Assembly: GCA_043800755.1 (NCBI GenBank)
Contig: JAZDMQ010000074.1
Coordinates: 1 to 20,605 of the forward strand
Source of the DNA: a bacterium
GTDB lineage: Bacteria > Methylomirabilota > Methylomirabilia > CAVQYV01
DNA length: 20,605 nucleotides
Direction: 5' to 3'
The translations under genes and the position numbers were made by a program. The number at the start of each line of letters is the position of its first letter. The first letter of the stretch is position 1. This document shows positions 1-20,605 of this stretch, one piece after another. Under the pieces are notes generated by a model. That model had not been told where the DNA came from and made no database searches. It worked only from the letters and a program-made list of their open reading frames with translations.

Positions 1-1053
1 GGAAGGGCGACCTGCCAGAAGCCCGCAGGCCGCAGCGATATCCGCCCCCTTGCTCTTGCGGGTCAGGGCGGTGTAGTGATGATCGATCAGGATTCGCTGG
101 AAGGCCTCCACCGCCTCCGGAGTTGAGGGACGGAGGGTACAGCCCGGCCATTCATTGAGGGGGATGAGATTGATCTTGCAGGGCAATCCCCGCAGGATGG
201 CGGCCAGGGCCTCCGCATCCTTAGCCCGATCGTTCACCCCCGCAATCATCACATATTCGAAGGTGATTCTCTGGCCTCGCGGGAGCGGAAAAGCCTTGCA
301 GGCAGAGAGGATCGCCGCAATCGGGTACTTCCGGTTGATGGACATCAGGTCAGAGCGGGTCAGATCGTCGGCGGCATTGAGGGAGATGGCGAGCTTGACC
401 TTCAGGCCCCAGCGCCCTACCTCGGCCAGGCCAGGGGGAAAGCCCACGGTGGAGAGGCTCACCCGCCGGGGAGAGAAGCACAGGGCACACTGGCTCAGGA
501 TCAGATCTAAGGCCTCCTTGACCGCTTTCAGGTTGAGGAGGGGATCCCCCATCCCCATAAAGACGAGGTTTTTGATCTTTTCCCCCTCTTCGCCCGCTTC
601 GATCTCCTCCTGCAGCGCCGACACCTGCCCCACAATCTCGCGGGCCAACAGGTCCCGCCGATACCCATCCTGGCCAGTGCGGCAGAAGGCGCAGCCCAAG
701 GGGCATCCCACTTGAGAGGAGATGCAGGCGGTCAGGCGGTCCCCATCCCGAATGAGGACGCTCTCAATCCGGCATCCATCTTCCAACTCAAAAAGAAACT
801 TCTGGGTGCCATCCGCCGATCGCTCCCTGCCCACGACTTTGAGGCACCCGATGCGGAACTCCTCCCCCAGCCTCTGCCGAAGGGCCAAGGAGAGGTTGGT
901 CATCTCTTGAAATTCTCTGGCCCGTTTCTGATAAAGCCAGCGCAGAATCTGCCTTGCCCGAAACCCAGGCTCCCCCCAGCGCTCCATCAACTTCGCGAGA
1001 TCATCCGGGGACAGGGCTTTAAGGTCCTGTTTTCCGCTCGATTCATCAACCAT
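1..1053 (-). CDS. rlmN: 23S rRNA/tRNA adenine C2-methyltransferase RlmN (radical SAM); stop codon lies beyond the left edge
   Basis: Not in the ORF track; read by hand. ATG at 1053 (MVDESSGKQDLKAL...), FRARQILRWLY, EMTNLS, TACISSQVGCPLGCAFCRTG (CxxxCxxC), NLVFMGMGDPLLN, C-terminal RKSKGADIAAACGLL. Confidence 0.95.
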   Translation of the reverse strand, partial: MVDESSGKQDLKALSPDDLAKLMERWGEPGFRARQILRWLYQKRAREFQEMTNLSLALRQRLGEEFRIGCLKVVGRERSADGTQKFLFELEDGCRIESVLIRDGDRLTACISSQVGCPLGCAFCRTGQDGYRRDLLAREIVGQVSALQEEIEAGEEGEKIKNLVFMGMGDPLLNLKAVKEALDLILSQCALCFSPRRVSLSTVGFPPGLAEVGRWGLKVKLAISLNAADDLTRSDLMSINRKYPIAAILSACKAFPLPRGQRITFEYVMIAGVNDRAKDAEALAAILRGLPCKINLIPLNEWPGCTLRPSTPEAVEAFQRILIDHHYTALTRKSKGADIAAACGLLAGRPS

Positions 1054-1115
1054 GGATGGGCGCTTCTCTACACCCCTTTCCTTATCTTCGTCTCGCTGCA
1101 TTTTACAGTATAATC

Positions 1116-1158
1116 GTATGAGGCCGGTCGGGGGCCCAAGAAACCCCCGACTTCATAC
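1116..1158. terminator. Stem-loop between the small peptide gene and rlmN, possible terminator
   Basis: GTCGGGGG (1127-1134) pairs with CCCCCGAC (1144-1151); outer GTATGA (1116-1121) pairs with TCATAC (1153-1158). No clear U-tract. Confidence 0.45.
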
Positions 1159-1166
1159 ACCGGTTC

Positions 1167-1247
1167 CTACTTCTTCTTGGCCTTTGCTGGTTTGCTGGTC
1201 TTGGTCTTGGCCGCTGTCTTCTTAGCCGCTGCCTTTTTGGTGGCCAC
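1167..1247 (-). CDS. 26-aa Lys/Ala-rich basic peptide (MATKKAAAKKTAAKTKTSKPAKAKKK)
   Basis: GTG start at 1247, Shine-Dalgarno AGGAGGT (1262-1256) 8 nt upstream, TAG stop at 1169-1167; 11 Lys and 8 Ala of 26 residues; same strand as its neighbours. Confidence 0.75.
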   Translation of the reverse strand: MATKKAAAKKTAAKTKTSKPAKAKKK

Positions 1248-1307
1248 CTTTTCTCACCTCCTTTCCCTGGAGCTGATCCCGGGACCTCAATGCCTTTGCC
1301 CGGATAC

Positions 1308-1691
1308 TCAACCCTGCTCCTGTTCTTCTCTCTCTTCTTTTTCTATCGCCCTCAATTCCTCTTCTTCCAATCCGAAATAATGACCAATTTCGTGGAGCAA
1401 TACCTCCCTGACCTGCTCTCTCATCTCCGCCTCATTCCGGCAGTACCTCTCGATGGGACCCTGGTAGATGGTAATCTGATCGGGCAGGACATTTCCATAC
1501 CAGGTGCCCCGTTCCTTAAGCGGATACCCATGATACAGGCCCAACAGGCTGCTTCTCCGGCCACCTCCCCTCCTGCTTGGGGGAGGCCAGTCCTCCACCA
1601 GGATCTCCACATTTTCCAGCCTCCTGCGAAATTCCCCCGGGAGATCCCGCAGGGCCTGAACAATCAATTGTTGAAAGCGTCTGCGGTCCAT
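1308..1691 (-). CDS. Minimal zincin-like metallopeptidase family protein
   Basis: HEIGHYFG (HExxH), LLGLYHGYP, LPDQITIYQGP; 127 aa. Confidence 0.9.
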   Translation of the reverse strand: MDRRRFQQLIVQALRDLPGEFRRRLENVEILVEDWPPPSRRGGGRRSSLLGLYHGYPLKERGTWYGNVLPDQITIYQGPIERYCRNEAEMREQVREVLLHEIGHYFGLEEEELRAIEKEEREEQEQG

Positions 1692-1694
1692 CCT

Positions 1695-2513
1695 TCATGA
1701 CTTCTCGTCCGAATCGAGGTCAAGGCGCATGTGGTCGTAGGCCGCCAGGACCCGGGTCCCCAACTCCTGCTCGATGCTGGCGGCCAGCTCCCAGGGCTTG
1801 GCCCTCAGCATGGTCATGCCGAAGTGGGTGAGGATGGCCAATTTGGGCCTCCGCGCCCGGATGATCCTTTTGGCGTCTTCCAGGCAGAGATGATCGATCT
1901 CCCGACTCTGCAGCAAGACCACATTGAGGAGCAGGACATCCTCCTCGCCCTCCACCTCCTCCAGCTCGGGGAAATAGCGGGTATCGGAAATCAGGGAGAT
2001 GGTCTTCCCACCCCCCTTGAACCTCAAGGCATAGTTCTCCACCGGATGGAGCAGGCGCAGGGGGACCTCGATGGAGAGCCCACCCATCTGAAAATGCGAG
2101 CCCTCCCGCAAGACCTCCATCCGCTCCACATAGGATCGCAAGTATCCAAAGATGACCCCATCGTTTTCATAGGCATCCTGGGGGGCCAGGACAGCCCCCT
2201 TGGGGTGAAAGCCCCCTTCGGTCATGGCCTCAATCATCACATTGACATCTGCCGAGTGGTCGAGGTGCTTGTGGGTTAGCACAATCGCCGAGAGATGGGT
2301 GGGGTCGAGCCCCAGCCGTTTGGAGGTCAGGTGGACGAGCGCGCCCGGGCCCGGGTCCACATGGATCTGGCTCCCGTCCAGGCTCATCCAGATCCCCCCC
2401 GAGGCCCTGACCTGTTTGAAGACCACGATCCTCGCCCCTCCGGTGCCGAGAAAGATCATCTCCGGGGAGGAGGTGCCTCTTCGCTCCTCATTGTCCTCAG
2501 GGGCTCTCTTCAT
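1695..2513 (-). CDS. MBL-fold metallo-hydrolase (PhnP/RNase Z-like)
   Basis: FLGTGG, VDPGPG, THKHLDH (HxHxDH), ISDT, HL, LTHF, AAYD; 4-nt ATGA overlap with the upstream HAD gene. Confidence 0.9.
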   Translation of the reverse strand: MKRAPEDNEERRGTSSPEMIFLGTGGARIVVFKQVRASGGIWMSLDGSQIHVDPGPGALVHLTSKRLGLDPTHLSAIVLTHKHLDHSADVNVMIEAMTEGGFHPKGAVLAPQDAYENDGVIFGYLRSYVERMEVLREGSHFQMGGLSIEVPLRLLHPVENYALRFKGGGKTISLISDTRYFPELEEVEGEEDVLLLNVVLLQSREIDHLCLEDAKRIIRARRPKLAILTHFGMTMLRAKPWELAASIEQELGTRVLAAYDHMRLDLDSDEKS

Positions 2514-3262
2514 CCAAACCTCTCCAACCGCTCCAGGATCGCCTCCAGTTGGGACAGATCCTCGATGATTCCATCCGGCTGAACATCAGCCCTCTTCTCT
2601 TCGCCCCGATCCAGGTGAATGGCCTTCATCCCTACGCCTTTGGCCCCACTCACATCGCAACGCAAATCATCCCCCACATGCAGGGCTCGGCTCGGCCTGA
2701 CCTTCATCGCATCCAGGTGGTGGAGGAAGATCCTGCAATCGGGCTTCCGCACCCGGAGCTCATCGGAGAAGGTCAGGACATCGAAGAAGGAGAGGATCTC
2801 TAATTGCTCCAATACCGTCTTCAGGATGTAGCCCGGCGTTCGTCCCGTATTGGAGATGATCCCTACCCTGCACCCTGATTCCTTCACCCGCTGGAGGATC
2901 TCCTTCGCCCCAGGGCAGAGCACAGGGGGGGCCTGAAGCAGCGGAGTCGCATAAGCCTTCTCCAGATCCTCCAGGAGTTTCTCTTCCAGGCAGAGGGACC
3001 GATCCGGGCCCAGGCATTCCAAAAAGATCAATATCTGCTCTCCGGGGCTGATATCCACATCCTTCGCCCAGATCCGCATAATACGCTGGCCCGACTCATC
3101 GTAGGCATGGTGGATCGCCTCCAGGGACAGGGAGATTCCCCGAGCGGCCAGTACCTCCCGGATCCCATCCTGTCGGATTTCCCTGGCCTTCTGCAAACCC
3201 TCAGGGGTATCGAGGACCAGAGTCTGCCAATAGTCGAAGGTAATCGCGTCTAAGGCCCCCAA
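2510..3262 (-). CDS. HAD-superfamily hydrolase (subfamily IA)
   Basis: Motif I ITFDYWQTL, motif II ISNT, motif III RKPD, motif IV HVGDDLRCDVSGA; TTG start after a purine-rich RBS. Confidence 0.9.
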   Translation of the reverse strand: MGALDAITFDYWQTLVLDTPEGLQKAREIRQDGIREVLAARGISLSLEAIHHAYDESGQRIMRIWAKDVDISPGEQILIFLECLGPDRSLCLEEKLLEDLEKAYATPLLQAPPVLCPGAKEILQRVKESGCRVGIISNTGRTPGYILKTVLEQLEILSFFDVLTFSDELRVRKPDCRIFLHHLDAMKVRPSRALHVGDDLRCDVSGAKGVGMKAIHLDRGEEKRADVQPDGIIEDLSQLEAILERLERFG

Positions 3263-3338
3263 TTTCCCTTCCTCTTATTCACCGGAGATTGCTCCAGTCG
3301 GCTGATGCGCATAAGACCATCCAATCCTTTGCTCTCCT

Positions 3339-4625
3339 TCAGGCGAAGAGGGACATCTGTCCCTGTTCTCTCCCCCCTGCCGGCGATTCTTCTCGTCCCT
3401 CCCCTTCTTCACTATAGATGTCGACCTTGCCATAGACCCCATCGTGACCAGGGAGGATGCGCAATCTTCCCTCGCGGACCCGCAAGATCCCTTCCAGGAT
3501 GCGAGGGGTGCAGAAATTGGCCAGATCCGCCGGCGACAGGTCGAGGAGGATGTTGAATTCCGACCCTCCGTGGGAGATCATCCTCTGATACTCCTTCTCG
3601 ACCGCCGCGGTCTCCACCCCCTGCTCCAGGGCCGCGGCGATGATCTCTTCCAGGGGGACCAGATGGACCGCCGGGATGCCCCCCGGAGGCATGATCCCTG
3701 AAGGGCGGTCCGCCAGGGAGTCCACTCGATTCATGACGCCTACCGTCAACCGCTTCTTACAGACCGGGCAGACGCCATTGTTTCTTTTGGTCTCCGCGGG
3801 AGAGGAGATCACCCCGCAGGCGCGATGCCCGTCATAGTGGTACTTCCCCTCTTCCGGATAGAACTCAATGGTGAAGAGGAGCTTCCCTCGATCCTTCCTC
3901 CGGATCGCCTCGCACATCCCCTGATAGGTCGGCTCTCCGGCGAAGACATTGGCCTCCCTCCCAATGCGGCTGGGGGAGTGGGCATCGGAATTGGAAATCA
4001 GGGTAATGGAATCCAGGGCTGAGAGGCGCCAGTTCATCTCCGGGTCAGAGGAGAGCCCGGTCTCGATCGCATAGATGAACTTGGATTCTGCACCAAAGCA
4101 CTCCTCCAGCGAATCGAACCCGGAATTGGACCCGAAGAGAGAAAACCACGGGGTCCAGGCGTGGGCCGGGATCAGAAGACACTCCGACGAGATATCTAGG
4201 ACGATCTTCACCAGATCCTTGACTGGAAAACCGAAAGTCGGACGGCCATCCGCGGAGAGCCTTCCCATCTTTCCCAGGCGCACATTGATCCTTTCGGCGA
4301 CCTCGAAATTGGGGGCGATGATGAGGCTATGGATCTTGCGGGTCCTTCCCCCCTCGGAAAAGATGTTGCTCACCTCGGCAGTGAGGATAAAATAAATGCG
4401 GTATCCTCCTTCGGTAAGGGCCAGCAGGCCATTGGACTGTGGCTCTAATCTCGCCTTCAGCTCCGCGAAATAAGTGGGATGGGTAAAATCTCCGGTCCCC
4501 AACACTTTAATCCCTTTGATCTCCGCCCATTTGGCCAGGGTCTCTGGCTGCATCTCCCGGCTGGTGGCCCGACTGTATTTGGAATGGACATGGAAATCGG
4601 CAATGAAGCGATAGGCTTCCGTCAT
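3339..4625 (-). CDS. Endonuclease Q family protein (PHP domain + Zn ribbon), stand-alone
   Basis: ADFHVHSKYSRATS, GTGDFTHP, IPAHAWTPW, IETGLSSD, SNSDAHS, GREAN, EEGKYHYDGHRACG...CPVC, VGVMNRV, PGHDGVYG; ends in QMSLFA. Confidence 0.92.
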   Translation of the reverse strand: MTEAYRFIADFHVHSKYSRATSREMQPETLAKWAEIKGIKVLGTGDFTHPTYFAELKARLEPQSNGLLALTEGGYRIYFILTAEVSNIFSEGGRTRKIHSLIIAPNFEVAERINVRLGKMGRLSADGRPTFGFPVKDLVKIVLDISSECLLIPAHAWTPWFSLFGSNSGFDSLEECFGAESKFIYAIETGLSSDPEMNWRLSALDSITLISNSDAHSPSRIGREANVFAGEPTYQGMCEAIRRKDRGKLLFTIEFYPEEGKYHYDGHRACGVISSPAETKRNNGVCPVCKKRLTVGVMNRVDSLADRPSGIMPPGGIPAVHLVPLEEIIAAALEQGVETAAVEKEYQRMISHGGSEFNILLDLSPADLANFCTPRILEGILRVREGRLRILPGHDGVYGKVDIYSEEGEGREESPAGGREQGQMSLFA

Positions 4626-5197
4626 ATCAGCAAGGACTCATAGACGAATTGCCGCCCGCCCTCGCTCAACAACTCTTCCCGGCGCTGCACCAATTGCAGC
4701 TTGTAGAGATTCGCCAAACGGGTGCTGCTGGTATTGATCTCCAGATCCTGCGCGTCAGCGAGATCCCGGGCCGTGATCCGTCCCTTACTCATCACCTCGT
4801 CCAGGGTCTCCTTCAGGTAATTGTTGAGCACCCCCAGGACCTGCCACCTCTTATCCTCATTTAGAAAAAAGGCCGCCAGGTGCTTGCGTTCGAGGGCAAC
4901 CTCGATATTCTCCGTCTGGGTGGCGTTGAGGCCCCGGAGAAGAAAGTAGCGGCTCCCGTATTCCCCAGCATTGAGGCGAGAGATGAGCTTGGCCACGATC
5001 TCATCGGCACAAGAGTAATCCAGTATCCCGACTCCTTTGAAGTCAAGGATGACCACCTCGCTCTCGGGCTCTGCGTGTAATCGCTCCTCTAAAGCCTCTC
5101 GCATGCGCCTGCCCGTCTCTCGGGTGACGAGATTACGAGAGCCATTGACCAGGAACTCCTTCATAACCTCTCGTAGAGAGAAAACCCTCTTCCTCAA
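4622..5197 (-). CDS. STAS-like domain + C-terminal winged-helix protein (CapS-like putative repressor); start uncertain (TTG 5197 preferred, track gives 5248)
   Basis: LVTRETGRRMR...VVILDFKGVGILDYSCADEIV (STAS/DUF4325-like, Ser at the SpoIIAA phospho-site position); C-terminal ITARDLADAQDLEINTSSTRLANLYKLQLVQRREE...GGRQFVY is wHTH-like. Stop overlaps the endoQ start (ATGA). Confidence 0.8.
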   Translation of the reverse strand: MRKRVFSLREVMKEFLVNGSRNLVTRETGRRMREALEERLHAEPESEVVILDFKGVGILDYSCADEIVAKLISRLNAGEYGSRYFLLRGLNATQTENIEVALERKHLAAFFLNEDKRWQVLGVLNNYLKETLDEVMSKGRITARDLADAQDLEINTSSTRLANLYKLQLVQRREELLSEGGRQFVYESLLI

Positions 5198-5315
5198 GCC
5201 ACATCCCTTGAGGGCTTCCACAGCAAGCTGGGAAGGCCTCAAATGCAAGATCTCTGAACCATCCTATCTGATCGCTGCCCCGCAAAACGACGGCCGATTT
5301 CACCCGATCTGCGTT

Positions 5316-5334
5316 TTCAATGGATTCAATTGAA
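5316..5334. promoter_or_regulatory. Candidate operator: TTCAAT-N7-ATTGAA inverted repeat containing the perfect palindrome TTCAATTGAA
   Basis: TTCAAT 5316-5321, ATTGAA 5329-5334, nested palindrome 5325-5334; lies immediately downstream of the minus-strand -10 box. Confidence 0.55.
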
Positions 5335-5337
5335 CAC

Positions 5338-5366
5338 AAACTATACGGATGAAAGCGAGCTGTCAA
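5338..5366 (-). promoter_or_regulatory. Sigma70-type promoter for the STAS-wHTH/endoQ operon
   Basis: Minus strand TTGACA (5366-5361), 17-nt spacer, TAGTTT (5343-5338); alternative TATAGT at a 15-nt spacer. Confidence 0.65.
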
Positions 5367-5414
5367 GAAAATAATGCAGAGGATGCTGATGGTTTTTTTG
5401 AGTGGTCTGGTGAA

Positions 5415-6383
5415 TCAGGAATGCATCTCGGGCAGGATGATGGAGATGAGGGTTCCGGGAAAAGGGGGAAGGTTGACTTGATGCTGAGCAGAGGAGTCCC
5501 AGGGCGGAGGCAGGACCAGGCGCGCAGTCCCCGAGCGGATGCTGATCTCCCCCTTCCATCTTTGCACCAGCTTCCTGACCTCGCTCAGGCCGTGGCCCCG
5601 CCCTAGGTCAGAAAAACGAGAGGCCCCTTCAAACAGGGCCAGCCAGATCGCTCGAAAGTCGTTCCAGTTCGTCCCGAAGGAAGAGGCATATTTGTCGGTC
5701 AGGGACTGCCGAATGCCGATCCCCAGATCCATCACCGCGATCTTGACCACATTCTTCCCCAACCGCCTTCCAAAAAAATACTTTTGGATGCAGACGAATC
5801 CCATGTCCTGGCTATGCTCGGGGATATTCTGGCAGACCTCGGAGAGGGCCACCACAAAGAGATCGATGGCCCGGGAGTCATAATTCAGATTGATCCGCAG
5901 GATAGACTCCGCCCTCCTCTCCACCTCCTCCACGATGGCATGAATGTCATAGCTGCCTTTGATCGGGGTAATCTCCAGCAGCACATCGGAGCGGGGATTG
6001 CGCAGGAATCTCCCCTCTGGCCAGGGGATGGAATGCATGATCTGGTAGATCCCGGAGTTGGCCTTGAAGAAGTCCATCCGGTCCATATATTTGACGACTT
6101 CCTCCCTCCGCGGGAGAGAGACCCGGGGCGAGATCTCGTGATCCCTCAGATAGCGCCCGATCTCCAAGAGGCCGATCATGCCATAGGGGTCGACGAACCT
6201 CACCCGGCCCAGATCAACCTCCCAGGCGGAAAAGCCCCCGTCATGCCTCAGATCGAGTTGCTGGATCAGAGACTCCAGGCTGGATTCCTGGAGAAAGGGC
6301 GGGGAGAGAATCTTTTGATTAAATCCTCCCTCAATCAGCTCGGATTCACCCTTCAAAGGTAAGGACTCATTATTCACCACCAC
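5415..6383 (-). CDS. N-terminal STAS-like + GHKL/HATPase protein (anti-sigma-type Ser kinase, CapK-like)
   Basis: VDLGRVRFVDPYG (STAS-like), KYMDRMDFF, N-box SEVCQNIPEHS, G1 AVMDLGIGI, G2 GRGHGL, ISIRSG, FPGT; no His-phosphoacceptor or TM segment seen. Confidence 0.85.
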   Translation of the reverse strand: MVVNNESLPLKGESELIEGGFNQKILSPPFLQESSLESLIQQLDLRHDGGFSAWEVDLGRVRFVDPYGMIGLLEIGRYLRDHEISPRVSLPRREEVVKYMDRMDFFKANSGIYQIMHSIPWPEGRFLRNPRSDVLLEITPIKGSYDIHAIVEEVERRAESILRINLNYDSRAIDLFVVALSEVCQNIPEHSQDMGFVCIQKYFFGRRLGKNVVKIAVMDLGIGIRQSLTDKYASSFGTNWNDFRAIWLALFEGASRFSDLGRGHGLSEVRKLVQRWKGEISIRSGTARLVLPPPWDSSAQHQVNLPPFPGTLISIILPEMHS

Positions 6384-6468
6384 GGCTCGCTACTCCCACA
6401 GCAGGACGGCGAAAAGAGGCTTGCCGTGCCTTCAGCTGAGAGGGCATCCCTTTCCGTCAGGTCGGCCC

Positions 6469-7308
6469 TCAGCCCTTGTGGACCTGGTAGAGGCAACAAA
6501 GAGCGCCCCCCAGTCCAAGCAGCCCGGCCACTGACTTGATCAGCCAGCCGAAAAGAGGGACCAGGCCGATCAACGACAGGACGATGAGTCCCCACAAGGT
6601 CTCCCAAAATATGGGTTGATTCGGTTTCCTCAGGGCCGCGGTTATCCTTTTGCCGATGAGCTGGGCCACGGCGATGTACCCTATTAGGGTGGCGCCGACG
6701 ACGAAAATCATCTCCAGCGGGATGAGCACGATGCCCACGATCGATATCGCCAGCAGGATGGCCAGCGGCACAATCAGCACCATCCCCAGCAGGCCCCACC
6801 CAATGACCTTGGCGGTTTTTTCCTCTATCGTCGCGGAGATGAGTCCCACTGGCCTGGGGATCAGGGAGACAATCAACAGGGCCAGCGCCATAAAACCGAT
6901 CGCGGCAATGATGGAGAAAAGGCGAAAAGCCCAGAAGAAGCCGGGCCAGTTTCCCTGAAAGACGGAGGCCACCACGGAAGAGACGCCCGGGAGAGGAACC
7001 TCAACCAGATTACCTCCGACCTGTGCCCCTTCCTCCTTTTCGATCGCTCCTCCAATGGAGACCACATTCCCGCCCACGGTGGCGCTGGGGCCCAGGGAGA
7101 CGGAACCCGCCACCGCCACCACATTGCGCTCTACTGCCCCATCTACCGTCACATCGCCGCCAATCGCCACCGCATCGCGCACCTTCATCCCCTCTTCAAT
7201 TGCCACATCGCCGCCGAATTTGACCAAGTCCCTGGTTTCTGCCCCAGCCGCCGCCCCCAGGCCCAGGAACAACCCCACCATCAGAGGACCGACCAGCCAC
7301 CTTTCCAT
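6469..7308 (-). CDS. Membrane protein with an N-terminal Gly/Val-rich beta-helix (polymer-forming/bactofilin-like) region and about 4 C-terminal TM helices
   Basis: Signal-peptide-like MERWLVGPLMVGLFLGLGAAAGA; repeats VKFGGDVAI / VAIGGDVTV / VAVAGSVSL / VSIGGAI; hydrophobic C-terminal half. ATG 7308 follows AAGGAG. Confidence 0.75.
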   Translation of the reverse strand: MERWLVGPLMVGLFLGLGAAAGAETRDLVKFGGDVAIEEGMKVRDAVAIGGDVTVDGAVERNVVAVAGSVSLGPSATVGGNVVSIGGAIEKEEGAQVGGNLVEVPLPGVSSVVASVFQGNWPGFFWAFRLFSIIAAIGFMALALLIVSLIPRPVGLISATIEEKTAKVIGWGLLGMVLIVPLAILLAISIVGIVLIPLEMIFVVGATLIGYIAVAQLIGKRITAALRKPNQPIFWETLWGLIVLSLIGLVPLFGWLIKSVAGLLGLGGALCCLYQVHKG

Positions 7309-7535
7309 CTTCCGCCTCTCCTTCCCTCTCAAGACCTCAATCGGAGCTCGCATCCCGCAGATCTCCTCGGGAATTCCATTATAGCCTATCTCACTCTCCT
7401 ATCTGAACTCATTTCTTTAAGAAAACGAAAAAATGCCTATTTTTGCACAGGAGCCACGGTTGGCAAAGGAGTTCGACTTTTGCTCGTTGACGATAGAGAA
7501 GAGGCATGATAGATACTTGCCCAAGGAACCACAAG

Positions 7536-7818
7536 ATGATCGCCTTCTATTTCAAGGGACTCATGATCAAGAACCGGAAATTCATCCTGGCAGAGGTTCT
7601 GGCGGCCAAAGGACTTATGGCCTTGCTGATGAAACATCGAAATACGGGCCTAAAATGGACCGGGGAGAGAGAAGCGGGAGATCAAGATGCACCTGAGGAA
7701 TATCTCCAAGATGATCCCGGTGTTGGTCGTCTTTTTGTTTCCCGGCGGGTCGTTGCTTTTACCTTTTCTGGCAGAGGTCCTCGATCGAAGAAAGACGAGG
7801 GAACCAGCAATAGAATAG
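7536..7818 (+). pseudogene. Small LETM1-like hypothetical protein split by a +1 frameshift
   Basis: First frame MIAFYFKG...GLMALLMKHRNTGLKWT continues after a shift at GGGGAGAGAGAAG (7662-7674) as EKREIKMHLRNISKMIPVLVVFLFPGGSLLLPFLAEVLDRRKTREPAIE*; span is 283 nt (3n+1). Confidence 0.65.
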
Positions 7819-7873
7819 AGTGGCTGGCTCACACCCCGAGGCAATCAGCAACCTTAAGCAGGCTACCACAACC

Positions 7874-8077
7874 ATGAAGACCTCAATCGGCATCGCCACC
7901 ATGGAAGAAGATGGCACCATCCTCTTGCAGCTTCGGGCAGAGGCCCCCGGCGGACTTGTGGGAGACGCCTGCCTGAGGCTTCCGCCAGGAGATCCCCATT
8001 ACGACGAGATCCTTCAGCACCTCGGCGGCTTGAGGAAAGGGGAAACGAAACCAGTTCCCCCGTGGCCCACCGAATGA
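7874..8077 (+). CDS. Small hypothetical protein (67 aa)
   Basis: MKTSIGIATMEEDGTILLQLRAE...HLGGLRKGETKPVPPWP; globular-looking composition and host-like codon usage; RBS weak. Confidence 0.65.
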   Translation: MKTSIGIATMEEDGTILLQLRAEAPGGLVGDACLRLPPGDPHYDEILQHLGGLRKGETKPVPPWPTE

Positions 8078-8097
8078 TCGCGGCCGTCGGCGATTGA

Positions 8098-8232
8098 ACC
8101 GCTCCCTCCGATGTCGCCTTGGCCCCGCGCCTTGCCCACCTTGGCCTGCTGGAGTTCGATCGAACAGAAGAGGCCGTCGAAGGGGGGCGCGCCTGCGTCC
8201 GGCGGAGCATGCCTGTCCTGAAAGAGCTGTTG
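8098..8232 (+). pseudogene. C-terminal fragment of an RssA/patatin-like (NTE family) phospholipase
   Basis: PSDVALAPRLAHLGLLEFDRTEEAVEGGRACVRRSMPVLKELL resembles the RssA C-terminus; in-frame TGA at 8095-8097 upstream, catalytic domain absent. Confidence 0.6.
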
Positions 8233-8336
8233 TCATCTGAAGACCCTGCCAGCGCAAAAAGGATGACGACGACTCCGGGCGAAGTTGCATTCTTCAGGCT
8301 GAATCCACTAATCTATCACCCCTCAAGGAGGAACCT

Positions 8337-9299
8337 ATGTCCGTATTGGTAACTGGTGGTTGTGGGCTCATCGGGTCCATGTTGGCCAGGATCCTGGTGG
8401 AAAAGGGAGAAGAGGTTTGGGTCTTCGACAAATTATCAGGCTCCCCGCGCCTTTCAGGGATCGAGGGCCAAGTGAAGATCCTCCAGGGGGATCTTGGAAA
8501 TCTCCCGCAGGTTTTGCAGGCGGTCAAGGAGAGCGCCCCCAGGGCCATCTTTCACCTGGGCTCCATGCTCTCCTTTCCTGCCAACGCCGATCCCCAGGCT
8601 GCCTTTTCCACCAATGTCGCCGGCACCTATCATGTCCTGGAGGCCGCCCGCCTCTTCCGCGTTCCCAAAGTGATCTTCACCAGCACCATGGCCACCTATG
8701 GGCTGCACATCCAAGAGCCGGTGATCAACGATTTCACCCTGCAACGCCCCATCACCATGTATGGCTCCACCAAGGTTTTCGCTGAGCTCCTGGGAAGGTT
8801 CTACCGCACTAAGTACGGCATTGACTTTCGCGCCGTGCGTTACCCTTCCATCGTGGGCCCGGGGGCCAATGTCGCCCATGTCTCCATCTACAATGCCTGG
8901 GCTGTGGAGAAGGCCTTCTATGGACAGCCCTATGACATCTTTGTGGAGCCGGACATCCGATGTCCGGTGCTCTATTTCAAGGACGCCGCCCGGGCTTTGA
9001 TTCTATTGGACGCCGCCCCAGCCGAATCGATCCAGATGGCCTGCTACCTCCTGGGCGGGATCAAGCCCATGACCTCGGCCCAGGAGCTGGTGGCGGAGAT
9101 CAAGAAGCACTTTCCCCAGGCCAAATTCGACTATAAGCCCGATCCCCTGGCCATGGCCTTTCACGGCAGCATGCAGGGGGTCGTCTACGATGACACCGTC
9201 GCAGAAAGGGAGTGGGGCTGGAGGCCCCAGTATTCCCTGGAAAGCATGGTGGCCGATTTCTATGCCGAGCTGAGGACACATCCGGAACGATACCGATGA
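8337..9299 (+). CDS. NAD-dependent epimerase/dehydratase, extended SDR (L-threonine dehydrogenase-like)
   Basis: VLVTGGCGLIG, IFHLG, TNVAGT, FTST, YGSTK (YxxxK), DFRAVRYP; RBS AAGGAGG. Confidence 0.9.
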   Translation: MSVLVTGGCGLIGSMLARILVEKGEEVWVFDKLSGSPRLSGIEGQVKILQGDLGNLPQVLQAVKESAPRAIFHLGSMLSFPANADPQAAFSTNVAGTYHVLEAARLFRVPKVIFTSTMATYGLHIQEPVINDFTLQRPITMYGSTKVFAELLGRFYRTKYGIDFRAVRYPSIVGPGANVAHVSIYNAWAVEKAFYGQPYDIFVEPDIRCPVLYFKDAARALILLDAAPAESIQMACYLLGGIKPMTSAQELVAEIKKHFPQAKFDYKPDPLAMAFHGSMQGVVYDDTVAEREWGWRPQYSLESMVADFYAELRTHPERYR

Positions 9300-9326
9300 A
9301 GCACGCCTTGTGGGAAGAAGGCAACC

Positions 9327-10658
9327 TTGCTGAAGATTAGGGATACGATCGCTAACCTCCGCTCCGGAGAGCTCGATCTACTCCATTATTTGACCAGCCT
9401 CTGTGCACGAATCGAGGCCGAGGAGCACAAGGTCCATGCCCTGATTCCCCGCACCTTCTACCGAACCAGGGTGCTGGAGGAGGCCTCGGATCTACTCAGC
9501 AGATATCCCAACCCGGATTCCCGTCCGGTCCTCTTCGGCATCCCGGTGGGCATCAAGGATATCTTTCGGGTGGCCGGATTTCCCACCCGGGCCGGTTCGA
9601 GCTTGCCGCCGGAGCTATTCGAAGGTCAGGAGGCCACCTCGGTTTCCCGCCTCAAAGGCGCAGGCGTGATCGTCATGGGGAAGACAGTAACCACGGAATT
9701 CGCCTGGCTGGAGCCGGGTCCCACTCGCAATCCCCATCGCCTGGAGCATACGCCGGGCGGCTCCAGCAGTGGCTCTGCTGCCGGGGTGGCCTGTGGGTTC
9801 TTTCCCTTCGCCCTGGGCACTCAAACTGCAGGCTCGATTACCCGTCCTGCGGCTTACTGCGGGGTTGTGGGATTCAAGCCCAGCTTCGGCCGGATTTCCA
9901 CCGCCGGGGTTATCCCCTTCTCCCCCTCAGCCGATCATGTGGGAATCTTCTGTCCTGACCCCTCAGGGATAGACCTCTTCATGATGGCGCTGGCCGAGGA
10001 TTGGCAACCGCTGGGCAATAGGACCTCGAAACCATCAGTGCTGGGCGTGCCAGAAGGCCTCTACTTCGCTCAGGCTTCGCACAATGCGCAGCAGCATTTT
10101 GAAGCTCAATTGACGAAGCTGCTCCACGCAGGGTATGAGGTCAAGCGGATCAGGACCTTGGAGGAGATAGGGACGGTCAACAAGCAGCACCGCAGGATGA
10201 TCGCCGGCGAAATGGCCAGGGTCCATTCCTCCTGGTTTAAGGAGCACGGCTATCTGTATCGTCCCAAGACGGCCCAAACGATTGAGCAAGGACTTACCGT
10301 AAGCGATCAGGAGCTGGAACGGCTCCGTTCGGGCCGCCTTCGATTCCGTGAGGGTCTGGAGCGGCAAATGGAGTCTGAAGGGATCGCCTTCTGGGTTTGT
10401 CCCTCCACGACAGATCATGCCCCCAAGGGACTCGAAAGCACCGGGAGCCCGGTCATGAATCTTCCCTGGACCTATGCCGGGCTTCCCACCCTCTCTCTGC
10501 CCTCCGGATTAGATCCTGCTGGGTTGCCGCTCGGGATCCAGGTGGTCGGCCGTTACCTGCGAGACGAAGACCTGGTGGTCAGTGCCATGGAACTTTTCGA
10601 GGCATTATCCGACCAGGAGGACCCTGAGAGGGCACAGGAGGAGTCTGCAGGTACTTGA
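9327..10658 (+). CDS. Amidase signature family enzyme
   Basis: GIPVGIKDIF, GKTVTTEFA, TRNPH, TPGGSSSGSAA, GTQTAGSITRPAAYCGVVGFKPS, GLPLGIQVVG. Confidence 0.93.
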   Translation: MLKIRDTIANLRSGELDLLHYLTSLCARIEAEEHKVHALIPRTFYRTRVLEEASDLLSRYPNPDSRPVLFGIPVGIKDIFRVAGFPTRAGSSLPPELFEGQEATSVSRLKGAGVIVMGKTVTTEFAWLEPGPTRNPHRLEHTPGGSSSGSAAGVACGFFPFALGTQTAGSITRPAAYCGVVGFKPSFGRISTAGVIPFSPSADHVGIFCPDPSGIDLFMMALAEDWQPLGNRTSKPSVLGVPEGLYFAQASHNAQQHFEAQLTKLLHAGYEVKRIRTLEEIGTVNKQHRRMIAGEMARVHSSWFKEHGYLYRPKTAQTIEQGLTVSDQELERLRSGRLRFREGLERQMESEGIAFWVCPSTTDHAPKGLESTGSPVMNLPWTYAGLPTLSLPSGLDPAGLPLGIQVVGRYLRDEDLVVSAMELFEALSDQEDPERAQEESAGT

Positions 10659-10803
10659 TGCAAGTGAAAATGACTCTCAATTCAGGCTGCAGTGTAGTAA
10701 ATGGGAGGGGGGGGCAATGCCCTCTTCGGGTTAGGAGATGCCCGGTCGCACTTCTGGTGGCCCTTCATGCCATCAATTTAGAACACTTACGGAGGAAGGA
10801 TCG

Positions 10804-12147
10804 ATGATTTCTCATAAGTTAGCCAAAAGGCATGCCAGTGGAAATCCTATTCGCGTCGGCTGGGTAGGGGCGGGTCGCATGAATACGGGCGCCATCTGTC
10901 AGACCGCCTTGATGAAAGGGATATTCAACGCGGTGATCTGCGATATCCGACCGGAAGCGGCGATCCGCGCTTACGAGATCAATGGCTTCAAGCGGGGGGA
11001 TATCCTGATCACCGATAGTGCCTCGCTCGCCAATGACGCCATCCGAAAGGGCAAGCCGGTGATCACCCAGAATAGCCTCTTGATGCCCGAGTTGGAGCTT
11101 GATTGCGTGGTGGAGGGAACCGGGGTGCCGGAGGTGGGGGCCCAAGTAGCCTTCCGCTGCATACACGGCGGGAAGAATATCATCATGTTGAATGTGGAGG
11201 CCGATGTGGTGGTGGGCCCGATCCTGCACCGTATGGCGGAGAAGGCGGGCGTCATCTACTCCGTTTCCAGCGGGGACGAGCCCGGGCTGATCACCGAGCT
11301 GGTCGATCGTTGGGGTGGCCTCGGCTTTGAGGTAGTGGCCGTGGGCAAGACCCCTGCCAGCCTGGGAAAGATGGATAAACACGCGACCCCCGAGACGATC
11401 GCCGAGGATGCCAAGGCCCTCAACATCAACCCCCACTTCCTGGTCACCTTCCGAGATACCACCAAGACCGCCATCGAGATGTCCTGCATCTCCAATGCCA
11501 CCGGACTGATCCCGGATGTCAGGGGCATGCATGGGCCGGTAGCCGGCATCTACGATATGGCCAAGATCTTCTGCTTGACGGGAGAGGGCGGCATCCTCAA
11601 CCGGCGGGGTGTGGTCGACTACGCGCGCCCCCTGCTTTTGTCGGACGGCTCTATCGATTTTGTGAATAGCGTCACCCCGGGGGTCTTCGTGGTCGTCCGC
11701 ACCACCCATCCGCAGATTCAGCAGGATCTCGATTATTTCAATGTCGTCCGCTCCGGTGACTACTTTACCTTCTATACCCCCTATCACCTGGTCACCAATG
11801 AGATTCCCCTTTCCATCATCTGGGCGGTCGAAGACCACGAGCCCACGGTTGTCCCTCGCTCCGGCCTTTTGACCGAGGTGATCGGCGCGGCCAAGTCCAA
11901 TCTCAAGGCGGGGACCATCATCGACGGCGGCGGGGGGTTCACTGTCTACGCTGTAAACGATCTGGCCTGCGTGGCCAAGAAGGAAGGATGCGTCCCCTTT
12001 GGCCTGCTGGAGGGCGCCAAGCTGGCCAAGGATGTCAAGGTGGATCAGGTGATCACCCAGGACATGGTGGAGTTGAAGACCGACACGCTGATCTATCATC
12101 TGCGCAAGCTGCAAGACGAGTTGATCCCACCCACCGAGGCGAAATAA
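10804..12147 (+). CDS. NAD(P)-dependent oxidoreductase, homoserine-dehydrogenase-like with C-terminal SAF domain
   Basis: IRVGWVGAGRM, VVEGTGVP, NVEADVVVGP, GDEPG, DTTKTAIEM, NATGL, YTPYHL, AKSNLKAGTIIDGGGGFTVY; ATG 10804 after GGAGGAAGGA. Confidence 0.88.
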   Translation: MISHKLAKRHASGNPIRVGWVGAGRMNTGAICQTALMKGIFNAVICDIRPEAAIRAYEINGFKRGDILITDSASLANDAIRKGKPVITQNSLLMPELELDCVVEGTGVPEVGAQVAFRCIHGGKNIIMLNVEADVVVGPILHRMAEKAGVIYSVSSGDEPGLITELVDRWGGLGFEVVAVGKTPASLGKMDKHATPETIAEDAKALNINPHFLVTFRDTTKTAIEMSCISNATGLIPDVRGMHGPVAGIYDMAKIFCLTGEGGILNRRGVVDYARPLLLSDGSIDFVNSVTPGVFVVVRTTHPQIQQDLDYFNVVRSGDYFTFYTPYHLVTNEIPLSIIWAVEDHEPTVVPRSGLLTEVIGAAKSNLKAGTIIDGGGGFTVYAVNDLACVAKKEGCVPFGLLEGAKLAKDVKVDQVITQDMVELKTDTLIYHLRKLQDELIPPTEAK

Positions 12148-12296
12148 CTGAAGGCGCATGGAGAGCGCTGATGATGGAGTTATCACGGGGTGAGCGGGCG
12201 GAAGCGGGATTTGAAAACAGAGCTTACTGGCGCCTGAGAGTTCAGGACAGCTTGGCGAGGGACTCTAATACCTAACAAGATCGAGGGAGGAGTGCC

Positions 12297-12953
12297 ATGA
12301 AATTAAGATCGTTTTGGGCCCTTTGTCTGATGTTTTCCGTTTTGCTCCTTTTCTCCGCCGGCACCTTTGCCCAGGAGATGAAACCGATCCAGCTCTGCAA
12401 GCCCCAGATGGAGGGCGGAAGGCCCCTGCTGGAGGTGCTGAAGGATCGCAAGTCCTCGCGTGAATTCAGCACCCAGAAGCTTCCCGTGCAACAGCTTTCT
12501 AATCTCTTGTGGGCCGCCTTCGGGGTCAATCGCGTCGATGCCGGAAAGAGGACGGCCCCCTCGGCTCGGAACAAACAGGAAATCGACATCTACGTCGCGT
12601 CTGCCGATGGCCTTTACCTCTATGAGCCGAAGGAATACGCCTTAAGGCCAATCTTACAGGAAGATATCCGGGCGCTCACCGGACTCCAGCCCTTTGTGAT
12701 GATGGCGGCGGTAAACCTCATCTATGTGGCTGATTATTCTCGGATGGCCGGCTATATCCCCGAGCAGAAGGATTTCTATTCGGCCGCCAATACCGGATTC
12801 ATCAGCGAGAATGTTTACCTCTACTGCGCCTCCGAGGGATTGGCCACCGTGGTGCGGGGCCTGATCGACCGGCCCGTCCTGGCGCAGGCGATGGGGTTGG
12901 GGCAGGACCAGAAGATCATCCTCGCCCAGACGGTGGGATATCCGAAAAAGTAG
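12297..12953 (+). CDS. Nitroreductase / SagB-ThcOx-like FMN-binding protein with signal peptide
   Basis: Signal peptide ending TFA-QE; RKSSREFS, LSNLLWAAFG, RTAPSA, GFISENVYLYCASEGL, QTVGYP; RBS GGGAGGAG. Confidence 0.9.
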   Translation: MKLRSFWALCLMFSVLLLFSAGTFAQEMKPIQLCKPQMEGGRPLLEVLKDRKSSREFSTQKLPVQQLSNLLWAAFGVNRVDAGKRTAPSARNKQEIDIYVASADGLYLYEPKEYALRPILQEDIRALTGLQPFVMMAAVNLIYVADYSRMAGYIPEQKDFYSAANTGFISENVYLYCASEGLATVVRGLIDRPVLAQAMGLGQDQKIILAQTVGYPKK

Positions 12954-13025
12954 CGAGGGAGGGAAATGGGTTTGTCATCCTTCTCCCACCGCTTCATCGC
13001 CGAGTTCATGATGATCATCCAATAG

Positions 13026-13115
13026 AAGGTGGCAGGCACGGAGAAGGGCCTGGGGAGCCAGCCAGAGGCAATCTTCAGCACCTGCTTTGGGGCGCCCTTC
13101 CTGGCCCTCTCTCCA
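13026..13115 (+). pseudogene. pckA: 30-codon internal fragment of ATP-dependent PEP carboxykinase
   Basis: KVAGTEKGLGSQPEAIFSTCFGAPFLALSP matches the conserved PckA segment K(V/L)AGTE.G...P..TFS.CFG.PF..L.P; preceded by an in-frame TAG. Confidence 0.75.
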
Positions 13116-13143
13116 ATGAACCAAGAAAAGAGGAGGAATTCCT

Positions 13144-14187
13144 TTGAACACCAAAGAGAGGATTCTTGCTGCCCTGGAATGGGGCGAGCCGGATCGGGTG
13201 CCGCTCACCATCTACGATTGGATGCTGCCCCGGGGCATGACCGAGCGGAGGCTGCGCGAATCGGGCGTGGGCCTGATCACGCGTCTGCCTGCCCATCGCG
13301 TCCAGCATCGTCAGGTCGAGTTCATTACCCGCGAGTACCAGCAAAACGGCCACAAGCTCACCAGGCGGACCATCCATACGCCCGTGGGCGAGGTCTGGCA
13401 GACCCTGGAGCCAGACGAGGCCTATGAAACCTCCAACTGGATCAAGGAGCACTTCATCAAGGGGCCCGAGGATTATCGGGTGATGGAGTTCTACTTCGAG
13501 GACGCCATCTACCGCGATAACTACGCCGCCATCCGGGAAGCCCAGCGCAGGATGGGCAATGACGGCATCGTGATCGTGCGGGTGGCGAAGGGAGCCATCC
13601 AGGAGATGCTCTATCAGATGATGGGCATGGAGCGCTTCGCCTTCGACTACCACGAGCGGCGCGACCTTTTCGATTCCCTGTACTCTGCCATGGTGAGACG
13701 GTATGGGGAGCTTTACGATCTCGCCGCGGGGTCGCCGGCGGAGATCCTCCAGCTGGCCGATAACATCACCAGCGATGTGGTGGGAAGGGAGCGCTTCCGG
13801 AACTATCTCATGCCGGAGTACCGGAGGCTAAAGCAGCGCCTGGTCGGGTCTGGTAAGAAGCTGGCGGTGCACATGGACGGCCGGCTGAAATCCTTGAAGC
13901 AGGAGATTGCCGCGGCCGAGTTCGACATCCTCGAGGCGATGACCCCCTCCCCGATGGGCGACGTCTCGGTGCGGGAGGCCCGCGAGGCCTGGCCGGACAA
14001 GGCGCTCTGGATCAACTTCACCAGCTCGGTGCACATCGAGCCCCCTGCCGCCATCGAGGCCCACACCCGGCAGCTTTTGCAGGAGGCAGGAGGAAAGCGC
14101 GGCTTCGCCATTAGCGTGACCGAGGATGCCCCGGTCGAGGCCCTGGAGAAGAGCCTCACGGTCATTTCTTCCGTGCTAAACGAGTAA
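13144..14187 (+). CDS. Uroporphyrinogen decarboxylase (URO-D/MtaA-like) family protein of unknown substrate
   Basis: MNTKERILAALEWGEPDRVP, TPVGE, EHFIKGPEDY, MGMERF, LADN, VHMDG; TTG start after AGGAGG. Confidence 0.85.
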   Translation: MNTKERILAALEWGEPDRVPLTIYDWMLPRGMTERRLRESGVGLITRLPAHRVQHRQVEFITREYQQNGHKLTRRTIHTPVGEVWQTLEPDEAYETSNWIKEHFIKGPEDYRVMEFYFEDAIYRDNYAAIREAQRRMGNDGIVIVRVAKGAIQEMLYQMMGMERFAFDYHERRDLFDSLYSAMVRRYGELYDLAAGSPAEILQLADNITSDVVGRERFRNYLMPEYRRLKQRLVGSGKKLAVHMDGRLKSLKQEIAAAEFDILEAMTPSPMGDVSVREAREAWPDKALWINFTSSVHIEPPAAIEAHTRQLLQEAGGKRGFAISVTEDAPVEALEKSLTVISSVLNE

Positions 14188-14294
14188 AGAAAAAGATGCG
14201 CGAGAGTGGAGCCCGGGACCCTTTCCCGGCCGGGCCTTCCTCCCGCCGACTCTCTCATGGATCATGGCGGAGAAGATTTGTTGATCCCTGCCCT

Positions 14295-15608
14295 TTACTC
14301 CAGGATCGCCTGATAGGTCAGGACCCGGAACTTCTCATCCAGATCCAGATGGCGGTTGGGACGGATCTGGGTCAGTATGATGCCGATCAGGTCCTCTTTA
14401 GGATCGACCCAGAATCGGGTGTAGAAGTAGCCGCTCCAGTTGTATTCCCCTTTCGATTCGATCCGGCCGGACCGCTCGGGATCGGTCAGCACCGCGAAGC
14501 CTAGGCCGAACTTATAGTCCGGATCGCGGAGGAAGACCTCCAGATCGCCGATGTGATTTCGGGTCATCAGTGCCACGGTCTCTCGGCCCAGTAATCTCAC
14601 CCCCTCCAGCTCCCCTCCATTCAACAACATCTGCAGGAATCGCACATAATCTGCGGCCGTGGAGGCCAGGCCTGCACCGCCGGAGAAGTAGGTCCGCGGA
14701 CCCCGGTAGTGCCAGCTGGACGAGAAGACCTCCGAGCCCATCCTCACCGGCTCTTCCGGGAGCTTGCTAACCCCTCCCTGTCCATTGGGCGTATAGACCG
14801 CCGAGAGACGGCCCAGCTTCTCCTGGGGCAGGAAGAAGTGGGTATCCTCCATGCCCAGCGGCTTAAAGATGCGCTCCTGGAAGAATTGGTCCAGGGGCAT
14901 CCCGGAGACCACCTCCACCAGGCAGCCCAGCACATCGGTATTCAGGCCGTACTCCCAGGCCTCTCCCGGTTGGTTCATCAGAGGCAACTTGGCCAGCTTG
15001 CTCACGCCCTGGGCGATGGTCCCCTCGGTCTGCACCAGGCCGTCGGAGACGCCGGCCTGCGCGTAGAGCTTGCCCAGATGTCTGCGCCCCCAAAAACCAT
15101 AGCTGATCCCCGAGGTGTGGTCCAGGAGGTGGCGGATGGTGATCTCCCGTTTCGCCGGGACCAGGTGGTACTGCCCCTCCTGGTCGCCGTCCGAGATCAG
15201 TACCGCGGGGTTCTTGAATTCCGGAAGGTACTTGGAGAGGGAATCCTTCAGCAGGATGCGGCCCTCCTCCAACAGCATCATCACCGCCACCGAGGTGATG
15301 GGCTTGGTCATGGAGGCGATGCGAAAGATGGCCTCATTGCACATTGTCTTGCCCTCGTCCATCAGGCCAAAGCTCTTGCAGTAGGCAATCTTGCCATGTC
15401 GCGCGATCAGGGCCACCGCCCCGGAGATCTGGTTTCGATCCACAAAATCCTGCATCACCCTGTCAACCCTCTCCAGGCGCTCCGAGGAGAGTCCCACCTC
15501 CTCCGGTGAGGCGCTGGGCAGTCCCTGCGCGAAGACAGCGGGAACGATCAGTAAGCAAATCAGGCAACACGGCAACAGCGTTCTGAAACCGGTTTTCAAC
15601 CTCTTCAT
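14295..15608 (-). CDS. Secreted serine hydrolase, beta-lactamase/class C-like family
   Basis: Signal peptide (…PAVFA-QG), FRIASMTK (SxxK), LLDHTSG, PGEAWEYG, IFKPLGMEDT, SGGAGL, WSG; ATG 15608 after GGAGGAGG. Confidence 0.92.
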   Translation of the reverse strand: MKRLKTGFRTLLPCCLICLLIVPAVFAQGLPSASPEEVGLSSERLERVDRVMQDFVDRNQISGAVALIARHGKIAYCKSFGLMDEGKTMCNEAIFRIASMTKPITSVAVMMLLEEGRILLKDSLSKYLPEFKNPAVLISDGDQEGQYHLVPAKREITIRHLLDHTSGISYGFWGRRHLGKLYAQAGVSDGLVQTEGTIAQGVSKLAKLPLMNQPGEAWEYGLNTDVLGCLVEVVSGMPLDQFFQERIFKPLGMEDTHFFLPQEKLGRLSAVYTPNGQGGVSKLPEEPVRMGSEVFSSSWHYRGPRTYFSGGAGLASTAADYVRFLQMLLNGGELEGVRLLGRETVALMTRNHIGDLEVFLRDPDYKFGLGFAVLTDPERSGRIESKGEYNWSGYFYTRFWVDPKEDLIGIILTQIRPNRHLDLDEKFRVLTYQAILE

Positions 15609-15662
15609 TTCGGCCTCCTCCATGCGGGCTTGAACTCCAATCTTCGCCCCGGCTCCTTTTCC

Positions 15663-15747
15663 TTGACAGCCGGCTCTCGATCGGGTATCGGTGTACAAGA
15701 TCGGTCTTGCACCCAAGACCGATAACAGAGCCCGGCCCATTTGTCAA
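15663..15747. promoter_or_regulatory. Quasi-palindromic divergent control region with a central perfect hairpin
   Basis: TTGACA-N17-TATCGG on both strands facing each other; ATCGGTCTTG-CACC-CAAGACCGAT (15700-15723). Confidence 0.4.
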
Positions 15748-15781
15748 TCCGATTTGGCTGGCCTCTGAGCGGAGAAACGCC

Positions 15782-16909
15782 ATGTTGCCCAAGGAACGCA
15801 TGATCGCCGCATTGCAGCACCGGGAGGCGGATCGCGCCCCGGTCGGCGAGACCGGGGCGGACTGGGAGATCACGGACCGCGTCCTCGGGCGCCCGACCTA
15901 CTACCGCTCGAAGTGGCGGGAGTGGGTCGCCGAATGGGAGGGTCGGCGCGAGGAGATCGTCCAATCCTACAAGGCCGACATCGTCGACCTAGCCCGCAGG
16001 CTGGAGTGGGACTTCCTCGTGGTACCCCTGGTGCCGGCGCGCCGGAAGGAGTACGAAAGGCCGGAGATGCTCGGGGAGTTCAAGTGGCGCGACCGATCGG
16101 GAAAGGTCTGGCAATACTCCCCGGAATCCGGAGGCCACCCGCTGCTGTTGGAGGCACCGCCCATGGGCGTGGACGATCTCCTCGTGCCGGAGCGGGTCGA
16201 GGTGGACGAATCGCGTCTGGAGGCCATCGCCCACACGGTGAAGGAGATCGGGGGCACCCACTTCGTGTTCGGCCGCCCCCCGGATGGCACCTTCCCCTGG
16301 ATCGAGACGGTGGGGATGGAGGAATTCCTCATCCGCATGGTGACCGATCCCGGGTTCGTGTCCAAGGCGGTCTCTGCCAGCCTGAAGACGGCCCTCGCCT
16401 GGACCGAGGCGATCTGCGATCTCGGCGTGGACGGGATCCTGGTGGGCACCGACTACTGCGACAACCGGGGGCCGCTCATGGGGCCCCATTACTTCCGCCA
16501 GTTCGTCCTGCCTGCCCTGGCCCAGATGTCCCAGACGGCCCGCCAGAAGGGAAAGTTCTTCGTGAAGCATACGGACGGCAACACCTGGTCGATCCTGGAT
16601 GATTTCGTGGAAGCCGGGGTGGATGGCTGGCAGGGAATCCAGCCGAGCATCGGCATGGACCTCAAGCAGCTCAAGGAGAAATACGCGGGCAGGCTCTGTC
16701 TTTTCGGAGGGGTGAACAACGAGACCTTGATCGCGGGCACGCCCCAGGAAGTGGTGGAGGAGGTCAAATACGCCATTCGCCATGCCGCGCCCGGGGGCGG
16801 CCTGGTGCTCACCTCAGGCAACACCCTCCAGGTGGGCACCCAGTACGACAACTACATGGCCATGCGCTCCGCGGCCCGGGAGTTCGGCCGGTATCCAATC
16901 GGTTGGTGA
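15782..16909 (+). CDS. Second URO-D family protein of unknown substrate
   Basis: MLPKERMIAALQHREADRAP, GMEEFL, GTDYCDNRGPLMGP, KHTDGN, GIQP, LKEKYAGRLCLFGGV, PGGGLVLTSGN; ATG 15782 after GGAG. Confidence 0.88.
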   Translation: MLPKERMIAALQHREADRAPVGETGADWEITDRVLGRPTYYRSKWREWVAEWEGRREEIVQSYKADIVDLARRLEWDFLVVPLVPARRKEYERPEMLGEFKWRDRSGKVWQYSPESGGHPLLLEAPPMGVDDLLVPERVEVDESRLEAIAHTVKEIGGTHFVFGRPPDGTFPWIETVGMEEFLIRMVTDPGFVSKAVSASLKTALAWTEAICDLGVDGILVGTDYCDNRGPLMGPHYFRQFVLPALAQMSQTARQKGKFFVKHTDGNTWSILDDFVEAGVDGWQGIQPSIGMDLKQLKEKYAGRLCLFGGVNNETLIAGTPQEVVEEVKYAIRHAAPGGGLVLTSGNTLQVGTQYDNYMAMRSAAREFGRYPIGW

Positions 16910-16982
16910 GCCTGCCATTTTCAATTGCTTCTCTCAACACAGACAACGCCCGTGCATGCTGGACAGTCGAGGATTTACAGCG

Positions 16983-17029
16983 ATGTTAAAAGTAAAGACC
17001 TGACCCCATTTTCTTTCCATTTTCTTTCC
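16983..17029. repeat. Half of a GGGGTCAGGTCT-type inverted-repeat element followed by an 11-bp tandem duplication
   Basis: ATGTTAAAAGTAAAGACCTGACCCC (16983-17007), then CCATTTTCTTT twice (17006-17027). Confidence 0.45.
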
Positions 17030-17031
17030 TG

Positions 17032-17111
17032 GATGCCTGCTACGTGGCCCCCTGGCGGTTACCACGACCGGACTTGCACCGGTTAGCAGGCGATGGCTTG
17101 GCAGGGCACAC
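17032..17111 (-). mobile_element. Group II intron 5'-end fragment, copy 1 (~80 nt)
   Basis: Minus strand begins GTGTGCCCTGCC (GUGYG), has the ACCGG-TGCAAGT-CCGGT T-loop hairpin and a GCCTGCT/AGCAGGC closing stem; near-identical copy at 19874-19952; no RT ORF or domain V seen. Confidence 0.7.
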
Positions 17112-17138
17112 CAGCGAGTTGTTAGGCAGGCCCAGGCC

Positions 17139-17789
17139 CTACTGCGCGGCAGTGTCTGGATAAGCGTCTGAGGGAGAGATCGCCTGCTTCGCCAGAGCGA
17201 AGTCGTCAAGGATGTCCTTAACCCTCCCTGAAAGCTCAATGTCTCCTGAGGTCGCGCGATCGGTCCAGTAGGTGCCCTTGATGGGAGCTTCTTTCTTCGA
17301 TGGTACATAGAGCAGCATAGCGCCGTGATGGATCGGACTGCCGCCCCTCACTGCAATGGAAGGCTCGTTCCTATACACGGCGGCAATGGTGGAGGATCCG
17401 TCGGCAGCGGGGGTGACTTGGGCTCCGAGAAGATGAGAAACCGACTGACTTGTCATCAGCCTCATCCGCAGGGAAGTAAGAGTTTGGTGGACTGCAAGGA
17501 AGCCTTCAAGGGGCGACTCCGCACTAGCTGTTCCGGGGCTTGTCCAAGTGGTTCTCAATGACGCGCGCCATGTGCCCGAGATATCTGGAATCTTGACAAG
17601 CCAGCCTTTGAAGGCTGGAAGCTTCCAGAGCCAACGATCAAACGCCACCGCTATGATGACGGCAATGCCATTGGCGAGGGAGGGGTAGCGGAGCCAAGTG
17701 CTCTCCACGGCTACGCCATTGGCTATTAGCACGACCCCGCAGACTGCAAAGGCCAGGTAGACGAGAGCGGTGGTTTGAGTCTTGTTCAT
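17139..17789 (-). CDS. cap15: CBASS Cap15-like effector (2 TM + beta-barrel, SMODS-associated)
   Basis: Two N-terminal hydrophobic helices, FDRWLWK, PDISGTW, VHQTL, TSQSVS, YRNEP, SPIHHGA, GTYWTDRATSG; ATG 17789 with GAGGT RBS overlapping the cyclase stop. Confidence 0.88.
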   Translation of the reverse strand: MNKTQTTALVYLAFAVCGVVLIANGVAVESTWLRYPSLANGIAVIIAVAFDRWLWKLPAFKGWLVKIPDISGTWRASLRTTWTSPGTASAESPLEGFLAVHQTLTSLRMRLMTSQSVSHLLGAQVTPAADGSSTIAAVYRNEPSIAVRGGSPIHHGAMLLYVPSKKEAPIKGTYWTDRATSGDIELSGRVKDILDDFALAKQAISPSDAYPDTAAQ

Positions 17790-17796
17790 GGCTACC

Positions 17797-18687
17797 TCAC
17801 TCGAAGCCAACGTAGTCCCAGGCTGCTGAGATGAATTCGTGGGCCTGCTGGCGGGTCCAAGGCTGACCAGTTCGGAACAGGTACTTCATCTTGTTGACTT
17901 CTCGCCATTCAGTGCAGCCCGAGTCTGCGCTGGTGTTGTTAAAGAGATGGGCAAGAGCCCAGCGGACATCGGAGGTATAGGTGCTATGGCCGAATCCTTC
18001 GTTGGGGACATTCCAAAGGAGGCATTCGATGAGGAAGGAGGGTGCTTCGCCAGCTGAGGCGTAGCCTTCATCGGCCATCTTGTTGCCCAAACGCTTGAGT
18101 ATCCTCACGATGGCCTTGAACCTTCGGCCTGTGGCGTCATTCTTCTGTACTCCGTTGGCGTAATTCTGCTCCGGCCAATTTACAGTGAGGGAACCGCCAT
18201 CCGGCAGGAATGCGGCTCCCTTGAGGTATGAACCATACTTGCGATAGTAGCGGTACTCGAAAGCCGGGAGCACGTCCGCGTCTACCCGGTAGGTGTTGTG
18301 GTGGATGTCGAACGCCTTCTTGCCGCGTCGGACGGAGCCGGCACCGAAGTAGGAGACAAGTGCAGCTTGAACATCGCCCTTGAAGTCTGCATAGGGATAT
18401 GATGCGGGAGTGGTGAAATCAAAGTCGGCGGGCGTCGTGCCGTCGGGGATGTGGTAGAAGAAGCTTTCGGTGCACATGATGCATACGTCGACATCGCTGT
18501 CGGCCCGGACGTTCGTGCGGTTGCGATAAGAGCCTTGTGGGAAAACGACCCGCGACCTGGAGGCCAAATCAGCCCACGAGTCCGCTGCTTTCCTTATGGC
18601 TCTCTCGGCGTTGTCGCACTTGTCCTGCTCGGTCTTGCCGGGCGGCTGAGCCCAGCTTGCGAAAGTAGGTTCCCAGTCTGGTGACAC
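17797..18687 (-). CDS. cdnE: cGAS/DncV-like nucleotidyltransferase, CdnE-like (CBASS cyclase)
   Basis: WAQPP, QGSYRNRTNVRADSDVDV (GS...DxD), VDADVLPA, NWPEQNYANGVQKN, RFKAIVRILK, PSFLIECLLWNVP, EVNKMKYLF...QPW; GTG start after AGGGGAGG. Confidence 0.93.
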   Translation of the reverse strand: MSPDWEPTFASWAQPPGKTEQDKCDNAERAIRKAADSWADLASRSRVVFPQGSYRNRTNVRADSDVDVCIMCTESFFYHIPDGTTPADFDFTTPASYPYADFKGDVQAALVSYFGAGSVRRGKKAFDIHHNTYRVDADVLPAFEYRYYRKYGSYLKGAAFLPDGGSLTVNWPEQNYANGVQKNDATGRRFKAIVRILKRLGNKMADEGYASAGEAPSFLIECLLWNVPNEGFGHSTYTSDVRWALAHLFNNTSADSGCTEWREVNKMKYLFRTGQPWTRQQAHEFISAAWDYVGFE

Positions 18688-19199
18688 GGCCCCCTCCCCT
18701 ATTCTTGACGCTGTCGGCCTGCCTAACTTCTATTTTCTGTTGCTGCGATAAAACCAAGCCGATTTAAGCGGGAACGGGCTTTCACTGTGAATTGTGCAAC
18801 CCAAGAACGTCGCATAATGGAAACTACCTGCAGCATAAGAGTTCGATTGGCAATGTTCTATCGCGGACCTCTAAGTATCAATCTTGTTATCTATTCCCCA
18901 TGGCAAATGCCCGTTCTTGGTCAAGCCCGGTGGGCCTTTAGCCTATTCTTCCACATCCCTCCGTAAACACAAAAGGCACCGTGATCTCGGTCTGAAAGAT
19001 CTATCCGGTGCCTTCATTCCCACCTCCCGCAGAGACGCACACCCTATATGTGAAGCTGATAGAAAAATCAGCCTCATGCGATGGTGAATTGAGCAGGTTG
19101 GTTCTATCCTTTTTCTGCTATTTACTATCATGCACGCTTCTTTGTCAAATGATTTCTGCCTGTCGCTCCCGCGAAGGGATTGAAAATCCTGTGCGTGAG

Positions 19200-19284
19200 T
19201 GTAACCAAAACTGTAACCGTCAGAACCGAAAAAGGGACAGCTTTTCCTCACCTATTCCAACATGGCCTTTGTAACTCGTTGATT
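19200..19284 (+). promoter_or_regulatory. Integrase arm-type repeats plus IHF site (att-arm architecture)
   Basis: TGTAACC at 19200-19206 and 19212-19218; TAACTCGTTGATT (19272-19284) matches the IHF consensus YAANNNNTTGATW. Confidence 0.55.
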
Positions 19285-19330
19285 TCTAACTATTCGTAAA
19301 TGATGGAAAACCGCCTGATTGCATGAATTC

Positions 19331-19377
19331 GACTGAAAATCCTGGTGTGCGCAGTTCGATTCTGCGGGGCGGCACCA
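19331..19377 (+). pseudogene. tRNA-Phe(GAA) 3' remnant, probable att site of an integrative element
   Basis: GA-CTGAAAA-TCCTG anticodon loop and 3' stem, T-arm CGCAG-TTCGATT-CTGCG, GGGCGGC-ACCA end; D-arm and 5' anticodon stem missing. Confidence 0.85.
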
Positions 19378-19415
19378 GTTATTTTCACGGAGTTAACAAC
19401 AGGTCATTCACTTCG

Positions 19416-19441
19416 GCCATCCGTTCTCGGATGGCTTTTTT
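19416..19441 (+). terminator. Rho-independent terminator
   Basis: GCCATCCG-TTCT-CGGATGGC followed by TTTTTT. Confidence 0.8.
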
Positions 19442-19512
19442 GTCCTTCCAACCCAAATGGTGCCTAAGCCCTCCTTTTACCCGTATGGGACGAAGCACCA
19501 TGCCTTCCTGCC

Positions 19513-19830
19513 TCATCTACCCTCTTCGATCTGCCCCCTCCGTCTCCACTCCCGGTCATAGATCTTCCCGTTCTTGATGTACCCCCTCGGCTCTCCGTCA
19601 CGATCGTAGACCCGCTCGCCCCTGATCTGATACTTTAGCCGCCAGTCCTCATCATAAACCCGATCCCCCTGGATTCTTCCCTTGGGCTCCCAATTCCGGT
19701 CATAGATTTTGCCATCGCTCACGTGGGCCTTGAGGTTCCAATCTCGATCATAGATACGGAGATCCCCTGCCCAGGAGAGGGAGTTCCACAGAATGGTGAT
19801 GAGGAAAAGAATGAGGATTGCCTTCGTCAT
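19513..19830 (-). CDS. Secreted small protein with five 16-aa (I/V)YD.(D/N/E)(W/G) repeats (beta-flower-like)
   Basis: Signal peptide ending SWA-GD; repeats LRIYDRDWNLKAHVSD / GKIYDRNWEPKGRIQG / DRVYDEDWRLKYQIRG / ERVYDRDGEPRGYIKN / GKIYDREWRRRGQIEE. Confidence 0.8.
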   Translation of the reverse strand: MTKAILILFLITILWNSLSWAGDLRIYDRDWNLKAHVSDGKIYDRNWEPKGRIQGDRVYDEDWRLKYQIRGERVYDRDGEPRGYIKNGKIYDREWRRRGQIEEGR

Positions 19831-19873
19831 CTTTCCTATTGCTCCTTCGGCCTATGGCTGCACCCCGCTGTGA

Positions 19874-19952
19874 GATGCCTGCTACGTGGCCCCTGGCGGT
19901 TACCACAACCGGACTTGCGCCGGTGAGCAGACGATGACTTGGCAGGGCACAC
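19874..19952 (-). mobile_element. Group II intron 5'-end fragment, copy 2
   Basis: Differs from copy 1 by 5 substitutions and 1 indel; starts GTGTGCCCTGCC on the minus strand. Confidence 0.7.
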
Positions 19953-19968
19953 CAACCCGGTGTTATGC
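19953..19968 (-). other. Truncated attC-like left end
   Basis: Minus strand GCATAAC + ACCGGGTTG, 38 nt after the R-M gene stop, then the intron fragment; same 9-nt offset as in copy 1. Confidence 0.55.
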
Positions 19969-20006
19969 CGCCCCCTGCTTTTGAGTATGTGCTTGCCTTA
20001 CAGACA

Positions 20007-20605
20007 CTACTGGTCATCCGTGCCTTGTTCTGGTTTGGTTATTCCGCTCTGTTCAGGGTTGATATATTCCAGAAATGCGCTATTCGCGCCGTAGTATGTT
20101 TTCTCGTAGTCTCTCCGCTTTTTCAAACTATCCTTCATCGCTTCAGCGATTGCCTTGAGTGCGTCTATTTCATCCTCTGGCGGCATGGATATCTGTATCT
20201 GCCTAACGTCTTTAGGGTATATATGAGCGGTTTGTCCCCTGATACAACGCTGAAGCGCCTGATATCCGTCATCCGTCCTGAGATACATGAGAACGTAATA
20301 AGGGTCTATCTTTTCTGGATTTACCCTAATGATCATTACTTCGGCAACACACGCTACTTTGCTTTGATATTCTTCTGGAATGTAATCTACGATGTCCAAC
20401 TCCGCGCCAATGTATCTAGGATGATGCGCCGCTGTTCCGACGACAATATCTCCAACTTGAACCCTCTTGACTATGTGTTTTTGAAAGAAATCTTCAGTTA
20501 CAGAGGCTCGGTCATTCAAACTCCATTCAATTCCGCGATTGGTGATGTTCCGAAATTTGATGATGCGTACCCCCGAATCAGTATAAGCATTACGAGGCGG
20601 CGTCG
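20007..20605 (-). CDS. Restriction-modification specificity (HsdS/TRD-like) domain protein, C-terminal part; 5' end outside the window
   Basis: Frame open to the right edge: TPPRNAYTDSGVRIIKFRNITNRGIEW...VQVGDIVV...IIRVN.EKIDPYYVLMYLRT..G...RGQTAHIYPKDVRQIQISMPP; visibly AT-richer than flanking genes. Confidence 0.8.
   Translation of the reverse strand, partial: TPPRNAYTDSGVRIIKFRNITNRGIEWSLNDRASVTEDFFQKHIVKRVQVGDIVVGTAAHHPRYIGAELDIVDYIPEEYQSKVACVAEVMIIRVNPEKIDPYYVLMYLRTDDGYQALQRCIRGQTAHIYPKDVRQIQISMPPEDEIDALKAIAEAMKDSLKKRRDYEKTYYGANSAFLEYINPEQSGITKPEQGTDDQ

What the first reader, a model, noticed from the sequence alone, without database searches (positions are those of the whole stretch)
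3339..6383. Partner-switching kinase + STAS-wHTH repressor pair wired to a DNA-repair nuclease: candidate LexA-independent damage-response system
Seen: (i) a soluble STAS-like+GHKL protein whose own STAS has Pro at the phospho-Ser position (FVDPYG); (ii) a STAS+wHTH protein retaining the Ser (ILDYSCAD); (iii) its stop overlaps the endoQ start; (iv) a promoter with a palindrome lies between the two regulators. Known: SpoIIAB/RsbW-type GHKL kinases phosphorylate that STAS serine. From memory and not verified here, pairs with this architecture (CapK/CapS) were reported as ssDNA-activated kinase/repressor modules upstream of anti-phage operons. Inference: here the module sits among housekeeping genes with no sigma factor nearby and controls endoQ and downstream hydrolases, so it may be a phosphorylation-based SOS-like switch for DNA repair. 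It might also act in trans on the CBASS about 11 kb away.
Basis: partly seen in the sequence, partly recalled or inferred. Interest (0 to 1): 0.85.

Follow-up and report, generated by a model that had tools for sequence, protein, structure and literature searches.

The report
CapK/CapS damage switch driving endonuclease Q
A kinase and repressor pair of a recently described type that senses DNA damage sits directly in front of a DNA-repair nuclease gene here instead of a phage-defence operon, so this bacterium may switch on repair through phosphorylation.

Summary
Window 5415-6383(-) encodes a STAS+GHKL protein. 4622-5248(-) encodes a STAS+winged-helix protein with an invariant D-Y-S serine, and its stop overlaps (ATGA) the start of an intact endonuclease Q homolog (3339-4625). 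The pair belongs to the CapK/CapS kind (Chambers et al., EMBO J 2026, PMC13373217). The repressor matches solved CapS structures 9Z72 and 9Z71. The kinase matches a CapK locus listed in that paper. A fold of the pair places Ser79 against the kinase N-box (0.79; best control 0.00).

New here:
- It is a large clade without the N-terminal HTH domain.
- The clade has its own operator, TTCAATTGAA, just after a TTGACA promoter downstream of capK. It is present in the window and in 13 of 13 related loci from several phyla.
- What follows the operator varies by subclade: endoQ (NC10 lineage), class II ribonucleotide reductase (Nitrospinota lineage), or restriction-modification and other nucleases.

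The endoQ link is therefore not unique to this genome, but it is lineage-restricted. Control of the CBASS genes 11 kb away has no support, because the window holds no second operator. Damage induction, ssDNA activation and LexA independence are untested inferences. Verdict: a new variant of a known kind, of moderate interest.

The parts
5415..6383 (-). capK-like gene: STAS-like domain (about residues 23-110) plus SpoIIAB/RsbW-type GHKL kinase domain (about 140-320). No N-terminal HTH domain. GHKL N-box E182/N186.
5361..5366 (-). -35-like hexamer TTGACA of the capS promoter
   Evidence: TTGACA (TTGACT in L013) lies at the same relative place in 12 of 13 related loci.
5340..5345 (-). -10-like hexamer TATAGT, with a 15-nt spacer after the -35
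   Evidence: Not called by the consensus scan, which needs a 16-18 nt spacer.
5325..5334 (.). Putative CapS operator: perfect palindrome TTCAATTGAA, 5 nt after the -10 hexamer
   Evidence: An exact copy lies at the equivalent place in 13 of 13 related loci.
5316..5320 (-). Extra TTGAA half-site, 4 nt downstream of the palindrome
   Evidence: The same arrangement occurs in L001, L002, L005, L007, L009, L010, L011 and L012.
5208..5242 (-). 12-nt inverted repeat in the capS leader (or in the N-terminal extension, if the 5248 start is used). It ends just before the probable start at 5197.
   Evidence: Function not examined.
4622..5248 (-). capS-like gene: STAS domain with acceptor Ser79 (Ser62 if the start is at 5197) plus C-terminal winged helix. 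Predicted repressor.
3339..4625 (-). endoQ: endonuclease Q homolog with its PHP metal ligands intact. Its start overlaps the capS stop.
1308..3262 (-). HAD hydrolase (2510-3262), MBL-fold hydrolase (1695-2513) and Zincin_1 protein (1308-1691). They may be reached by read-through from the capS promoter; whether they belong to the unit is not shown.

Best explanation
This is a chromosomal CapK/CapS-type regulatory module whose controlled gene is a DNA-repair nuclease. A CapS-like dimer binds TTCAATTGAA (plus the neighbouring TTGAA), which overlaps the start of transcription of the capS promoter. That represses a capS-endoQ transcript, so CapS autoregulates itself and endoQ is co-expressed through the overlapping stop and start codons. 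The CapK-like kinase, when activated, phosphorylates Ser79 in the CapS STAS domain. By analogy with canonical CapK, the activator is single-stranded DNA produced by damage processing. Phosphorylation breaks the CapS dimer, frees the operator and raises EndoQ, which nicks DNA 5' of deaminated or abasic sites.

Shown here: homology, domain content, the conserved residues, gene overlap, the conserved operator, and the recurrence of the link in NC10 relatives. Inferred: DNA binding by CapS, phosphorylation, the ssDNA signal, damage induction, and whether the three downstream hydrolase genes are included.
For: - CapS-like protein against solved CapS: 9Z72 (V. cholerae) E 3.8e-8 over residues 36-207; 9Z71 (E. 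roggenkampii) E 4.2e-4. Ser79 falls in the column that is Ala in the S58A mutant chain and Ser in 9Z71 (PDB identities).
- CapK-like protein against the pSHV1 'ATP-binding protein' that precedes a CapS and a Bil operon: BLASTP E 6e-14. That species is listed in Dataset EV2.
- Against a Nostoc plasmid pair followed by an E2/ThiF/JAB protein: E 4e-30.
- The fold search places the GHKL domain with SpoIIAB (1tid_C, TM by target 0.68) and RsbW (6m37_C, 0.68).
- Predicted complex: score 0.79 against a best control of 0.00. The mark was reached by 116 of 157 solved complexes and 2 of 215 mismatched pairs. Runs agree in at least 92% of contacts, and the partner pLDDT is at least 87. CapS 75-79 touches CapK 174-189.
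- N186, E182 and the G-boxes are invariant in 22 of 22. D77-Y78-S79 is invariant in 21 of 21.
- Operator: exact TTCAATTGAA after a TTGACA promoter in the window and in 13 of 13 loci L001-L013. There are 15 copies against 0.275 expected.
- capS-endoQ overlap. Same order in L001 and L002.
- 6 of 16 NC10-type EndoQ clusters share their longest-contig length with an NC10-type CapS or CapK cluster, against 1 of 104 for more distant EndoQ clusters (my comparison).
- EndoQ metal ligands H12, H14, E84, H99, H156, D214 and H216 are conserved.
- What follows the operator in relatives is DNA-related: RNR in 2 loci and restriction-modification or nucleases in 5.
- The mechanism of canonical CapK/CapS was read in sections 7-9, 11, 12 and 14 of PMC13373217.
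Against: - Nothing was measured. All steps after gene content are by analogy.
- This clade lacks the HTH domain of the described CapK.
- Its STAS domain did not align to the pSHV1 CapK; the BLASTP match covers residues 94-317 only.
- The residues reported to bind ssDNA (W68, K237, K239 of E. roggenkampii CapK) could not be mapped, so the signal could differ.
- The AF2 model of the kinase is only moderate: mean pLDDT 65.9, pTM 0.46.
- The complex prediction may reflect memory of the SpoIIAB-SpoIIAA structures (caveat stated).
- The window's promoter has a 15-nt spacer and was not called by the scan.
- There is no second, 'wide' operator as in the canonical system.
- The endoQ link appears only in the NC10 subclade. 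EndoQ homologs at about 65% identity are very common in other bacteria and show no such link in the fingerprint comparison.
- Only 14 loci could be surveyed.
Confidence: 0.62

Rival explanations
1. The pair is a CapK/CapS-type autoregulated module, but it answers a signal other than ssDNA or DNA damage. This clade has no HTH domain and a diverged STAS domain. endoQ would then be co-expressed for another reason.
For: The STAS region does not align with a listed CapK. The HTH domain is absent in the roughly 299-aa family. In one relative (L012), RND efflux genes lie between capK and capS.
Against: In L012 the efflux genes lie upstream of the operator, so they are not under it. Every identified gene that follows the operator acts on DNA or dNTPs: endoQ, RNR, restriction-modification, nucleases. 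Deleting the HTH domain had no effect in the canonical system (PMC13373217 section 11).
Confidence: 0.15
2. The EndoQ homolog acts here as a phage-defence nuclease, for example against phage DNA carrying uracil or other unusual bases. On this reading capKS-endoQ is one more CapKS-controlled immune operon rather than a repair switch.
For: 348 of 443 canonical capKS pairs precede immune operons. In 5 of 13 relatives in this clade the operator is followed by restriction-modification or defence-type nucleases. EndoQ cuts at uracil, xanthine and abasic sites (PMC5961232, passages).
Against: The gene sits in conserved housekeeping synteny in the NC10 relatives: amidase, epimerase, then HAD, zincin and RlmN. 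No PADLOC model hits it. EndoQ homologs are very widespread chromosomal genes, with over 8000 candidates scored. GC content does not mark an island there.
Confidence: 0.1
3. The adjacency has no regulatory meaning. endoQ has its own promoter inside capS, and the capKS pair controls only itself or an unlinked target.
For: No transcript data exist. The link is confined to one lineage.
Against: The 4-nt stop/start overlap leaves no intergenic space, and it is kept in L001 at 79-83% protein identity. RNR follows capS within about 20-80 bp in two other loci. No other operator exists in the 20.6-kb window.
Confidence: 0.1

Closest known systems
CapK/CapS (Chambers, Rani, Min, Villa, Corbett; EMBO J 2026, PMC13373217; outline and sections 7, 8, 9, 11, 12, 14 read, plus Dataset EV2 part 1 of 4 and keyword searches)
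   Same: A STAS+GHKL kinase gene is followed immediately by a STAS+wHTH repressor gene. The DxS acceptor serine and the GHKL Asn are conserved. An AT-rich palindrome overlaps the promoter between the two genes. Both proteins show detectable sequence homology, and the predicted kinase-substrate pose is the same.
   Different: There is no N-terminal HTH domain. The operator is TTCAATTGAA rather than TTAA half-sites. There is no capS-downstream intergenic promoter or 'wide' palindrome, because the target gene overlaps capS. The target is a repair nuclease (or RNR in relatives) rather than Bub, CBASS, Thoeris and the like. The hosts are NC10, Nitrospinota, Nitrospirota and Thermodesulfobacteriota, and keyword searches of Dataset EV2 found no 'NC10', 'Methylomirabilis' or 'Nitrospi'. 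In some relatives the controlled genes lie between capK and capS.
SpoIIAB/SpoIIAA and RsbW/RsbV partner-switching modules
   Same: The GHKL kinase fold and a STAS substrate with a serine two residues after a conserved Asp.
   Different: No sigma factor is bound or released. The STAS protein itself carries the DNA-binding domain. The kinase has its own non-phosphorylatable STAS domain. No phosphatase gene lies nearby among the ORFs scanned.
CapW/BrxR, CapH+CapP, and (recalled, not checked here) the WYL regulators PafBC and DriD
   Same: Regulators that turn on adjacent or damage-response genes without LexA, on sensing ssDNA or DNA damage. For CapW and CapH+CapP this is as summarised in PMC13373217.
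   Different: The protein families are unrelated (WYL domain, or HTH plus metallopeptidase). None of them uses phosphorylation.
Endonuclease Q (PfuEndoQ 5ZB8/7K30; Bacillus pumilus EndoQ)
   Same: End-to-end alignment at E about 1e-50. All seven listed PHP-site residues and the lesion-pocket residues T, E, G, L, N and D are conserved.
   Different: The TIGR00375 score is 177 bits, below its cutoff of 326.6. The first of the four zinc-site cysteines is His267. No EndoQ has been reported under CapKS-type control: 'endonuclease Q' and 'EndoQ' occur 0 times in the CapK paper.

Membership tests
CapK | STAS domain followed by a GHKL (SpoIIAB/RsbW-like) kinase domain | tested here: met
   HATPase_c and HATPase_c_2 hit 22 of 22 family members; STAS and STAS_2 each hit 16 of 22. 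Foldseek: SpoIIAB and RsbW, TM by target 0.68.
CapK | N-terminal HTH domain (described architecture is HTH-STAS-GHKL) | tested here: not met
   Family members are about 299 aa and start directly at the STAS domain. No HTH hit was found. In the paper, deleting the HTH domain had no effect. No HTH hit was found in the listed pSHV1 CapK either.
CapK | Sequence homology to a CapK of Dataset EV2 | tested here: met
   BLASTP E 6e-14, 26% identity over residues 94-317, against the pSHV1 protein upstream of CapS and a Bil operon. The species is listed. I assumed it is the same gene; this was not checked by IMG id.
CapK | Catalytic GHKL asparagine (N218 in E. roggenkampii) | tested here: met
   N186, within the CQNIPEHS motif, is invariant in 22 of 22.
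CapK | Activation by ssDNA; W68, K237 and K239 groove | not testable with these tools
   No canonical E. roggenkampii CapK sequence was available to map these residues, and no DNA docking was possible.
CapS | STAS domain plus C-terminal wHTH, homologous to solved CapS | tested here: met
   phmmer against 9Z72 E 3.8e-8 (residues 36-207) and against 9Z71 E 4.2e-4.
CapS | Conserved acceptor serine on the second STAS helix | tested here: met
   Ser79 aligns with the Ala of the S58A chain and with a Ser in 9Z71. The 2-residue numbering offset is my inference. Ser79 is invariant in 21 of 21 and lies next to the kinase N-box in the predicted complex.
CapK/CapS system | capK immediately followed by capS | tested here: met
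   Met in the window and in 8 of 13 clade loci. In L007, L011 and L012 other genes lie between them. In L005 and L009 no capS was found in the stretch held.
CapK/CapS system | Palindromic CapS site overlapping the promoter between capK and capS | tested here: met
   TTCAATTGAA follows a TTGACA promoter in the window and in 13 of 13 loci. The sequence differs from the canonical TTAAaTTAA. Binding was not measured.
CapK/CapS system | Second ('wide') operator in a promoter downstream of capS | tested here: not met
   There is no intergenic space, because capS and endoQ overlap. The only TTCAA-N(0-14)-TTGAA matches in the window lie at the capS promoter.
CapK/CapS system | Followed by a phage-defence operon | tested here: not met
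   The next gene is endoQ, which has no PADLOC hit. The paper itself reports 95 of 443 pairs without a known immune operon.
Endonuclease Q | PHP-domain metal ligands (Pfu H8, H10, E76, H84, H139, D193, plus H195) | tested here: met
   H12, H14, E84, H99, H156, D214 and H216 align with them.
Endonuclease Q | Cys4 zinc-binding domain | tested here: inconclusive
   C270, C286 and C289 are conserved. The first Cys is replaced by H267, which could still bind zinc.
Endonuclease Q | Curated family score (TIGR00375) | tested here: not met
   177.3 bits against a cutoff of 326.6. Close homologs are nevertheless named 'endonuclease Q family protein' by NCBI.

The most novel reading that the evidence does not exclude
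In NC10 and Nitrospinota-type bacteria, the CapK/CapS switch is not an immune-operon controller. It is a native, phosphorylation-based DNA-damage response. ssDNA activates the kinase, which inactivates the repressor, and that directly induces repair (EndoQ) or dNTP supply (class II ribonucleotide reductase). It would parallel the LexA/RecA SOS system or replace it. The mobile, defence-linked CapKS modules described in 2026 would then be offshoots of this older housekeeping circuit, or the reverse.
Probability: 0.3. Interest if true: 0.75.

Novelty: new variant of a known kind. Interest (0 to 1): 0.55.

Why it matters
CapK/CapS was described in 2026 as a controller of phage-defence operons. Its authors left open whether some targets serve general stress responses. 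This window and its relatives give concrete cases where the same switch sits in conserved chromosomal context in front of a base-damage endonuclease or a ribonucleotide reductase. That would make it a damage-response regulator in poorly studied phyla, among them the nitrite-dependent methane oxidisers of NC10. The 10-bp operator is conserved across phyla, which gives a direct handle. Scanning complete genomes for it would define the regulon, and it makes reporter and binding assays simple. The loci where restriction-modification genes sit between capK and capS also suggest that the promoter-operator after capK acts as a docking point for varied DNA-related genes.

Tried and rejected
- Direct sequence search of the kinase against solved structures, both as a single sequence and as a profile, gave nothing significant.
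- A profile-profile comparison of the kinase STAS domain with the CapS STAS domain was not significant. It was used only to line up the D-x-x motif.
- PADLOC gave only a weak DrmA N-terminal hit for the kinase and nothing for endoQ.
- NCBIfam gave no family for the kinase.
- The consensus promoter scan missed the capS promoter and found no terminator between endoQ and the HAD gene. Folding that gap gave z = 0.30, so no structure.
- Rfam found nothing in the window.
- Trans control of the CBASS genes was rejected on the operator scans. The nearest 2-mismatch sites are at chance-like frequency: 12 found against a mean of 6.8, and 4 of 100 shuffles reach 12.
- The upstream 294-aa gene was considered as part of the system and rejected. 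It is a DUF8173/bactofilin-like membrane protein. It is conserved upstream only in NC10 relatives; no tblastn hit to it was found in the other loci.
- One comparison failed on my coordinate error and was not repeated.
Only one genome-collection scan was allowed, and it returned 14 loci. Parts 2-4 of Dataset EV2 were only keyword-searched.


Full report
**What is in the window**

On the minus strand the genes run in this order:
- a DUF8173/bactofilin-like membrane protein (6469-7353);
- a STAS+GHKL protein (5415-6383, P0001);
- a 166-bp intergenic region;
- a STAS+winged-helix protein (4622-5248, P0002);
- an endonuclease Q homolog (3339-4625, P0003);
- after 76 bp, a HAD hydrolase, an MBL-fold hydrolase and a Zincin_1 protein, which overlap or nearly abut one another;
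- RlmN.

A CBASS cyclase (17797-18687) and a Cap15-type 2TM effector (17139-17810) lie about 11 kb away. The Pfam scan of the 21 main ORFs found no sigma factor.

All four are present.
- FVDPYG and ILDYSCAD are in the translations.
- The capS stop and the endoQ start overlap as ATGA.
- The intergenic region carries TTGACA, 15 nt, TATAGT, then 5 nt later the perfect palindrome TTCAATTGAA (5334-5325), and 4 nt after that a further TTGAA.

There are two nuances. The consensus promoter scan did not call this promoter, because it needs a 16-18 nt spacer. And when the Asp of the two STAS motifs is lined up (a non-significant hhalign match), the column of the CapS serine is Tyr67 of the kinase, with Pro66 one position before. 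The kinase's own STAS domain has no Ser or Thr there either way.

**What the two regulators are**

I read its outline and sections 7, 8, 9, 11, 12 and 14. I also read part 1 of 4 of Dataset EV2 and keyword-searched the whole file. Its main points:
- Phosphorylation breaks the CapS dimer and releases it from TTAA-type palindromes in the capS promoter and in the promoter of the downstream operon.
- 348 of 443 capK-capS pairs precede immune operons.

P0002 matches the solved V. cholerae CapS (9Z72, E 3.8e-8, residues 36-207) and E. roggenkampii CapS (9Z71, E 4.2e-4) (PDB identities). Ser79 falls in the column that is Ala in the S58A mutant chain and Ser in 9Z71. Equating this column with S58 and S54 needs a 2-residue tag offset, which I inferred. 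D77-Y78-S79-C80 is invariant in 21 of 21 homologs.

P0001 has no sequence match in the PDB. It does match other proteins:
- It aligns with the 'ATP-binding protein' that precedes a CapS and a Bil operon on Sphingobium herbicidovorans pSHV1 (BLASTP E 6e-14, residues 94-317). That species and system are listed in Dataset EV2.
- It matches a Nostoc plasmid pair followed by an E2/ThiF/JAB protein more strongly (E 4e-30).

The AF2 model of P0001 is of moderate confidence (mean pLDDT 65.9). Its GHKL part resembles SpoIIAB and RsbW (TM by target 0.68). Pfam STAS models hit 16 of 22 family members.

A fold of the pair supports binding. The score is 0.79 against a best control of 0.00. The mark was reached by 116 of 157 solved complexes and 2 of 215 mismatched pairs. 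Runs agree in at least 92% of contacts, and the partner pLDDT is at least 87. CapS residues 75-79 lie against kinase residues 174-189, which hold the invariant E182 and N186. Because SpoIIAB-SpoIIAA complexes are solved, this pass may show likeness only.

**A distinct clade**

- The word-index search found 2443 relatives of P0001. The 109 listed hits at about 52-59% identity are nearly all 299 aa and begin at the STAS domain.
- The exhaustive profile search found 2957 representative clusters at E<=1e-3, 980 at <=1e-10 and 161 at <=1e-30. Most of the full-length ones are 280-310 aa.
- The described HTH domain is therefore absent here.
- Keyword searches of Dataset EV2 found no 'NC10', 'Methylomirabilis', 'Nitrospi', 'reductase' or 'nuclease'.

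**The operator**

In the 13 loci with at least 52% identity (L001-L013), an exact TTCAATTGAA lies just after a TTGACA (TTGACT in L013) promoter-like element.
- In 12 of them it is 45-250 bp downstream of capK.
- In L012 it follows three efflux genes and precedes capS.

Across all 14 loci there are 15 exact copies in 154,056 bases. Block shuffles give a mean of 0.275 and a maximum of 3. Eight loci also carry the TTGAA half-site 4 nt further on, as the window does. The site lies between the -10 hexamer and the first transcribed bases, the usual place for a repressor. It resembles the canonical 'narrow' palindrome TTAAaTTAA in style but not in sequence.

**What follows the operator**

| Loci | Source | Order after the operator |
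|---|---|---|
| Window, L001, L002 | L001 and L002 are two contigs of one NC10 MAG; kinase 74% identical | capS, then endoQ |
| L004, L013 | a Nitrospinota MAG and an unclassified bacterial MAG that groups with it in the tree | capS, then class II ribonucleotide reductase within about 20-80 bp |
| L003 | Desulfobacteraceae | capS, then an Mrr-domain protein, a DrmC-like PLD nuclease and a PifA/QatA-like KAP NTPase |
| L005, L007, L009, L011 | various | a type II methyltransferase and an Mrr-type endonuclease; capS lies after them in L007 and L011 |
| L006, L008, L010 | various | contig ends after capS |

L014 (38% identity) has no capS in the stretch held. A maximum-likelihood tree of the kinases groups the loci by what they carry, with full support for the endoQ, RNR and restriction-modification subclades. 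The restriction-modification subclade spans Bacteroidota and Nitrospirota on short branches, which suggests a mobile cassette (L002 left out as a near-duplicate of L001; the four plasmid rows sit on long branches).

**How far the endoQ link goes**

L001 and L002 share the whole neighbourhood with the window (amidase, epimerase, membrane protein, capK, capS, endoQ; L001 also HAD, zincin and RlmN). tblastn found no MBL gene in L001.

As a proxy for more contigs, I compared the 'longest contig' lengths listed for protein clusters.
- 6 of the 16 EndoQ clusters at 72% identity or more share a length with an NC10-type CapS or CapK cluster: 3939, 6821, 7545, 3666, 4326 and 153340.
- Only 1 of the 104 more distant EndoQ clusters does (1307), and that contig is too short to hold both genes.

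This is indirect, but it indicates that the pair and endoQ share contigs in several NC10-lineage genomes. EndoQ homologs at about 65% identity are abundant in Thermodesulfobacteriota and show no such sign (only the best 120 hits of each list could be compared).

**The nuclease**

P0003 aligns end to end with PfuEndoQ (E about 1e-50). The residues that coordinate the two catalytic zinc ions in PfuEndoQ, and His195, are all conserved as H12, H14, E84, H99, H156, D214 and H216 (Pfu residues from passages of PMC5961232; positions). Most pocket residues are conserved as well. Three of the four zinc-site cysteines are kept, and the first is His267. The protein is therefore probably an active endonuclease that cuts 5' of deaminated or abasic sites.

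**Most likely mechanism**

CapS represses a capS-endoQ transcript from the operator. CapK, activated by a DNA-derived signal, phosphorylates Ser79 and lifts the repression. The signal is most likely ssDNA, because every identified gene behind the operator in this clade acts on DNA or dNTPs.
- Shown here: homology, conserved residues, gene overlap, operator conservation and recurrence.
- Inferred: DNA binding, phosphorylation, the signal, and damage induction.

Read-through into the HAD, MBL and zincin genes is possible, since the gap holds no terminator, but it is unproven.

**What is not supported**

- Action on the CBASS genes. The window holds no other site with <=1 mismatch and no spaced TTCAA..TTGAA pair elsewhere. 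The 2-mismatch sites are near chance frequency.
- 'Partner-switching' is a misnomer for this module.
- 'LexA-independent' and 'SOS-like' could not be tested with one window.

**Novelty**

The kind of system has been in print since February (preprint) and June 2026. A full-text search found no paper that combines CapK or CapS with ribonucleotide reductase or endonuclease Q, and the CapK paper holds neither term. What is new is a large HTH-less clade with its own operator conserved across phyla, and its wiring to repair and dNTP-supply genes in conserved chromosomal context. I rate it a new variant of a known kind, interest 0.55.

Noticed in passing
L007:1507-8342, L011:3751-9119, L009:8929-13839, L005:2355-4578: In one subclade the capS-type promoter and operator directly after capK are followed by a large type II methyltransferase and an Mrr-type endonuclease. 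capS comes only at the end of that block (L007, L011). This would be a restriction-modification system placed between the kinase and the repressor and apparently under the operator. The kinase ORF is N-terminally shortened in L011 (218 aa).
   Followed up: partly
L012:8001-16576: An outer-membrane factor, a HlyD-type adaptor and an AcrB-type pump lie between capK (N-terminally short, 280 aa) and the operator-capS unit. This looks like an insertion that split the pair.
   Followed up: partly
L004:9837-12173 and L013:9753-12158: A class II ribonucleotide reductase (with a TSCPD domain) follows capS within about 20-80 bp in a Nitrospinota MAG and in an unclassified bacterial MAG that groups with it in the tree. 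The two loci also share a conserved stretch of about 100 bp upstream of the capS promoter, whose meaning was not examined.
   Followed up: partly
window 17139-18687 (-): A two-gene type I CBASS: a cyclase (PADLOC PDLC00801, E 4e-123) and a Cap15-like 2TM effector (PDLC00694, E 2e-59). GC content falls to about 0.50-0.55 from 18 kb to the window end, which suggests an acquired island. No regulator gene was recognised next to it.
   Followed up: partly
window 6469-7353 (-): A 294-aa membrane protein with a bactofilin-like/DUF8173 N-terminal part lies directly upstream of capK. It is conserved there in the NC10 relatives (64% identity). It is probably unrelated to the switch.
   Followed up: partly
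window 5208-5242: A 12-nt inverted repeat (92% complementary, 11-nt loop) lies in the capS leader and ends just before the probable TTG start at 5197. It could affect translation initiation.
   Followed up: no
window 13144-14187 (+) and 15707-16909 (+): Two URO-D-like (uroporphyrinogen decarboxylase family) genes flank a serine beta-lactamase-family gene (14295-15740, -). These are possibly methyltransferase-type URO-D paralogs.
   Followed up: no
window 19513-19830 (-): A small ORF with beta-flower domain hits (PF21784 E 7e-9) lies in the low-GC stretch beside the CBASS genes.
   Followed up: no

Follow-up and report, generated by a model that had tools for sequence, protein, structure and literature searches.

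Group II intron 5' fragments at attC-type ends of defence gene cassettes in an NC10-type genome

The window, by which we mean the whole 20,605-nt stretch of DNA analysed, belongs to a metagenome-assembled genome (MAG) of NC10 type (G000), and its minus strand carries two sets of defence genes, each followed by a short intron-like copy of 79-83 nt (Table 1). The first set is a type I CBASS, with a CD-NTase beside an effector that has a cyclic-nucleotide receptor domain. Upstream of the second copy lies a restriction-modification gene cut by the contig end, which was identified by the PADLOC profiles MTase_II (1.3e-24) and Specificity_I (7.7e-20) and matches Pfam Methylase_S weakly (0.035). The PADLOC and Pfam results agree with an initial sequence-only reading of this DNA, which had named a CBASS effector and an R-M gene as the genes preceding copies B and A, respectively.

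Table 1. Features of the two cassettes and their intron stubs in the window.
Feature	Position	Strand	Basis or remark
Restriction-modification specificity/TRD-type gene, 3' part, cut by contig end (cassette A)	20007..20603	-	ORF; PADLOC
R''-type box GCATAAC, attC 5' arm of cassette A	19962..19968	-	Sequence; position conserved in lineage flanks
Spacer and L'' part ACCGGGTTG, 9 nt, cassette A	19953..19961	-	Last 5 nt are IBS1; last base probably extrahelical
Stub A	19874..19952	-	Group II intron positions +1 to about +81
Possible degenerate continuation of stub A, short hairpin	19834..19873	-	Weak; sub-threshold Rfam alignment alone
Beta-flower repeat protein, 105 aa, gene after stub A	19513..19830	-	Pfam Bflower 7e-9
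R' box GTTAGGC, start of CBASS cassette	18721..18727	-	Crossover between G18727 and T18726
CBASS CD-NTase (oligonucleotide cyclase)	17797..18687	-	PADLOC Cyclase 4.3e-123
CBASS 2TM effector (Cap15-like)	17139..17810	-	PADLOC Effector 2TM 2.2e-59; Pfam Cap15_CD_rec 1e-14
R'' box GCCTAAC, attC 5' arm of CBASS cassette	17121..17127	-	Sequence; complement of R' box
Spacer and L'' part AACTCGCTG, 9 nt, CBASS cassette	17112..17120	-	IBS1 CGCTG; G17112 last exon base
Stub B	17029..17111	-	Group II intron positions +1 to +83

Stub A is made up of GTGTG, the 5' strand of domain I, two hairpins and a closing stem. It is 86-93% identical to stub B across 82-85 nt, and the BLAST E-value of 1.7e-28 shows that this likeness is not due to chance; each stub is about 96% identical to a metagenome relative, L060. 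A third copy (C) of 61 nt was found by BLAST of the contigs of the same genome (G000:C78:20585-20645), in which a covariance model built in this analysis (R1) also finds three copies, giving 89.5 bits to stub A and 102.6 bits to stub B. As first read, both genes are followed by an R''-like box and exactly 9 nt before the shared sequence begins. The same reading held that both copies are cut at one base, and this stood in part: the distance from box to insertion and the insertion point are identical, but the 3' ends lie near each other rather than at the same base. The pairwise similarity stops at ...AGCAGGCATC and stub B retains CAG beyond it, and against longer relatives (nhmmer) stub A ends at model position 81, stub B at 83 and copy C at 61. 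A local BLAST of G000 with five relatives returned intron positions 1-83, 1-81 and 1-62 and no other part of the intron, and neither nhmmer nor BLAST extends stub A into the weak hairpin that adjoins it. Some metagenome contigs with loose ends have intron sequence that goes on beyond 17029.

The repeats represent the 5'-terminal part of group II intron domain I; they are fragments and not introns, as had been proposed from the letters alone. They start with GTGTG, which fits the group II 5' end GUGYG, and the second hairpin has a compensatory change from UA to CG. Against the Rfam model RF02003 both window copies fall below the gathering score of 49 (stub B 32.0 bits, E 7.3e-4; stub A 27.4 bits, E 0.011), while longer relatives score well above it: a copy in a second genome (G001) that reaches +162 has 57.8 bits, and 11 of 17 metagenome loci tested range from 55.6 to 87.5 bits. 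No match to domains V/VI (RF00029) was found in the window at E <= 1, nor any intron-encoded reverse transcriptase/maturase. Among the relatives, RF00029 is matched in L076, L039 and L083 with 43.6-50.4 bits, about 0.8 or 1.9 kb downstream, and features of domain V/VI and of the 3' splice site are also present in L047. The open reading frame of L057 is a group II reverse transcriptase/maturase (TIGR04416, 442 bits against a cut-off of 300), whose nearest solved structures are IIC-type reverse transcriptases (E 8e-66).

The lineage to which the stubs belong is abundant, with at least 121 metagenome loci. It has members of about 1.95 kb with a reverse transcriptase/maturase and ORF-less members of about 0.8 kb (780-860 nt), with a ribozyme RNA of about 650-780 nt and an AGC triad in D5. 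Class C introns are shorter and have the triad CGC. An assignment to class C, of the IIC-attC type, is not supported: the AGC triad, the length of the ribozyme, a covarying 5-bp IBS1 and the lack of a hairpin upstream of the site do not look like class C, whereas the solved structures nearest to the L057 protein are IIC-type. Regarding orientation, the lineage appears to lie in the sense direction, on the top strand of attC, judging by the direction of the genes and by the arm that carries the extra base. Copies with a readable upstream gene in NC10 genomes follow a co-oriented gene in four cases out of four (A-D), and of 60 distinct loci, 35 have an upstream open frame that clearly runs in the direction of the intron, eight have one on the opposite strand and 17 are ambiguous, in keeping with the top-strand orientation that had been suggested for the window.

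The flanks of the stubs show a conserved attC-type target, and here too the sequence-only reading is borne out across the lineage. Nearly all copies are preceded by RYYYAAC-N9; the box of stub B fits the R'' consensus RYYYAAC, and that of stub A is off at one position. Among 101 distinct flanks, 69 have AAC at -12 to -10 and a further 16 have it displaced by 1 nt; 72 flanks end in TG and 16 in TC, and the last four exon bases are GCTG or GTTG in 49. When the exons of L039, L076 and L095 are rejoined, they pair as R''/R' and L''/L' arms, leaving a single extra base at -1, so that the insertion point is just 3' of the extra base in the 5' arm of attC. Unoccupied attC sites with the same motif (...GCTG|CAGCGG...) were also identified, at G000:C46:1863-1923 and L014:3161-3212. 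The last five exon bases covary with the EBS1 loop. In 33 long copies, all five IBS1-EBS1 pairs are formed in 21 and at least four in 30, and the mean of 4.36 pairs compares with 3.23 +/- 0.15 in 2000 shuffles, the maximum of which was 3.88. Comparing EBS1 with the 9-nt flanks of the window, as had been suggested, gave a positive result when judged through close relatives, the stubs themselves having no EBS1 region: the EBS1 CAGCG of L060 and L119 pairs with the flank CGCTG of stub B, and CAGCC of L115 with the flank GGTTG of stub A.

The CBASS operon is a true integron cassette. Its R' box lies 33 nt ahead of the point where the cyclase gene starts and is exactly complementary to the cassette's own R'' box, and copy D of G001 has the same complementarity (GTTAGAC / GTCTAAC). 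In addition, an independent 2462-nt contig of metagenome run X1 matches the window over exactly 17112-18727, with 29 differences, and is unlike it on either side. No attC 3' arm follows stub A or stub B, a crude attC scan of the window gave no intact site, and the search of G000 for an integron integrase (TIGR02249, cut-off 265) gave only partial matches at the level of Xer recombinases, of 91 bits or less; thus the "integron" here is a remnant or a CALIN-like stretch. Stronger IntI-like pieces occur elsewhere in the genomes G001 and G049.

Taken together, we consider it probable that the stubs are remnants of introns which homed into attC sites and were mostly lost after insertion, leaving the sites broken. 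In this scenario the target of the lineage would be the 5' arm of an integron attC, entered in the sense direction 9 nt past the R'' box, immediately 3' of the bulged L'' base, and selected at least partly through a 5-bp pairing of IBS1 with EBS1. The attC of the CBASS cassette and that of the restriction-modification cassette would each have received an intron variant, the two variants differing in EBS1. These insertions were presumably independent, since each stub is closer to L060 than to the other and the flanks fit different EBS1 variants. The sequence beyond about +81/+83 would later have disappeared, and with it the ribozyme core, the attC 3' arm and the reverse-transcriptase gene, if there was one. 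The remnants of 61-83 nt would comprise GTGTG and a small three-way junction in addition to the 5' strand of domain I. As neither stub has an attC 3' arm behind it, it is reasonable to suppose, with the sequence-only reading, that the sites can no longer fold or recombine and that the defence cassettes are fixed in place. We take the stubs to be mostly inert.

The recurrence of 5' stubs in the lineage, which had been predicted from the two window copies, is seen as 60 distinct truncation junctions in metagenome contigs, and stubs are commoner than long copies. Because the metagenome search pattern could match only copies that retain intron positions 1-56, some of the surplus of 5' stubs over 3' pieces is ascertainment bias. 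The truncation points cluster around +80-90, with 27 of the 60 junctions at 71-95 and five of the nine truncated copies in NC10-phylum genomes at 81-87, an unevenness that pure neutral decay does not predict. The ends fall directly past the closing stem, as would be expected if the 5' module of about 80-90 nt were retained for a function: as a compact, self-folding three-way junction that makes a composite recombination site in attC-like sites, as a point at which intron copies recombine so that attC ends pass to new genes, or as a 3'-UTR structure of the upstream defence operon. A sub-lineage of about ten loci (L053, L086, L088, L089, L091, L092, L098, L127, L135 and L149) also favours such a function. 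It combines a stub of 89 nt with about 95 conserved nt and G|TTRRRY, its similarity ends at the crossover point while the 5' exons differ, and in L091 and L092 the unit is repeated after consecutive genes. Junctions between stub and downstream sequence are likewise common to loci with different exons (L033/L085/L117, L058/L077/L136, G001-D/L099 and L159/L160), and hairpin pairs are kept in 96% of cases in stubs against 98.8% in long copies. However, the DNA downstream of the stubs in the window and on C78 has neither an R' arm nor sequence in common, no R''/R' hairpin appears in the minimum free energy fold of the composite sites, and a promoter/terminator scan gave nothing at the stubs. The conserved pairs may be inherited from recently active introns, and the base of the hairpin could be prone to deletion even in the absence of selection. 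Retention for a function is, in our view, unlikely. The part in cassette capture that the sequence-only reading had offered as an alternative draws some credit from metagenomic arrays in which every attC-like site includes a stub. We hold as equally doubtful the wider proposal that an environmentally abundant, previously undescribed lineage outside class C homes into the sense strand of attC at the extrahelical base, and that its stub of about 80-90 nt is now a building block of some attC-like sites and could be passed to new genes when intron copies recombine.

It is highly improbable that the flank is a plain intron homing site unrelated to integrons, with RYYYAAC serving as the IBS2 of an EBS2-like GUUAGCC in domain I and the neighbours being ordinary island genes. 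In the long copies a conserved GTTAGCC does precede the EBS1 loop by about 45 nt, where EBS2 is expected, the TIGR02249 matches of G000 are Xer-level only, and a nearby tRNA-Phe fragment suggests an integrative island. Set against this are the attC-like hairpins formed by the rejoined exons, the unoccupied sites, which are canonical attCs between co-oriented genes, the exact R' complements at the starts of cassettes B and D, and the X1 contig, whose match runs only from the G of R' to exon base -1. Variants of GTTAGCC have no compensation in the exon, and a pairing of EBS2 with the box as IBS2 showed no covariation. The two readings of the flank are not exclusive, as an EBS2 that mimics R' would explain the targeting of attC. 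Assembly artefacts over a high-copy intron repeat, by which the truncations or the links between genes and stubs would not be real, are scarcely credible: in run X1 the summed depth of the intron 5' end is 14803 against 17 for the CBASS genes, no contig among those listed in four metagenome runs bridges 17029, and G000 is a MAG in 166 contigs, but a join through the repeat would still need a truncated copy adjoining the downstream DNA, the 10-contig MAG G001 has stubs within contigs of 660 kb and 436 kb, and the 60 distinct junctions come from independent metagenome contigs.

Decayed insertions of this kind can be compared with group IIC-attC introns (S.ma.I2 and relatives), which, as described in PMC3001079 and PMC7923331, have no endonuclease domain, target integron attC sites and also integrase-less clusters, and occur as truncated copies. 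Their insertions are in the bottom strand and run antisense to the cassette genes; the site is TTGT/T in R'', located after or in the attC hairpin, and IBS1 has 3-4 bp. The present lineage shares with them the specific insertion of a mobile group II intron into attC and the existence of truncated copies, and differs in its sense orientation, the position 9 nt after R'', the lack of an upstream hairpin and an IBS1 with the consensus CGCTG and 5 covarying bp. One class C intron is reported in the top strand of attC, in the orientation of the cassettes (PMC7923331); going by its description there, the orientation is shared, whereas here an abundant environmental lineage does not resemble class C. 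The same source links the group IIB introns UHB.I2 and H.ha.F1/F2 to integrons or CALINs in hypersaline samples. These are non-IIC introns that share the orientation of the cassettes and stand beside attC sites, and their arrays abound in toxin-antitoxin or defence-type genes; the introns studied here resemble them in orientation and setting, and do not look like IIC either. UHB.I2 is described as lying just downstream of attC with poorly conserved exons, whereas our insertions interrupt the 5' arm at a constant base, next to a conserved flank, and H.ha.F1/F2 are given as 5'-truncated 3' pieces, in contrast to the 5' pieces found here (PMC7923331). Phage defence genes are known as integron cassettes from bioRxiv 10.1101/2024.07.02.601719, a study of mobile integrons in clinical bacteria, where the attC sites work; in our case the host is an NC10-type MAG with no integrase and attC sites broken by stubs. 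Finally, in the Leon & Roy model, intron copies at an attC and beside a gene recombine and so join gene and attC (PMC7923331). As outlined there, it relies on antisense IIC introns at terminators, followed by splicing and reverse transcription, and leaves no intron piece, so that stub-bearing attC-like arrays such as these are not predicted by it.

The window has led to a second kind of attC-homing intron, sense-oriented and apparently inserting at the bulged base, of which full-length and ORF-less members are now identified. To our knowledge, the known attC-targeting group II introns are antisense class C elements, save for the one class C case in the same orientation as the cassettes. The bulged bases of attC are used by integrases for the choice of strand. 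The stubs offer a putative route to the chromosomal fixation of defence cassettes, among them CBASS, restriction-modification and candidate systems. How cassettes gain or lose their attC is an old question, and the stub-bearing arrays in metagenomes provide a testable link between introns and attC evolution. Should the stub indeed serve as a component of attC-like sites, group II introns would have a direct link to the way in which cassettes, those for phage defence among them, gain, keep or lose their recombination sites.

The window corresponds to the complete contig C42 of genome G000, which comprises 2.43 Mb in 166 contigs. Searches with a covariance model made for this analysis and by BLAST with five longer relatives each gave exactly three copies of the intron 5' end in this genome, and neither method detected any other part of the intron. 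Copies A and B lie in the window and are 86-93% identical. Copy C (61 nt, C78:20585-20645) is immediately 3' of a zinc-ribbon NUDIX gene, whose stop codon is contained in the box of this copy, TTCTAAC. In G001, a family-level relative of G000 titled candidate division NC10 MAG, the covariance model identified two 5' copies, a 5'-motif scan of the genome contigs likewise found just these two, and there is no RF00029 match. Regarding the genes upstream of the five NC10 copies, A follows a restriction-modification gene, B a CBASS unit, C a NUDIX/PDC-S07 gene, D (in G001) a PDC-S31/DUF2971-like gene and E an unknown gene.

Features of the window around intron fragments A and B
Feature	Position	Strand
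Restriction-modification specificity/TRD-type gene, 3' part	20603-20007	minus
GCATAAC box of copy A	19968-19962	minus
9-nt spacer of copy A	19961-19953	minus
Stub A, 79 nt, starts GTGTGCCCTGCC	19952-19874	minus
Small beta-flower repeat gene, next after stub A	19830-19513	minus
About 800 nt without convincing genes, between beta-flower gene and GTTAGGC; tRNA-Phe fragments on opposite strand		
GTTAGGC	18727-18721	minus
CBASS cyclase	18687-17797	minus
2TM Cap15-type effector of CBASS	17810-17139	minus
GCCTAAC box of copy B	17127-17121	minus
9-nt spacer of copy B	17120-17112	minus
Stub B, 83 nt, same GTGTGCCCTGCC element	17111-17029	minus

ARAGORN detected no whole tRNA in the window. Three plus-strand segments (19331-19390, 19170-19200 and 19415-19436) comprise the 3' part of a tRNA-Phe gene, from the anticodon loop to CCA, a terminator-like hairpin that follows it and a second anticodon-arm-like piece 150 nt upstream. 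In metagenome contigs, the 5' halves of other organisms' tRNA-Phe begin at the start of the window fragment. This arrangement between the two cassettes resembles what an integrative island leaves at its distal att site. A promoter/terminator scan gave no signal at the stubs, with counts at shuffle level. Elsewhere in G000, a different group II intron is found at a contig end (C108:126079-126481, L009); its matches to RF01998 (38.3 bits) and RF00029 (38.4 bits) are about 240 nt apart, so it is ORF-less or partial. A 341-aa reverse transcriptase outside the present lineage (C31:6077-6715, L017; RVT_1, 84.5 bits) is adjoined by a weak, below-threshold RT-14 RNA match (RF02921, 33 bits) and is possibly a retron or defence reverse transcriptase.

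The sequence-only reading had taken the repeat for a group II intron 5' end, and comparison with Rfam domain I models supports this identity. RF02003 (group-II-D1D4-4) matches the two window copies at 32.0 bits (E 7e-4) and 27.4 bits (E 0.011), both below its gathering score of 49, while a 93%-identical copy in G001, which extends to approximately +162, scores 57.8 bits. A metagenome pattern scan with the first ~56 nt of the intron returned at least 121 stretches with at least 123 matches, and 11 of the 17 metagenome loci submitted to Rfam pass RF02003 (55.6-87.5 bits). The full-length parent that had been proposed as a check is represented by complete relatives of two kinds, with an ORF of ~432 aa (~1.93-2.0 kb; L039, L052, L057, L083 and L084) and without one (~0.8 kb; L047, L076, L095 and L109). 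Their domain V/VI sequence is GAGCCGTATGAGGG...ACGTACGGTTC and their 3' end ...GACCCTAC; the ORF of L057 is a group II reverse transcriptase/maturase (TIGR04416, 442 bits). Based on the RF02003 matches and on these longer and complete relatives, the window copies are 5'-terminal group II intron fragments. Each stub contains GTGTG, the domain I 5' strand, two hairpins and the stem closing them, and one of the hairpins shows a compensatory UA-to-CG change across the family. Stub plus flank folds no more stably than shuffles (z-scores from -0.65 to +0.47).

The sequence preceding the intron is conserved, as shown by 101 distinct 24-nt flanks among the matches listed. AAC occupies positions -12..-10 in 69 of them and is shifted by one base in another 16, RYYYAAC is exact at -16..-10 in 42, and the exon ends in TG (72) or TC (16). 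The five terminal exon bases (IBS1) covary with the loop of a hairpin (EBS1) situated ~257-261 nt from the intron start, in pairs that include CGCTG/CAGCG, CGCTC/GAGCG, GCATG/CATGC, CACTG/CAGTG, GCCTG/CAGGC, GGTTG/CAGCC and CACTC/GAGTG. Pairing is 5/5 in 21 of 33 long copies and at least 4/5 in 30, the three poorly pairing ones being due to an alignment shifted by one column; the mean is 4.36, against 3.23 +/- 0.15 in 2000 shuffles (shuffle maximum 3.88). The flanks of A and B also fit EBS1 variants of relatives. For an EBS2/IBS2 pairing, no convincing covariation of the box with any domain I column was found, and the conserved GTTAGCC has variants without compensation in the exon.

When the exons of L039, L076 and L095 are rejoined, they form imperfect inverted repeats with R''/R' and L''/L' arms, in which the 5' arm has one extra base, exon -1. 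The same arrangement is seen in two unoccupied attC sites between co-oriented genes, at G000:C46:1863-1923 and in G001 at L014:3161-3212 (GCATAAC CACCG GCTG/CAGCGG ... GTTAGAC, the slash marking the insertion point). Extrahelical bases sit on the R''-L'' arm of attC and guide the strand choice of the integrase; the intron would insert immediately 3' of the bulged base. The conserved flank, already suspected to be an attC-type site, is the target of the lineage and corresponds to the attC 5' arm. The C46 site belongs to a small array of cassettes (1140-2545) whose attC sites are intact. The array contains a methyltransferase-like ORF, a second ORF and a longer attC at ~2391-2545, and it borders an ORF of 363 aa on the minus strand at the start of the contig; it shows that ordinary attCs exist in G000. 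The closest plasmid IEP (61% identity) is found in Leptospira interrogans (L153, NZ_CP098371.1, 32282-33580). The intron that encodes it has a related domain I and ends in the same way (...GACCCTAC), but its 5' end differs and it lacks a flank of attC type, so that attC homing is specific to the sub-lineage.

The proposed top-strand orientation agrees with the gene context, as stubs A-D are all co-oriented with the gene before each. For 60 distinct metagenome loci among the matches listed, the upstream sequence measures 400 nt or more; the longest open frame whose end is no more than 120 nt from the intron clearly shares the intron's strand in 35 of these loci, lies on the other strand in eight and is ambiguous in 17. 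In contrast, the IIC-attC introns described so far enter the bottom strand in antisense orientation, at TTGT/T following a hairpin (PMC3001079 and PMC7923331, in the portions consulted). In the present lineage, moreover, no hairpin precedes the insertion site, IBS1 covaries over 5 bp, D5 carries an AGC triad and the ribozyme RNA measures ~650-780 nt. The lineage is therefore not assigned to IIC-attC. The solved structures nearest to the L057 IEP are IIC-type reverse transcriptases (E 8e-66). A search of the literature available outside subscription journals, including parts of PMC3552965, returned no account of a non-IIC lineage that homes to attC on the sense strand; in the portion consulted, PMC7923331 mentions one class C intron in the top strand and some IIB introns next to attC sites.

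The GCCTAAC after the effector has its exact complement in the GTTAGGC box, 33 nt upstream of the start of the cyclase gene. Linearisation of a cassette in its own attC is expected to leave R' and R'' boxes that are complementary, and copy D presents the same organization, with GTTAGAC ~23 nt before the gene and GTCTAAC after it. Independently, a 2462-nt marine-metagenome contig matches window positions 17112-18727 with 29 differences and is unlike the window past both ends; one limit of the match is the final base of the 5' exon, the other the G of G/TTAGGC. The CBASS unit is thus an integron cassette. Among the contigs listed for four metagenome runs, many carry on as intron past the end of stub B at 17029, none bridges the junction between stub and downstream sequence, and none spans the whole stretch examined. 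The sequence upstream of the CBASS R' box showed no attC-type fold, none of the three stubs in G000 is followed by an attC 3' arm, and neither an integron integrase nor an intact attC was found in the window. A hit at +184 in relatives, considered as an attC 3' arm, was rejected because it is intron sequence. Integron cassettes have been described before as carriers of defence systems (bioRxiv 10.1101/2024.07.02.601719, consulted in part).

In order to compare truncation points, 128 entries, with those from metagenomes among the matches listed, were aligned to a 400-position domain I profile. Of these, 29 end at a contig end, 21 reach the profile end, six are internally deleted and 72 stop early, at 60 distinct junctions: nine at positions 40-70, 27 at 71-95, eight at 96-130, 10 at 131-175 and six at 176-300. 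Truncated copies in NC10-phylum genomes end at 49, 61, 81, 83, 84, 84, 87, 122 and 162. The sequence-only reading held that both window copies were cut at the same base, just after a closing stem; the position after the stem proved to be a property of the family, and the shared base did not hold (81 versus 83). As A and B are each ~96% identical to metagenomic L060 and less alike mutually, and their flanks fit different EBS1 variants, we read them as two probably separate insertions. These counts concern 5' pieces: the pattern scan needed an intact intron 5' end, leaving 3' remnants invisible, and a phylum-wide search with the full intron scored only two candidates per genome, from which 5' and 3' pieces are uncountable; nothing stated here draws on G081, one of the genomes covered by that search.

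Some loci present further combinations of stub and neighbouring sequence. An identical 30-nt flank is found with two intron forms (L040, L067, L116, L129, L137 and L143 versus L049, L073 and L124), one of which is without domain I positions ~79-168, a deletion that starts where many stubs end. In L072, a 78-nt stub is followed after ~180 nt by a DUF3800-III RNA (RF02962, 110 bits; 1682-1789, plus strand), which is encoded on the strand opposite to the stub. The closest relative of the window copies (L060:2466-3992) has a 479-nt stub followed by a 509-aa ORF, whose motifs resemble by eye an N6-adenine DNA methyltransferase; if so, another defence-type gene would adjoin the intron. A ~55-nt motif that starts CAGCACGCTTTTCACTTTTCC and has an internal imperfect palindrome occurs twice in G001 (C4:604493-604550 and C8:630273-630330; L154 and L155), directly 3' of stub D and, at the second place, behind a different sequence that carries a GGTGAAAGTCC-type intron motif. 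The first 21 nt of the ~55-nt motif are also found after the stub in L099, which is truncated at the same position.

Simple decay does not explain the clustering of the truncation points, nor several stub-downstream junctions that recur behind different 5' exons, nor one sub-lineage in which the stub lies within every attC-like site of small arrays. In such arrays (L091, L092, L086 and L089), every gene is followed by R''-N9, an 89-nt stub, ~95 conserved nt and G/TTRRRY, with similarity stopping at the crossover point; the unit recurs after consecutive genes in L091 and L092. In its ~95-nt part the R' arm is directly repeated and a perfect hairpin of 7 bp is present, and L092 carries a large palindromic insertion within the second hairpin of the stub. 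Such observations would favour a functional or propagated role for the ~80-90-nt 5' module. However, minimum-free-energy folding of either strand of the composite sites yields no R''/R' hairpin, the window stubs are without their 3' part, and we consider this role unlikely.

The most likely history is instead one of insertion followed by deletion. An active intron RNP would have recognised the attC 5' arm of each cassette by EBS1-IBS1 pairing, probably also reading the R'' box or the bulge, and the intron would have reverse-spliced into the sense strand and been copied to DNA. Later deletions would have taken the ribozyme core, the ORF and the attC 3' arm, the intron 5' end persisting because it is adjacent to a gene under selection. 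With no L'/R' arm, the bottom strand would be unable to fold into an integrase substrate, and consequently the CBASS and restriction-modification cassettes would be fixed in place.
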